Assembly: GCA_965215195.1 (NCBI GenBank) | Contig: CBDCDC010000002.1 | Location: 704,001 to 768,000, forward strand | Source of the DNA: Candidatus Latescibacterota bacterium | GTDB lineage: Bacteria; Latescibacterota; UBA2968; UBA8231 | Direction: 5' to 3' | DNA: 64,000 bases | Shown here: piece after piece, positions 1-64,000 of the stretch | Position numbering within the stretch: position 1 is the first letter of the stretch | How the letters are laid out: each line of letters opens with the position of its first letter | Position numbers and translations under genes: made by a program | Notes under the pieces: model-generated | What the model was told of the DNA's origin: nothing | Databases searched by the model: none | The model's input: only the letters and a program-made list of their open reading frames with translations

Positions 1-570
1 TCGATCCGACTCTTCCTTCGCCTTGGTGCGCTCGCTGCGGATCATGGCCGCTGCCCGCCCGCGGACCTCGCTGGCCAGATGCTCCATCATCTGTTCGCGT
101 GCCTCGTCTGCGGGCAGCCCACTGGCCAGCTCTAGACGTTGCTGGTACTCGGCGCGCATCTGGCCCAGTTCCCCTTCTTCTTCTTTTAAGGTCCGTTCGC
201 GCTGGCCAATCCGCCGCTCCTGATTTTTGAGGCGGTTCCACGCCCGGCTCTGCTCTTCTTTCTGGCTATTGAGGTCGCGGACGAGCTGTGCCAAGCTCTT
301 ATCGCGACGGTTGAGATCGGCCAATTGATCTTCTAACTGGGCCTCTTGGCGGGCTTTGGTTTTATACCAGTTGTCCCACTCCTCGAGCAAGCTCAGCCGC
401 ACCGCACGCTCTTCTTCGGCCAACTGTTGCCGCACTCGGTCTTCTGCCTCTTTCTCCACTTGGGGCAGGATGCCCTTTTTTAATTGATAACTCAGCAGAA
501 AACCCAGACCACCGCCCAAAGCGAGCAGACCTAAGCCCGCTAATGCTTGGATCGTATCTGGATATTCCAT
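1..570 (-). CDS. rny: Ribonuclease Y, N-terminal part (runs off window start)
   Basis: Not in the ORF track. Manual translation from ATG 570 gives MEYPDTIQALAGLGLLALGGGLGFLLSY (TM anchor), a long coiled coil and ...RLELASGLPADEAREQMMEHL..., the RNase Y N-terminal layout. KH/HD domains lie outside the window. Confidence 0.75.
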   Translation of the reverse strand, partial: MEYPDTIQALAGLGLLALGGGLGFLLSYQLKKGILPQVEKEAEDRVRQQLAEEERAVRLSLLEEWDNWYKTKARQEAQLEDQLADLNRRDKSLAQLVRDLNSQKEEQSRAWNRLKNQERRIGQRERTLKEEEGELGQMRAEYQQRLELASGLPADEAREQMMEHLASEVRGRAAAMIRSERTKAKEESDR

Positions 571-648
571 TGCAGTAAGCCTTGAAGGTCTTGAGGTTTA
601 ATTGGTACTAATATGGATAGGCAAATGCCGGTTGTGGACTCCCACTCA

Positions 649-2010
649 CTACGTCTGGAGGGCGGCCTCTAGCGCCGCTTGCCGCATAGTCGCACGTTCG
701 GCCGGGTCGCTCCAGCGCTGGGCGATCAGCGGGTCAAGCGCATCTAAGGGATCGTAGTAAAAGAAGAACTCGCCGGGCCGCACGGCCGGGCTGGTAAATA
801 CGGCGATGCCCGTCTGGCGATCGTAGTGTTCATAGGAGTGGACATCGCGCTTCCCGCCGCCGCCCATAGTGTCAAGTACAAAGGCCGGCGTGTTGAACCC
901 CGCGGTCCACCCCCGAATCGCCTTCTCCAAGTCGATCGCCGCCGCCAAGGTGGTACGCAGCTCTTCGACCCCGCGCACCATGTCGTGGACAAAGGTGTAA
1001 TACGGATGCACGTTGAGGTAGCTGAGCCGCCGCACGAGGTGCTGCATGGTGTCGACGTCGTCGTTGACGCCCTTTTGCAGGACGGTTTGGTTGCGCACCC
1101 CAATGCCGCGCTCCATCAATTCGTCGAGTGCGAAGCTGCTGATGGCCGTGATTTCGCGCGGGTGGTTGAAATGCGTGTGCAGCGCGACTTCCTTGTGGGC
1201 CTTGCGCCCCGCTTCGACAACCCGCGTTAGGGCATTAACCCACTCGCGGTCTGTGACGAGCTTCTGCGGCATAATCGCCGGAGCTTTTGTCGCATAGCGC
1301 ATCCGCCGCACGTGCTCAATGTTGAGCAAGCGAGTGCCGATGTATTCGATGTGTTCGGCCTTGAGGTTGGCCACATCGCCACCGCTGATGACGATGTCTT
1401 CTAATTCGGGTCGCGAAGAGACATAGGCAAAAACCTGCTCCCACCGCTGGACAACGGCACCAAAATGCACTTTCTCCACATCCTCGGTATCCAACCCTAC
1501 CGCATAGGAGCGGGTGCAGAAACGACAGTACACCGGACAGGTGTCAAGCGCCAGAAACAGCGCCCGGTCGGTGTAGCGATGCGTCAGGCCCGGCACCGGG
1601 GAATCCACTTGCTCGTACAACGAATCTAGGGCGAGTTCCGGGTGATCGGGCCGCATCCGCGACCCCATGGGCAGAAACTGAATGCGCAGCGGATCCGCGG
1701 CTGGCTCCGACCAGTCGATCAAGCTCAGCAGGTACGGAGAAATCCGCAGGCTCATCGGCGAGCGCAAAAGCCCCTGCTCGACATCGCTATAAAACGCCTC
1801 TGAAACGAGGCTGCCGAGGACCTCCCGCAGCTTCTTCAGGCTCGTCACGCTATTGCGGCTCTGAAAGCGGTGCTCGTGGAACTCATCTGCACGCAAGTCG
1901 GCATAGGCGGGAATGACGCGCCAATACTCGTCGTCGCGCAAGTCCCGGTGGGAGGTATCGAGTACCGCGCTGGTAGGTGGCGTCAGCACCTGCTCTTGAA
2001 TCTCAGACAT
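649..2010 (-). CDS. KamA-family radical SAM protein (lysine 2,3-aminomutase-like)
   Basis: Motifs LTHRY, CPVYCRFC, ISGGD, HFNHPRE, NQTVLQKGVND, GGGGK. Start moved to ATG 2010 (MSEIQ) to avoid overlapping folE. Confidence 0.88.
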   Translation of the reverse strand: MSEIQEQVLTPPTSAVLDTSHRDLRDDEYWRVIPAYADLRADEFHEHRFQSRNSVTSLKKLREVLGSLVSEAFYSDVEQGLLRSPMSLRISPYLLSLIDWSEPAADPLRIQFLPMGSRMRPDHPELALDSLYEQVDSPVPGLTHRYTDRALFLALDTCPVYCRFCTRSYAVGLDTEDVEKVHFGAVVQRWEQVFAYVSSRPELEDIVISGGDVANLKAEHIEYIGTRLLNIEHVRRMRYATKAPAIMPQKLVTDREWVNALTRVVEAGRKAHKEVALHTHFNHPREITAISSFALDELMERGIGVRNQTVLQKGVNDDVDTMQHLVRRLSYLNVHPYYTFVHDMVRGVEELRTTLAAAIDLEKAIRGWTAGFNTPAFVLDTMGGGGKRDVHSYEHYDRQTGIAVFTSPAVRPGEFFFYYDPLDALDPLIAQRWSDPAERATMRQAALEAALQT

Positions 2011-2027
2011 GTTCGTCCCGTGCTGCT

Positions 2028-2654
2028 TCAATTTTTCTTGATTAAATTGAAAAATTCCTCGCGCACTATCGGCTCGGCAAAACGGCCCCGCAGTGCCGAA
2101 GTGGTCGTCACCGCCCCGGGCCTTTCCACTCCCCGCATCTCCATGCACAAATGCCGGGCCTCCATTACGACGATGGATCCTTTGGGTGCCAGCTTGGCTT
2201 CGAGGAAGTCCACGATTTGTTCAGTGAGGCGCTCTTGGAGCTGGGGCCGGCGGGCGTAGAATTCGACGATGCGCACGATTTTGCTCAAGCCGACGATCGC
2301 GTCCCCAGGTATGTACGCTATGTGCGCCTTGCCGAAGAACGGAATCAGGTGGTGGGAACAAACCGAAAAAAACTCGATGTCCTTGACGAGCACCATGTTG
2401 CCGTAGCGATCGCTATTGGGAAAGCAGGTAATCGCCGGTTCGCCTTGGTCGCCCAGCTCCCGAAATATCTCCATGTACATCCGCCCGACGCGGTCTGGGG
2501 TGCCCCGCAAGTGCGGATCGCTCAAGTCGAGCCCCAAAACCTGCATGATCTGGGCGAAGTGCCCGGCTATTTCAGCGGCCTTGGCCTTGTTCTGGCCCCG
2601 GAGCCAGCTCGGGGCATCTCGCTCGCTAAGCGGCCCTATCGTCGCATCTTCCAT
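2028..2654 (-). CDS. folE: GTP cyclohydrolase I
   Basis: TPDRV, CSHHLIPF, GLSK, PQLQERLT, HLCMEMRG motifs. Confidence 0.96.
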   Translation of the reverse strand: MEDATIGPLSERDAPSWLRGQNKAKAAEIAGHFAQIMQVLGLDLSDPHLRGTPDRVGRMYMEIFRELGDQGEPAITCFPNSDRYGNMVLVKDIEFFSVCSHHLIPFFGKAHIAYIPGDAIVGLSKIVRIVEFYARRPQLQERLTEQIVDFLEAKLAPKGSIVVMEARHLCMEMRGVERPGAVTTTSALRGRFAEPIVREEFFNLIKKN

Positions 2655-2685
2655 CGCGTGTTTTCCTTTGCCGGCATCATAAATA

Positions 2686-2716
2686 GTGGGGCAAAGCCCA
2701 CAGGGCTTTGCCCCAC
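2686..2716. terminator. Perfect 14-bp hairpin between the peroxiredoxin gene and folE (terminator or mRNA-stabilising stem)
   Basis: GTGGGGCAAAGCCC-ACA-GGGCTTTGCCCCAC; followed by TATTT on the minus strand. Confidence 0.6.
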
Positions 2717-2739
2717 TCTACTTGAGAAAACGAAGTGCT

Positions 2740-3207
2740 TCAGTTGAGCGATTGCAAACAAGCCCTAATTGCCGCAAAATCCGGCAGGACCTTGGGATCG
2801 TCGGAAACCCAAGCGTAGCGGACGATCCCCTCCCCATCGACGACGAAGGCCGAGCGCTTGGCGATGCCTTTGAAGCCCAACAGATCTTCGTGCTGGGCAC
2901 CGTACGCGGCAGACACCTCCTTGTTGAAATCGCTGAGCAGCGGAATCGCAATGCCTTCCTTCTCGGCCCAAGCATTGAGGCTAAACGGACTATCAACGCT
3001 GATTCCCAAAGCCTGGGCATCGAGCTCCTCGTACGCGTTGATTCCGGCGGAAATCTCGCACAACTCCTGTGTACAGACGCTGGTGAAGGCCAGCGGCACG
3101 AAGAGCAAGACGACGCTTTTGCCGGCGAAATCCCCGAGGCTTACTTCCTCCATAGCCGCATTCTTGAGCGTGAACGCGGGTGCGTTGTCTCCTACTTGAA
3201 TCGCCAT
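2740..3207 (-). CDS. Peroxiredoxin (AhpC/TSA family, AhpE-like)
   Basis: VGDNAPAFTL, PLAFTSVCTQE (PxxxTxxC), LLSDFN, KRSAFVVD. Confidence 0.92.
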   Translation of the reverse strand: MAIQVGDNAPAFTLKNAAMEEVSLGDFAGKSVVLLFVPLAFTSVCTQELCEISAGINAYEELDAQALGISVDSPFSLNAWAEKEGIAIPLLSDFNKEVSAAYGAQHEDLLGFKGIAKRSAFVVDGEGIVRYAWVSDDPKVLPDFAAIRACLQSLN

Positions 3208-3210
3208 CTG

Positions 3211-3831
3211 CTAACTCCCCATCGCCTCGGCAAAGCGGCGACTGACTTCGGTCCAGTTGACGATGTCAGTCCAAGCTGCGATATAGTCGGGCCGGCGGTT
3301 TTGATAGTTGAGATAATAGGCGTGTTCCCAGACATCGATACCGAGGATGGGAACTCCGTCGCCGGTCATTAGAGGATTGTCCTGGTTGGCGGTGCTGAGG
3401 ATGGCGAGCTTGCCATCCTTGACTACGACCCAAGCCCAGCCGCTGCCAAACCGGGTGGTAGCAGCTTGCACGAAGGCTTCGCGGGCTTCGTCGGCGCTAC
3501 CGAATGCGGCTTCGGCCGCGGCGACGAGCTCGGCCGAAGGCTCGCCGCGCTCCCCTTCTGGGGCCATGATCTGCCAAAATAGGCTGTGGTTGGCATGACC
3601 GCCGCCGTGGTTGCGCACCGCCGTGCGGATGCTCTCGGGAACGGAGTCGAGGTCGCTGATGAGGTCTTCGACGCTTTTAGCGGCCAAGTCGTCGTGCCCT
3701 TCGAGAGCGGCGTTGAGGCTGGTCACATAAGTATTGTGGTGCTTGGTATGGTGAATCTCCATGGTGCGGGCGTCTATGACGGATTCCAGTGCGTCATAGG
3801 CATAGGGGAGATCGGGAAGGGAGTGAGCCAT
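3211..3831 (-). CDS. sodA: Superoxide dismutase (Mn-type signature)
   Basis: [33 protein letters not shown]. Confidence 0.95.
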
Positions 3832-3877
3832 GGTGCAATCCTTTCGGCTTGAGGTTAAAACGCAAGGCGAAAATGCG

Positions 3878-4255
3878 TTAGGAGGCCGTACTGGCCTGAT
3901 AGTTTTTCACTAGGGCCCGGGTTGCGTCAGCGGCTAGCTGGGCGGCGTGGCGCTTCATTGGCGGCAGCCCCCCTAGCACCTCCTCAATAGCTGCCGGCTC
4001 TAGCTGAGCTGCGTCCGCCAGTAGCAAATCTGCCAGCAACTCGGTGAGCACTGAGCCTGCCGCGACCGAAGGGGCACAACCAAAGGTCTTGCAGCTAGCG
4101 CGGACGATGCGACCGTTTTCGACGCGGGCAAAAAGCTGCATCGAATCGCCACAGGCCTGATTTTCAGCTTGCCCCGAGGCATTGGCATCGCCGATTTGCC
4201 CTGCGTTGCGGGGATGCCGATAGTGATCGAAAACCGCTGCGCTAAAGGAGGTCAT
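3878..4255 (-). CDS. IscU/NifU-N-like Fe-S scaffold protein (third Cys absent)
   Basis: [27 protein letters not shown]. Confidence 0.85.
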
Positions 4256-4300
4256 CTGCTCGCTTCAACAGCTAGTAAAGAGGTCCGAGAAGTGGGTTGT

Positions 4301-4329
4301 ATAATACTTGAGGCCACGGGGATTGTCAA
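4301..4329 (-). promoter_or_regulatory. sigma70-type promoter for the iscU-like/sodA/prx genes
   Basis: Minus strand TTGACA-17 nt-TATTAT. Confidence 0.7.
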
Positions 4330-4379
4330 CCGCACATCTCCCTGAACTGCAATCTATACAACGAGTTATAGGCACAGTA

Positions 4380-4685
4380 TTAGGCTTTGAGGCCGCCGGA
4401 ACCGCAATCCCGCCAGTAAGTCCGCACCATCTGCAAGATGTCCCAGAGTATGGTATCCTTCGCTACTTGGTCGATCAACGCGTGCAGCCTCGCGGCCTTC
4501 TCAGGCTCGATCAGCCCCAGTCCGCTCATCATCGTCAGGTGATGGATCAAGCCCGTTTGCAATAACGTGCGGTTCATGTCCGAGAGGGGGATGCTGCTTT
4601 TGTTGGCGAACTCCTCTTCGAGGCCGGCATAGAGTTCGGCCAAGCTGTGGGAAAGTGTGGTCTCAACTTTGTAAATTTTTTCCAT
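4380..4685 (-). CDS. Hypothetical protein, possible ribbon-helix-helix N-terminus
   Basis: Clean 101-aa ORF with GAGAGG RBS and an upstream TTGACA-16-TATATT (4718-4745). Confidence 0.7.
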   Translation of the reverse strand: MEKIYKVETTLSHSLAELYAGLEEEFANKSSIPLSDMNRTLLQTGLIHHLTMMSGLGLIEPEKAARLHALIDQVAKDTILWDILQMVRTYWRDCGSGGLKA

Positions 4686-4773
4686 GCGCCTCTCGCCTGC
4701 GTGGGAGCCTTGCGGTTAATATACCCGGCGCGTTCCCACTGTCAACAAGGCTCGGCCCGAAAGGCGCGGTTGG

Positions 4774-6195
4774 TCATTTGGCGGTGATTTGGTATTTGCG
4801 GAGCAAGTGTCGAAAGCGGTCGTAGGTCAAGCCCAATTGCCGTGCCGCGTCTTTCTGCCGCCCTCCCACTTGGGCGAGTGCGCCGTTGAGCAAGCCTCGC
4901 TCGACACGAGCGACTTGCTCGTCGAAACTGCCGCCCTCGGGAAGGGCAACGCCCCTGCCGCCGCGCACTTCTGGGGGCAAGTCTTCCGCGACCACTTCGT
5001 CCCCTTGTGCAACGCAGAGGGCGCGCTCGACAGCGAATTTGAGTTCGCGTACATTGCCCGGCCAAGCATAGGTCTCTAGCGTGGCCAAAACGCCTTCGGC
5101 GAACGGGCGTCGTTCAATCGCCGGCACTTCGTCGCATAGCTGCTGAGTAAAGTAAGCAACCAAGGGCCGGATGTCTTCGGGCCGCGCCCGCAAGGGCGGT
5201 AGCTGGAGCACGCTAAACCGCAGGCGGTCGTAGAGGTCGGCGCGGAATTTCTCGCTAGCTATTTCCCGCTCCAAATCCGCGTTGGTCGCCGCCACGACGC
5301 GAACGTCAACGTGGATCGTCTGCGTCCCACCCGTGCGTTCAAATTCTTGGTATTCTATAACGCGCAATACGTTTTTTTGGAAGTCCAGCGAAGTGTTGCC
5401 GATCTCGTCGAGAAAAAGCGTACCGCCATCGGCGGCTTCAAAGCGGCCGGGGCGCATTTGGGTCGCGCCCGTAAAGGCCCCTTTCTCGTGGCCGAACAGC
5501 TCGCTCTCGAGCAGAGTATCCGACAGCGCCGCGCAGTTCATCTTGACAAAGGCCCGCTCGCGGCGGTTGCTCCCGTAGTGCAAGGCGGCGGCGATCAGCT
5601 CCTTGCCCGTGCCCCGCTCGCCGCAGATCAGCACGGGCCGCGGTATGGAGGCGATCTGTTCAACTTGCTCTAGCAGGTTCTGAATCAGAGGACTGCGGCT
5701 GACAATCTGATAGCGCTGGCCTAGCTGGGTCCGGTAAAAGGTGTTGTCGCGACCCAAGGTCTCATTCTCGGCCTTGAGGCGGGCGTTTTCGCGCAATACC
5801 GCCAACATCCGCTCGACCTTTTCCATCTCCACTTCGAGCTTGTCCTCGACGTACAAGTCCTTCTCGATAAAATCCGCCGCCCCGGCTTGCACGGCTTCGA
5901 CCGCCAAGTCAACGCTTCCCTTGCCCGTGAGAATAATGACCGGCAGATCGGCCCAGTGCTTTTTGATCTCTTTCAGCACTTCGAGGCCGTTGGGCTGGCC
6001 AACTCCAAAGTCCAAATCCAGCACCACGAGTTCGACGTCCGTCGGCCTAGCGGCCAAATGACCGAGCAATCGTTGGCCATTAGAAAACGAGATGACCTCC
6101 TCCTTGCCCAAACTGCGCAGTTTCTCCGCCAACATCTCACGCAGTTCCCGTTGGTCATCGGCGATTAAGACAGCTTTCTTTTTTCTGCTCGCCAT
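4774..6195 (-). CDS. sigma54-dependent activator with PspF-like AAA+/HTH and an N-terminal receiver domain
   Basis: REC (IADD...LVVLD...LTG...KD), GERGTGKE, GAFTGA, LFLDE, RVIEY, FRADLYDRL, WPGNVREL, HTH LGLTYDRFRHLLRKY. Confidence 0.93.
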   Translation of the reverse strand: MASRKKKAVLIADDQRELREMLAEKLRSLGKEEVISFSNGQRLLGHLAARPTDVELVVLDLDFGVGQPNGLEVLKEIKKHWADLPVIILTGKGSVDLAVEAVQAGAADFIEKDLYVEDKLEVEMEKVERMLAVLRENARLKAENETLGRDNTFYRTQLGQRYQIVSRSPLIQNLLEQVEQIASIPRPVLICGERGTGKELIAAALHYGSNRRERAFVKMNCAALSDTLLESELFGHEKGAFTGATQMRPGRFEAADGGTLFLDEIGNTSLDFQKNVLRVIEYQEFERTGGTQTIHVDVRVVAATNADLEREIASEKFRADLYDRLRFSVLQLPPLRARPEDIRPLVAYFTQQLCDEVPAIERRPFAEGVLATLETYAWPGNVRELKFAVERALCVAQGDEVVAEDLPPEVRGGRGVALPEGGSFDEQVARVERGLLNGALAQVGGRQKDAARQLGLTYDRFRHLLRKYQITAK

Positions 6196-6222
6196 GCTCG
6201 TCCTCGTTCAATCACTGAAAGG

Positions 6223-7578
6223 CTAGGCCTCGCCGCCCGCGAAATTGAGCGGCAGATCGAGCCGAAAAACGGTTCCATGTCCCTTTCTGCTCTTGACGCG
6301 CAGCACACCCTGATGGGCCTGGACAATGCGGCGTGCAATGCTCAAGCCATAGCCATTGCCCCGCTCCCTAGTGGTAAATCCAGGCTCGAATATCAATTCC
6401 AAATGCTCTTCCTCAATGCCTGGCCCATCGTCCTCAACCTCAATAAAGATCAGCGATTGCTCCTCGTCGTAGCCAGCACCCAGCACCACTTGACCGCCGC
6501 GGCCTTTTTCGAGGATTTCTAAGGCGTTTAGGCAGAGGTTGGTAATGGCCTCGCGCAACATCCGCTCGTCGGCTTCCACGCGCGGCAAGCCCGCTTGGAC
6601 CCGCGTCTGGATCGCGGATTTCCAAGTTTGGCGGTCAAATCCGGCGACCACTCGGCGCACCAAGCGCCCGAGATCGGTCACCGCCGGGTGGATTTTATCT
6701 GTTTTCATTGCTTCCAAGAACCCCACCCACTCGTCGTACAGGGCCTCGTATTCGCTCCCTAAGCGATTCAATTCCCCCCGCTGCGCCTCTTCGGCCTTGC
6801 GCCCCAACCCCCGCAAGCGGCTGCCGATGATCCCCATCAAGTTCTTGATGCGATGTCCCTTTGTATAAAACCCCTCGTACACCTGCTCCTTTCCCAACTC
6901 GACCATTTCCAGCGACAGACGTGCGAGGACTTGTGGAGCACTTCGCTCAAATTCCTCGCAGATGTGCTGATATTCTTGCTCTAATTCAGGGGGTTTTACG
7001 TGGCGAAAAAACAAACGAGCCAAATTTGCGTATGGCTGACTGAGCTTGGGGTCAAGCTGGATGGCGACCTTGAATTCCCCCATCGCTCCTAACACCTGGC
7101 CACCTTGCAGCAAGAGCTGGCCCAAGCTGTTGTGGCCAACTGCGGAGAGGGGATTGAGCGCCAATCCTTGGCGGAACGCCCGAATGGCTTCTCCACGCCG
7201 CTGCGGATCTTCGTTGTACTGGCTGCCGAGAGCGAAAAAGACGCTATCGAGGGCTGGGTATTCGCGCCCTTCCTCGGCCGCACGCACGATGGCCTCAAAG
7301 TGCGCCAGCGACTGCTCGCGGAACCGGGCGTTCCGCCGCCCTTGGCGCATCGCGAGCAAACCGAGTTGGTAGTGGCTTTCTAGATGCCCACTCGCCGCGG
7401 CCGCTTCCAGCGCGGCGATCGCCGCTTGCTCATCCCCCAGTTCCAAGAGACAAAGCCCTTTGCGATGCTGCAACTCCAAGTCGTCGGGCACCTGCGCTAG
7501 GCCGCGCTCGCACCACTCCAGCACCTCAGCCCAACGCGCATCTTCACAAGCCTCCACAGCGCGGTCGCACCTGTTCAC
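6223..7578 (-). CDS. Soluble TPR-repeat sensor histidine kinase
   Basis: N-terminal TPRs, H-box TKGHRIKN, NLCLNA, DDGPGI, FEPGFTT, GNGYGL; no TM segment seen. Confidence 0.9.
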   Translation of the reverse strand: MNRCDRAVEACEDARWAEVLEWCERGLAQVPDDLELQHRKGLCLLELGDEQAAIAALEAAAASGHLESHYQLGLLAMRQGRRNARFREQSLAHFEAIVRAAEEGREYPALDSVFFALGSQYNEDPQRRGEAIRAFRQGLALNPLSAVGHNSLGQLLLQGGQVLGAMGEFKVAIQLDPKLSQPYANLARLFFRHVKPPELEQEYQHICEEFERSAPQVLARLSLEMVELGKEQVYEGFYTKGHRIKNLMGIIGSRLRGLGRKAEEAQRGELNRLGSEYEALYDEWVGFLEAMKTDKIHPAVTDLGRLVRRVVAGFDRQTWKSAIQTRVQAGLPRVEADERMLREAITNLCLNALEILEKGRGGQVVLGAGYDEEQSLIFIEVEDDGPGIEEEHLELIFEPGFTTRERGNGYGLSIARRIVQAHQGVLRVKSRKGHGTVFRLDLPLNFAGGEA

Positions 7579-7853
7579 GGCCTAGCCTTGCTCTCGTCGT
7601 TCTTGGCACTCCACGGCTCAGCTTCTGCCTCCTCCAGCCGATCAATCTTTTCGCTGAGAGCAATCATCACGTCCTGCACCTCAGTCAGCCGCTGCTCAAC
7701 TCGCTCTAGCCGCTCGACGATCCGATCCTCTTTCTCTTGGGCTTTTTTATCCCGTCGCTTGCGGCTCGAATAATGCTTGTTGCCCCAATTGACCAATCCA
7801 CTGCACAGGATGATGAGACAGACGCCAATGGCGACCAGCAAAAACCCATTCAT
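7575..7853 (-). CDS. Small single-TM coiled-coil protein (PspB-like architecture)
   Basis: N-terminal hydrophobic helix then IVERLERVEQRLTEVQDVMI; its stop overlaps the kinase start (GTGA). Confidence 0.7.
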   Translation of the reverse strand: MNGFLLVAIGVCLIILCSGLVNWGNKHYSSRKRRDKKAQEKEDRIVERLERVEQRLTEVQDVMIALSEKIDRLEEAEAEPWSAKNDESKARP

Positions 7854-7939
7854 TTGCTCCCTCCCTGTTTGAGCTATGCACGCGCCAGCCGTGAGCGCGT
7901 GCTATTGAATTGCGGCAATCCCGCCTCTGCCTGTTTGTA

Positions 7940-8458
7940 TCAGGCACTTTCAACGCCCCGGCTCCAGTGTTTCTCGTGCGCGAAAAGCACTTCTGGAAAG
8001 CGATAGACGATCAGGCCCGAATCGGTTATTTCGACCTCGACGAACCCCCCATCGGCCAAGCGCTTGAGAATTTCCGCGGATTCCTCAACCGTCAGCCCAG
8101 TATCGGCCGCCGTTTCGGTCACTGTCAGGCGACCACCGCGCTGGCGGGCCAAGCGCACGACGCGGTTTTGCTGCCGCCGATAGCGCAGCAGATGCGCGGC
8201 CGCATCGAGTTTTTTGGCCAATATCCAGAGCAAACTGCCGAAGATGACCTGCGTGACGCCAATGGCGAAGAGATCGAAATCGCGCCCCGGACCATCGGCA
8301 TCGGCACTGAGCATCTGAAATAGTCCGTAGAGCATAAATCCCAGCCCTATTGGCACGATCGGTACGGCCAGCACCTTGAGAAAAAGAGCGCCTAAACGCT
8401 TGCACCCGCTCTCGATCGCACTGCCTACCTTGAGGTTGGCTTCGTCGATGAATTTCAT
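7940..8458 (-). CDS. Two-TM membrane protein with C-terminal winged-helix-like domain
   Basis: Two hydrophobic helices then RGGRLTVTETAADTGLTVEESAEILKRLADGGFVEVEITDSGLIVYRFP. Confidence 0.75.
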   Translation of the reverse strand: MKFIDEANLKVGSAIESGCKRLGALFLKVLAVPIVPIGLGFMLYGLFQMLSADADGPGRDFDLFAIGVTQVIFGSLLWILAKKLDAAAHLLRYRRQQNRVVRLARQRGGRLTVTETAADTGLTVEESAEILKRLADGGFVEVEITDSGLIVYRFPEVLFAHEKHWSRGVESA

Positions 8459-8470
8459 AGTTCACCTGCT

Positions 8471-8497
8471 AAAAAGCCCGCAGTATACACTGCGGGC
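8471..8497 (-). terminator. Intrinsic terminator directly after pspA
   Basis: Minus strand GCCCGCAGT-GTAT-ACTGCGGGC-TTTTT. Confidence 0.8.
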
Positions 8498-8504
8498 CAT
8501 AGGG

Positions 8505-9179
8505 TTACTTGTCTTTCTTCATCTTGCTCTTTAGAGCCTTCAACTCGTCGTCAACGCTGTGGTCGACTTCGATTTGGCGGATTTCTTTCTCAACGTCTTC
8601 CATCTCGCCCGAAATCTCCACATGCGCAGCAGCCTCCGCCTCGCTCTCTTCGACTTTCTGCTCAAAGCGTTCAAAGCTGGAAAAGGCATCCTGACCCAAC
8701 CCGGAAATGCTCTGGGCCAGACGCTTGCGGGCTTGGGCGGCTTGGTGGCGGGCGACCAACGTGCCCTGCCGGGTCCGCGCTTCTTCGAGCTTGGTCTTTA
8801 GCTCGCGTAGCTGCTCGCGCAATTGCTCGGCCGTCTGCCGACTCTCCTCCACAGCCGGAGCCAAGTCCTCGGCGGCTTTGGCAAACACCGCCTTGCGCTC
8901 CAGCGCACGTCGCGCCAGTGCATCCTCGCCCGACTCCACCGCCCGTTCGGCCTTCTGCTGCCATTCGGCGACCTGGCTTTGCTTATCGTTAAACTGGCGC
9001 TCAAGCCGCTTGTGGTTGGCCACCGCCGTCCCCACTGAAGCAGTCGCCTTGCCGACCGCCTCTTCCATGTCCCGCACCATCTGGCGGATCATCTTGTCCG
9101 GCTCTTCGGCCCGGTCAAGCATCTCGTTGATATTGGACTTGAGGATATCGCTTATCCTCGCTAAGGTTCCCTTAGCCAT
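8505..9179 (-). CDS. pspA: PspA/IM30 family protein
   Basis: LARISDILKSNINEMLDRAEEPDKMIRQMVRDME, AERAVESGEDALARRALERK, FERFEQKV, VDDELKALK. Confidence 0.95.
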   Translation of the reverse strand: MAKGTLARISDILKSNINEMLDRAEEPDKMIRQMVRDMEEAVGKATASVGTAVANHKRLERQFNDKQSQVAEWQQKAERAVESGEDALARRALERKAVFAKAAEDLAPAVEESRQTAEQLREQLRELKTKLEEARTRQGTLVARHQAAQARKRLAQSISGLGQDAFSSFERFEQKVEESEAEAAAHVEISGEMEDVEKEIRQIEVDHSVDDELKALKSKMKKDK

Positions 9180-9228
9180 TGTGCACCTTCCTTGATTGAG
9201 TGGAACTTATCATGCGCTATTCCTAACT

Positions 9229-9244
9229 TGCAAGGGCCGTGCCA
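9229..9244 (-). promoter_or_regulatory. sigma54 (-24/-12) promoter of pspA
   Basis: Minus strand TGGCACGGCCCTTGCA matches TGGCAC-N5-TTGCW, 50 bp upstream of the pspA ATG. Confidence 0.9.
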
Positions 9245-9321
9245 AAAGTGCCAGTACGCCCATAATTTATTACAGTCCATTGTGTTATAGACAAAACATA
9301 GATCGAATTATTACTTGTTAA

Positions 9322-9357
9322 TGGCCAGATTCGCCACTTAGATGGCGTCATTGGCCA
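9322..9357. promoter_or_regulatory. Two tandem TGGC-N7-GCCA palindromes (candidate upstream activator sites)
   Basis: TGGCCAGATTCGCCA (9322-9336) and TGGCGTCATTGGCCA (9343-9357), centres 21 bp apart, separated from the promoter by an AT-rich tract. Confidence 0.7.
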
Positions 9358-9409
9358 TTTTCACTCCGTTGATCACTTATTATAACAAATTTTCAAAAAG
9401 GATATTGCA

Positions 9410-10852
9410 ATGGCCAATCCATTGGTCTTGAGTGGCTTAGTTGTCTATCTCGCGGTGATGCTGGGCATTGGCCTATATGCTGGCCGCCGCGTCCGCAACT
9501 CAACCGACTTCATCGTCGCCGGCCAACGCCTGCCCCTGTTGCTCTGCACCGCAACCCTCGCTGCGACGTGGTTTGGCGGTGGAATCTGCATTGGCGCTGC
9601 AAGTGCTGCATACAAGGGCGGCATCCTCGCGGTCATTGCCGATCCTTTTGGCGCGGCTTTGTGCCTGTTCATCGCCGGCCTCTTTTACGTCCGGCTGATG
9701 CGGCGCATGGGCTTGATGACGATTGCATCCTTTTTTAGCCGCCGCTTCGGCCCGCGGGCGGGCTTGCTAGCCAGTCTTTGTACCATTCCCGCCTATGTTG
9801 GCTGGACCGGCTCGCTCTTGTTGGCCTTTGGGCGGATCCTGCAGAGCTTGACCGGCATAGAACCCGCTGTCGGCATCTGCGCAGCCGCAGCCATCGTGCT
9901 GATCTACACTTGGGCCGGCGGCATGTGGGCCGTCACGCTGACCGACTTCGTCCAAGTGACCGTCCTCGTGCTCGGGCTGTTTATTTTGACGCCGATTCTC
10001 CTCGGCGACATGGGCGGCTGGAAGGCCCTCGTCGCCCAAATCCCGGCCTCCCGCTTCGATTTCTATCCCCGAGGTGGCACGGCCAGTTGGTTGGCCTATG
10101 CGCGCGATTGGCTGGTCATCGGCCTTGGCAACCTAGCAGGCCAAGACCTAATCCAGCGCAGTCTTTCCAGCCGCGACGAAAAGGTGGCTTACCGCAGCGC
10201 CTACCTTGCTGGACTCCTTTATATAACGGTCGGGCTATTGCCCGTTTTTCTCGGCATGGCGGGTGCGGTCGTCTTCCCGGATTTGGCCGATCCCGATCTA
10301 GTTATGATGGCCCTAGCACTAGAGTACCTTCCGGATCTGGCCTTGATCCTCTTTATGGGTGCCCTCGTCTCGGCCCTCCTGTCCAGCGCCGACAGTGCTC
10401 TCCTCGCTCCAGCGAGCGTCATTGGCTGGGATCTCTTGCGTTACTTCAAACCTGCTGCCGAAGAGCGGTCGTCGCTGCGCGTGACGCGCTTGTCCGTCCT
10501 CTTCTTGGGCGCGGTATCGCTCCTGCTAGCTCTGCGGACCGCTTCGGTTTACGACTTGATGGTCAACTCTTGGTCCGTGCTCCTCGCCTCGCTATTCGTC
10601 CCGCTAACCGCTGGCTTGTGGTGGCCCAAGAGCAACGGCCCTGGGGCCCTAGCCTCCATAGGGGTCGGTCTGTGCGCTTGGCAGGTTCTGAGGATGCTCT
10701 CCGCGGATTTGCCAGCCGACCTTTTGGCCGTGCCCTTTTCCGCCCTCGCCTTAGTAATCGTCAGCTTACTAACCCAAAAAAAGGCTCCGCCGCAGCCCTT
10801 ACTCAATGCCGAGGGGCGCCCCCTAGCCTATAAAAACCGCTTGGGCATTTAA
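9410..10852 (+). CDS. Sodium:solute symporter family protein
   Basis: DFIVAGQ, ATWFGGG, YTWAGGMWAVTLTDFVQ, QDLIQR, SSADS; many TM helices. Confidence 0.93.
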   Translation: MANPLVLSGLVVYLAVMLGIGLYAGRRVRNSTDFIVAGQRLPLLLCTATLAATWFGGGICIGAASAAYKGGILAVIADPFGAALCLFIAGLFYVRLMRRMGLMTIASFFSRRFGPRAGLLASLCTIPAYVGWTGSLLLAFGRILQSLTGIEPAVGICAAAAIVLIYTWAGGMWAVTLTDFVQVTVLVLGLFILTPILLGDMGGWKALVAQIPASRFDFYPRGGTASWLAYARDWLVIGLGNLAGQDLIQRSLSSRDEKVAYRSAYLAGLLYITVGLLPVFLGMAGAVVFPDLADPDLVMMALALEYLPDLALILFMGALVSALLSSADSALLAPASVIGWDLLRYFKPAAEERSSLRVTRLSVLFLGAVSLLLALRTASVYDLMVNSWSVLLASLFVPLTAGLWWPKSNGPGALASIGVGLCAWQVLRMLSADLPADLLAVPFSALALVIVSLLTQKKAPPQPLLNAEGRPLAYKNRLGI

Positions 10853-10926
10853 TCCAAACGCGCTTGACAGACAGAAGCGCACGCTTAACTTGTTGACAAC
10901 CTACCACGACCCCCTTAAAGAGGAAC

Positions 10927-12342
10927 TTGACCATGAAGATGTACATTGCCGGAGAATGGGTTGACAAAGCCGAGACCATGGACGTCGTCAACCCCTATGA
11001 TGGCTCGGTCATCGACACCGTCCCGAGAGGCGACGCCGCAGACATTGAGCGCGCCATTGACTCGGCCGAGCGCGGTGCCAAGGTCATGGCCGCAATGAGT
11101 GCCTATGATCGCTACCAGATCATCCATCGAGCGGCCGATCTAATGCTAGAGCGGCTCGACGACCTAGGGCGCACGATTACCCTCGAAGAGGGCAAAGTGC
11201 TCGCCGAGGGCATAGGCGAGGCGTCCCGTGCCCAAGAGACCATCGTCCTCTCTGCCGAGGAAGCCAAGCGCCTGACTGGCGAAACGCTCGACCTGAGCGG
11301 AGCTTCTAACGGGGCGGGCAAATTCGGCTTTACGCTGCGGGTCCCCTGTGGCGTGGTGGCCGCTATTACGCCCTTTAACTTCCCGCTCAACCTCGTCTGC
11401 CACAAAGTGGGCCCTGCTCTGGCCGCCGGCAACGCAATTGTCGTCAAGCCTGCCAGCGACACCCCGCTTTCGGCACTCAAACTGACCGAGATTTTTCTCG
11501 ACGCGGGCCTGCCGGAGGAAGCCATTCAATGCGTCACGGGTTCGGGCGGCGTCATTGGCGATGCGATCAGTTCCAATCCCAAGGTCCGCAAAATCAGCTT
11601 CACGGGCAGCCGCGATGTCGGCGAACACATCTGTAAGGTCGCTGGCCTGAAGAAAGTGACCATGGAGCTAGGTTCCAACTCCCCGCTGATCGTCATGCCG
11701 GACGCCGATCTCGAAAAGGTCGCCGCCGCCACCGCCAATACCGGCTTTGCCAACGCTGGCCAAGTCTGCATCTCGACTCAGCGGGTATTCGCCAGCAGCG
11801 AGGTGTACGGGGATTTTATAGACGCCCTGAAACCCGAGGTCGAATCCCTGACGACCGGCAATCCCCTCGACGACAGCGTCAAGATGGGGCCTATGATCCG
11901 CGTCCAAGACGCCGAGCGCGTTGAGTCTTGGGTGCAGGAAGCCGTTGGGGCTGGAGCCAGCATCGTCACCGGCGGGACCCGCGAGGGCACGATGTACGCC
12001 CCGACCATCCTAGCCGATGTAGCACCGGAGATGAAAGTCTCCTGCGACGAGATTTTTGGCCCAGCACTCGGCATCAGCCGGATCGACGATATCGACCAAG
12101 CCATCGCCATGGCCAACGATACCAACTATGGTCTCAGCGCCGCAATTTTCACCGAGAATCTCAACTGGGCCCTTCAGTTTGCCCAGCAGGTGCAATCGGG
12201 CAACATTCACATCAACTGGGGCACTCAGTGGCGCGCCGATCTGATGCCCTATGGCGGCCTCAAGGAAAGCGGCATGGGCAAGGAGGGGCCCCGATACGCG
12301 GTCGAGGAAATGACCGAAACTAAGCTGGTCGTCATTCATTAA
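10927..12342 (+). CDS. Aldehyde dehydrogenase
   Basis: ITPFNFP, FTGS, ELGSNSP, GQVCIS, EIFGP, PYGGLKESG. Confidence 0.95.
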   Translation: MTMKMYIAGEWVDKAETMDVVNPYDGSVIDTVPRGDAADIERAIDSAERGAKVMAAMSAYDRYQIIHRAADLMLERLDDLGRTITLEEGKVLAEGIGEASRAQETIVLSAEEAKRLTGETLDLSGASNGAGKFGFTLRVPCGVVAAITPFNFPLNLVCHKVGPALAAGNAIVVKPASDTPLSALKLTEIFLDAGLPEEAIQCVTGSGGVIGDAISSNPKVRKISFTGSRDVGEHICKVAGLKKVTMELGSNSPLIVMPDADLEKVAAATANTGFANAGQVCISTQRVFASSEVYGDFIDALKPEVESLTTGNPLDDSVKMGPMIRVQDAERVESWVQEAVGAGASIVTGGTREGTMYAPTILADVAPEMKVSCDEIFGPALGISRIDDIDQAIAMANDTNYGLSAAIFTENLNWALQFAQQVQSGNIHINWGTQWRADLMPYGGLKESGMGKEGPRYAVEEMTETKLVVIH

Positions 12343-12354
12343 AAACCTCTGGCC

Positions 12355-12398
12355 AAAAAGGGGGGGACGCACCGGCTGGGGCCGGGCGTCCCCCTTTT
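12355..12398. terminator. Bidirectional intrinsic terminator between convergent ALDH and dat
   Basis: AAAAA-GGGGGGGACGC...GCGTCCCCCC-TTTT. Confidence 0.8.
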
Positions 12399-13256
12399 CT
12401 ATTTTGTATCCCTATCCAGCGACTCCAGAAACGCGGCGCGGATCTGCCGCGTAATCGAACCCGGTGTACCATCGCCGATAACGGCGGCATCGATTTTTAC
12501 CACCGGCATCGCCTCAAGCGTAGTACCGGCGATAAAAACCTCGTCGGCTTCCTTAAATTGGTCCAGTGTGCAAAACTCTTCGTCGATGAGTATGCCGAGC
12601 TTGCAAGCCAAACCGAGGAGAATTCCTCTGGTGATACTCGGCAGGATGTGGGGACCAATAGGCGCGGTACACAATCGCCCGGCCCGTACGCAGAAAGCAC
12701 TGGTCGAAGCTCCTTCGGTGACCCGGCCTTCCGCATCGACCAGCAGCGCCTCAAAGGCCCCTGCTTGCGCCGCCGACTGTTTGGCCAAAATGTTGGGCAG
12801 TAAGGCGATGCTCTTGATATCGCAGCACTTCCAGCGCAAGTCTTTGGTGCTAATGACCTCGACGCCGCGTGTATAGGCGTCCTGCGGCAGGCGACGCAAC
12901 TCCTTAAACGTCATTACGACGGTGGGCGCGACCGGGACAGCGGGAAACTCGTGCCGCCTTGGGGCGACCCCGCGCGTAACTTGGATATAGACTAAAGTCT
13001 CGCCAAAATCGCTCCGCTCGATGCCTTCCATCAGCTTGGCCCTAAGGCCATACTTGCGGATATCCAACGGCAAGTGCAGTGCTTCTAGGTTGCCCTGGAG
13101 GCGCACCAAGTGCGGCTCTAAGGCATAGGGGCACCCGCCGTAGGTGGCAACGACCTCATAGACCCCATCGGCGAACTGATAGCCCCGGTCCTCAATCGAC
13201 ACCATGGCTTGGGCCAGTGGACAGAAGCGGCCGTTGACATAGGCGACTTCGGGCAT
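12399..13256 (-). CDS. dat: D-amino-acid transaminase / class IV PLP aminotransferase
   Basis: EDRGYQFADGVYEV, YIQVTRG, DIKSIALL, EGAST, ILPSITR, ADEVF. Confidence 0.88.
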   Translation of the reverse strand: MPEVAYVNGRFCPLAQAMVSIEDRGYQFADGVYEVVATYGGCPYALEPHLVRLQGNLEALHLPLDIRKYGLRAKLMEGIERSDFGETLVYIQVTRGVAPRRHEFPAVPVAPTVVMTFKELRRLPQDAYTRGVEVISTKDLRWKCCDIKSIALLPNILAKQSAAQAGAFEALLVDAEGRVTEGASTSAFCVRAGRLCTAPIGPHILPSITRGILLGLACKLGILIDEEFCTLDQFKEADEVFIAGTTLEAMPVVKIDAAVIGDGTPGSITRQIRAAFLESLDRDTK

Positions 13257-13266
13257 CGCCCCCTCG

Positions 13267-14031
13267 CTAGCGTTTGGCGAGGGCCTGCCACAGGGCCCGA
13301 TAATAGCGCATCAGGCGCAGAGGCTCTGAGCTTTCGGGGATTTCGGCGAGGCAATAACCTGCGTACCCGCTCTGTCGCAGCAGGGCAAAGAGCCGCTCCC
13401 AAGGGTAATCGCTCCACAACTCGGTAATGTGGACCAAGGCCATGGCGTCCTGCAAGGAGGCGAAACTGCCGTCGATGGAGCCGTCGACTAGGTCCGTGGC
13501 ATTGGAATTCCAACAGACGAAGACATTGTCGTGGTCGGCGTAGTCGATGATCTTGCGGATGTTGGCTGGATCCGAGGTCGTGCGGCCGTGGACCTCCAAG
13601 CGAATCTGCACCCCTAGGTCGCGGGCAAATTCGCCGCACTCGCGCAAGCTGACGCCGATCTGCTCCAAGGTCTGCTCAATGGGGATCCCCTCATCTACGT
13701 GGACGTTGTTGGGACGCACCTTGACGCCGCCGACTCCGAGATCGCGGGCCAAGCGCACGTATTCTTTAGTCCCGTCAATGTGACTTCGCAGCACCAGCGG
13801 ATCGACGGCGTCGTATTCAAAGGCACTGCCCAATCCTACCAGTTCGACCGCCGAGTCGGCAAAGCGCCTCTTGACCTCGGCCCGCTCAGCCGAGCTGAGC
13901 GCCACTTCGACTCCGTGGGCATGCGTGGTCCGCAGTTCAACTCCGGCAAAGCCGGTCTCTTCGCAATGGGCAATCAGCGTCTCTAAATCCCAATCGCGGC
14001 CCAAGTTGTAGGTCACCATACCGAGCTTCAC
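13267..14031 (-). CDS. Sugar phosphate isomerase/epimerase (TIM barrel)
   Basis: GFAGVELRT, IRLEVHG, WNSN, VHITE. Start set at the GTG overlapping the upstream TGA. Confidence 0.85.
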   Translation of the reverse strand: MKLGMVTYNLGRDWDLETLIAHCEETGFAGVELRTTHAHGVEVALSSAERAEVKRRFADSAVELVGLGSAFEYDAVDPLVLRSHIDGTKEYVRLARDLGVGGVKVRPNNVHVDEGIPIEQTLEQIGVSLRECGEFARDLGVQIRLEVHGRTTSDPANIRKIIDYADHDNVFVCWNSNATDLVDGSIDGSFASLQDAMALVHITELWSDYPWERLFALLRQSGYAGYCLAEIPESSEPLRLMRYYRALWQALAKR

Positions 14032-15383
14032 GTTGCATTCCTCCCCGTTTGATCGCCGGCAAAGAGCTCCCGGCGAAAGAGTGCCTTTTGTTGTTGGAGA
14101 TATTCGCCCTTGCTCATGTTGGGCGCATGGGTTTGCAGGATGCCCCGGGCCGCAGACGCATCGCCGTACAGCAGATCGATGGCCATCATGGCCAAGACCT
14201 TGGCCGGGGCGAGGTACCCAGCGGCAGGATCGGCAATCCTCCAATCGGGTCCGTGGATTGCGCCGCTAGCTCCGGTCATGGCCGGGTGCAGCACGGGCAT
14301 GATCTGACTGAGGTCGCCAGCGTCGGTGGAGCCGCCGCCGTGCGGGTAATCCCGGTACTGATCGGGGCCGAAAATCCGCGCGGCGTTGCTCTTAAAAAGC
14401 TGCCCTAAGTCGGGGTCATTGCACAGGGGCAGGTATCCGGGCACGGTTTCGATTTCAACCGAACAGCCGAGGGCGACTGCTGCGCCCCGCAGCGCCCGAT
14501 CAACCTTGTATGACGCATCGAGCATGGCCTCAGAGGTGCGGGCGCGGACGTAGGTTTCCAGCCGCACCTCGGCCGGGATGATATTGACCAGATCGCCCCC
14601 TTTCGTGATGATCGGATGCACCCGTACGCAGTCCTCGTCGCGGAAAGTCTCGCGCTGGGCGTCAATCGCGCTGAGGGCGAGCGTCGCCGCGCTGAGCGCG
14701 TTGACGCCCTTGTCCGGCGCACCCCCGGCGTGGGCGGCCCGGCCAATGAAACGCACGTTCTTGGCCAAGAAGCCATTGGACGAACAGGCGATGCCCACCG
14801 CACCCTCGGTTTGGACCGAACTGCTGGTGTGGATCATCACGGCCATATCTACGTCGTCGAAGTGACCCAACTCGACCAGCTCGGGCTTGCCCCCTAAAAA
14901 CGCGATCTTGCCTTCCTCGACAAGTCCTAAGCGGTAGTCTATCTCGACGTACTCTTCTGCGGGCACGGCGAAAAACGCAATTTCCCCGGCCAGCTCCTCG
15001 GCGACGCCGGCCTCTACAAGCCCATAGGCGGCCCCTACCATCCCGGCGATCTGGGCATTGTGGCCACAGGCGTGTGCCGCCCCGGTCGCCGGGTCGGCGC
15101 GCGGATGATCGGGCACGATGAGCGCGTCAAGCTCGCCCATCAGCGCCACAATCGGCCCGGATTGCCGCCCTTTGAGCCGAGCCTTCACGCCAGTCAGCGC
15201 CAGTTCCCGCTCGTACTGCAACCCGAGATCGGCAAAACTTTCGCAGACGCGGCAGGCTGTCTGATCCTCCTTAAAGCCCAATTCGGGTTGGTCCATAATG
15301 GCTTCTCCCAGCCCGATGATCTGTTCGCTCTGCCGATCAATGGCCGCGCAGACTGCGGCCTTTAATTCCTCTTTGCTCCGCAT
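14028..15383 (-). CDS. M20 family amidohydrolase
   Basis: PELGFKE, GELDAL, HACGH, VPAEE, GRAAHAG, GSTD. ATG 15383 is supported by the upstream promoter. Confidence 0.9.
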   Translation of the reverse strand: MRSKEELKAAVCAAIDRQSEQIIGLGEAIMDQPELGFKEDQTACRVCESFADLGLQYERELALTGVKARLKGRQSGPIVALMGELDALIVPDHPRADPATGAAHACGHNAQIAGMVGAAYGLVEAGVAEELAGEIAFFAVPAEEYVEIDYRLGLVEEGKIAFLGGKPELVELGHFDDVDMAVMIHTSSSVQTEGAVGIACSSNGFLAKNVRFIGRAAHAGGAPDKGVNALSAATLALSAIDAQRETFRDEDCVRVHPIITKGGDLVNIIPAEVRLETYVRARTSEAMLDASYKVDRALRGAAVALGCSVEIETVPGYLPLCNDPDLGQLFKSNAARIFGPDQYRDYPHGGGSTDAGDLSQIMPVLHPAMTGASGAIHGPDWRIADPAAGYLAPAKVLAMMAIDLLYGDASAARGILQTHAPNMSKGEYLQQQKALFRRELFAGDQTGRNAT

Positions 15384-15408
15384 AAATCTCCGTCTTTTTA
15401 GGTCGGCC

Positions 15409-15437
15409 AGTATAGCGGACTTCCATGGGGTTGTCAA
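15409..15437 (-). promoter_or_regulatory. sigma70-type promoter of the amidohydrolase operon
   Basis: Minus strand TTGACA-17 nt-TATACT. Confidence 0.75.
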
Positions 15438-15529
15438 GCAATTCTCCGGCTTGCGCAGGTCTAGCGCACCCCTTAGTTTTTTTACAACGCGACCTTTGCC
15501 CGGCCCCAAACTCGCCCAGAGCCACTGCA

Positions 15530-15898
15530 TTGTACAAAATTCTGATCATCGACCGCAATGCCATATTCGGCGCCACCCTCGCCGGGCTGCTCGAGCGGGC
15601 CGGTTGTCAGGTCAAAGTCGCCAATCAACTGGCCGATGGACTCGACCATTACCTACTCAACGCCCCCGACTTAGTCCTCCTCGGCGTCGAGGTTGACGAC
15701 CCTACCCCTTTTGTCTCAGCGAGTCGCTTGCTCGACAGCACTAAGGTCATCGCCTTCCTGCCGCGCCAAAGGCGCTCATCCGACGACCTGCAGGAGGTGC
15801 TACAAGCCCTCAAGGGCTGCCCCATTTTTTACAAGCCCTTTCGCACCGAGGACGTCCTCGCCGCCATCGCCGCAGAATTAGTGCCGCACGAGACCTAA
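15530..15898 (+). CDS. Stand-alone receiver-domain protein (atypical)
   Basis: KILIIDRN...PDLVLLG...FYKPF; TTG start assumed. Confidence 0.7.
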   Translation: MYKILIIDRNAIFGATLAGLLERAGCQVKVANQLADGLDHYLLNAPDLVLLGVEVDDPTPFVSASRLLDSTKVIAFLPRQRRSSDDLQEVLQALKGCPIFYKPFRTEDVLAAIAAELVPHET

Positions 15899-15901
15899 GC
15901 C

Positions 15902-16879
15902 TCAGCCGTGCGGCAACACCCCGATGTCCTCGCCGCGCTGATAGCTAAGCGCATCGACGATCATCCGCACGATGTCGCAACTGGGGCTGAATCCTAAGTA
16001 TTCCTCGGCCTTGCGCAGGTTGAATTCGTAAAAGGTGGGAGTGGCCTTTACAGCCGCTTCGACGTGGGGCATGTTGCGCAATTCGGCGAGCCGGTAACTA
16101 ACCTCGTCCCAAGTGAAAGGGCGCGGCCCAGCTAGCTGGAAGGTCTCGCCCAACGCCCTTTCTTTACCCAAGGCGCAGAGGCAGCCATGCACGATGTCGC
16201 GCACATCGGCGATGTGCTTTTTGAAGGGACGGTCGCGCTGGTCTTTTAGCAGTACCGCGCACTCCTCGCCCTGCCACAGAGCGGCCAGTTCCGGGTGCAT
16301 CTCCTTCATCTTGCTCAGGTAGAACTGCGGGAACTGCAAAATTTCGTCGGCCGCCCAAACCATGGCAAAACGCAGGATCGTCGTCGGCACTTGGTAGCCC
16401 TGCCAGTAGCCGTTGCACAATTCCTCGCCTAACGCCTTAGTCAAGGCATACGCTCCCTTGGGCACGCGCGGCGTCTGTTCGTCAATGGGCGCACTCATGC
16501 CGCCGGGGACGTACTTGTCGTAGAGCGCGTCCGAGCTGGCGAACAGGAATTGACCCACCTCCTTCTCTCGGCGCACGGCTTCCAACATGTTGAAGGTGCC
16601 GCGCACGTTGATCTCAAAGAACTCCTCGTCGGTAAAGGGGCCACCGCCCTGAAAGGCCGCTCCCAAGTGATAGACGGCCTCAACCCCCGCGACCGCCTGC
16701 TCGACTGCGGCCGGCTCGGTCAAACTCCCCTCGACGAGTTCGACCTGCATCTTCTCGAGGTTTTCCACTCGCGGATCTCGGGGCCAGACCAACCCGCGCA
16801 GATGGTGCCCGCGCTCGACGAGCTGTTTGGCCAAGTTGGCACCAATGCGGCCGGTAATGCCAGTAATCAATATCCTCAC
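15902..16879 (-). CDS. NAD-dependent epimerase/dehydratase (extended SDR)
   Basis: ITGITGRIG, NVRGT, ASS, YALTK. Confidence 0.92.
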   Translation of the reverse strand: MRILITGITGRIGANLAKQLVERGHHLRGLVWPRDPRVENLEKMQVELVEGSLTEPAAVEQAVAGVEAVYHLGAAFQGGGPFTDEEFFEINVRGTFNMLEAVRREKEVGQFLFASSDALYDKYVPGGMSAPIDEQTPRVPKGAYALTKALGEELCNGYWQGYQVPTTILRFAMVWAADEILQFPQFYLSKMKEMHPELAALWQGEECAVLLKDQRDRPFKKHIADVRDIVHGCLCALGKERALGETFQLAGPRPFTWDEVSYRLAELRNMPHVEAAVKATPTFYEFNLRKAEEYLGFSPSCDIVRMIVDALSYQRGEDIGVLPHG

Positions 16880-17037
16880 GCAAACCTTCCAGTTGAATTG
16901 CCCACAACAAACCGCACTGCACCGCCGCTGGCAACCCCAACGCAGTGAGAAAGAAGGCTGGAAAAGATGACGGCCTGTTTTATATTTAAGAATAGCACTG
17001 CTCGGGTTGGTCTTTGGCTTGACGCCTCACAACGAAG

Positions 17038-18318
17038 ATGTCACCTGCTCAACTTCGCATTCTGGTCCCCCTCGAAAACCCGCACCAAGAGCACAATCTC
17101 GTCGACTTGGCTGCGACCTTGGCCCCTTCGCCTTGGGGCGAGCTGCACTTGACCCACATCCTGACGCCCGACGCTGCGCCCCTGTCCGACATAAAACAGG
17201 CACTCCAAGTTTTGGCCGACCAGGCTATGGCCCACGACATCGGTGCTATCGCGCATTTGGAAAAAGACGAGGACGTGACGAGCGGAATTCAGCGGGCCGT
17301 TCGCCGCTGGAGCTGCAACATGATGCTCATGGCCTGGAAAGCCAATGTCGAGCGCGATGCGATCCTATCCGCACCCAATCGCGCCCTGACCAAGGCCATC
17401 GACGTGGACACCTTGATTTTTAAGGAAAAGAAAAGCGGGCCGGTGCGCCGGATTCTCGTGCCCTTCGGCGGCGGCAATCACGCGCTGGTGGGCGTGCAAA
17501 TCGCCTACGATCTGGCCCAGACTTGGGGCGCTGAACTGGAAATTCTCCGCATCGTCCGCGACACCCGCGATCCCTCCGACCCAATCCTCCAGCGCTACTG
17601 TTCGCAGCTAGCCACAGATACGCGCTTGCAGCTAGATCTGCTAAAGATCGACGCACCTTTGACTATGGTCCCAGCCGTCGATGTAGTCCCGGCCATCGTC
17701 GCAAGGGCGCAAGACCACGATTTGATCGTACTCGGCGCCTCAAACGACTGGCGCCAAGAGGAACACCTCGCCGGCTCCATCCCAGACGGGATTGCCTATC
17801 AGGTGCCTTGTTCGGTGCTCATGGTTCGCTCGGCCGCGGCCAACGATTTGCAGCTAAGTCGCATTTTCTGGGAGCACACCATCCGCTTGGACCTCGCCCC
17901 CAAAGACAAGTGGGACGCCATTGCCCAGATGGTTGATGCGTTAATAGAAGAAAAGCAAATCCCCGCCAGCGAACGCCACACCGTGCTCGAGGCCGCGCTC
18001 GACCGCGAGCGCAAAGGCTCAACCTCGTTGGGACACGGCACCGCCATTCCCCATGCGCCCATCCCCGATCTAGACGGGATCATCGGCTGCTTGGGGATTT
18101 GCCGGCAGGGCATCAACTTTGAAGGCCCTACCCCCGAGCCGGTACACTTCATTTTTCTGCTGTTGACCCCGGAACAAAACTACCGCAGCTACATCCCAAT
18201 CCTCGCCCAGATCGCAACCCTGATGCACGCCGACACCACCCACCGCGACATGCTCGCCTCGCAGACGCCGGCGGAAATAACCGCCGTCCTCAAGCGCCTG
18301 CCGCAACGGCGCCGCTAA
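17038..18318 (+). CDS. Tandem universal-stress (USP) domains fused to a PTS EIIA (Fru/Ntr-type) domain
   Basis: RILVPL..., RILVPFGGG...DLIVLGAS...GSIPD...CSVLMVR, then LDRERKGSTSLGHGTAIPHA and PVHFIFLLL. Confidence 0.85.
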   Translation: MSPAQLRILVPLENPHQEHNLVDLAATLAPSPWGELHLTHILTPDAAPLSDIKQALQVLADQAMAHDIGAIAHLEKDEDVTSGIQRAVRRWSCNMMLMAWKANVERDAILSAPNRALTKAIDVDTLIFKEKKSGPVRRILVPFGGGNHALVGVQIAYDLAQTWGAELEILRIVRDTRDPSDPILQRYCSQLATDTRLQLDLLKIDAPLTMVPAVDVVPAIVARAQDHDLIVLGASNDWRQEEHLAGSIPDGIAYQVPCSVLMVRSAAANDLQLSRIFWEHTIRLDLAPKDKWDAIAQMVDALIEEKQIPASERHTVLEAALDRERKGSTSLGHGTAIPHAPIPDLDGIIGCLGICRQGINFEGPTPEPVHFIFLLLTPEQNYRSYIPILAQIATLMHADTTHRDMLASQTPAEITAVLKRLPQRRR

Positions 18319-18965
18319 ACCCCCTCGGACCGGCTGACAAAATAGTCGCAATGCGGCATGAGTGCGCACTCGTCGCACCGGGGCTTGCGCGCCTTGCACA
18401 CATAGCGGCCGTGCAAGACCACGCGCTGTCCAAAAGCCGTCCACTCCTCGGCCGGCAGCAGCTGCGCCAAGGCCATTTCGACCTTGACCGGATCCGTTTC
18501 TGCGGTCAACCCCACCCGCCGACTCACCCGCCCCACGTGCGTATCTACGACGATGCCGGGCACGCCATACACATTGCCGAGGATGACATTGGCACTCTTG
18601 CGGCCAATGCCAGGCAAGCGGGTCAAGGCGTCCATTTGTCCGGGGACTTGGCCGTCGTGCTCGGCGATGAGCATCGCCATGGCTGCGCGGATGTTTTTGG
18701 CCTTTTGCCGGTAGAAGCCGGTCGAGCGGATATCCCCCTCTAGCTCCTCGGCCTCCACCTGTACGTAGTCGGCTGCACACTGATATTTTTTGAATAGTAC
18801 TGCGGTGACTTCGTTGACCTTGACATCCGTGCTCTGCGCCGCCAGCACGGTCGCCACCATCAACTCCAAGGCATTGCTGTAATTGAGTTCCACTCTCGGC
18901 TCGGGAATGGTCTTCTTTAATTTTCTACAGACGATCTGTGCCCGCTCGACTTGGCGCTCCCTCAC
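18315..18965 (-). CDS. nth: Endonuclease III
   Basis: LAAQSTD, LPGIGRKSANV, VDTHV, CKARKPRCDECALMPHC. Confidence 0.96.
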   Translation of the reverse strand: MRERQVERAQIVCRKLKKTIPEPRVELNYSNALELMVATVLAAQSTDVKVNEVTAVLFKKYQCAADYVQVEAEELEGDIRSTGFYRQKAKNIRAAMAMLIAEHDGQVPGQMDALTRLPGIGRKSANVILGNVYGVPGIVVDTHVGRVSRRVGLTAETDPVKVEMALAQLLPAEEWTAFGQRVVLHGRYVCKARKPRCDECALMPHCDYFVSRSEGV

Positions 18966-18979
18966 TTCGACTTCCTTCT

Positions 18980-20176
18980 TCAGCGCCGAGACGGCTGGGA
19001 TACCTCAACGCCGGTGCCGGCTCCGCGTACGCGCCGGCCCCACAGGTGGACGCGGCCCTTCCAGCGAAAAATCCCTAGGCATCCCAAGCTGCCGACCAAA
19101 ACTACGTGCAAGGGCTGCAACAAGGCCCAAAGAGGAAAATAGCGGCGCAACTCGCGCCGGCCCGATAGCACCATCCCGCCGTTAAATACACCCCACTCGC
19201 CCCACACTTTCACCCCCACCGCGCCCAAGGCCCACAGGGGATCCAGTGAGCCGATCCAGCACAGCAAGGGTGCCATGAGTATCGCCCAGCTCAAAGCGTA
19301 TGCAAGCAGCATATAGCCGAAAAAGAGCGGATCTAAGCGGGCGAGGGTCGGGGCATTGGAGGCCCAGCGGCTGCGCTGGCCGAATAACCCGCCCCAAGAC
19401 CCGGCCACTGGGTGCCGCACAAAGGTCGTTGGCTGGTTGGCAAAGACAATGGACCACCGGCCTGAGCGGCGCATGGTCTGCATGAGCAGCACATCGTCTC
19501 CAGAAGCCCGGTGCATGACTTTTTCATAGCCGCCAACGTCGAAAAACGCCTCCCGCAAAAAGGCCAAATTCTGCCCGGAAGCCGCCATGGGATGGCCCCA
19601 CCCGGCACTGCCCCATATACAAGCCATCAAGCAGGTGAAGTCAACGGCCTCGTATCCTTGGCGCCATCCCTTGATCTGGGACGGCGAGCCAATTTGCGAA
19701 AAGCCGATGACCATGCCCACCCCGTCGTCAAAGTGCGACACCATGCCGCGGATCCATCCCGGAGCGACCTCGCAGTCGGCATCCGTAGTGAGAATCACCT
19801 CCCCCCGCGCTCTGGTGATCCCCAAGCTGAGCGCGGCCTTCTTGGAACCCGACCCTTGGGTGCGCAGCAAGCGCACGGACGCAGTTTCCCCGCTGAACTC
19901 GCGCACAATGTGGCCCGTGCCGTCGGTGGAGCCGTCGTCAACCACGATGATTTCGTAGCGTTCTGGGGGATAATCCTGCGCCAGCAGGGCGCGCAGGCAG
20001 CAGGCGATGTGCGCGGCTTCGTCGCGGGCGGCGACGACCACCGAGGCCAAGGGGACGAGCTCGGCGTGGACCTTGCCGCGATGGCGGAGCATACCAGCGA
20101 TGAACCAACAAGCCCCGAGCAAGTAGGCCAGCGCACAGAACGCCAAGAGGAGTTCGGGTGCGTACAGCGCGGGCAT
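18980..20176 (-). CDS. Membrane-bound family 2 glycosyltransferase
   Basis: VVVAARDE, VDDGSTD, TDADC, SGDDV, QRSRW. Start at ATG 20176, coupled to the upstream stop. Confidence 0.9.
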   Translation of the reverse strand: MPALYAPELLLAFCALAYLLGACWFIAGMLRHRGKVHAELVPLASVVVAARDEAAHIACCLRALLAQDYPPERYEIIVVDDGSTDGTGHIVREFSGETASVRLLRTQGSGSKKAALSLGITRARGEVILTTDADCEVAPGWIRGMVSHFDDGVGMVIGFSQIGSPSQIKGWRQGYEAVDFTCLMACIWGSAGWGHPMAASGQNLAFLREAFFDVGGYEKVMHRASGDDVLLMQTMRRSGRWSIVFANQPTTFVRHPVAGSWGGLFGQRSRWASNAPTLARLDPLFFGYMLLAYALSWAILMAPLLCWIGSLDPLWALGAVGVKVWGEWGVFNGGMVLSGRRELRRYFPLWALLQPLHVVLVGSLGCLGIFRWKGRVHLWGRRVRGAGTGVEVSQPSRR

Positions 20177-21243
20177 TAGCCCTTGATTTCCTTGATCAGC
20201 GAGAACATGCCTCGATAGCCTTCGGAACAGTTGCGGCACATGTCAAAGCTGTTGCGGTCGGCGAGGACCTGACCGCGAAAGTCCATATAGGCCCGGCTGC
20301 GCCAAATCTCGTCAAAAGAACGGCCGTCAAAGGCCTGCCCCATGGCAAAGTCGACGTCCTTGTCAAAACAGCAGGGCGCGACCGCTCCGTCCCAATTGAC
20401 CATCGAGCTGTACCACAGCACTTTGCAACCCCGCGCCGGCTGCCCCTTGACCACCAACTCGTCCTCTGCGCGCTCGTAGCGGCTGTACTGTTCGTCCTCA
20501 GGCAAGAATTCCTCGGCGTCCGCCTCTGTGTAAATTTGGGCAGTTTTGACCAAAAATTTATCGACGTGCAAGTCCTTGGCCAGCGCTTCGGCCGTGGCCA
20601 GATCGCGCTCGTTGTGCTTCATGACGATGAACTGCAAGTTGATCAGGGGCGTCTGCGATCCCAGTGCCTCTTTGGCCGCGACCAGCAGGCGGACCCCGGA
20701 GAAGACGCGCTCGATCTGACCGCCGACCCGGTACCGTTCGTACGTGGCTTGGTCAACCCCATCCAACGAGACGATCATCTCGTCCAGCCCAGACTCGACA
20801 ATGGCCTGCGCTTGCTCCGGGCTGCGGACGAAGTGGCCGTTGGTGCTGGTGAAGGTGAAGATGCCGCGGTCGCTGGCGTAGCGCACCATCTGGTTGAAGC
20901 ACTTGTTGATATACGGCTCGCCCTGGTTCCACATCATCATCATAAAGACCTCGTCGCCGAGCTCGTCAACCAGCTTTTTGAAGTCCTCCAAGCCCATCGT
21001 GCCCCGGGGGCGGCGCATCTGGCCGTTGCCCGAGGGGCACAAGGGGCACTTGAGGTTGCAGAAATTGGTCGGCTCGACCATGAGCATAAAAGGACGCCCC
21101 CACACGATGGGCCGGCGGGTCATCCACGACAGCCCCATGGAGGCCAAAACAGCGAAAAAATTGACCAGCCGCTTCCAAGAAAATGCACGGGCGTAGCGCC
21201 GAACATAGCGCGGCAGTGCTTTGGGCGTGATTAGATAGGCCAA
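20176..21243 (-). CDS. Radical SAM / SPASM-twitch domain protein
   Basis: CNLKCPLC, QGEP, STNG, SLDG; C-terminal CKVLW...PCCFD...CRNC. Confidence 0.92.
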   Translation of the reverse strand: MAYLITPKALPRYVRRYARAFSWKRLVNFFAVLASMGLSWMTRRPIVWGRPFMLMVEPTNFCNLKCPLCPSGNGQMRRPRGTMGLEDFKKLVDELGDEVFMMMMWNQGEPYINKCFNQMVRYASDRGIFTFTSTNGHFVRSPEQAQAIVESGLDEMIVSLDGVDQATYERYRVGGQIERVFSGVRLLVAAKEALGSQTPLINLQFIVMKHNERDLATAEALAKDLHVDKFLVKTAQIYTEADAEEFLPEDEQYSRYERAEDELVVKGQPARGCKVLWYSSMVNWDGAVAPCCFDKDVDFAMGQAFDGRSFDEIWRSRAYMDFRGQVLADRNSFDMCRNCSEGYRGMFSLIKEIKG

Positions 21244-21256
21244 ATCAGCTCCTTTA

Positions 21257-22369
21257 TCAAGTTTTCCAGCGAAACCATCCCCAACGGCCGAGGATCGTAA
21301 AAATCAGCGCGTATGGAATATATAAAACTTCTGCTAGCGGCAAATAGCGCAGGAGCGCACGCTCCTCGGGCGCGGCCATCCGCACGAGCAGCAAAAAGTC
21401 AACGGCCCAGCGCATAAGCCACACACCCGCGACCCAGCCATCCCAGCTTTGGGTCCACAGCATCTGCACCAGCCCCCAAGCGAGAAAGCCGTGGAACAAA
21501 TAGACGCCTACGGCCAAATAGAATGCGCGGCCCTTGTAGTGGCCTCCTTTGGCTGCGTGCCGCAGCTTTTGTTGGATCGCGTCCGCGAGCTTAGCTGGCG
21601 GCGGCTGCGAGAGGACGACCGCTCGGCGGTTAAATGCCATAGCCCACCGGCCTTGGGCACCCACTAGGCGCATGAAGTACACATCGTCGCCCCCGATCAG
21701 ATGCCCGATTTGCGCAAAGCCACCCAGCTCGTCGTACACTTGGCGGCGGTAGCCCAAATTGCGGCCCGTACACGACAGCGGGTGCCCCATGCCAAAGCTG
21801 CCCGCCCCCAGCGCCCCGACCCCGATATTGTCCACGGCCAAAATTTTCGCCAGTGCGCCAGAGACCGGATCGGGCCGTGCGTATCCGGCCACTAAGCCGA
21901 CCCCCGGCGCAAAGTGCGCCACCATTGAGCGCACCCAATCTGCGGGCGGGCGGCAATCGGCATCGGTAAAGAGCAAGATCTCCCCGCTGCTCGCTGCAAT
22001 CCCCTCGGCCAACGCGCTTTTCTTTGGGCACTTAAACCGCCCGTCCGGCGCGGCCTGCACCCCCTTGAGCGCCGGCCAAGTCGCCGCCTTTGCGGCTATG
22101 ATTTCCCAAGTTCGGTCGCGCGAGCGGTCGTCCACGGCGATCACTTCAAACGCTCCCTTGTAATCCTGGCGGGCGAGCGCGTCCAAGCAGTGCGACAAGG
22201 TCGCCTCCTCGTCGCGCGCGGCGACGATGGCGCTGACCGAGGGCCGATCGCTGACTAGGGCCGGGCCCGAGTGCCGCCCGCTCAAGCCGCGCCACAGCCA
22301 CAGGACGCTGCCCACGTAGATCGCGCCGCTCAAGAGCAAACCCGCCTTTTGCAGCTCCACAAGCTCCAT
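21257..22369 (-). CDS. Membrane-bound family 2 glycosyltransferase (paralog of 18980-20176)
   Basis: IVAARDE, VDDRSRD, TDADC, GGDDV, QKLRH. Confidence 0.9.
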   Translation of the reverse strand: MELVELQKAGLLLSGAIYVGSVLWLWRGLSGRHSGPALVSDRPSVSAIVAARDEEATLSHCLDALARQDYKGAFEVIAVDDRSRDRTWEIIAAKAATWPALKGVQAAPDGRFKCPKKSALAEGIAASSGEILLFTDADCRPPADWVRSMVAHFAPGVGLVAGYARPDPVSGALAKILAVDNIGVGALGAGSFGMGHPLSCTGRNLGYRRQVYDELGGFAQIGHLIGGDDVYFMRLVGAQGRWAMAFNRRAVVLSQPPPAKLADAIQQKLRHAAKGGHYKGRAFYLAVGVYLFHGFLAWGLVQMLWTQSWDGWVAGVWLMRWAVDFLLLVRMAAPEERALLRYLPLAEVLYIPYALIFTILGRWGWFRWKT

Positions 22370-22378
22370 AAGGCGGCC

Positions 22379-26621
<4,243 letters not shown>

Positions 26622-26629
<8 letters not shown>

Positions 26630-27476
26630 CGCCTACTTCGCCCGTGTATAAATCGGGATTGCCCAACTGGGCGAAACCCTCGTCAAGCCCGCGGCAAAAC
26701 TTTTCCACAGCCAACTCGCCCAGCCCGACGACCTCCTCGTAGGCTTGGTCTGAGGGCAACAGCGGACGGGCCAAAGCCGCGCCATCCTTAAAGTGCGCCC
26801 AACGCTGGAGCCAATCCCCGAGGACCTTGCGCCCTAGGTGGGCAAACGCCAGTGTACACAGGGGATTGGGGCGGCGGCCGGCCACGCGGACGTGCCCTCC
26901 CCACCAGAGAATTTTGGGAATTCGCTGCAGCCACCGGGCGGTGGCCTCCTCCCCTCGTTTCAGCAGGCTCTCGTCGGCATCGCGGCCGTAGAAAGCCTCC
27001 CCCACTTCCCCCAGCAAGCTGCGGCCATCGGCGCGGCGGGGAAAGTGCAAGCGCGCACTCCACAGCCCGCCCATCCCCTCGCTGGCCAGCAAGCGGCAGT
27101 CAACTCCCCATTCCAAGCGCAAATGCCACAAATCAGGCGCGGCCGGCCGGGTGCCCTCGCCGAGCAAGGCGGCCACGCGGGCCTCAACCCAGGGATGCAC
27201 GGCCATATCCGCATAGACGTGAAGTCCCCAACCGGCTGCAAACGCCCGCTCGTTAGGGCTAGCGGCCCCTTGGGTCAGGGCGCGCAAAAAGTCGCCGCAC
27301 CGCTCCAGATGCGCACGATGCGACAAGGCTGCCGGGCCACCGGGGAAAAAACCGATATCCGGCCCTACGGAACCAGCGGCAAAGGCCGCCGGCATCTCTT
27401 CTTCCCCGACGCAGTCACCAAAAACTAGGGGAAAGACCCGCTCGGCCAGCCACAAGTGGAAGAAGCTGCCTGCCAA
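26622..27476 (-). CDS. Zinc-dependent phospholipase C family protein
   Basis: FFHLWLA, GSVGPD, GWGLHVYADMAVHP, HLRLEWGVD metal-ligand pattern. Confidence 0.75.
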
Positions 27477-27479
27477 ACG

Positions 27480-27974
27480 TTAGAACGGCAGGTCGTCGTC
27501 GTCACCACCCGGCGGCGGGGGCGCAACGGGCTGGGCGGGCTGGGCGGGCTGGGCGGGCTGGGCGGCGGGGCCGGTGCTTTGCCCGCCGGCTGGACGGTCG
27601 GGATAGCCAGTATCTCTGCCGCCGCCACCGCCCTCGCCGCGGCTATCGAGCATCTGCATGTCGAAGACTACGACCTCGGTCGTATAGCGCTTCTGGCCGC
27701 TCTGGTCGTCCCAAGATCGCGTCTGCAACTTGCCTTCGACATAGATCCTGCTGCCCTTTTTGAGATACTGCTGGGCAACCTCGGCCTGCCTGCGCCAGAG
27801 CACGAGCCGATGCCACTCGGTGCGCTCTTGGCGCTCGCCCGTATTGCGGTCGTTCCAGCTTTCAGTAGTGGCCAAGTTGACATTGGCTACGGGTACGCCA
27901 TCCGGCGTGTAGCGCACCTCCGGGTCGCTGCCCAAATTGCCGATCAAAATTACTTTGTTTACTCCACGGGCCAT
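27480..27974 (-). CDS. ssb: Single-stranded DNA-binding protein
   Basis: [32 protein letters not shown]-repeat linker, DDDDLPF tail. Confidence 0.98.
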
Positions 27975-28096
27975 ATATTCGCTCCTTTCTGCGGGTGCGC
28001 CGCCAATGCACACGCACCCATTAATGTTCGCAATTTCGCTTATCTTAGGCGCAAGTTTTGGCCTAGTCAAGGCCAGCCCCCACCCCTCTGGTGGGC

Positions 28097-28125
28097 TTGA
28101 CTTTCTTCGGCGGCTTCGCTATTCT
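28097..28125 (+). promoter_or_regulatory. sigma70-type promoter upstream of ftsA (about 200-nt leader)
   Basis: TTGACT-17 nt-TATTCT. Confidence 0.55.
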
Positions 28126-28328
28126 TCCATATCCTTAACTAATAAGGGCTTGCGGTCAGCCGACTTCCCCCTTTGTCTGGCGTTGTGAGCCCTAGTAATT
28201 TGGGGTTGAGTGCCCCAAATCGTCGCATCGCTGCCGCGACGGTAGCTTTTCTCCTCTCCCAGTACGTCCTCGCTTTGCCCTACTGCGCTGCATTCCGCGG
28301 CTGCGCTTAGAAAGAAGGTACGCCAACC

Positions 28329-29543
28329 ATGGCTGGATCCCCCGTCGTCGTTCTCGATGTTGGTGCCTCAAAAGTTCTATGCCTAGTCGGCGAGGTGCAA
28401 AACAATTCCCAAGTCAAGATCTTGGGCCTAGGGCACAGCCCCTGCACCGGTCTGCGCCGCAGCGCCGTCATCGACATGCCCCAAGTAGCAGAGTCCATCC
28501 GCACAGCCCTCGCCGAAGCCGAGCGCTCGACCGGCCTCAAAATCGCCGGGGCCTATCTCGGCATGGCCGGCGAAGGAATCAGTGCTCGGACGAATTACAG
28601 CACGGTGGGCATCTCCGGCTCCTCCAACCCCATCTCCGAAGAGGACCGGGACCGCGCCCTACTCGCCGTTACGCAGGAACAGGCCGCCGAGGCCCAGACC
28701 GTGATGCATCGCTTCGTCCAAAGCTATGCCGTTGATGGCGAGCCAGTGCAAAATCCGCTCTGGCTGCACGGCAACCGCCTGTCGATCGAGGTGTTGACCG
28801 TTTCCGTGGCCGAACATCTATGCACGGCCTTTGGCCACGCGGCCGCCAAAGCCGGCGTTGAGATTGCCGGCGTCGTCCTCGAAAGCGTCGGCATTGCCCA
28901 CGCCACCTTGTCCCAAGACGAGCGAGACATGGGCGTTGCCCTGCTGGATCTCGGTGCCGGCACCTGCGACCTAGCCGTATTCCAAGGTCCGATGCGGCAC
29001 GTGGAGGAAATTCCGCTGGGGGGCGACGACATAACGCGCGATCTATCGGTCGTCTTAAGCATCCCAATCCGCGAAGCCGAGCAGCTCAAATGCCGCTTCG
29101 GCAGCGTTAGCTGTCCCGGGGAAGACGGCGATGAGACCGTCACGTACCACACGACCGCCGGCCGCGCCTGTACCTTAACCAAGCAGCAGGTCAGCATGAT
29201 CATCGAAGCCCGGCAGCGCGAGATTTTTGAATACGTGCGCCAAGCCCTCGTCAACACCCCGTACAACGAGCGCTTGGCCGCCGGCATCGTACTCACCGGC
29301 GGCGGGGCCTCGCTCAACCAGATCGCGCCGCTCGCCGAGGAGGTGTTCGGCCACCACGTCCGCATTGGCGTCCCCCAAGACGTGATCGCCCCGGTCGCGG
29401 TCAACGATCCCAGCTATACCACCGCGATCGGGCTGTTGCGGTTTGTCGCCGACGGACACAGCACCCCGGCCGAGGTGCCCGACGACGACCGGACCCGCAA
29501 CGGCTTTGCCCACGCGCTGGGCAAACTGTTCAATTTCTTTTAG
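28329..29543 (+). CDS. ftsA: Cell division protein FtsA (outside a dcw cluster)
   Basis: LDVGASKV, LLDLGAGT, LGGDDITRD, AEQLK, GIVLTGGG, amphipathic C-terminus LGKLFNFF. Confidence 0.9.
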   Translation: MAGSPVVVLDVGASKVLCLVGEVQNNSQVKILGLGHSPCTGLRRSAVIDMPQVAESIRTALAEAERSTGLKIAGAYLGMAGEGISARTNYSTVGISGSSNPISEEDRDRALLAVTQEQAAEAQTVMHRFVQSYAVDGEPVQNPLWLHGNRLSIEVLTVSVAEHLCTAFGHAAAKAGVEIAGVVLESVGIAHATLSQDERDMGVALLDLGAGTCDLAVFQGPMRHVEEIPLGGDDITRDLSVVLSIPIREAEQLKCRFGSVSCPGEDGDETVTYHTTAGRACTLTKQQVSMIIEARQREIFEYVRQALVNTPYNERLAAGIVLTGGGASLNQIAPLAEEVFGHHVRIGVPQDVIAPVAVNDPSYTTAIGLLRFVADGHSTPAEVPDDDRTRNGFAHALGKLFNFF

Positions 29544-29568
29544 TGCGCGACGCGGACCGAGGCGGTTC

Positions 29569-29597
29569 TTGACACCGTAGCTAGCCTCGCCTAGTTT
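29569..29597 (+). promoter_or_regulatory. sigma70-type promoter of tRNA-Thr
   Basis: TTGACA-17 nt-TAGTTT. Confidence 0.7.
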
Positions 29598-29612
29598 TTA
29601 CTTCACAGCATG

Positions 29613-29688
29613 GCCGCCATAGCTCAGTTGGTAGAGCAACTCACTCGTAATGAGTAGGTCCCCGGTTCAAGTCCGGGTGGCGGCTCCA
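29613..29688 (+). tRNA. tRNA-Thr (anticodon CGT)
   Basis: GCCGCCA/TGGCGGC acceptor stem, D arm AGCTCAGTTGGTAGAGC, ACTCA-CTCGTAA-TGAGT anticodon arm, GGTTCAAGTCC T arm, encoded CCA. Confidence 0.97.
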
Positions 29689-29694
29689 CAACGC

Positions 29695-29756
29695 AACGAG
29701 GGCTTGCGCCCGAGGCGGCCCCAGTACTGAGGCCGGACAGCTCGCAAGCCCTCGTT
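29695..29756. terminator. Long hairpin after the tRNA
   Basis: AACGAGGGCTTGCG ... CGCAAGCCCTCGTT, a perfect 14-bp stem around an inner hairpin. Confidence 0.6.
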
Positions 29757-29783
29757 TGCATTAGTCTCTTTCCCGCTCAGCCC

Positions 29784-30197
29784 GTGTCCAGTTCCGATCT
29801 CCCCACACTAAACGTCTGCCTCAACACCTTGTGTGTGTTCCTGCTCGTACGTGGCTTCTTGCAGATCCGCCGCGGCGCACGTCAAGCCCACCAAAAGTCC
29901 ATGCTAGCCGCCCTCACCTGCTCCGTGCTCTTCCTGTGTTCGTATTTGGTTTACCACGTTCAGGTAGGCTCAGTGCCTTATCCCCACCACGACTGGACCC
30001 GTCCCCTGTACTTCGCCGTGCTCATACCCCACATCGTCCTCGCCACGCTGATGGTCCCCTTTGTGGCCCTCGTCGTCTGGCGCGCTTACAAGCGGGATTT
30101 CGCCCGCCACCGTCGGTTGGCCCGCTGGGTCTGGCCGGTGTGGATCTTTGTCTCGGTTAGCGGCGTGGTGGTCTATCTGATGCTCTACCGGCTCTGA
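29784..30197 (+). CDS. DUF420 family membrane protein
   Basis: LPTLNVCLN, HQKSML, FLCSYLVYH, YFAVLIPHIVLA, HRRLARW..PVWIFVSVSGVVVY. Confidence 0.9.
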   Translation: MSSSDLPTLNVCLNTLCVFLLVRGFLQIRRGARQAHQKSMLAALTCSVLFLCSYLVYHVQVGSVPYPHHDWTRPLYFAVLIPHIVLATLMVPFVALVVWRAYKRDFARHRRLARWVWPVWIFVSVSGVVVYLMLYRL

Positions 30198-30199
30198 AA

Positions 30200-30964
30200 T
30201 CAGGGGCCGCGATTGCGGGCCACCATCCAAGCGGCCCCAGCGGTCGTCAGCACCGTCCAGCCCCCAGTGATTAGCAGGGCGTGTACAAACGTCCCATCGG
30301 CTATCAGTTGAGTCGGCACCAAGTAGAACGCCTTGCGCAAAACGACCAGCGCGTAGGTCACGGGATTGCACTGCATCACCCACTCGAGCCAAGGCGCGGC
30401 CCCTTCAATGGGAAAGAGTGCACCGGAAAGAAACCACAGGGGGATGAGCACGACGCTCATCACCGCGTGGTAGCCAGCCACTGAATCCAGCTTCCACGCG
30501 ACCATGAAGCCCAGACCCGTGAAGCCCATGCCGATCAGCGCACAGAGGGCCAAGAGGGCCAAGAGCATCTCCGCCGTCAAGCCAATGCCGGCCACCGGTG
30601 CCAGCAACAAAAATACAAGTACCTGCAACAGGGCGATGAGCGTACCGCCGACCAGCTTGCCCACTGCTATACTCAGGCGCGGCACCGGGGCTATTAGTAC
30701 GCCTTGCAAAAAGCCGACGCTGCGGTCTTCGATGAGGGTGATAGTGGAAAAAATCGCCGCGAATAGTAGGAGCATCAGCACGACGCCCGGATAGAAGAAT
30801 TCTCCGTAGCTCAACTCGCTGCCCCCGCTGATAAAACTGTCGGCAAAACCCGAGCGCATGAAAAACCACAGCATCAGCGGCTGCACCAAGCTCCCCAAAA
30901 GCCGAGAGGGCTGGCGCAGAAAGCGCAGCACTTCGCGCTGGGCCAGAATCCAGACGCCGTTCAA
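30200..30964 (-). CDS. ABC-2 type transporter permease
   Basis: REVLRFLRQPSR, EDRSVGFLQGVLIAPV, FLSGALFP, NPVTY. Confidence 0.92.
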   Translation of the reverse strand: MNGVWILAQREVLRFLRQPSRLLGSLVQPLMLWFFMRSGFADSFISGGSELSYGEFFYPGVVLMLLLFAAIFSTITLIEDRSVGFLQGVLIAPVPRLSIAVGKLVGGTLIALLQVLVFLLLAPVAGIGLTAEMLLALLALCALIGMGFTGLGFMVAWKLDSVAGYHAVMSVVLIPLWFLSGALFPIEGAAPWLEWVMQCNPVTYALVVLRKAFYLVPTQLIADGTFVHALLITGGWTVLTTAGAAWMVARNRGP

Positions 30965-31914
30965 GCGGCGTTTCCCTCCTCGAGGTGCTGGCCGGTGTGG
31001 CGCACGAACACATCGTCGAGCGAGGGGGGGGCCAGCGACATTGAGCGGATCTGGGGGCCGAAGCGCTGGAATACCTCGTCGAGGCTGATGTCGCTTTTGA
31101 GCGGGACGCGCAGGTCTTGATCCACGACTAGGCCCTCTAGGCCCATGGCGTGGCCCAGTGCAGCTTGCAACGCGGCTGCATCGTCGCTGCGCAGCGTGAG
31201 GATTTCGCGCCCCAATTGGCGTTGCAAGACCCTTGGGGGGCCGCAGACGAGCAATTGTCCTTGGTGCAAAATGGCGACTCGGTCCGCACGCTCGGCTTCG
31301 TCCAAAAGGTGGGTCGAGACCACGACCGTGAGCGGTTCGTCCGCTCTGAGGACCTCCACTTGGTGCCAGAAATCTTGGCGCGCCACTGGATCCAACCCGG
31401 CCGTCGGCTCGTCAAGCACGAGAATGGCCGGCGTTGGCAGGAGTGCTTTGGCCAATTCGACGCGCCGCTGCATGCCCCCAGACAGCTTCTCCACCCGCTC
31501 GCTGCGTCGCTCCCACAAGCCGACAGCCTCCAGCAACTGTTGGCTGCGCGGGCGCACGGCGCGGCGGCCCATGCCGTAGAGCAGACCCGCCAGCCGCAGG
31601 TTTTCGCCGACCGTCAATTTCCCGTCGAGCGCGGGCGTTTGAAAGACAACTCCCAACTGGCGGCGCACCGCAGACGGATCTTGCCCCAAGAGCACGCCGC
31701 CGACTCGCACTGCACCCGAAGTCGGCACCAGCGCGGTGGTCAGCACGCGCAGGAGCGTGGATTTACCGCTGCCATTAGGCCCCAACAAGGCCATCGTCTC
31801 CCCGGAGCAAATGTCGAGATCGATCGCTTGGAGTGCGCGGCGGCCCTTTTTCTTGCGCGTACCCGCATAGACGTGGGAAAGCTGCGAGATGCTGATGAGC
31901 ACTTGGGGGACCAA
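30961..31914 (-). CDS. ABC transporter ATP-binding protein (DrrA-like)
   Basis: GPNGSGKST, LSGGM, LDEPTAGLD, STH. Confidence 0.95.
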   Translation of the reverse strand: MVPQVLISISQLSHVYAGTRKKKGRRALQAIDLDICSGETMALLGPNGSGKSTLLRVLTTALVPTSGAVRVGGVLLGQDPSAVRRQLGVVFQTPALDGKLTVGENLRLAGLLYGMGRRAVRPRSQQLLEAVGLWERRSERVEKLSGGMQRRVELAKALLPTPAILVLDEPTAGLDPVARQDFWHQVEVLRADEPLTVVVSTHLLDEAERADRVAILHQGQLLVCGPPRVLQRQLGREILTLRSDDAAALQAALGHAMGLEGLVVDQDLRVPLKSDISLDEVFQRFGPQIRSMSLAPPSLDDVFVRHTGQHLEEGNAA

Positions 31915-32007
31915 CTGAAATCTCCTGAAGCCGAAAGGCCGGGCGCGTGAGGTGCTAAAACAAAAAATTGGGAAATTAACCGATTCCCAGCCAGCGTCAA
32001 GAAAGCG

Positions 32008-32121
32008 GGTCGTGGGTCACCACGGGCGGCGGGGAGACGGATCGCGCTGCGCTCTCGACGGGATTGTCGCCCGCCTCAACGCCGACGCCACTAGCGTAAA
32101 AATTCAAAGGGACCCACGACC
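32008..32121. repeat. 114-bp element bounded by 11-bp inverted repeats (MITE-like)
   Basis: GGTCGTGGGTC (32008-32018) / GACCCACGACC (32111-32121). Confidence 0.5.
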
Positions 32122-32175
32122 GTTTGCGCCGCTGTTCGTGCGTATGGGATGCTGTTCCCACTAACTGTCTCGTCT

Positions 32176-32211
32176 AAAAGCCTGCGCCCGTGAAAACGGG
32201 AGGCGCGGGGA
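32176..32211 (+). repeat. REP-like dispersed repeat, copy 1
   Basis: AAAAGCCTGCGCCCGTGAAAACGGGAGGCGCGGGGA; 34/36 identical to 38995-39030 (minus); partial copy at 33547-33569. Confidence 0.8.
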
Positions 32212-32319
32212 TGTTTGGACGGGGTGGGCGGTGCATAGTCCCCGATACAGTCGCACCCCGCCCGGCCCTGTCCGTGCGACCAGCCGGGGTGGCGGGTGTG
32301 TCAACCGGGCGCAGGGGCT

Positions 32320-32520
32320 ACCTGAGTCTGTCGGAGGCGACCCTGTATGTAGTGCAGTATTTCACGGAAAAGGCCCTTGAGCACGGAGGCCGAGAACGCG
32401 CCGTTGAAGATCTGCTTGACGTGTTGGAGATTCGCTTTGGGTTGGCTGCCCGCATTGGGGCCATCAACGATGGCAGTGCCCCTCGAAGCCTTCAGCAGCC
32501 TGTTAGACGCCGACGAGTAG
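32320..32520 (+). pseudogene. Degraded C-terminal fragment resembling Rpn/PD-(D/E)XK putative transposase tails
   Basis: VQYFTEKALEHGGRERAVEDLLDVLEIRFG...RIGAIND, then LEAFSSLLDADE* in another frame; no nuclease domain. Confidence 0.45.
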
Positions 32521-32734
32521 GGACGCTGCGTAACGGCACTTCTTTGAGTTGAGCGGGTAGGCGCTGGGCTGCGATTTGGGGGGATTTGCATTTGTAGAGG
32601 CGGCCTGAACGTTGCCAGACCGCCTCTAGGAGGTGGTTAGGGCCGTGCGTCAATGCGCCACCTTGCGGTGTCCGCAATGCGGCTGGCTCGGAACCCATTG
32701 GTAGCCCACTCGCACCATTGGTTACTAAATCTAG

Positions 32735-33599
32735 GGTTTTATCACATTTTTTTATTTGGGGCACCCTCGAACGAGGGCATCTATGGGGTGGTGAACCAGA
32801 ATTTGATGAGTGCGGTGATCATGCCCAAGACCAGTACGCCGCCGGTGCTGAGGATCGCATAGAGTAAGGTCTTGACCGATTTCTCCATGTCGCTCCGCAC
32901 GCGGGCAAACCCGGTCTCCATTTCGCCGCGCACATGGGCGATTTCCTTGTCCACGCGGGCAAACCCGGCATCCATCTTGCCGTTCATCTCGGCAAACCCG
33001 GTCTCCATCTTGCCGTTCATCTCGGCAAACCCGGCGTCCATCTTGCCGTTCACCTCGGCAAACCCGGTCTCCATTTCGCCTCGTACATGGACGATTTCCT
33101 TGTCCACCCGCGCAAAGCCGGCGTCCATCTTGCCGTTCATCTCGGCAAACCCGGTCTCCATTTCGCCTCGTACATGGACGATTTCCTTGTCCACGCGGGC
33201 AAACCCGGCGTCCATCTTGCCGTTGATCTCGGCAAACCCGGTCTCCATTTCGCCCCGCACATGGACGATTTCCTTGTCCACCCGCGCAAAGCCGGTCTCC
33301 ATCTCGCCGCGTACTTGGGCAAAGCCCTCGCGCATCTTGCCGTTCATATCGGCCAATTTCGCATCGGCTTGCGCCGACTTCTCGCGCAGCTCGCCGCGCA
33401 CGTGGGCAACCTCGGTACGGACATTTTCTTCAGCCATGATCCTGCTCCTTTCAGCAAATGAAGTTAATGATGGGCTAGGCCCAAAAAATAACGAATGGCA
33501 CACAGCGTGTCATGGGCCAGAGCACCATCGCCGAACCGGGGCTAACGCCTGTCCTCGTGAAAACGGGGATCGCCTAAACGCAGAAAATGTGATAAAACC
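32735..33599. mobile_element. Non-autonomous element with perfect 16-bp terminal inverted repeats carrying a passenger gene
   Basis: GGTTTTATCACATTTT (32735-32750) / AAAATGTGATAAAACC (33584-33599), flanked by CTAG and TTAG; no transposase inside. Confidence 0.7.
32781..33437 (-). CDS. C-terminally membrane-anchored coiled-coil repeat protein (DUF1640/CCDC90-like)
   Basis: AAGGAG RBS; 11-aa (VRGEMETGFAx, xNGKMDAGFAx) and 7-aa (VDKEIVH) units; C-terminal TM helix. Confidence 0.8.
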   Translation of the reverse strand: MAEENVRTEVAHVRGELREKSAQADAKLADMNGKMREGFAQVRGEMETGFARVDKEIVHVRGEMETGFAEINGKMDAGFARVDKEIVHVRGEMETGFAEMNGKMDAGFARVDKEIVHVRGEMETGFAEVNGKMDAGFAEMNGKMETGFAEMNGKMDAGFARVDKEIAHVRGEMETGFARVRSDMEKSVKTLLYAILSTGGVLVLGMITALIKFWFTTP

Positions 33600-33717
33600 T
33601 TAGCTACTAACCAATGGGGCTAGGTGTTCCATTTGTGTTCGTATATCACCCGATGGGCTTCTCAGCGGGATCGTCCAGAGACATGAAACAGCCCTACTAC
33701 AAGAATGAAGGTTTTCA

Positions 33718-34719
33718 TTATCGGAAGACCGTAACGCCTGCTGCTTCAAGGGCGGGGATGTGTGTGTTGATTGACTCGGCACTGAGGGTGGTAACGCCAT
33801 TCAGAAACAGCTCTATCAAGTTGGTCAGGCTGAGCAACGGACTCACATCCGTAATGGACGTGTTACTCAGATACAGCCATTTCAGGCTGGTCAGGCTCGA
33901 CAACGAAATCACCCCCGCATCCCCAACGGACGTGTTACTCAGATGCAGATATCTCAGGTTGGTCAGGCTCGACAACTCAGCCACCCCCGCATCCCCAACG
34001 GACGTGCCAGTCAGATACAGCGTTTCCAACTTGGTCAGGCTCGACAGCGAAGCCAACCCCGCATTCGTAATGGACGTGGAAGCCAGACCCAGCGTTTTCA
34101 ACTTGGTCAGGCTCGTCAACTCAGCCACCCCCGCATCCCCAACGGACGTGTTACTCAGATGCAGCGTTTCCAAGTTGGTCAGGCTCGACAACGAAGCCAA
34201 CCCCGCATCCCCAACGGACGTGAAAGGCAGATGCAGAGCTTTCAAGTTGGTCAGGCTCGACAACGAAGCCAACCCCGCATCCCCAATGGACGTGCTACCC
34301 AGATCCAGCGTTTCCAAGCTGGTCAGGCTCGCCAACGGACTCAAATCCGCAAGAGCCGCGTTGCCGCTCAGCTCCAGATAGCTCAGTGCCGTCGCGTGTT
34401 CGAGGCCGGCCAAGCGCTCAACGCCTGAGACGTCTTGCCATTCTACGTCAAGCTTCGTCAGGGACGCCAGATCGTCGGCGGTCAGCGGGCCTTCCGGCTT
34501 GTTCAGCGTCCGCCGCACCGCACGCTCCAAGTTGGCATCGGCAAACGAGCCGATGGCGGGTGCGGGGCTATCGGTTGCAGCGTCCGACTGTGTGCTATCG
34601 GCCTCGGCCTGCCCGAGGGCTTTGCCCGCCGGGGCCGGCGCGACCGGCGGATCGGAACAGGCCACCACGCCTAAAACGAGGACGACCAGCAGGGCGTTTA
34701 TTCGCTTCCATAACGGCAT
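33718..34719 (-). CDS. Leucine-rich repeat lipoprotein (internalin-like cap)
   Basis: Lipobox VVAC, FADANLERAVR cap, 24-aa/72-bp LRRs SLTNLETLHLSNTSVGDAGLASLS. Confidence 0.9.
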   Translation of the reverse strand: MPLWKRINALLVVLVLGVVACSDPPVAPAPAGKALGQAEADSTQSDAATDSPAPAIGSFADANLERAVRRTLNKPEGPLTADDLASLTKLDVEWQDVSGVERLAGLEHATALSYLELSGNAALADLSPLASLTSLETLDLGSTSIGDAGLASLSSLTNLKALHLPFTSVGDAGLASLSSLTNLETLHLSNTSVGDAGVAELTSLTKLKTLGLASTSITNAGLASLSSLTKLETLYLTGTSVGDAGVAELSSLTNLRYLHLSNTSVGDAGVISLSSLTSLKWLYLSNTSITDVSPLLSLTNLIELFLNGVTTLSAESINTHIPALEAAGVTVFR

Positions 34720-34922
34720 TGTTTGCCTCTTTCTATAAAAGGTTTGAGGAATCAGGTGCAGGAACCGGCCGCCATGGCAGACTATGGCCACGACGTACAG
34801 ACGAATGCCGCACGGGTAACATGCGGCGAGGGTTGGGACGGATCGCCAAATGGTCGCTTGGGAACCGTCGCCAGTGCTTGAGCAGTAGGGAATCTAGTGC
34901 TTTAGTGCTTGAGCAGAATTTC

Positions 34923-34937
34923 GGGGGGGGGGGGGGG
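34923..34937 (+). repeat. G15 homopolymer
   Basis: 15 consecutive G, preceded by two AGTGCTTGAGCAG direct repeats (34873-34885, 34904-34916). Confidence 0.9.
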
Positions 34938-35232
34938 TAAATTACTGTTTTTAACGACTTACGTAACATTTTTAGCAGGTCGAGAATCGGTGGTGTATTC
35001 GGTGCGCCATGCGCTGTAAAAGACAAACACAACATCTCATGGCCTTGTATTCTATGGTCGCCGAGTGAATAAATCAAGGGATATTTGAAATTGCAGTCCC
35101 CGGATAAAGAGGCAGAACGTCCCAAAAAATTCAAAGAAAGCGGCGCAAATTGACACTGGCTGCCTTTTCTTATAAATTTTCGCTCTCAGTCTTGGTTGTA
35201 AAAAATTCCCGATCCATACTTTTGCGCTATAC

Positions 35233-35332
35233 CTTAGTACACGCCAGTAGAAGCGGTATGAGCCTGTCCTGAGCAAAGGCGAGACCAGCATCTCAGCCCT
35301 AAACGTCCAGTGGACTACTCGCGTGTACTAAG
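35233..35332. mobile_element. 100-bp MITE-like element
   Basis: CTTAGTACACGCCAGTAG / CTACTCGCGTGTACTAAG inverted repeats (17/18); internal GCCTGTCCTGAGC REP-like motif. Confidence 0.65.
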
Positions 35333-35421
35333 CCGCTAGACATTAGTTCGCAGCCCGCGTCCTTTGGGGATGGGCGCGAAGCTCGGCACATCCGAATCCC
35401 TCTTTAAGCAAGGCCGACAGT

Positions 35422-36447
35422 ATGTCAACTCAAGCCAAGTCCGCACGCTGGTATCGTGCATTCTTACTCGGCGCGGCTATCGCGCTGGTGGGGGCGGCGT
35501 TGCCCCTTGGGGCGTTGTGGTATTTGAACCAACCGACCTACGAATACCCGGCGCACCTGATCCACATCCCCCAAGGCGCGAGTGCCCGCTGGATCGGCCA
35601 GTTATTAGAGCGGAAAAACCTGATCCAGAACGCGCACGTCTTTGCCTGGACCGTCCGACTCAAGGGCCTCGGTCATCAGCTCAAAGCCGGCACCTATCAG
35701 CTCGACGGCACCGGCACTACAGCCTCCATTGCCCAGTCCCTGCTCAAGGCCCCCATCCAAACCCAGCCCGCGACGCTCCCCGAGGGCCTGAATCGCCACC
35801 AGATCGCCGGCCAGCTACAGGCCGCGGGCGTAGCCGACTCAGCCCGCTTTATCGCCGCCACCGAAGACCCGCACCTCATCCGCCAGCTCGGCGTGACCGC
35901 GTCCAGCCTCGAAGGCTACCTCTTCCCCGAGACGTATTTCTTCGACCCAAACGCCGATGAACGCGCCATCGCCTCTCGCATGGTTGGCCAGTTCCACCGC
36001 GTATTCACCGACTCTCTGCGCCAGCAGCTCAAGGCGCGTGGTCTTTCGCTGCACCAAGCCGTGACCTTGGCCTCGATCGTCGAGCGCGAAGCTGTGGCCG
36101 TTGAGGAGCAGCCCATTATCTCCGGCGTCTTCCAGCGCCGCCTCAAGCTCAACCGCCGCCTCGAATCCTGCGCGACCATCAACTACGCCCTCGGCGCGAC
36201 CAAGAAGCGGCTGACCTATGCCGACTTGCAGGTGGATTCGCCCTTCAACACCTATCGCCACCGTGGCCTGCCCCCTGGCCCCATCAGCAACCCGGGCCGC
36301 ACGGCCCTCCTCGCCGTACTCTACCCCGAGGAAACCGAGTATCTCTACTTCGTCTCCCGCGGCGACGGCACCCACATCTTCAGCCGCACCAACAAGGAAC
36401 ACGAGCGCGCCAAGCGCCAGATCAAGTTGGCCCAGCGCGTAAATTGA
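35422..36447 (+). CDS. mltG: Endolytic transglycosylase MltG
   Basis: N-terminal TM, LKAGTY, TLPEG, LEGYLFPETY, LASIVERE, SPFNTY..GLPPGPISNPG, YLYFV. Confidence 0.96.
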   Translation: MSTQAKSARWYRAFLLGAAIALVGAALPLGALWYLNQPTYEYPAHLIHIPQGASARWIGQLLERKNLIQNAHVFAWTVRLKGLGHQLKAGTYQLDGTGTTASIAQSLLKAPIQTQPATLPEGLNRHQIAGQLQAAGVADSARFIAATEDPHLIRQLGVTASSLEGYLFPETYFFDPNADERAIASRMVGQFHRVFTDSLRQQLKARGLSLHQAVTLASIVEREAVAVEEQPIISGVFQRRLKLNRRLESCATINYALGATKKRLTYADLQVDSPFNTYRHRGLPPGPISNPGRTALLAVLYPEETEYLYFVSRGDGTHIFSRTNKEHERAKRQIKLAQRVN

Positions 36448-36565
36448 CGCCCAACGACCTGCGGCGGTACCTCTTGACCTCCCTGATAATTGCCCACCCA
36501 AGACCTGAGCTACACGAGCGCCGGGATCAAACTCTGAGACAGCCCTCGTCTGGCCGCGTCCCTCC

Positions 36566-38782
36566 ATGTCCATACTAGACGCTCTCAATCCAGCGCAACG
36601 CCGCGCCGCCGAGGCCGAGAGCGGCCCCCTGTTGATCCTCGCCGGGGCCGGTTCGGGCAAGACCCGCGTCCTCACCCACCGCATCGCCTTCCTCATCCAA
36701 GAAGTCGGCGTGCCCCCGTGGCGCATCCTCGCTGCGACCTTTACCAACAAAGCCGCCGGCGAAATGCGCGAGCGCATTGAGCAACTCGTTGGATCGGCCG
36801 CCGCCGACCTATGGATCGGCACCTTCCACTCGATCTGTGCGCGCATCCTGCGCCGCCAAGCCGAGGGGTTTGGTTTAGAGCCCAATTTCTCCATCTACGA
36901 CGAAGACGACCGCCGCGCCACCATCCGCCGCGTCCTCGACGCCCACCAGATCGACGAGCGCGAACTCGCCCCGCGCGCGGTCGTCAGCCAGATCAGCCGT
37001 GCCAAAAACGACATGCTCGGCCCGCTGGAATTTGCGCACCAAGCGCGCGAAGACCAACGGCAAATTGCCGAACTCTACCCCGACTACGAGCGCGAACTGC
37101 GCCGCAACCAAGCCCTTGATTTCGACGACTTGCTCGTCGAGCTCGTGCGCCAGTTCGACCGCCACCCGGACATTCTGCAAACCTACCAAGAGCGCTTTGA
37201 GCACCTGCTCGTCGACGAATATCAAGACACCAACCGGCCCCAGTACCGGCTCTGCCGCCAGCTAGCGGCGCACCACCGCAACATCTGCGTGGTCGGGGAC
37301 GACGACCAGTCGATCTACCAATTCCGCGGTGCGGACATCCGCAACATCCTCGACTTTGAGCGCGACTACCCAGACGCCCGCAGCGTGCGGCTGGAGCAAA
37401 ACTACCGCTCCACCGGCCGCATCCTCGCCGCGGCCAACGCCGTCATCAGCCACAATCAAGGCCGCAAGGGCAAAGAGCTGTGGACGGCCGGCCCCGAGGG
37501 CGACCCGATCGCGGTCGTCGAATGCGACTCGGACCGCCGCGAGGCTCGCCACGTCGTCGATGCCATCCGCCGCTACGACCGCTTGGGCCGCTACGGCCTC
37601 GGGGACGCCGCAGTGCTCTACCGCACCAATGCCCAGTCGCGCCCTTTTGAAGAGGAGCTACAGCGCGCTGGCCTCCCCTATGTAATCGTCGGCGGCATCC
37701 GCTTTTACGACCGCCGAGAAATCCGCGACGTGCTGTCCTATCTGCGCCTATTGGTCAACCCGGCCGATGACATTGCCCTGCGCCGCATCGTCAATACGCC
37801 CCGCCGCGGCATTGGCGATGTCTCCCTCGCCCGCTTGCAGGCTTTTGCCCAAGCCAAGGGCTGGAACCTCTCCACTGCGCTCAAACACCTCGACGACGTA
37901 CCCGGCCTCAGCGGCCGCGCACAAAAGAGCCTCGCGGCCTTCGCCGCCCTGCTCAACGAGCTGATGGCAGCCACCGACGCGCACTCCCTGCCCGAGTTGG
38001 GCTTTGCCGTCGTCGAAAAGAGTGGATACCGCGCAATGCTCGCGGCGGAAAATACCCCGGAAGCCGAGGCGCGCTTGCAGAATCTCGACCAGTTACTAGC
38101 CGAGATGACCGAGTACGCGGACGCAAACCCCGACGCAACCTTAGCGACCTATCTCGAAGAAAAGTCCCTGCTGACCTCGGCCGACGAAAGCGATGGCGAT
38201 GGCAACGCCATCACCTTGATGACCTTGCACAGCGCCAAGGGCCTAGAGTTCCCCTTGGTCTTTGTCTGCGGCCTCGAAGAAAACCTCTTTCCCACGGCGC
38301 GGGCCGTCGGCGATCCCCAAGCCATTGAAGAGGAGCGCCGGCTCTGCTACGTGGGCATGACCCGCGCACAAGAGCAACTCAGCCTCACCTATGCCCTGAG
38401 CCGCTACGCGTACGGCTCGCTCCTCGCAACCGAACCCTCGCGGTTTTTGGACGAAATCCCCACCGAGCTGACAGCCCAGCGCCGCGAATTGGACCGCGGC
38501 GTTGCCCGCTCGCGGCAGCGCATTGAGCCGCCGCACCGCAAAAAGGCCCCCCAAGCCCAAGGCGTCCGCTACGAGTGGGACGCTGAGCAGTCGCCCGGCT
38601 TCGACGAGTTTGTCGCCCAAGACGACTTCCTCGCGGTTGGCCAGTGGGTGCGCCATCCCCAATGGGGACGCGGGCAGATCGTCAGCCGCGAAGGACACGG
38701 CGAAAAGATGAAGCTCTCCATCCGCTTTGGGACGCGGATCAAACGCGTCGCTGTCGCGTACGCCCAGCTCGAACCCGCCTGA
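36566..38782 (+). CDS. pcrA: ATP-dependent DNA helicase PcrA/UvrD
   Basis: AGAGSGKT, VDEYQDTN, VGDDDQSIY, LEQNYRS, MTLHSAKGLEF, EERRLCYVGMTRA, C-terminal Tudor VRHPQWGRG. Confidence 0.96.
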   Translation: MSILDALNPAQRRAAEAESGPLLILAGAGSGKTRVLTHRIAFLIQEVGVPPWRILAATFTNKAAGEMRERIEQLVGSAAADLWIGTFHSICARILRRQAEGFGLEPNFSIYDEDDRRATIRRVLDAHQIDERELAPRAVVSQISRAKNDMLGPLEFAHQAREDQRQIAELYPDYERELRRNQALDFDDLLVELVRQFDRHPDILQTYQERFEHLLVDEYQDTNRPQYRLCRQLAAHHRNICVVGDDDQSIYQFRGADIRNILDFERDYPDARSVRLEQNYRSTGRILAAANAVISHNQGRKGKELWTAGPEGDPIAVVECDSDRREARHVVDAIRRYDRLGRYGLGDAAVLYRTNAQSRPFEEELQRAGLPYVIVGGIRFYDRREIRDVLSYLRLLVNPADDIALRRIVNTPRRGIGDVSLARLQAFAQAKGWNLSTALKHLDDVPGLSGRAQKSLAAFAALLNELMAATDAHSLPELGFAVVEKSGYRAMLAAENTPEAEARLQNLDQLLAEMTEYADANPDATLATYLEEKSLLTSADESDGDGNAITLMTLHSAKGLEFPLVFVCGLEENLFPTARAVGDPQAIEEERRLCYVGMTRAQEQLSLTYALSRYAYGSLLATEPSRFLDEIPTELTAQRRELDRGVARSRQRIEPPHRKKAPQAQGVRYEWDAEQSPGFDEFVAQDDFLAVGQWVRHPQWGRGQIVSREGHGEKMKLSIRFGTRIKRVAVAYAQLEPA

Positions 38783-38994
38783 ACAGCCCATTGCCCCAGC
38801 GAGGGCCGCTCCTTAACTTTTATTGTTTACTAATGTTACGCACCGAAGCCAGCCCGACCGTGGATTCACTCGCTTCCCGCTTGTCACGCCTTGCGGCGCA
38901 CTGAAGCGCGGGCGTGACGAGCGGCTGGCTCAACCTGAGCAGAGCGCAGCCGCAGTCGCTTCCCCGCGCCGGTCCTGCCTAAAGGCCGGGTGCT

Positions 38995-39030
38995 TCCCCG
39001 CGCCACCCCTTTTCACGGGCGCAGGCTTTT
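38995..39030 (-). repeat. REP-like dispersed repeat, copy 2, within a structured intergenic region
   Basis: Reverse complement AAAAGCCTGCGCCCGTGAAAAGGGGTGGCGCGGGGA. Confidence 0.8.
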
Positions 39031-39107
39031 CTAGGTGCCCGTGCGCAACATCAGTTGCTTATTTCGTTTCCCTTTGGCCACTTATGTACACTCCAGCATC
39101 CGAAAAT

Positions 39108-40403
39108 ATGCGCGTAGCCCTGCAAAACGTGGGTTGCAAGCTCAATGCCTACGAAGTAGAAGCCCTCGCCCACCGCCTAGCCGAGCGCGGCTATGCAATC
39201 GTGCCCTTCGGCTCTGAAGCCGATGTGTACGTGGTCAATACCTGCACGGTCACTGGCGCGGGCGATGCGGACTCGCGCAAGGCCGTGCGCCGCGCCCGGC
39301 GGCGCAATCCAAGCGCCGAGATCGTCGCCACCGGCTGCTATGCCCAGCGGCGGCCGGCCGATCTCGCAGGGGCCGGGGCCGACTTGGTCGTGGGCAACGG
39401 CCAGAAGGCCCAGCTCGTCGAATTACTCGAAGCGCATCTAACCGGTGCCGAGATCCCCGCGCCCTCGCCAACGAGACCACGCACCGAGCAATTTCTCGCC
39501 ATTGACGGCGCAGTGCCCCAAGGCCGCACGCGCGGCAACCTGCAAATCCAAGATGGCTGCGACGAGCACTGCACCTATTGCATCATTCCGGCGGTGCGCG
39601 GGCACAGCGCGAGCCGCCCAGCCCCCGAAGTAGTAGCCCAGGCCCGGCGCATGGTCGCGGCCGGCTACCGCGAGCTGGCCCTGACCGGCGTCCACACGGG
39701 CCGCTACGGGTTCGACCAAGGCCAGCCCGAGGCCCTCGTTGAGCTGCTCGCCGCGTTGGAGCAAATCGACGGCTTGGCGCGCATCCGCCTCAACTCCATT
39801 GAGCCGGGTTACGTCACCGACGCCCTGATCGACCAAGCGGCTGCTTCCCCGGCCATCTGCCGCCACTTCCACGTGCCTTTGCAAAGCGGCGACGACCACA
39901 TTCTCAAGCGCATGGGGCGGCGTTACACCCGCGCCTATTACGCCGAGCGGATCGAGCGAATCGCCAGCCGCATCCCGGATTGCGCCATTGGTGCCGACGT
40001 CATGGTCGGCTTCCCCGGGGAAACCGACGCGCATTTTGCCCAGACTCGCGCCTTGTTAGCCGACCTGCCGCTGACGTATCTCCACGTCTTTTCGTACTCC
40101 CAGCGCGCAGGCACCCCGGCCGAGCGCCTGCCCGGGCACCGGGACGCCGCGGTCAAAAAGGAGCGCACCCAAGCGCTCATCGCCCTCGGCGCGGCCAAGC
40201 GACTCGCCTTCCACCAGCGCTTTGTCGGCCGCTCCCTGCAAGTCCTCGCCGAAGGGCGTTCAGACCCGGCCACCGGCTTACAGGTCGGCTTGAGCGACAA
40301 CTACGTCAAGGCCCTCTTCGCCGGCCCGGCCGCGCCCAACGAGTTCGTGAATGTGCAAATCGAGCAAGCCCGCGAAGAGCTAACTTTTGGAGTGCGCCCA
40401 TGA
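39108..40403 (+). CDS. mtaB: tRNA t6A37 methylthiotransferase MtaB
   Basis: GCKLNAYE, NTCTVT, TGCYAQ, IQDGCDEHCTYCIIP, HVFSYS, GLSDNY. Start set at ATG 39108. Confidence 0.93.
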   Translation: MRVALQNVGCKLNAYEVEALAHRLAERGYAIVPFGSEADVYVVNTCTVTGAGDADSRKAVRRARRRNPSAEIVATGCYAQRRPADLAGAGADLVVGNGQKAQLVELLEAHLTGAEIPAPSPTRPRTEQFLAIDGAVPQGRTRGNLQIQDGCDEHCTYCIIPAVRGHSASRPAPEVVAQARRMVAAGYRELALTGVHTGRYGFDQGQPEALVELLAALEQIDGLARIRLNSIEPGYVTDALIDQAAASPAICRHFHVPLQSGDDHILKRMGRRYTRAYYAERIERIASRIPDCAIGADVMVGFPGETDAHFAQTRALLADLPLTYLHVFSYSQRAGTPAERLPGHRDAAVKKERTQALIALGAAKRLAFHQRFVGRSLQVLAEGRSDPATGLQVGLSDNYVKALFAGPAAPNEFVNVQIEQAREELTFGVRP

Positions 40404-41776
40404 ACTTGCCCCTCCTTGAAACGGTCGAATACCAACCCGTGGCAACGCGCCCCGGTCCGGCGGGTCGCCGCGTGTACATCGAGACCTATGGCTGCCAGAT
40501 GAACGTGGCCGACAGCGAGCTGGTGGCCAGCATCCTCGCCGACGCCGGGTTCCAGATTACAGAACGCGCCGAGCGCGCCGACATCATCCTGCTCAACACC
40601 TGCGCGGTGCGCGAGCACGCCGAGGAGCGGGTCATTGGTCGCGTCAGCCAGCTCAACGGCCTCCGCGCCCACCGCCCCAACCTCACCTTGGGCATCCTCG
40701 GCTGCATGGCCCAACACCTGAGCAAGACCCTGCCAGACCGCGCCCCCTTCGTGGATTTGGTCATGGGGCCGGATTCCTACCGCCGCCTGCCCCAACTTCT
40801 CGCCCAATCGAGCAACGACGCGCTCTTAGACGTGCGGCTCGACCGCTCTGAGAACTACAGCGGCGTCCACCCTCAGCGCACAACCGGCACCAATGCTTGG
40901 GTCACCATCATCCGCGGCTGCGACAAGTTCTGCACCTTCTGCATCGTGCCTTTTGTGCGCGGCCGGGAGCGCAGCGTAGCCGCCAACGAGATTGTGCGCC
41001 AAGTCCAGCGCATTGCCGCCGAGGGGTTTAAGGAAGTTACCTTACTCGGCCAGACCGTTAATTCCTACCGCGCCGGCAGCGTGGATTTCGCCGATCTCTT
41101 GCGGCAGGTTGGCCAAGTCGAGGGCATTGAGCGGGTGCGCTTCACCTCGCCTTATCCGGTTGACTTTACCGATCGCGTGATTGACGCCATGACCGAGGTC
41201 GGCCCGGTGTGCCCGAGCCTGCACCTGCCAGTGCAGAGCGGCTCGGACGCCCAGCTCGCCCGCATGCGACGCGGGTACACGGTCGATCAATACCGCCAGC
41301 TCGTGTACAAGCTGCGCACCGCCCTGCCCGACCTCGCCCTGACGACCGACATCATCACCGGCTTTTGCGGCGAGACCGACGCGGACTTCCGCCAGACCTG
41401 CGATTTAATGGAAGAGATCCGCTACGACTCGGCTTTCATGTTCAAGTACTCCGAGCGCGAGGGCACATACGCCCACAAGAAGCTGCCCGACGACATTCCC
41501 GAAGCCGTCAAGGGCGAGCGCCTCCAGCACATCATCGCCCTGCAAGAGGACATTTCGCGCCAGCTCAACCAGCGGCAAGTCGGCCGCACGGTCGAGGTCC
41601 TCGTCGAGGGCCCGTCCAAGCGGCCAGCCCCCGATGGCCAGCCCCGCTACTACGGCCGCACTCCGCAGGGCAAGACGGCGATTTTCCCGCAAGCAGCAGC
41701 AAGCAACGCGCTCGTACCTGTCCGCATCGCCCGCGCCACCTCGCACACGCTCTTTGGCGACCGCATCGACAGCTAA
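40400..41776 (+). CDS. miaB: tRNA i6A37 methylthiotransferase MiaB
   Basis: ETYGCQMNVADSE, NTCAVRE, GCMAQ, GCDKFCTFCIVP, FKYSER, TRAM domain; ATGA overlap with mtaB. Confidence 0.95.
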   Translation: MNLPLLETVEYQPVATRPGPAGRRVYIETYGCQMNVADSELVASILADAGFQITERAERADIILLNTCAVREHAEERVIGRVSQLNGLRAHRPNLTLGILGCMAQHLSKTLPDRAPFVDLVMGPDSYRRLPQLLAQSSNDALLDVRLDRSENYSGVHPQRTTGTNAWVTIIRGCDKFCTFCIVPFVRGRERSVAANEIVRQVQRIAAEGFKEVTLLGQTVNSYRAGSVDFADLLRQVGQVEGIERVRFTSPYPVDFTDRVIDAMTEVGPVCPSLHLPVQSGSDAQLARMRRGYTVDQYRQLVYKLRTALPDLALTTDIITGFCGETDADFRQTCDLMEEIRYDSAFMFKYSEREGTYAHKKLPDDIPEAVKGERLQHIIALQEDISRQLNQRQVGRTVEVLVEGPSKRPAPDGQPRYYGRTPQGKTAIFPQAAASNALVPVRIARATSHTLFGDRIDS

Positions 41777-41795
41777 TCGCCTTCAACTAACGACC

Positions 41796-42071
41796 ATGCC
41801 GCTCCAGCAATCCCGCTATTCCGCCGAGGAGACCGCACGACGCGGCGACGAACTGTACGAGCGACATATTCGCCACCAAGTGGAAAAGACCCACGCTGGA
41901 AAAGTCGTCGCCATCGACATCGACAGCGGTAGCTATGCCATCGACGACAACGCCCTCGCGGCATCTAAGCGTCTGTTCATCCAACGTCCCGACGCTGAAA
42001 TCTGGTGCATCCGCATCGGCCATCGGGCACTGCGCCACTTTGGCGGTCGTCCGTTGCAGGGACACCAATGA
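41796..42071 (+). CDS. Small hypothetical protein of the type paired with clan AA aspartic proteases
   Basis: ETARRGDELYERHIR...GKVVAIDIDSGSY...RPDAEIWCIRIG; ATGA coupling to the protease remnant. Confidence 0.7.
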   Translation: MPLQQSRYSAEETARRGDELYERHIRHQVEKTHAGKVVAIDIDSGSYAIDDNALAASKRLFIQRPDAEIWCIRIGHRALRHFGGRPLQGHQ

Positions 42072-42210
42072 TCGCAGGCGTTAGCGATCATCCGCCTTGA
42101 AGTGCAGGGGCCAGCGAGACAAAAGCGCGAGGTGGAAGCTGTCGTGGATACAGGATACAACGGCTTTCTCACGTTGCCGCCACGTCTTATTGCGGCTCTT
42201 GGACTGAGCC
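42068..42210 (+). pseudogene. Frameshifted, truncated clan AA (retropepsin-like) aspartic protease
   Basis: MIAGV in one frame (stop at 42098-42100); AIIRLEVQGPARQKREVEAVVDTGYNGFLTLPP in the next frame; C-terminal half missing. Confidence 0.7.
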
Positions 42211-42248
42211 GCCAAATTGAACTCACATCCCTCCCACGAAAGGCTCCT

Positions 42249-44336
42249 ATGTTCATTCGCTATCTACTGCTCATCGCCCTGTGCTCCACCGCCTACGCCG
42301 ACCCGCAAGCCACCCGCTCCGACCTTGAGATCCATCGCATCCTCAACGTCCCCCAAGGTACGCTCCGCATCGCCAAGGACCCGCGTACCAACGCGCTCTA
42401 CACCTTGCGGCAAAACGGCGCGATTGATCGCATTGACCTAGCGACGGCCCAGCGTGCGCCCGCATACTCCAGAGCCGATCACGGCATCCGCAGCGGCTTT
42501 ACGGGCTTTGCCATCGGGCCGGACGGCTCGTTTTACTTGGCGTCCAACCGCCGTGGCCCCCGCGACAGCGGCCAATTTGCCCTCGCCCGCGGGCTTTTGC
42601 TCAACGCCGACACCGGCGAGCGGCAGTGGGAACAGCTCGACCCAGACAGCTTGCCCGCCGACGTTCCCCTCGACGACATCCTCGCCGCCACCAGCCTCGG
42701 CCGCGATCCCACGACCGACATCCGCTACGCCCTCAAGACCAACGGCGACATCACCCTCGTGCCGTCGGGCACGGTGTACACGGCCGCCGACCACGGCTTC
42801 AGCCGCCCCAGCGCCCTGTTTATCGACGACGCCGGCACTTTCTACGTCCTCAAACGCATCGACCTATCCAGCTACAACATCGCCACCATCACCAAGGGCG
42901 AGGTCGATCCAAGCAGCGGCGAGGCGTGGTACACCTTTCACAACACGGCCGGCGAGATCGTCACTAAGGAAAAGTGGTACAGCTTGCCCAAGGTCCTGCG
43001 GGGCCGGGTCGATACCACCATCGTCAGCAGCGAGCGCACCTTTTTCACCCTCGCGGAAACCGCACCCTACGAGCGGTGCGACTGCATCTTCAACCACGAG
43101 GTCAACGGGCTGGTCGTCAGCCCGGACAACCGCTCGCTCTTTGTCAACAGCGGTTCGCGCACTGATCACGGCGAAATACAAGACGGCAAAGGGGCCTTTC
43201 CCGGGCTGCGCGAAACCGCGCTCACGGCTATCGTCTTGCGCGTCCCGACCGATGCCCGCGATCTCGTACTGCCCAACGACCGCGACGAACTCCGCGCTCA
43301 AGGTTTCCTCTTTGCCGAGGGGCTGCGCAACGCCTACGACCTCGCCTTCGCGCCCAACGGCGACCTCTTCGCCACGGAAAACGGGCCGGACCGCGACATG
43401 GCCGAGGAACTCAACTGGCTGCGCCAAGGCCATCACTACGGCTTTCCCTGGCGCATGGGACTCGAAGATACGCCGCAGCAATTTCCCGAGTACGACCCGG
43501 CCACCGACTTCCTCCTCCCCGCCGGGTTCACGGCCGTGCGCGAAGGCTACTACCACAACGATCCCATGTATCCCCCACCGCCGCGCGCCTTCACCGACCC
43601 GGTGATCAATCGCGGACCAGACGCCGACGCGTACCGCGACCCAGCCGACGGCCAAATCAAGGATGCCAGCGAAGAAGGCGTACGCTTCGCCACCTTTACC
43701 GCGCACCGCTCGCCGCTCGGATTGGTGTTTGACGTGGACCATGCCTGCGCCGAGCCGCTCCAAGGCGATGGCTTCGCGCTCAGTTGGACTAGAGGCGACC
43801 CGGACGGCGACAGCGTCAACGGGCCGTTCAACGACCCCAGCCAAGACCTGCTACACCTCGACTTGGCCAAAGTCGGCGACCACTACCAAGCGCACGTCAC
43901 CCGCCTCGTCGGCGGGTTTGCCAATCCCATTGACGCGGAGATCATCGCCAATCGCCTGTACGTCATCGAGTGGAGCGGCCAGCGCGGGCTGTGGGAAATC
44001 GTCCTGCCGCAAGCTGCAACCGCGACAGCTATTGCCGAGGCCGCAGGCGTTGTGCCGGCGGAGTTTGCGCTGGCGCAAAATTTCCCCAACCCCTTTAACC
44101 CAAGCACCACCATTGCCTTCCAACTCCCCCTCGCCTCCCAAGTCGAGTTGGCCATTTACAGCATCAGCGGCCAGCGCGTGCGCACCCTCATCAGCGGTTT
44201 TCTGCCCGCCGGGCACCATCGCCTCCAATGGGACGGCCGCAACGAGCGCGGTGCGCCAGTGGCCAGCGGCGCGTACCTATACCAGCTATCGGCCGGCGCC
44301 TTTGTCGCCACCCGACAGCTTACGCTGCTCAAGTAA
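42249..44336 (+). CDS. Exported glucose/sorbosone dehydrogenase-like beta-propeller with FlgD-Ig/T9SS-like C-terminal domain (paralog A)
   Basis: Signal peptide, SGSRTDHGE, AEGLRNAYDLAF, TENGPD, EELN, HYGFPW, HRSPLGL; tail QNFPNPFNPST...WDGRNE...LTLLK. Confidence 0.85.
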   Translation: MFIRYLLLIALCSTAYADPQATRSDLEIHRILNVPQGTLRIAKDPRTNALYTLRQNGAIDRIDLATAQRAPAYSRADHGIRSGFTGFAIGPDGSFYLASNRRGPRDSGQFALARGLLLNADTGERQWEQLDPDSLPADVPLDDILAATSLGRDPTTDIRYALKTNGDITLVPSGTVYTAADHGFSRPSALFIDDAGTFYVLKRIDLSSYNIATITKGEVDPSSGEAWYTFHNTAGEIVTKEKWYSLPKVLRGRVDTTIVSSERTFFTLAETAPYERCDCIFNHEVNGLVVSPDNRSLFVNSGSRTDHGEIQDGKGAFPGLRETALTAIVLRVPTDARDLVLPNDRDELRAQGFLFAEGLRNAYDLAFAPNGDLFATENGPDRDMAEELNWLRQGHHYGFPWRMGLEDTPQQFPEYDPATDFLLPAGFTAVREGYYHNDPMYPPPPRAFTDPVINRGPDADAYRDPADGQIKDASEEGVRFATFTAHRSPLGLVFDVDHACAEPLQGDGFALSWTRGDPDGDSVNGPFNDPSQDLLHLDLAKVGDHYQAHVTRLVGGFANPIDAEIIANRLYVIEWSGQRGLWEIVLPQAATATAIAEAAGVVPAEFALAQNFPNPFNPSTTIAFQLPLASQVELAIYSISGQRVRTLISGFLPAGHHRLQWDGRNERGAPVASGAYLYQLSAGAFVATRQLTLLK

Positions 44337-44351
44337 TCCGACCCAAGCGCA

Positions 44352-47330
44352 ATGAGCATCGTCTTGTTCCTAGGCATTCTTGGCCGACTGCGACCTGCGT
44401 CCGCAAACAGTGCTTCGCTCAGACAGCTCTGCAAAAGTTGCCTCGCGCTCGCGGCCCTTTGCTCCACCGCCTATGCCGACCCACAACCCACCCGCGATGA
44501 TCTTGCAATCCGCCGCATCCTCAATGTCTCCCAAGGCACCATCCGCATCGCCAAGGACCCGCGCGACGACGCGCTTTATATCTTGCGGCAGGACGGCGCG
44601 ATCGAGCGCATTGATCTAGCGGCGGCTGAGCGCGTCTTAGTGTATTCCCACAGCCACCACGGCATCCGCAGCGGCTTCACGGGCTTTGCCATTGGGCCGG
44701 ACGGCTCGTTTTATCTTGCGTCTAATCGCCACGGCCCCCGCGACAGCGGCCAATTTGCCCTCGCCCGCGGGCTTTTGCTCGACGCCGACACCGGCAAGCG
44801 GCAGTGGGAACAGCTCGCGCCAGACAACTTGCCCGCCGACGTTCCCATCGACCACATCCTCGCCGCCACCATCTTTGGCCGCGATCCCACAACCAACATC
44901 CGCTACGCGCTCAAGACCAACGGCGACATCACCCTCGTGCCATCGGGCACAGTGTACACGGCCGCCGACCACGGCCTCAGCCGCCCGAGCGCCCTGTTTA
45001 TCGACGCCGACGGCACCTTTTACGTCCTCAAACGCATCGACCTGTCTATCTACAACATCGCCACCATCACCAAGGGCGAAGTCGATCCAAGCAGTGGCAC
45101 GCGCACTTGGTTTACCCTCGCGGAGAGCGAACCCTATGAGCGGTGCGACTGCATCTACAACCACGAGGTCAACGCGCTAGTTGTCAGCCCGGACAATCGC
45201 TCGCTCTTTATCAACAGCGGCTCGCGCACCGATCACGGCGAGATACAAGACGGCGATGGGCACTTCCCCGGGCTGCGCGAAACCGCGCTCACGGCCGTCA
45301 TTTTGCGCGTTCCAACCCATGCTCGCGACCTCGTGCTGCCCAACGACCGCTATGTCCTCCTCGACCAAGGCTTCCTCTTTGCCGAGGGACTGCGCAATGC
45401 CTACGACCTCGCCTTCGCACCTAACGGCGACCTCTTCGCCACGGAAAACGGGCCGGGCCGCGACATGGCCGAGGAACTCAACTGGCTGCGCCAAGGGCAT
45501 CACTACGGCTTCCCTTGGCGCATGGGACTCGAAGACACCCCGCAGCAATTTTCCGACTACGACCCGGCCACCGACTTCCTCCTTTCCCCCCGCTCCACGG
45601 CCGTGCGCGAAGGCTACTACCACAACGATCCCACGTATCCCCCGCCGCCGCGCGCCTTCACCGACCCGGTGCTCAATCTCGGACCAGACGCCGACGCCTA
45701 CCGCGACCCAGCCGATGGCCAAATCAAGGATGCCAGCGAAGAAGGCGTGCGCTTCGGCACCTTTACCGCGCACCGCTCGCCGCTCGGACTGGTGTTCGAC
45801 GTGGATAATGCCCTCGCCGAGCCGCTCCAAGGCGATGGCTTCGCGCTCAGTTGGACGAGGGGCGATCCCGAAGGCGACAGCGTCAACGGGCCGTTCAACG
45901 ACCCCAGCCAAGACCTGCTGCACCTCGACTTGGCCAAAGTCGGCGACCACTACCAAGCGCACGTCACCCGCCTCGTCGGCGGGTTTGCCAATCCCATTGA
46001 CGCGGAAATCATCGCCAATCGCCTGTACGTCATCGAGTGGAGCGGCCAGCGCGGGCTGTGGGAAATCGTCCTGCCGCAAGCTGAGGAGTTCCCGCCCGCC
46101 CGCTTAGGCGACGCACGCGTCTTCAGTGACCTACGCACGCAAACGCCGGCGGCCGGCGTAGTGCCGTACGCAGTCAATGCGCCGTTTTGGTCGGACGGCG
46201 CCACAAAAACGCGGTTCATGCGCCTCCCGCCCGGCGAGCGCATTGCCTTTGCCAGCAGCGGGCCTTGGGGCTTTCCCGACCAGACCCTCCTAGTCAAGAA
46301 CTTTTACCTCGACTTGGTGCGCGGCGATCCGGCCAGCCGGCGCATCGTCGAAACGCGCTTCCTCGTCAAGCGCGTGGAGGCCCCGGGCTGGGACGGGTAT
46401 AGCTATCTGTGGAACGAGGCCGGCACCGACGCCACCTTGCTCGCCGACAGCACGACCGTTGCATACGTGATTGACGACCCCCAAGATCCGGTGGGCTTTC
46501 TCTTACAGGAGTACTACTTTCCCGCGCGCCAAGACTGCGAGGTCTGCCACACCAAGGGCGCGGGCTACGTCCTCGGCGTCCACACGGCCCAGCTCCACGC
46601 CGGCGCGGAACCAAACCAGTTGCACACTCTCGCCCAACAGGGCCTTTTCACCGAGGAGCTGCCAGCCGACTTATCTTCCTTGCCCCGCCTGCCCAACCCC
46701 TTCGACCTCAGCGTCCCACTCGACCAGCGCGCCCGTTCGTACCTGCATGTGAACTGCGCGCCGTGCCACCGGCCCGAAAGCGTCGGCCGCACCATCATCG
46801 ACCTGCGCTACGACACGCCCTTGGTCGAGACCAATACTGTCGGAGCTTTCCCCACGCTCGGCGATTTGGGCGAGCTAGAGGCCCGCATCCTCACCCCCGG
46901 GGCACCCCAGCTTTCCACGCTCTACCTGCGGATGCTGACGCTGGGCACCTTTCGCATGCCCCCGCTGGCGTCGTCAATCATCGACGAGCGCGGTGCCGAC
47001 CTCATCGCGGCATGGATCGCATCTCTCAATTCGGCGACCAAAGCCTTGCCTGCTGAGTTCGCCCTTGCACAAAATCACCCCAACCCCTTCAACGCAGTCA
47101 CCACCGTCCCATTCCAACTCGCGGCCCCCGCTGGCGTTGAGCTGGCCCTGTACAACGCAGTCGGCCAAAAAATCCGCATCCTATTCGCCGGGCATCTGAG
47201 CGCCGGCCGCTACCGCGCCCAGTGGGATGGGCGCGACGATGCCGGCCACAGGGTCGCCAGCGGCACCTATTTCTACAGCTTGCGAGCCGGGCATTACCTA
47301 GAGATCAAGCAACTGACCCTGCTTAAATAA
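44352..47330 (+). CDS. Paralog B: dehydrogenase-like propeller + diheme cytochrome c domain + FlgD-Ig/T9SS-like tail
   Basis: Propeller near-identical to paralog A; YAVNAPFWSDGATK, VETRFL, CEVCH and CAPCH heme motifs, RMPPL; QNHPNPFN...LTLLK. Confidence 0.85.
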   Translation: MSIVLFLGILGRLRPASANSASLRQLCKSCLALAALCSTAYADPQPTRDDLAIRRILNVSQGTIRIAKDPRDDALYILRQDGAIERIDLAAAERVLVYSHSHHGIRSGFTGFAIGPDGSFYLASNRHGPRDSGQFALARGLLLDADTGKRQWEQLAPDNLPADVPIDHILAATIFGRDPTTNIRYALKTNGDITLVPSGTVYTAADHGLSRPSALFIDADGTFYVLKRIDLSIYNIATITKGEVDPSSGTRTWFTLAESEPYERCDCIYNHEVNALVVSPDNRSLFINSGSRTDHGEIQDGDGHFPGLRETALTAVILRVPTHARDLVLPNDRYVLLDQGFLFAEGLRNAYDLAFAPNGDLFATENGPGRDMAEELNWLRQGHHYGFPWRMGLEDTPQQFSDYDPATDFLLSPRSTAVREGYYHNDPTYPPPPRAFTDPVLNLGPDADAYRDPADGQIKDASEEGVRFGTFTAHRSPLGLVFDVDNALAEPLQGDGFALSWTRGDPEGDSVNGPFNDPSQDLLHLDLAKVGDHYQAHVTRLVGGFANPIDAEIIANRLYVIEWSGQRGLWEIVLPQAEEFPPARLGDARVFSDLRTQTPAAGVVPYAVNAPFWSDGATKTRFMRLPPGERIAFASSGPWGFPDQTLLVKNFYLDLVRGDPASRRIVETRFLVKRVEAPGWDGYSYLWNEAGTDATLLADSTTVAYVIDDPQDPVGFLLQEYYFPARQDCEVCHTKGAGYVLGVHTAQLHAGAEPNQLHTLAQQGLFTEELPADLSSLPRLPNPFDLSVPLDQRARSYLHVNCAPCHRPESVGRTIIDLRYDTPLVETNTVGAFPTLGDLGELEARILTPGAPQLSTLYLRMLTLGTFRMPPLASSIIDERGADLIAAWIASLNSATKALPAEFALAQNHPNPFNAVTTVPFQLAAPAGVELALYNAVGQKIRILFAGHLSAGRYRAQWDGRDDAGHRVASGTYFYSLRAGHYLEIKQLTLLK

Positions 47331-47403
47331 CTGACCCCTCGGTCGTCTCCACACACCGACGCAACCAAGCCTCCACATCCATCCCCTCAGGACGACCCAT
47401 CCC

Positions 47404-49578
47404 ATGAATCCCTGCGCCATTGCCCTGTTGGTCCTCGCTTTAGCCAGTTGCGCTGCCGATCCCTACCAAACGCCCGGCACCCAGCGCATGGCCGAGCAAC
47501 TCGCCGCCCTCGCCGCTCGTGCCAACGCCGCGGACAACATCTATTTGAGCCAGCACCGCGTCGATTGGCTGCGCCGCCAGCCCGCACCAGACGACCCGGT
47601 GCAACAGCTTAGCCAACAGGTCGAACTGGCCAAAGAGCTGTTGCGCGCCGGCGCATCCGCCGAGGCAGCCACCCTGTTCGAGCAGGTGCGCGACCAAGCC
47701 GCTGCCCATCGCTTCCGCACTCGGCCGAGCCTCGAAGAGATGATCGCCCTCGCCTACTTGCGGCTCGGCGAGCAGCAAAACTGCATCGACGCCCACAACA
47801 TCGCTTCCTGCCTGCTGCCCATCGCGGCCGCGGGAGTCCACAAGGTACAAGACGGATCGCGTACGGCCATTGCCTACTACCGAGCGATCCTCGAAAAGAC
47901 GCCCTACGATCTGACCTCGCGCTGGCTGCTCAACATCGCCTATATGACCGTAGGCGAGTATCCGCATCAAGTGCCAGCCGGGCATCTCATTCCCCCAGAA
48001 GCCTTCGCCCCTGACGCCGACATCGGCCGCTTCCCCGACCGGGGCCCCGCCCTCGGGCTGGATGTTCTCGGCTTGGCCGGAGGCGGCATTATGGAAGACT
48101 TTGACAACGACGGCTTTCTCGACATCATGGCCACTTCTTGGGGGCTCGACGATCCACTGCGCTACTTCCGCAACCAAGGCGACGGCTCCTTTGCCGAGCG
48201 CACGGCCGCCGCGGGCTTGACCGGCCTAGTTGGCGGCCTCAACGCCGTGCAGACGGATTTTGACAACGACGGCTTCGCCGATGTGCTGGTCCTGCGCGGC
48301 GGCTGGTTTGGTGCCGACGGCCTCCATCCCAACTCGCTATTGCGCAACCAAGGCGACGGCACCTTCGCCGACGTGACCGAGGCGGCTGGGCTGCTCACTT
48401 TGCACCCCACGCAGACGGCTGCCTGGGCCGACTTCGACAACGACGGTTGGCTCGATCTCTTCGTGGGCAACGAGTCCTCGGCCCAAGAGCGACATCCCTG
48501 CGAATTGTTCCGCAACCAAGGCGACGGCTCCTTTGCCGACGTAGCAGCGCAAGTCGGCTTGGATGTCGAGGGCTTCGTCAAAGGGGTGGCTTGGGGCGAC
48601 ATGGACAACGACCGCCGGCCCGACCTCTACATCTCCCGCCTCGGGCAGCCCAATCTGCTCTTCCACAACGACGGTCCAGACGCCGACGGCCGCTGGCGTT
48701 TTTCCGACATAACCGCCCGCGCTGGCGTGAGTCAGCCGACGTTTAGCTTCCCAGTGTGGTTTTGGGACTACGACAACGACGGCTGGCTGGACCTGTTCGT
48801 CTCTGGCTACAAGGCCGATGCCGGCGATGTGGCCGCCGACTACATGGGCCTGCCGCACAAGGGCGAGCCGCCCCGCCTCTACCGCAACCAAGGCGATGGC
48901 ACCTTCGCCGACGTGGCCCAACAGACCCACAGTGACAAAGTTCTCTATACGATGGGCTGCAATTTCGGCGACCTCGACAACGACGGCTGGCTCGATTTCT
49001 ACGCTGGCACCGGCGACCCAGACTACCGTTCGCTAATGCCCAACCGCATGTTCCGCAACGCCGCCGGGCAGCACTTCGAGGATGTAACTACTTCCGGCGG
49101 CTTCGGCCACTTGCAAAAAGGGCATGGCGTCGCCTTCGGCGATATCGACAACGACGGCGATCAGGACATCTACGCGGTGGTCGGCGGGGCCTATTCCGGG
49201 GACGTGTACACCAATGTGCTCTTTGAAAACCCCGGGCACGGCAACCACTGGATCACCCTCAAACTGGAGGGAACTAAGTCGAATCGAGCTGGGATCGGCA
49301 CGCGAATCCAAGCCCGCGCCGGGACGCGGACTATCCACATCCTCGCCGGCACGGGCGCGAGTTTTGGGGCTTCGACCTTACAACAGGAGATCGGATTGGG
49401 GGAAGCTGAGGGGCTCGACGCCCTGACCTTGCACTGGCCGTCGGGCGCGGTGCAAACCTTCACAGACGTGCCGGTCAATGCAGTGTATCGGGTCCGCGAA
49501 GACGCCACGGCCCTAGAGCGCTTGGAGGTCTATCCCCTCGCGCTAGCTACTGAGGGCCACCGAGCGCATCGCCATTAA
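47404..49578 (+). CDS. CRTAC1-family (FG-GAP/VCBS repeats + ASPIC/UnbV) lipoprotein
   Basis: Lipobox LASC, repeated DFDNDGxLD and FRNQGDG(S/T)F, SNRAGIGTRI, EIGLG, HWPSG. Confidence 0.92.
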   Translation: MNPCAIALLVLALASCAADPYQTPGTQRMAEQLAALAARANAADNIYLSQHRVDWLRRQPAPDDPVQQLSQQVELAKELLRAGASAEAATLFEQVRDQAAAHRFRTRPSLEEMIALAYLRLGEQQNCIDAHNIASCLLPIAAAGVHKVQDGSRTAIAYYRAILEKTPYDLTSRWLLNIAYMTVGEYPHQVPAGHLIPPEAFAPDADIGRFPDRGPALGLDVLGLAGGGIMEDFDNDGFLDIMATSWGLDDPLRYFRNQGDGSFAERTAAAGLTGLVGGLNAVQTDFDNDGFADVLVLRGGWFGADGLHPNSLLRNQGDGTFADVTEAAGLLTLHPTQTAAWADFDNDGWLDLFVGNESSAQERHPCELFRNQGDGSFADVAAQVGLDVEGFVKGVAWGDMDNDRRPDLYISRLGQPNLLFHNDGPDADGRWRFSDITARAGVSQPTFSFPVWFWDYDNDGWLDLFVSGYKADAGDVAADYMGLPHKGEPPRLYRNQGDGTFADVAQQTHSDKVLYTMGCNFGDLDNDGWLDFYAGTGDPDYRSLMPNRMFRNAAGQHFEDVTTSGGFGHLQKGHGVAFGDIDNDGDQDIYAVVGGAYSGDVYTNVLFENPGHGNHWITLKLEGTKSNRAGIGTRIQARAGTRTIHILAGTGASFGASTLQQEIGLGEAEGLDALTLHWPSGAVQTFTDVPVNAVYRVREDATALERLEVYPLALATEGHRAHRH

Positions 49579-49583
49579 ACCGC

Positions 49584-52500
49584 TTACAGCCGGGCCAACA
49601 GCCGCGCTGCCGTGGCGTGGTTCGGCTCCACCGCCAACAACTGCTGCAAGGTCTGCCGCGCCGCGGCGAGGTGGCCCAGCCGCTGATGGGAAAGCGCCAT
49701 GCTCAAATAGGCTTTGGTGTGACGCGGCTGCAAGGCGATGGCCTGTGTAAAAGCAGTCACTGCGCCCTCGTTTTCTCCGGCCTTCTGCAAGGCCAACCCC
49801 AAATTGAAGTGGTGCGAGGCGTCGGCCCGGTCCAGCGCGACGGCCTTTTCATAGGCGTCGATCGCCTGCGGCAAGTCTCCCATCTGCAAATGGGCCGTGC
49901 CGAGGTTGTTGTACGCCGGGGCGTAGTCGAACTCGGCGAGGGCCTCGCGGAAGCGTTCCTCGGCCTTGGCGAACTCGCCCCGCTGCAAAAAGACCAACCC
50001 CTGTGCGTTGAGCGCTTCGACGTAGCGCGGCTTGCGGTCGATCGCCTGCTGGTAGTGGATATGCGCCTTGTCGAGCAAGCCCTGCCGCACGTAGAGTAAG
50101 CCGAGGTTCTTGTGCGCCTCATAGGCGCCGGCATCCAGCGCTAGCGCCCGCCGATATTCGCCGGCGGCCTTCTCCCAGTCGCCCTGCCGCGCATAGAAGA
50201 CGCCGAGGTTGTTGTGGGCACCGGCCAAGTCCGGGAACAACTCGACCATCTTCTCCCGCGCCTCGGCCTCGTCGGCCGTCCAGTAAAATTGGAAGAGCGA
50301 GAGCATCACCACTGGCACTGCGAAATAGGCCACTTGCCGGCCGGCCTCGCGCAAGTACGAGACCAAGCCGCTCGGCAATGCCGGCAAGCCAATGCGGTTG
50401 GACCCTTCCTCGGCATTGATCCCCAGATTGGCTTGGTTTTTGCGGTCGCGGATTTTCCAGATGAACCCGTCGAAGTAGTAGTGCAAAAGCGTCGAGGTGA
50501 TGACGAAAATCTCGACCATTTTGATTGCCTGCTCGGACTTGAGGAAGCCCTCCATCATGTTGATGCTGCCGTAGGCAAAGCAGACTAGCACATACGCGAC
50601 TAGGATTGGCAAGGTGCGCGTGGTGAAGAAGGTGCGCAGGAGCTTGGTGGTGCGCTCCTGCCTTTTGACGAGGTTGTTGTTGTAGATCCAGACGATGGCG
50701 AAGTACTGGATATCGTGAAAAACGGCAAAGGCCGCGTAGCCGATGACGAGGTCGTTGATGTGTATCCAGCCGTAGTAGATGATGAACACCGTCGTCGCCA
50801 TCACCGCGATTTTGGGCAGGCTTATCTTCTGACCGGTGACCGCCCGCTGGACGATATTGGCCAAGTAGGCCGCCAGCACGACCATCGTACAATAGAACAG
50901 CACCTTTTTGAGCAGGAACGTCAATTCGGCCGACAGGAAGGGTACGCCGACCCGCTGGTTGTGGTCGAGGATGCGGTGGAAGTATTCCGGGCTATAGATG
51001 ACCACCGTTACAAAGGCGCACAAGGTCAACAGCCAGTCGAGTCGAGAATTGAGCTTGGAGAAGATCTTGTTTTTGGCATCGTAAATCCGCATGATGCCGT
51101 AGTGCTGCATGAAGAGGTGCCAGATCTCCCACACTAGGACCACCAAGAACAGCCCGTGCAGGGTGTTGAACTGGGCCAGTGCCGTCACCACCAGCACGAC
51201 AATTGGCGCGACGATGAACTTCTCCTTAAAGGTGCTGAATAGCTCTGGGTCGCCGTAAGCGCGCATAAAGCCGGGCAGGTGATGCCCGGTGGCAAACAGC
51301 GCCAGCGCGTAGAAGGCGATGGTCTGCGAGTCGAACGCGGCCCGCAATGGCAGCATGGTCACCAAGCACAAAAGCGGCGTACCAATAAAAAAGAATAGGT
51401 CGCCAAAGGGCGAGATGATCCACTTCTGATCGAGGGTGCGTACTACTTGGCCCTGCCCGGCGTCGGCCCCCGCGTCAATGCGGCACACGTACACACCAGG
51501 CACCACCCGAACACCCCACGCATCCAATCCGCCCCAACTAAACGACTGCAACACGCCCGCACCCGACGAAGCAAGCACCGCCACTTCGCGACCCGCTACG
51601 TCGAAAATGCGTACGCTCGGCGTAGCGTCCACCGCCTTGAACAGCGCAAAGCGGATCTGCACGTGATCGTTGATGCCGTCGCCGTTGGGCGAAAACACCG
51701 GCGGCACAAGCTGCAAATCCCCGATCAGCCGCGCGCTGCCGGGCAGGTCGGGCAGAAACACCAAGTTGGCTTGCCGCTCGGCCGCCTCCACCGACTGCCA
51801 CAGCCCCGGACGCGCTTCTTGCCCCAAGTCCGCAGCAAAGACCGTGGCGTTGCGCAGCACCTTAGTGGTAAAGGCCACCGCCAGCGAATCCGTCCGCACC
51901 GTCTCCGGCAAATCGACAAAAAGCAGCGAATCTCCGGCCACGCGCACCCCGCTCGCCTCGCGTGCCACGCCCCCAATCCACAGCCGCACATCGGCGGCAT
52001 CTACCGCACTGGGCGTGGAAAAGCGCAGCCGGTCAAAGCCCGAGTCGCCTTCGGCCGCATGCGTCTGCAGCGCATACGTGAACTGCATGGCCGCGTTGGG
52101 TACGGCATGGCGCGGCGCAATCTGACCGGCCGCCTGCGACACCAACGCATCTTCAAAATCCAGCGCTAGGGCGTGCAACACCGGCGCGACGGCTGGATCC
52201 TCAGTAGAGAGAATCAGTTCCAATTGGATGAAGCGGCGCGGCGTCTCGGACTTAAACGCCTCGCCGGAAAACTGGTAGAAGTTGCTCCACGCGCCCCAAT
52301 CGGGGCCGACCGCGACTGTGGTGTCAATGGGGCCGCGGATGACCTTGGGCAAGCTGTTGTAGCGCGTCTCGGTGACTTGCTCGCCCTTTTTGTCGTAGAA
52401 CGCGTATAGCTCTTGCAGGGTGTTGCCCGTGCGCGAGCGCACTTGCAACCGCGTCTGGTCGGGCGTGGTCGCCTCCCAGCGCAAGTGCTTGATGGCCTTG

Positions 52501-53768
52501 GGGCGGCCGTCGCCGGCGAGCTGACCGAGGTCGATAAAATCCGAGCGCAACACCACCTGCGCGGGATAGCCCGGCGAGAACAACATCAACTCCATGGGGT
52601 GGGAAAACCAGCCGCTATCGGTCAGCGAATGCCAGAACAAGTAGCGGATCTTGCGCGGAGCAAATACGTAGCGGTGGTGACGCAAGGCCCACTCCGCGCT
52701 GGTGACCGGCCTTGGCTCAAAAATCAGCGGCGTGTAGTCGATATCCCCGGCAATGGTGCGCCGCCCATCGGAAAAGAGAATTTGGTAGCCAGTACCGGCC
52801 TGTAACCCCTCGAACAGGAAACTCGACTGGCCCTCGCCGCGATGCTGCCAGTAGATAAATGCCTCGTCGAGCCAGAACAGCGCACCCAGATCAACAGCCC
52901 ACCACACCCCGCTCTCGCGCCAGCCGCCTTTGGTCTGGACGGTAAATATATTGCCGTACGTGTCGGTGATGCCGTCGAACATATTTTGTGGCTCGCGCGC
53001 CAACAGCCCGTTGTCAAAGCTGCCTCCGCGCGCCAAGACCCCAAGGCTTATGTTGTCGCCGGCGGCCGTCACCTCCACTTCGGCCAAGGCCGCGTCCACG
53101 CTCTTTTCGTCGGCGCGTACGCGCACAAAGCGCACCATGCGGAAGGTGTTCAGCGAGTCCGGCTCCAGCCCGAGGTTTTCGTCGATGACCCGCGTTACGT
53201 CGCGCTCGCCAATTAGCTCTATATCGACGATCTGCTCTTGGTTGGGCTGGGTCGTCTGAAAGGCTTGGTCGAACTTGAAGACATCGTCCGTGGCCTGAAT
53301 GCGCGCACCATTGGCCGTGAAAACGCTGAATTGCCGCCAGGGACGCGCCCCGGCGCGGTCGGGAAACACCAAGCGGATGCGCTCGGCTAGCACGGGCCGC
53401 CCCAAGTCAATGGTCACCACCCAATCGACTAGATCGTCGGACGGGCTAGGCCGCCAGATCGTCTCCAGATTCCCGTCCATGACGCGCCGGGCCGCCGTCG
53501 GATTGGAGCCGGCCTGCCAGATCCCTCCGGTGACCTTGCCACGGGTCCGGGTGGGCTGGGTGAAGAGGTGGGCATCGAGAGTCGCGTTGATCTGCTTGCG
53601 GAATTTCCTCAGTTCCAGCGAGCCGTCGTCGGCAAACTGGACGATATCCACCGGAACCTCCCACGTCGCCCACTCGGCCGGGGTGTCGAAGCGGACTTCC
53701 TCCGCTCGGCTCGGACCGCAGATGAACAGGCCCATCAGCAAACAGCAAACCCCGCGTTTTCTCCGCAT
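49584..53768 (-). CDS. In-frame fusion: exported xAY-family FlgD-Ig protein + His-rich polytopic membrane domain + TPRs
   Basis: Signal peptide and full-length similarity to 53770-56196 up to FSPNGDGIND...VVPGVY...GQVVRT, then QKWIISPFGDL, GHHLPGF, QHYG, HDIQY, LHYYFDG and about 6 TPRs. Confidence 0.8.
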   Translation of the reverse strand: MRRKRGVCCLLMGLFICGPSRAEEVRFDTPAEWATWEVPVDIVQFADDGSLELRKFRKQINATLDAHLFTQPTRTRGKVTGGIWQAGSNPTAARRVMDGNLETIWRPSPSDDLVDWVVTIDLGRPVLAERIRLVFPDRAGARPWRQFSVFTANGARIQATDDVFKFDQAFQTTQPNQEQIVDIELIGERDVTRVIDENLGLEPDSLNTFRMVRFVRVRADEKSVDAALAEVEVTAAGDNISLGVLARGGSFDNGLLAREPQNMFDGITDTYGNIFTVQTKGGWRESGVWWAVDLGALFWLDEAFIYWQHRGEGQSSFLFEGLQAGTGYQILFSDGRRTIAGDIDYTPLIFEPRPVTSAEWALRHHRYVFAPRKIRYLFWHSLTDSGWFSHPMELMLFSPGYPAQVVLRSDFIDLGQLAGDGRPKAIKHLRWEATTPDQTRLQVRSRTGNTLQELYAFYDKKGEQVTETRYNSLPKVIRGPIDTTVAVGPDWGAWSNFYQFSGEAFKSETPRRFIQLELILSTEDPAVAPVLHALALDFEDALVSQAAGQIAPRHAVPNAAMQFTYALQTHAAEGDSGFDRLRFSTPSAVDAADVRLWIGGVAREASGVRVAGDSLLFVDLPETVRTDSLAVAFTTKVLRNATVFAADLGQEARPGLWQSVEAAERQANLVFLPDLPGSARLIGDLQLVPPVFSPNGDGINDHVQIRFALFKAVDATPSVRIFDVAGREVAVLASSGAGVLQSFSWGGLDAWGVRVVPGVYVCRIDAGADAGQGQVVRTLDQKWIISPFGDLFFFIGTPLLCLVTMLPLRAAFDSQTIAFYALALFATGHHLPGFMRAYGDPELFSTFKEKFIVAPIVVLVVTALAQFNTLHGLFLVVLVWEIWHLFMQHYGIMRIYDAKNKIFSKLNSRLDWLLTLCAFVTVVIYSPEYFHRILDHNQRVGVPFLSAELTFLLKKVLFYCTMVVLAAYLANIVQRAVTGQKISLPKIAVMATTVFIIYYGWIHINDLVIGYAAFAVFHDIQYFAIVWIYNNNLVKRQERTTKLLRTFFTTRTLPILVAYVLVCFAYGSINMMEGFLKSEQAIKMVEIFVITSTLLHYYFDGFIWKIRDRKNQANLGINAEEGSNRIGLPALPSGLVSYLREAGRQVAYFAVPVVMLSLFQFYWTADEAEAREKMVELFPDLAGAHNNLGVFYARQGDWEKAAGEYRRALALDAGAYEAHKNLGLLYVRQGLLDKAHIHYQQAIDRKPRYVEALNAQGLVFLQRGEFAKAEERFREALAEFDYAPAYNNLGTAHLQMGDLPQAIDAYEKAVALDRADASHHFNLGLALQKAGENEGAVTAFTQAIALQPRHTKAYLSMALSHQRLGHLAAARQTLQQLLAVEPNHATAARLLARL

Positions 53769-53769
53769 A

Positions 53770-56196
53770 TTAGTAGGCCACCTCGACGACGCGCAGTTCA
53801 ATGGCGTCGCCCGAGTCGGCGTTTGCGTCTATGCGCCAGAGATAGATGCCCGGGGGCACAATCGCACCGGCCGCATCTTGGCCATTCCACCTAAAGCGGC
53901 GGGTCGGTCCCTCTGAGACCGGCGTCAATTGGGCCACTGGCCGGCCGACCAAGTCGCGCACCTCAACCATGGGCACCGCACCTTGGGCCTTGAATACCAC
54001 GAAGCTCAGTTCCACAGCGTCGTTGACGCCATCGCCATTGGGCGTGAGCACCCGGCTCGAAAGCTGCAAGCTGCCAATCAAGCGATCGCTGTCGGCCAGT
54101 TCGGGCAGCAGCACCACATTGGAGCGGCGCGCGGCCGGCTCGACGTCCTGCCACAGACCGGGCGCGTCGCTCAGGCCCAAATCGGCTTCTACGACCGCGG
54201 CATTCCGCACTAGCTGAGTGGTGAAGGCAACCTGCACGGAGTCGCCTTGGACCACCTGCGGCAAGTCGATCAGCAGCGAATCCGCTGCAATGTTTAGGGC
54301 GGCCGGTGCAACCACCTGACCGGCGACCATCACCTCAATCTCATCGGCCCGCACCAAGTCGGGCACGACCAAGCGCAGGCGATCAAAGCCCGTGTTCTGC
54401 GGGATCGCGGACGGCCATAGCATATAGGTGAAACGGGTGGCCTCGTTGGGCTTGGCTTGGCGCGGCAGAATCGACCCGTGCGCCTCGTTGACCAGCGCAT
54501 CGACGAACTCCAGCTCGACCGAGCGCACTGTAGGAGCCACCTCTGGGTCTTCCGTGCTCATAACCAACTCTAGCTGCACGAACTTGCGCGGCGAGTCCGA
54601 CTTAAACGGCTCGCCCGACAGCTTGTACAGATTGCTCCACGCGCTCCAATCCTCCCCGACGACGACCGAGGTATCCACGCGGCCGCGCAGCACCTTGGGC
54701 GAGCTTTTCCACTTCTCTTCGGTTACGACCTCGCCAATTTTGTTGTGAAAGGTGTACACCTCGCCCATCTCATTGCCCGAGCGAGAGCGCAGCTCGATCT
54801 GGGTATTGGGCGGCAGATCGGCGTCGTAGTGGAGGGCCTTGATCACCTTGGGCTGCCCGTCGCCAGCGAGCGCGCTTAGGTCTAAAAAATGCGATTGAAT
54901 GACGACTTCGGCCGGGTGGCCCGGGGAAAACATCTGTAGCTCCATGGGATGGGCGCGCCAGCCCAAGTCGTGCAGGGCCAGCCAGAAGATGTGCCGCACC
55001 TTGCGCGGGTTAAACAAATACCGGTAGTGCCGCTTGTATTGCTCGCGGGGATTGGTCCACTCCGGCTCAAAAATCCACGTGTCAAAGTCAATGTCGCCGG
55101 TCAGGGTCTTGGTGCCGTCGGAAGAGAAAAAGGTGTACCCCGTGCCGGCGTTGTTGGTGCCCAAGCGGAAGTCGGCGAGGCGCTCGCCGGCCTTTTGCCA
55201 ATAGACGAACGCGTCGTCAATCCAATAAGTCGCCCCCAGATCCACCTGCCACCACAAGCCCCCTTCAAAGGCCGTGCCGCGCGACTCGGTAAACTGCTGA
55301 TGCACCTCAATGACCCCGTACGTATTGAGGTTGCCGTCGAGCCAGAAGAAGGGGTCGGTCGCCCGCGAGCCATTGATGTACGTGCCGCCCTTTTCCTCGA
55401 CCCCAAGGCTGATGTTGTCGCCGACGGCAATGACCTCAATTTCGGCGAGCGCGCCGTCGAGCTGATGCTCATCCACGAGGAAGCGGATGAACTGGATCAT
55501 CTGCCACTTGGAGTTAGCGGCCACCCGCGAATCCGCTTGGCCGGTCGCCGTTGCGGTGTTGGCCTTGAATCTGAATAAGTCCACGGTAAAATCGTCGCGA
55601 CCGCTGACATTGCTTAGTTGTTCGACCGCACGGGTGGTATCCTCCACGGCCGGCTTGAAGCCAAAACTGACATACGCATCCAAATTGGGCTTGGTCGTGC
55701 GATAGACCGGCGCGAAGCGAAATACGTCCTCCAAGGCCGCTACGTGGGCACCCGTAGAGGCGAAAACGCTGAACTGGCGAAAGGGCTTGGCCCCTTCCTG
55801 ATCGGGAAAGTGAATGCGGATCTCTTTGGCCAATACCGCGCGGCCCAAGTCGATTTGCACGATCCACTTGTCGAGCGGGTCGCCGCTAGCTGGCTGCCAA
55901 AAGGTGGTGGCATCCCCGTCGATGATCCGGGGGGCATCGTTTGGATTACTCAGCGCAGACCAAACGCCGCCGGCCACATCCCCGCGCTCTTTTGTCGGGT
56001 GAATGAAGAGGTGGGCGTCGAGCGCGGCGTTGATGTCCTTGCGGAACTTGACTAGCCCCAAGTGCCCCTGCGGGGTGAAGACGTTTAACTGCGGCTTGAG
56101 CGACCAGTTGGCCTCCCAAGTCGCTGGGCTGTCGAAGGTGAGGAATTCGGCGTAAGCCCCACAAGGCAGGAGCAGGGCCAGAGCAAGTTTGTGCAT
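53770..56196 (-). CDS. Large exported protein with discoidin-like IDLG repeats and C-terminal FlgD-Ig ending VAY
   Basis: Signal peptide MHKLALALLL, IDGDATTFW, IDLGR, VDLGA, GFDRL, LTPNGDGVND, WNGQD..G..VPPGIY, VAY*. Confidence 0.85.
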   Translation of the reverse strand: MHKLALALLLPCGAYAEFLTFDSPATWEANWSLKPQLNVFTPQGHLGLVKFRKDINAALDAHLFIHPTKERGDVAGGVWSALSNPNDAPRIIDGDATTFWQPASGDPLDKWIVQIDLGRAVLAKEIRIHFPDQEGAKPFRQFSVFASTGAHVAALEDVFRFAPVYRTTKPNLDAYVSFGFKPAVEDTTRAVEQLSNVSGRDDFTVDLFRFKANTATATGQADSRVAANSKWQMIQFIRFLVDEHQLDGALAEIEVIAVGDNISLGVEEKGGTYINGSRATDPFFWLDGNLNTYGVIEVHQQFTESRGTAFEGGLWWQVDLGATYWIDDAFVYWQKAGERLADFRLGTNNAGTGYTFFSSDGTKTLTGDIDFDTWIFEPEWTNPREQYKRHYRYLFNPRKVRHIFWLALHDLGWRAHPMELQMFSPGHPAEVVIQSHFLDLSALAGDGQPKVIKALHYDADLPPNTQIELRSRSGNEMGEVYTFHNKIGEVVTEEKWKSSPKVLRGRVDTSVVVGEDWSAWSNLYKLSGEPFKSDSPRKFVQLELVMSTEDPEVAPTVRSVELEFVDALVNEAHGSILPRQAKPNEATRFTYMLWPSAIPQNTGFDRLRLVVPDLVRADEIEVMVAGQVVAPAALNIAADSLLIDLPQVVQGDSVQVAFTTQLVRNAAVVEADLGLSDAPGLWQDVEPAARRSNVVLLPELADSDRLIGSLQLSSRVLTPNGDGVNDAVELSFVVFKAQGAVPMVEVRDLVGRPVAQLTPVSEGPTRRFRWNGQDAAGAIVPPGIYLWRIDANADSGDAIELRVVEVAY

Positions 56197-56283
56197 AGTG
56201 TGGTCTCGCTGGTAAGGGGAGCGATGTTCGCGCAAGAGAGAGATAGAATATAGTGAATACTGGAATAGGAATAAATAAGCGGC

Positions 56284-59200
56284 CTAGCGCAGGAGCACCA
56301 TGCGCCGCGTCTGGGTCTGCGGGAGGCCGCCGGCCAGCGGGCGCACCCGCAAGCGGTACACATATACCCCCGACGCCACCGGACGACCCGACCCATCCTG
56401 ACCGTCCCACACCACCGCGTGCTGCCCTCCCGACTGGGCTTCACCCACCAGTTGAATGACCCGTTGACCCAGCATGTCGTAAATGACCAACTCAACCGCC
56501 GCCGCTTGTGGTACGTCGTAGCGGATCCGCGTAGTGGGATTGAAGGGGTTGGGCGCGTTGGGATGCAGGACGAAGCGCTCCGGGGGGGGCGGAGCGAAAG
56601 CATCCTCGACCGAGGTGGGGAGACCGACCCACTCAACCGCTACAACCGAGAGCTTGGGCACGCCGTCGCGGTCGGCAAGGAAGGCGATACGCGTACCGTC
56701 GGGAGACCACGCCGGGGCCGCCGGCCAAGCCGGCCACGGCAGGCGGGTAATATGAAGGCCAGCGTAGGCATCCACGAGGTGGATATTCGTCCGGTAGCTG
56801 CGGTCGGAGACAAAGGCGATATAGCGGCCATCGGGAGACCACGCCGGGAGCCGGTCGTCGCTGGGATGCCGCGTCAAGTTGATGAGCGTACCGCCATCGG
56901 CGTCCATGCAGTAGATTTCCCCATTGCCGTCGCGACGAGATCGGAAGGCGAGGCGGCTACCGTCGGGAGACCACGCGGGTGAACCGTCGTAATGTCCGTG
57001 TTGGGTCAGGTTGGTAAGGCTGCCGCCCTTAGCTTTGACCACATAAATATCCCACGCACTGTATCGGTAGGCTTGGAAGGCAAGCCGGGTGCCGTCAGGA
57101 GACCACGCCGGAGAATCATTCCACGCGGGACGCTGTGTCAGATTGGCACGGTGGTCGCCGTCGGCGTTTATCACGTACAATCCCCGATTGCCGTCGTGCT
57201 CAGAAATGAAGGCGAGGCGGCCGCCATCGGGAGACCACGCCGGCGACGAGTCTTGGGCCGGATGTTGGGTTACGTTGAAGAGGTGATCGCCATTCACATC
57301 AACCGTGTAAATCTCTTCGTTGCCAGCGCGAGCAGAGACAAAGGCGAGGCGGCCACCGTCAGGAGACCACGCCGGCGACGAGTCTTGGGCCGGATGTTGG
57401 GTTACGTTGAAGAGGTGATCGCCATTCACATCAACCGTGTAAATCTCTTCGTTGCCAGCGCGAGCAGAGACAAAGGCGAGGCGGCCACCGTCGGGAGACC
57501 ATGAGAAAAGCGAGTCTTTACCGAGGTCAGGTGTAAGGCTGACGGGGATGCCCAAGACCAATTCGGTGTGGGGTGGCCCTCGGTCGGTGGTGCCTTGCAG
57601 CCGGAGCTTGTAGCGCGGCGTGTGCAGATCATTGGAGACGATGACGAGCGTCTCCGCAAAGGTGCCCAAGGCCGTAGGCGAGTAGAAAACCGCGACGGGA
57701 TGGCGGCCGCCCGGGGCCACTTTGAACGACCGCTCCGCAACGCCGAAGGGGGCCAACACCCGCACAGCCGACACCCGCAGCGTATCCGCGGCCGAAGCCG
57801 CATTGCTCACGGTAAAGGTCCACGCGCTCACCGAACCCACCCGCTGCGCACCAAAGTGGTAGGAGCCGCTGGCGTCGAGGCGCATCTCGGGCTGCTCGTC
57901 GAGGGCTTGGCCACGCAGGCTGATGGTCACTTGGGGGCGGTTGGGATCATTGGAACGAAGCGCCAACGGACGAAGGTGCCGCCCAGCCGCCAGCGGATGG
58001 TATAGTACGCGCACCGCTTGGCGGCCCCCCTGAGGCACCGTGAAGGCCATCGGCTCAGCCGTAAAAGGCAAGCCCGTAATGACCTCAACTCGCAGCGTAT
58101 CTCGCCCTGTGTTGCCCACCTCCAGCGTCCACGCCTCGCCTGCACGGGCGAACACTGTGCCGAAATCGTAGAAGGACGCGCTAGTCGACAAGGTCATTTT
58201 GGCCGCTGTGGGAACAGCCGTACCCCAGAGCCGGATCCTCGCTTCGGGCGCGTTAGAGCGGAGGACGAGCGTCTGAGCAGAGAAGCCCGGTTGGGTGGGG
58301 GCGTAGGTAACGACGAGCGGCTGGCGGCCGCCGGGGGCTAGATCAAAAGACTCCATGGAGACGCCGTAGGGCGGCGCGACCTCCACCGCCTCTACGCGCA
58401 GCGTATCAGCCGCCGAAGCCGGATTGTGTACAATGAGAGTCCACTCGGATACAGCCCCCACCCATTGATACCCGAATTTGTGCGGGACGCTGGTGTCGAG
58501 TGCCCCCCAAGTCGGTACGACGAATTCCGCTGCGTAGATGTTATCATCGCGCTCGGAGACGAAGGCAATACGAGTGCCGTCAGGAGACCAAACCGGCGAT
58601 GCGCCTCGTCCCAAGTCGGCAGGGTTTCTGCCGTCGGCATCCATGACGTAAATACGTCGGTACTCGCTGCGTAAGTGAAGGATACGGGTGCCGTCGGGAG
58701 ACCAAACCGGAGACCAATCGTTAGAGGGGCTGGGTGTCAGGTTGGTGAGATTGCCCCCGTCGGCATCCACGACGTAAATATCCCCGTTGCCAGCGCGATT
58801 GGCGGTAAAGGCGATACGGCGGCCGTCGGGAGACCAAACCGGAGACCAATCGTTAGAGGGGTTTGATGTCAGGTTGGTGAGATTGCCCCCGTCGGCATCC
58901 ACGACGTAAATCTCTCCGTTGCCAGCGCGCCGGGAGACGAAGGCGATACGGCGGCCGTCAGGAGACCAAACCGGAGACTCATCGGGACCCGGGTCGCGGG
59001 TCAAGTTGAGCAGATTTCCCCCATCGGCATCCACGACGTAAATCTCCCCATTGCCGTCGCGCCAAGACTCGAAGGCAATGCGAGTGCCGTCAGGAGACCA
59101 CGCCGGACCCCCATCGCGCGCAAAGTGGCGGGTCAGGTTGGCGGGAACCCCCCCGTCGGCACCCACGACGTAAATCTCCCCCTTGCCGTCGCGCCAAGAC

Positions 59201-59517
59201 TCGAAGGCGATACGGCGGCCGTCAGGAGACCAAACCGGAGACCAGTCAATAGAACGGCGTTGCGTCAAGTTGATAGGGAGCCCGCCATTGGCATCAACAA
59301 CATAGACATCATAATTGTCATCGCGCTGGGAGACGAAGGCGATACGGGTGCCGTCAGGAGACCAAATTAGAGACTCACTCCCAGTGAGGTTCTGCGTCAG
59401 CTTGGTGGGGAATTGCAAATACGGATCGAGGTGAGCCAAGAGAACCAGCGTGGACCGCTTCCCGTAACAGGGCGCAATAGTCAGAGTCAGCAGAGCACAG
59501 CAGTAAATGAGAGCCAT
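56284..59517 (-). CDS. TolB-like PD40-repeat protein with three ASH/choice-of-anchor-D-like Ig domains and FlgD-Ig tail
   Basis: Many WSPDGxRIAF repeats in two blocks; FGTV..TLEVGNTGRDTLRV..LRSNDP; PNAPNPFNPTT...WDGQD...MVLLR. Confidence 0.9.
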   Translation of the reverse strand: MALIYCCALLTLTIAPCYGKRSTLVLLAHLDPYLQFPTKLTQNLTGSESLIWSPDGTRIAFVSQRDDNYDVYVVDANGGLPINLTQRRSIDWSPVWSPDGRRIAFESWRDGKGEIYVVGADGGVPANLTRHFARDGGPAWSPDGTRIAFESWRDGNGEIYVVDADGGNLLNLTRDPGPDESPVWSPDGRRIAFVSRRAGNGEIYVVDADGGNLTNLTSNPSNDWSPVWSPDGRRIAFTANRAGNGDIYVVDADGGNLTNLTPSPSNDWSPVWSPDGTRILHLRSEYRRIYVMDADGRNPADLGRGASPVWSPDGTRIAFVSERDDNIYAAEFVVPTWGALDTSVPHKFGYQWVGAVSEWTLIVHNPASAADTLRVEAVEVAPPYGVSMESFDLAPGGRQPLVVTYAPTQPGFSAQTLVLRSNAPEARIRLWGTAVPTAAKMTLSTSASFYDFGTVFARAGEAWTLEVGNTGRDTLRVEVITGLPFTAEPMAFTVPQGGRQAVRVLYHPLAAGRHLRPLALRSNDPNRPQVTISLRGQALDEQPEMRLDASGSYHFGAQRVGSVSAWTFTVSNAASAADTLRVSAVRVLAPFGVAERSFKVAPGGRHPVAVFYSPTALGTFAETLVIVSNDLHTPRYKLRLQGTTDRGPPHTELVLGIPVSLTPDLGKDSLFSWSPDGGRLAFVSARAGNEEIYTVDVNGDHLFNVTQHPAQDSSPAWSPDGGRLAFVSARAGNEEIYTVDVNGDHLFNVTQHPAQDSSPAWSPDGGRLAFISEHDGNRGLYVINADGDHRANLTQRPAWNDSPAWSPDGTRLAFQAYRYSAWDIYVVKAKGGSLTNLTQHGHYDGSPAWSPDGSRLAFRSRRDGNGEIYCMDADGGTLINLTRHPSDDRLPAWSPDGRYIAFVSDRSYRTNIHLVDAYAGLHITRLPWPAWPAAPAWSPDGTRIAFLADRDGVPKLSVVAVEWVGLPTSVEDAFAPPPPERFVLHPNAPNPFNPTTRIRYDVPQAAAVELVIYDMLGQRVIQLVGEAQSGGQHAVVWDGQDGSGRPVASGVYVYRLRVRPLAGGLPQTQTRRMVLLR

Positions 59518-59631
59518 AGAACACTCCCTGAACGCCCTAGTAGGCTCGCCTTTCTGCTCTATCTCACTAGCTCAATCTTCTTGGTCAAAGTTTGCTCTTC
59601 TACGATAATATCGGAGCTTTCGACCAAATCA

Positions 59632-61677
59632 TTAATATGCGATACCGACCGCCCTCAATTGCAGATCGCTGGCGTCTTCGGCTTCAATCTCAATGCCCAA
59701 GAGATACACCCCCGGGGCGAGCGCCTCACCGCGCTGGTCGCGGCCGTCCCAGCGCAAGCGCTGGGGGCCAGACCCTTGCTGGCCGCGCTGGACTTGCGCC
59801 ACCCGGCGGCCGTCCAGCGAGAACACCTGCAGCTGTACGGGCACTGATTGCGGCAGGGCGAAGAGCGAGTAGGAAATGACTAGCTCGTCGTTGACTCCGT
59901 CGCTGTTGGGGGTAATCACGCCGCTGGAGAACCGCACATCCTGTACCAACTGCGGATTGGCCGCGCTCGAGGCCAAGACGCGCAGGCTATTGGTGCCGAC
60001 CGCGTCGCTGACGTCCCCGCCTTCGATCGGCTGCGGCAGGTCCGCGCTGCCGGCATTGAAAACCTCCCCTTCAAAGGTGCGCGCAAAATCGAAGACTTTG
60101 GCGGAAAAAATCACCCGCAAATTAGGATTGTAGGCGCGGCTTATGCGCTGCGGCAGTTGCACGACAAAGCCGTCGTCCACAATCGCGAGCCCGGCCGGAT
60201 CCGTGGCGACCCCATCCACTTCCAGCCCCTCGAACTCGGTTTGCGCGCTGCCAGTGCTAATCCGCAGGGCGTCAAAACCCACTTCCCCAGCCGCGAAATC
60301 CGCCTTGACGTCGTAGGTGAAGCCCGTCCTTTCGCCCAAGGCGACCTCGGCCACGCCGCGCGCCGGGTTGGGTTGGCCGAGCTGGGCTATCTCGGCTAGG
60401 ACGCGGCGGGCCAAGATCGGCGAGGTCTCAATCCACAGGGAATCGAGGCGCACGAACTCGTCGAACCGCTCGCTGTGCAGCACCACCTTGATCTGCAAAT
60501 GCGACCCGCGATTGAGGTTGAGGGGCCGGTCGGACTCGGTCGTCGGAAAGGACCAGAACGTCCAGTTTTGTTGGTCGTACTCAATGCCAGCGCGGAGCCC
60601 TGGCTTGGGCCGGGTGGAAAGGGTCAAGGTTCCGCCCAAGCCATCGGCATTAGTAACGGCCGCACTTTGGTTTTTCAGCACGCCCTGATAGCGGGCCTGC
60701 TCCACGACGACGCGCGTCCCCATATCCGTAAACTCGTAGTAGATGTCTGGAACCGCGTCGATCCCGGTGCGCGCTTCGACCTCGATCTGCACGTTGGCGT
60801 CCGGGGCTTCCTCGGCCACGCCGTCGACTAGGCGCATAGGCGTGGCTTTCCAGAACAACCGCCCGAAGTTGACGACCGTGCCGAGGTCGAAAATGACCGT
60901 CTTGTACGTGGCCCGCTTGGGGATTCCCTCTCCCCAGAGGAAGAACTCGGCCACCGTCCCCTTGCGCGCCGTGCCCGAATGCCCGGACGACTGATTGGTC
61001 GCCTCGTCGAGGATCGAATTTTTGCGCTTGTAGCGCACGTAGCGCACGTATTGCAAGGGAAAATTTGCCGCGATCTTGGGGACGACGTTTTCGCGCGCCT
61101 CGGCGATCACTTCCCCGATGGGATTGGACGTGTGCAGCACGTCGTTGTTGGTGTCCGCAGCGATCGACACCTCAAAGGCCGGGATGGCGTCTTCCTCCAG
61201 CGGGGTTCCGTCCGAGCGGTAGAACCCCTTGTCCGGCGTGCTCATGGCAAAGCGAAACAGCGGCACCGGCACCCCCAAATCAATGGTGTAGTACTCGCTG
61301 GTAATGCTGTTGCTGGTCACCGGATTGTACGTCGCGCCATTGCCGTCGATGAGGTTGAGCGCGTTGTCAACCGTCGAAGAGGTGCCGGAGCCACCCTTCC
61401 AAGCGCGGGGCCGCTCCCCATCGACAAAACCCAGCTCGTCCGGGTTCTTTTTGGGCGACCAATTGTCGAGCAGGGGAAAGACCGTCGTATCCGCGCTGAC
61501 CAGCACCGGCTGGATCGAGTTGTTCGGTCCGGCAAAGTCAATCATTACTTGGGCCGAGTCGCTAGCGGCCCAGCTGAGGCCGCTGCCTCCGATCTGCCAC
61601 AAAGAAATGTCCGCGGCCGCGCTCGTAGCCGATGCGGCGGCGAGGAACCAAAGCCACAAATTCGCTAGACGTTTCAT
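59632..61677 (-). CDS. Third xAY-family exported FlgD-Ig protein (more divergent)
   Basis: Signal peptide, WQIGG, LIDG, TIDLG, FDLG..VNFG, ARTG, GFDAL, ITPNSDGVND, WDGRD..LAPGVY, IAY*. Confidence 0.85.
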   Translation of the reverse strand: MKRLANLWLWFLAAASATSAAADISLWQIGGSGLSWAASDSAQVMIDFAGPNNSIQPVLVSADTTVFPLLDNWSPKKNPDELGFVDGERPRAWKGGSGTSSTVDNALNLIDGNGATYNPVTSNSITSEYYTIDLGVPVPLFRFAMSTPDKGFYRSDGTPLEEDAIPAFEVSIAADTNNDVLHTSNPIGEVIAEARENVVPKIAANFPLQYVRYVRYKRKNSILDEATNQSSGHSGTARKGTVAEFFLWGEGIPKRATYKTVIFDLGTVVNFGRLFWKATPMRLVDGVAEEAPDANVQIEVEARTGIDAVPDIYYEFTDMGTRVVVEQARYQGVLKNQSAAVTNADGLGGTLTLSTRPKPGLRAGIEYDQQNWTFWSFPTTESDRPLNLNRGSHLQIKVVLHSERFDEFVRLDSLWIETSPILARRVLAEIAQLGQPNPARGVAEVALGERTGFTYDVKADFAAGEVGFDALRISTGSAQTEFEGLEVDGVATDPAGLAIVDDGFVVQLPQRISRAYNPNLRVIFSAKVFDFARTFEGEVFNAGSADLPQPIEGGDVSDAVGTNSLRVLASSAANPQLVQDVRFSSGVITPNSDGVNDELVISYSLFALPQSVPVQLQVFSLDGRRVAQVQRGQQGSGPQRLRWDGRDQRGEALAPGVYLLGIEIEAEDASDLQLRAVGIAY

Positions 61678-61712
61678 GTTGCTCTCTCCCGCTTGGCAAG
61701 AGTATAAAAAAT

Positions 61713-63461
61713 TTACCGAGACGCCGCTGTTTTCTCTTTCTCAGCGGCGAGCGCGTACTGTTCAAGCGCATCGCCGTTGATGCCCCATGCAGACTTGTCG
61801 CGCAACTCAAGGTTGAGGGTGCGCAATGCGCGCTGCTGCTTGGCTTGGCGGGCCAAGTAGTGGGCCTTCTGTTGGCTCAAGTCGTATTCTTGCACTCGCT
61901 TGGGCCGGCGCTGCAAGACCTTGAAGATCGAAAAGGCCCTTGCCAAAGGCCGGGGGTCGCGCAGGGAAGACGGCAAGGGGTCGACCAGTTCAATCGGGCC
62001 TTGCAATTCCCTTGCGGGCGCGGATACGGCCGCGTCCATCAGCTCCTTGTACACGATCTTTTCAAATGCGCGCAGCGCGTACAGCCCGCCGTTTTCGTCC
62101 GCGTCGCGCCGGATGCTGTGCTCGGTCGCCAGTGCGCCCATGTCGGCCCCATTGCGAATTTGTTCCAGCAGCTCTTGGGCGAGCGACTCGTCGGCGACCA
62201 TGATTTCTTGGACCACGATTTCTTCGGGTGCCCAGTACATCTCGGGATGCGCTTCGTAGTGGGCGCGCGCTTCCTCTTCGCTCACCTCTAAGGCCCCTTC
62301 GAGCAGCTCTTCCCACAGCCCTTGCAGCAGCAGCCGCTCCTTTTCAGCTTCCACCTTCTCCTGCACCTCGGGCCGCTCACCGTATCCACCGCGCTCGGCT
62401 GCCAAGCCCAAGAGCAGGTCCGGCGCCCCGCGGCGGCGCACGCGATCGTCGAGCAGGGCACTGTCAATTTGGGCGCGGCCCAGCCGCGTATTGTGCAGCA
62501 AATAGCTGCCCTGCTGCACGGTGATGACGCCGCCATCGTACTCGTAGAGCGGGGCCGCCCACTCCTCGGGCGCAAGCTGGGGCGCGCCGGGCTGTTCGTT
62601 CCAAGCCGCGACAAAGCGCCGCACCCGCTCCCCCACCGGGCGCAAGCCGCTCTCGGCGACTAGCTCGTCAATGTGCTCGCTGCGCAAGTTCTCAATTTTT
62701 TCGAGGAAGGTCGCCCGCTGGATCACCGAGCGATACTTTTCAAAAGACACCAATTTCTTATCCACGACCTTGGCGATCTCCCAGCCTTGGGGCGTGCGGA
62801 AGGGCGGGCTGACCTCGCCTGTATCCAACGAAAACACGCGGTCGTACACGCGGTCGGAGACCCGATCGAACGCATAGTACGAAGCAAACCAGCCCCCATC
62901 AGCCGCGGTTGCCGCGTCCCGCGAATGCTGGCGCGCCATGTCCTCAAAGGTGGCCCGGCCGGCCTCGATTTCCGCGTAGATGGAATCGGCGCGAGCGCGG
63001 CTGTCGAGCAGGATGTGCGCCCCGCGCACGGCGTGGCGGGCCGGATGCACGGCAAAATTGGCCCGCAGCTCGTCTTCGGAAATCTCGATCTGTAGGCCGA
63101 CCTGCTCGCGGATATAGGCTTCGACCATGGCCTTGTGCCGGGCGAGGTCCACGGCCTTGATCCATTCGGGATCTTTATCCAACCCCCGCTCATACGCCTC
63201 GCGCACCATGAGCTTGATGTCGATCAAACTCAGCAGGTGCTCGCGGTGCTTTTCCACGCCCGGCGCCAGCGAGTGGTGCTGCGATTGGATCTGGGCTTCG
63301 TAGCGGCGGAATTCGCGCTCGTCGATTAGGTCGTCGCCGACTTGGGCCAAGGCGGTGCCCGTCACCACTAAGCCACCCCCCTCTGCGATCGGGGCCGCCG
63401 GCTCTTGAACACAAGACAATAGGATCGCGCAGACGGCGAACCACTTCGCGTTATGGATCAT
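61713..63461 (-). CDS. PpiC/parvulin-type peptidyl-prolyl isomerase lipoprotein (two rotamase domains)
   Basis: Lipobox LLSC, GAHILL, FEDMARQHSRD..TAADGG, VSPPFRTPQGWEI, second domain QEIMV..LATEHS..ENGG. Confidence 0.88.
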   Translation of the reverse strand: MIHNAKWFAVCAILLSCVQEPAAPIAEGGGLVVTGTALAQVGDDLIDEREFRRYEAQIQSQHHSLAPGVEKHREHLLSLIDIKLMVREAYERGLDKDPEWIKAVDLARHKAMVEAYIREQVGLQIEISEDELRANFAVHPARHAVRGAHILLDSRARADSIYAEIEAGRATFEDMARQHSRDAATAADGGWFASYYAFDRVSDRVYDRVFSLDTGEVSPPFRTPQGWEIAKVVDKKLVSFEKYRSVIQRATFLEKIENLRSEHIDELVAESGLRPVGERVRRFVAAWNEQPGAPQLAPEEWAAPLYEYDGGVITVQQGSYLLHNTRLGRAQIDSALLDDRVRRRGAPDLLLGLAAERGGYGERPEVQEKVEAEKERLLLQGLWEELLEGALEVSEEEARAHYEAHPEMYWAPEEIVVQEIMVADESLAQELLEQIRNGADMGALATEHSIRRDADENGGLYALRAFEKIVYKELMDAAVSAPARELQGPIELVDPLPSSLRDPRPLARAFSIFKVLQRRPKRVQEYDLSQQKAHYLARQAKQQRALRTLNLELRDKSAWGINGDALEQYALAAEKEKTAASR

Positions 63462-64000
63462 CTTTTTGCTTTCTAATCAAGGCGTCGGCCAGGCGTTTGT
63501 GTTCTTCGCTTTTGGCGATTTGCCCCAGCCGCTTGTAGGCTTCGGCCAAGGCTTGGTGAGCACCGAGCCAGTTTTCGTCGAGCGCGAGGGCGCGGTTGAG
63601 CATGGCGATGGCCTCGTCCGTGCGCTGCTGGTTCAAGTAGGCCTGCCCGAGGGCGGCAAAGGCGGCCACATGCTCGGGCTCTTGCTGAATAATCTGCTGA
63701 TAGGCGGCCGCCGCTTGGTCGAAATGGCCGGTGCGCAAGTAGATGTTGCCCATGTTGTTCAGCGCCCGCACGTGCGCGGGATTGATCCGCACGGCTTGGG
63801 CGTAGTGCGGCAGGGCCACGCCGGTAAACCCCAAGCGATTGTATATAAAACCCAAGCTGTAATGGGCTTCGGCGTCGTCTGAGTCGCTGCGCAGCTGCTC
63901 GCGGTAGCGCTGGATATCCCCCTCGACCTGCTTGATCTTCTCGTACGCGGCGAGGGATTTTTCTCCGGCGGCCTCGCGGCCCTGCCGCAGGTGGATCTGG
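63451..64000 (-). CDS. TPR-repeat protein, C-terminal part (5' end outside window)
   Basis: Frame stays open to the window end; AHYSLGFIY, ALNNMGNIY, AALGQAY, AHQALAEAY TPRs. Confidence 0.85.
   Translation of the reverse strand, partial: QIHLRQGREAAGEKSLAAYEKIKQVEGDIQRYREQLRSDSDDAEAHYSLGFIYNRLGFTGVALPHYAQAVRINPAHVRALNNMGNIYLRTGHFDQAAAAYQQIIQQEPEHVAAFAALGQAYLNQQRTDEAIAMLNRALALDENWLGAHQALAEAYKRLGQIAKSEEHKRLADALIRKQKDDP

Follow-up and report, generated by a model that had tools for sequence, protein, structure and literature searches.

A Phage-Shock-Type Operon of Candidatus Latescibacterota Probably Switched by a Soluble TPR Histidine Kinase and a Receiver-Bearing PspF Relative

Locus and Gene Content

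The DNA analysed, a 64-kb stretch referred to here as the window, lies on contig CBDCDC010000002.1 of assembly GCA_965215195.1, the genome (6.13 Mb, 95% complete) of an uncultured marine bacterium, Candidatus Latescibacterota. Translation of the open reading frames gave a run of five genes on the minus strand, all of them present as described in an earlier, sequence-only reading: pspA (8505-9179, 224 aa), the genes of a 172-aa protein, P172 (7940-8458), and of a 92-aa protein, P92 (7575-7853), a histidine kinase gene (6223-7578, 451 aa) and a sigma54 activator gene (4774-6195, 473 aa). The intergenic distances are 46 bp (pspA/P172), 86 bp (P172/P92), -4 bp (P92/kinase) and 27 bp (kinase/activator), and no basal promoter of their own was identified for the kinase and activator genes. 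RNA-library contigs, 90-95% identical, span the operon genes in pieces; one of them extends to 9367, upstream of the promoter, and may thus represent DNA or read-through.

PspA, the presumed effector, belongs to the PspA/IM30 family, with 159.9 bits on PF04012 against a cut-off of 33.9 (residues 6-220, E = 9.2e-47). On the NCBI equivalog model TIGR02977 the score was also 159.9 bits, under the cut-off of 242.95. The nearest solved relatives are Vipp1/PspA rods and rings.

P172 contains hydrophobic segments at residues 21-52 and 61-82 and matched nothing in Pfam or NCBIfam. Its structural model (pLDDT 77.6) has two helices (3-51, 59-106) followed by a winged helix (110-165), with fold matches to generic winged helices (Z 8-8.8), and every one of its 240 relatives is unnamed. 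As modelled, P172 would be a membrane protein built of two long helices plus a winged-helix domain on the cytoplasmic side; its family is without a name.

P92 is a coiled-coil protein with an N-terminal membrane helix (hydrophobic segment 1-25) and a cytoplasmic helix, the latter being the most conserved part of the family; R55 is invariant in the family alignment, and relatives carry 1 to 4 tandem copies. PspB was considered as its identity. The window copy scored 21.7 bits on TIGR02976 (cut-off 51.7), a model matched by 1 of 41 family members, the Pfam PspB model was matched by 0/41, and hhalign against E. coli PspB returned a probability of 11%. Homology to PspB is not supported by these sequence comparisons, which suggest a likeness in architecture only. 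PspC (PF04024) had zero matches across the whole 6.13-Mb genome, so that the absence of pspC noticed earlier was borne out.

Promoter, Enhancer and Hairpin

The sigma54 promoter proposed for pspA is well founded. The element at 9229-9244 on the minus strand (-24 TGGCAC, -12 TTGCA) reads TGGCAC-N5-TTGCA, a perfect match to the TGGCAC-N5-TTGCW consensus with its GG-N10-GC core, and rpoN is present in the genome. It is the sole match in the window, a pattern found at least once in 5 of 100 shuffles. A -24/-12 element precedes the pspA ATG by 65-112 bp, both in the window and in all 44 related loci holding pspA; it was located using a strict pattern in 34 of 45 cases and a relaxed one in 11.

Further upstream, at 9320-9359 (minus strand), a 40-bp palindrome found as an inverted repeat carries a CGCCA-N6-TGGCG dyad starting 104 nt upstream of the -24 GG and is the candidate enhancer (UAS). 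In 37 of the 45 loci such a dyad occurs, 40-200 bp 5' of the -24 element, compared with a mean of 0.06 and at most 1 over 200 shuffles, and the remaining 8 loci have imperfect dyads only. Its sequence varies in step with the activator clade, being TGGCG in two families and TGGTG in the third. The genome holds 63 sigma54-like sites, and this operon is the single place in its 6.13 Mb with a dyad 40-250 bp upstream of one.

Directly 3' of the pspA stop, a GC-rich hairpin is followed by a U run (8471-8498, minus strand). The stem is 10 bp long (-23.6 kcal/mol, z -3.7), and 0 of 200 shuffles were equally stable. Of 24 same-genus loci, only about 7 retain the hairpin with its T run, and it is missing where the next gene adjoins the pspA stop. 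Possibly, the hairpin acts as a partial terminator, which would set the PspA:regulator ratio.

Conservation of the Gene Set

The five-gene order was kept in 45/45 related loci, comprising 25/25 from the same genus (pspA cut off in one) and 20/20 from three families (P92 undetected in one), and in each of the 45 P172 follows pspA. Across 168 genomes of the phylum, 100 carry an orthologue of the kinase as a single copy.

The linkage of kinase, activator and pspA recurs in a second lineage (32 of the 34 loci that reach 7 kb), in which every named member of the cluster belongs to the Kofleriaceae. Since neither P172 nor P92 was matched there by tblastn at E 1e-4, the conserved core consists of kinase, activator and pspA. 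No sigma54 consensus was found in these loci with the pattern used. Gene order differs between the two distant lineages, yet the linkage persists.

Activator Domains and Phylogeny

The activator comprises a receiver domain (REC, residues 9-115, E = 1.9e-19), Sigma54_activat (164-327), an AAA lid (336-413) and HTH_8 (428-459). With PF00158 at E = 8.4e-65, PF02954 at E = 4.6e-5 and a conserved GAFTGA motif, it is a bacterial enhancer-binding protein. The REC domain is an intact receiver, as D13, D14, D60, T90 and K112 are invariant in 46/46 sequences, and Asp60 is the predicted phosphorylation site. The motifs GERGTGKE, LHY, RVIEY, FRADLYDRLRF and LGLTYDRFR were confirmed in the translation.

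The best NCBIfam model was PspF (TIGR02974), with 360.9 bits over residues 166-401, that is, the AAA+ part only. This is under the cut-off of 443.55, which 8 of 10 representatives of the domain-less PspF clade pass, the other two being fragments. Within its own genome, which encodes roughly 17 such activators, the activator scored 332 bits on the PspF model and the next one 287. The AAA+ domain shares 56% identity with its counterpart in E. coli PspF, and the REC domain at 9-115 sets the protein apart from PspF as defined by having no N-terminal regulatory domain.

In the AAA+ tree, a 37-row clade joins the activator and E. coli PspF (UFBoot 100, SH-aLRT 99), and 11 other E. coli activators and 16 paralogues from the same genome fall outside it; FastTree and a quick IQ-TREE run recovered the same clade. 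The domain is therefore PspF-like, as had been read from its motifs, and groups apart from E. coli NtrC, AtoC, ZraR and GlrR, though the activator stands in the sister group (support 80/85) of the 11-row true PspF clade (100/99) and not within it.

According to the available portion of PMC3791423, E. coli PspF, which has no N-terminal domain, is inhibited by PspA in trans through a Y51/L52/W56 patch, with Y51 as the main docking residue and W56A and L52C escaping inhibition. LHYGSNRR of the activator aligns opposite LHYLSSRW of the solved E. coli protein, with Arg at the Trp position, which bears out the missing Trp and leaves a Y-G-...-R patch. Among the 46 orthologues, the position of L52 holds Gly in 45 and that of W56 holds Arg, Lys, Ala or Ser in all. 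The Tyr is kept in 43; as it corresponds to the main docking residue, PspA and the activator may still be in direct contact.

The docking Trp is present in 11/11 domain-less PspFs, in 0/26 sister-clade rows and in 0/47 others. The L52/W56 patch as such occurs in the domain-less PspF clade only, is missing from the sister clade and all outgroup rows, and other sister-clade members are without the Tyr as well. The claim that inhibition by PspA had been replaced is therefore not supported as worded: absence of the patch here need not be loss. Judging from the sequences compared, the receiver-bearing form may be older than domain-less PspF.

Kinase and Its Predicted Contact with PspA

The kinase was confirmed to be soluble. 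TPR matches lie inside residues 14-192, the ATP-binding catalytic domain was assigned with PF02518 (HATPase_c, residues 337-444, E = 1.3e-23), and no hydrophobic segment was detected (top 19-residue Kyte-Doolittle mean 1.07). The model (pLDDT 82.4) contains 11 TPR-type helices (3-193), two putative DHp helices (196-261, 264-291) and a CA domain (299-443). HisKA was not matched in Pfam. His242, in the H-box-like motif Y-T-x-G-H-x-x-K-N on the modelled helical hairpin 196-291, is invariant in 46/46 sequences and is the predicted phosphorylation site. In its catalytic half the kinase most resembles AtoS and ZraS, and the protein has neither a membrane sensor nor a small-ligand sensor.

That the kinase might read PspA through its TPRs had been suggested, and complex modelling supports it. 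The model of kinase TPR plus PspA gave ipSAE values of 0.64, 0.64 and 0.63, with 0.00 for the best of 3 controls, relative to a mark that 58 of 80 solved complexes attain, as do 2 of 110 mismatched pairs; since the score was built on custom alignments, this calibration is only roughly valid. The runs share at least 90% of contacts, and partner pLDDT is at least 73. On the kinase, 13 of 26 interface residues are at least 90% conserved, compared with 17% of residues 1-236, and on PspA 20 of 26, compared with 49% overall. The solved structures related to PspA are homo-oligomers plus a fragment of the E. coli protein, which makes it unlikely that the predictor reproduced a memorised complex. From the model, the conserved TPR face of the kinase is predicted to hold the alpha1/alpha2 hairpin of PspA, with R136 and K170 of the kinase and residues 44-59 of PspA in the interface. 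The model is silent on the sign of the effect (inhibition or activation), and PspA is probably still a regulatory input, acting on the kinase.

Proposed Mechanism and Alternatives

The locus likely encodes a phage-shock-type response to membrane stress, transcribed with sigma54 and switched by a two-component system of its own. Observation covers the genes present, the promoter and enhancer with their conservation, the tree, and a linkage conserved in two lineages. We infer that phosphate is transferred, which promoter is targeted, in which direction PspA acts, and what P172 and P92 do. The soluble kinase would autophosphorylate at His242 and pass the phosphate to Asp60 of the activator, which would release the PspF-like AAA+ ring for assembly at the dyad enhancer, some 100 bp upstream, and for opening of the -24/-12 promoter. 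Transcription of pspA and, by read-through, of P172, P92, kinase and activator would result in positive autoregulation, as suggested by the gene order. Compared with E. coli, the partner switch would be placed one step upstream: free PspA bound to the kinase would damp it, and a damaged membrane would draw PspA away, possibly via P172 and P92, releasing the kinase.

A more specific version is tentative and rather doubtful as a whole. The kinase would read an ESCRT-III-type assembly state, its TPRs holding free PspA and letting it go on polymerisation at the damaged membrane, which would start the phosphorelay. The receiver form would be the older one, and enterobacterial PspF would derive from it by loss of the receiver and gain of L52/W56, so that PspA holds PspF directly.

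It is unlikely that the two-component system senses a signal other than PspA, whether the P92 helix, the P172 winged helix or a cytoplasmic protein or peptide, with PspA as output only. TPR domains do take many kinds of partner, the conserved cytoplasmic helix of P92 and its 1 to 4 copies would suit a sensor or adaptor, and P172 is invariably present. However, the second lineage keeps the trio with no tblastn match to P172 or P92, and the TPR-PspA model passes where its controls give 0.00, with an interface formed by the most conserved residues of both proteins.

Dual control, in which the receiver would add a second layer to an E. coli-like direct inhibition of the activator AAA+ domain by PspA, is distinctly improbable. 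The 43 of 46 orthologues with the Y51-equivalent Tyr and the 56% identity to E. coli PspF would agree with it, but of the three residues of the YLW patch two are missing, the substitutions W56A and L52C free E. coli PspF from PspA (PMC3791423, available portion), and the Tyr is missing in other sister-clade members too.

That kinase and activator control other genes as chance neighbours of pspA, another activator serving the pspA promoter, can practically be discounted: the genome leaves some room for it, with its roughly 17 sigma54 activators, its 63 sigma54-like sites and a dyad whose binding by the activator is a prediction, but the linkage holds although the genes are ordered differently in the two distant lineages, the dyad co-varies with the activator clade and the combination of promoter and dyad is unique in the genome.

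Comparison with Known Systems

The proposed two-component switch shares with E. coli pspF/pspABCDE a sigma54 promoter and upstream enhancer before pspA, small membrane proteins encoded 3' of pspA, an activator whose closest E. coli relative by its AAA+ domain is PspF and, as far as the complex model predicts, a PspA that is a regulatory ligand besides being the effector. In contrast to E. coli, a receiver is present in the activator and L52 and W56 are missing, the operon has a soluble kinase of its own, PspC is absent and PspB not demonstrable, and the regulators lie within the operon instead of being divergently transcribed.

In B. subtilis liaIH-liaGFSR, as described in the accessible part of PMC11237479, a PspA-family effector (LiaH) operon likewise has its own two-component system and small membrane proteins and is autoregulated. 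LiaS, however, is a membrane kinase with HAMP, whereas the kinase here is soluble with TPRs; LiaR is a sigma54-independent protein made of REC and a DNA-binding HTH, unlike the sigma54 AAA+ activator here; and the inhibitor is LiaF.

Activators of the NtrC1/DctD type (E. coli AtoSC, ZraSR) show the same REC-AAA+-HTH_8 architecture with GAFTGA, and the best full-length solved match of the activator was 4l4u, an 'NtrC family' regulator (258 bits, residues 9-457). Their kinases are membrane proteins with PAS or periplasmic domains, in place of which a TPR input is found here, and the activator differs from them in the position of its AAA+ domain in the tree and in its predicted target, a psp operon.

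The operon, which would wire a phage-shock response through a receiver-bearing PspF relative and a soluble TPR kinase, is a real variant of the Psp system, for which no earlier description was found. The available parts of Ravi et al. 2024 (PMC11237479) and Popp et al. 2022 (PMC9239133) report pspA beside flotillin/band-7, two-component systems and NtrC-like regulators with ACT/PAS, state that PspF and two-component proteins were not systematically analysed, and contain no mention of a receiver-PspF or a TPR kinase. From the linked genes, control of pspA by a sensor kinase and a phosphorylation-controlled PspF relative appears to recur in a second bacterial lineage. In addition, a flotillin-NfeD insertion is seen in other Latescibacterota families, which fits the flotillin/band-7 theme of the accessible parts of both surveys.

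Operon Organization

Five genes on the minus strand make up the operon: pspA (8505-9179; 224 aa; PF04012, E 9e-47), P172 (7940-8458; 172 aa; two hydrophobic segments and no family match), P92 (7575-7853; 92 aa; a single N-terminal hydrophobic segment), a kinase (6223-7578; 451 aa) and an activator (4774-6195; 473 aa). They are tightly packed, with successive intergenic gaps of 46, 86, -4 and 27 bp. The kinase has TPR matches within residues 14-192 and HATPase_c at 337-444, without any hydrophobic segment, while the activator is composed of REC, Sigma54_activat, AAA lid and HTH_8 domains. All the motifs quoted for the activator in the sequence-only reading were found in its translation, and the absence of pspC noted there extends to the genome, since no PspC was found in the whole 6.13 Mb (95% complete). 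The contamination of this assembly is rated 8.5%, and close relatives in public records are labelled Latescibacterota in some cases and Gemmatimonadota in others.

Phylogenetic Position of the Activator

Among NCBIfam models, PspF fits the activator best. The match spans residues 166-401 at 360.9 bits and so stays under the equivalog cut-off of 443.55. This model outscores those of AtoC and NtrC, both of which also score the receiver, and the activator is its best match among the approximately 17 activators of the genome (332 bits vs 287 for the next one). When the AAA+ part was searched exhaustively, 75,801 representatives were obtained at E <1e-30, with a flat score plateau beyond the orthologues; E. 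coli PspF, 56% identical to the activator in this part, ranks among the best of the plateau.

Only the AAA+ part was used for the trees. The pool held 187 sequences in all, 3 of which were dropped for short matches, and 30 of the 150 database representatives were dropped for having at least two AAA+ domains. The window activator and E. coli PspF fell into one clade by FastTree (155 rows, support 99), by a quick IQ-TREE run (99) and by a careful IQ-TREE run under LG+C20+F+G4 (UFBoot 100/SH-aLRT 99, with a bootstrap not fully settled at a correlation of 0.951), so the expected grouping with PspF was recovered each time. The careful set was hand-picked after the first tree and comprised 84 rows: the 37-row clade, 12 E. 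coli activators (DhaR being excluded as a long branch), 16 paralogues from the same genome and 20 others, minus one overlap. All 11 other E. coli activators and all 16 paralogues lie outside the clade.

Two halves can be distinguished within it. The PspF half contains 11 rows, all domain-less and with E. coli PspF among them (100/99), and 8 of its 10 database representatives score above the PspF cut-off, the other two being fragments. The sister half contains 26 rows (80/85), with eight Latescibacterota activators among them (100/97); its 18 remaining rows include 8 with a clear REC domain (E 1e-8 or better), 7 with an N-terminal extension of about 120-155 residues and no REC match at E 1e-8, and 3 that are domain-less. 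On this phylogeny, the activator is a sister of PspF and not a member. A 344-aa activator of the same genome (L166, contig C2:1350490-1351182) has a PspF-like architecture without an N-terminal domain; it was rejected as a PspF because it falls outside the PspF clade, and it pairs with the database representative P0250 (support 100).

The residues named for PspA docking on E. coli PspF in PMC3791423 are Y51, L52 and W56. Alignment to the solved E. coli PspF places LHYGSNRR of the activator opposite LHYLSSRW. Among 46 Latescibacterota activators, the Y51 equivalent is Tyr in 43, the L52 equivalent is Gly in 45, and the W56 equivalent is Arg, Lys, Ala or Ser in every one, so the Trp-less loop described from the window is general in this set. 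In the 84-row alignment, L-S-x-R-W is found in 11/11 rows of the PspF clade, 0/26 of the sister clade and 0/47 of the others. The patch, being confined to the PspF clade, is thus a derived feature that marks domain-less PspF. That it is missing here is no evidence of loss, and the earlier proposal that inhibition by PspA has been "replaced" does not follow from it. Since the Trp is missing from the outgroups, most of which have N-terminal domains, the receiver-bearing form may be the older state on this tree, which is unrooted inside the clade. The variant offers a concrete hypothesis for the origin of PspF.

Promoter, Candidate Enhancer and Hairpin after pspA

The sigma54 promoter proposed ahead of pspA was confirmed as a consensus TGGCAC-N5-TTGCA at 9229-9244, the sole such site in the 64 kb (5 of 100 shuffles gave at least one match), and rpoN is encoded in the genome. 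In a comparison set of 45 loci holding pspA (the window and 44 related ones), the strict -24/-12 pattern occurs 65-112 bp before the pspA ATG in 34 and a relaxed pattern in the remaining 11. About 100 bp upstream of the -24 element lies a 40-bp palindrome (9320-9359) containing CGCCA-N6-TGGCG. In 37 of the 45 loci, a dyad of this type precedes -24 by 40-200 bp, compared with 0.06 on average and never more than 1 in 200 mononucleotide shuffles, and the other 8 have imperfect versions; the half-sites are TGGCG in two families and TGGTG in the third. The genome contains 63 sigma54-like sites and 168 dyads in total, and the only place with a dyad 40-250 bp upstream of a site is the pspA promoter. 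The predicted regulon is thus the pspA operon alone.

Two further PspA paralogues are encoded in the genome (C2:642270-642980 and C2:4075536-4076204), and no sigma54 site was found near either. From translations read by eye, one adjoins a large membrane protein resembling spermidine synthase as well as a 130-aa ORF. A 123-aa membrane protein comes after the other paralogue, whose family-search match contains a TAG stop.

A strong hairpin follows pspA in the window (8471-8498). Of 24 same-genus loci, only about 7 retain the hairpin together with its T run, and other families lack it, which ruled out a conserved attenuator; though not conserved, the hairpin could lower read-through in the window's strain. 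Contigs from RNA libraries in Logan, 90-95% alike and hence derived from relatives, cover parts of all five genes. One extends past the promoter, and single contigs span P92-P172-pspA and the kinase-activator junction; contigs of this kind cannot show transcription, strand or start.

Conservation in Latescibacterota

A single-copy kinase orthologue is present in 100 of 168 genomes of the phylum, with 50/75, 21/22 and 28/31 in three families of one class and 0/39 in eleven other families. The five-gene order, for which a synteny search had been suggested, is kept in 25/25 same-genus loci, with one short contig ending before pspA. Twenty loci of the three families were chosen, all on complete or long contigs; every one of them has pspA, P172, the kinase and the activator in that order, and 19 have P92-type genes. 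These lie between P172 and the kinase as 1 to 4 tandem copies of 65-214 aa (L012-L036 and L122-L141 among the retrieved loci); two copies are found in most same-genus genomes and one in the window's genome.

In two families, both other than the window's, an insert of 1.2-4 kb separates the P92 genes from the kinase (L128-L141, e.g., L129 3170-8001 and L137 5173-8075). The three inserts read encode an ECF-type sigma factor, an NfeD-like membrane protein and a flotillin, names that come from reading translations by eye with no family search behind them. An additional STAS-like ORF was seen by eye in L129.

A Second Lineage with the Core Trio

P0147, one of the sister-clade representatives, comes from a cluster in which the named members are MAGs of Kofleriaceae; automatic annotation has labelled some of its IMG members (473-480 aa) 'psp operon transcriptional activator PspF'. 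Scanning metagenomes with P0147 gave 80 loci, and the 34 of at least 7 kb were examined. All 34 contain an activator 46-51% identical to that of the window, followed by a pspA gene on the same strand (26-33% identical), from which it is separated by no more than 52 bp in 28 loci and by 0.3-2.9 kb in the other 6. A kinase lies ahead of the activator in 32, and the other two loci end at the contig edge. Its alignment with the kinase of the window begins in the last TPRs and extends past the H-box into the catalytic domain, with 30-36% identity. No match to P172 or P92 was found in these loci, and a pattern search from 2.5 kb upstream of the kinase to pspA gave no sigma54 promoter, with scattered weak matches only.

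Since kinase, activator and pspA stay linked in distant lineages even though their gene order differs, comparative genomics provides strong evidence that the three work together. With three Latescibacterota families and the core trio in a second lineage, the wiring is not a one-off.

In L189 (10172-12668), L201 and L249, a conserved ORF (about 130 aa) lies downstream of pspA, together with genes that, from translations read by eye, encode a long anti-sigma-like protein and an ECF-type sigma factor. By this reading, both lineages have an ECF sigma factor associated with the module.

Accessory Proteins P172 and P92

In the model of P172 (pLDDT 77.6), a winged helix comes after two long helices. 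The best Foldseek match had an E value of 3e-3, and ArsR/SmtB, Z-alpha and ESCRT-II winged helices tied at Z 8-8.8 by VIA-align. Such generic matches do not allow a specific known fold to be assigned beyond winged helix. The 240 relatives detected are all unnamed, as are the Atlas clusters.

Members of the P92 family combine a membrane helix at the N terminus with a cytoplasmic helix that is conserved. Identification of P92 as PspB started from a weak TIGR02976 match of the window's protein, and it was discarded with an hhalign probability of 11% and matches in 0/41 family members for Pfam PspB and 1/41 for TIGR02976. By analogy with PspBC and LiaI, P172 and P92 are taken here as putative membrane partners or anchors of PspA.

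Kinase Model and Predicted Contact with PspA

The kinase model (pLDDT 82.4) consists of 11 TPR-type helices (residues 3-193), a long helix bearing H242, a second DHp helix and the catalytic domain. H242 and the motif Y-T-x-G-H-x-x-K-N are invariant in 46/46 sequences; no HisKA domain was matched in Pfam. As the kinase has neither a membrane nor a ligand-binding domain, its input must be protein contact.

Complex models of TPR residues 1-236 with PspA, using a 25-row alignment for each partner, gave ipSAE values of 0.64, 0.64 and 0.63, compared with 0.00 for the best of 3 controls. That mark was reached by 58/80 solved complexes and 2/110 mismatched pairs, a calibration that holds only roughly here because own alignments were used. 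Contacts agree by at least 90% between runs, with a partner pLDDT of at least 73. In the modelled interface, the most conserved TPR face (132-176 and 205-210) packs against α1 (41-62) and α2 (108-123) of PspA. Contact residues conserved at 90% or more are 13/26 in the kinase, vs 17% of the domain, and 20/26 in PspA, vs 49% of the protein. Among solved structures, the relatives of PspA comprise rods and rings built as homo-oligomers, plus a fragment of E. coli PspA, making it unlikely that the score reflects a memorized complex. The modelling supports binding of PspA by the TPR domain.

Proposed Mechanism and Relation to Known Psp Systems

For the Psp response, three regulatory designs are commonly distinguished: PspF held by PspA, LiaFSR and ClgR. 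The wiring of a receiver-bearing activator with a TPR kinase would be a fourth, linking the first two as a PspF-type sigma54 activator under phosphorelay, with PspA predicted to act on the kinase. From the anatomy, conservation and phylogeny shown here and the supported interface model, we infer the following steps. PspA would be a damping ligand of the kinase, let go once PspA moves to the membrane; phosphate would then pass from H242 of the kinase to D60 of the activator, which would work at the dyad enhancer, and read-through from pspA would result in positive autoregulation. This offers a hypothesis for the sensing of membrane damage by a kinase without a membrane or ligand domain, and two unnamed families, P172 and P92, would join the list of putative PspA partners.

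Two Psp surveys (PMC11237479, PMC9239133) state that they did not analyse PspF and two-component proteins systematically, and PMC3162934 lists PspF among the activators without a signal domain. Neither a receiver-bearing PspF nor a pspA-linked TPR kinase is described in the accessible parts of these three or of PMC3041696, PMC4641369, PMC3791423 and PMC7910581; the supplementary tables and web app of PMC11237479 may list such neighbourhoods. This variant of Psp control is accordingly classed as new, with moderate-to-high relevance for the envelope stress and sigma54 activator fields.

Flanking Genes

A sodium:solute symporter gene (9410-10852, plus strand; PF00474, E 6e-40) is divergent from the pspA promoter region, an arrangement kept in 23/25 same-genus loci and in 5/6 more distant loci of the same family. 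Directly downstream of the activator lies a 101-aa ORF without a family match (4380-4685, minus strand), which has its own near-consensus sigma70-like site (TTGACA-16-TATATT, 11/12, at 4718-4745) and is kept in 23/25 same-genus and 3/20 more distant loci. On the downstream side of the operon neighbourhood (2740-4255, minus strand), a run of peroxiredoxin-, Fe/Mn superoxide dismutase- and IscU/NifU-like ORFs was recognized by eye.
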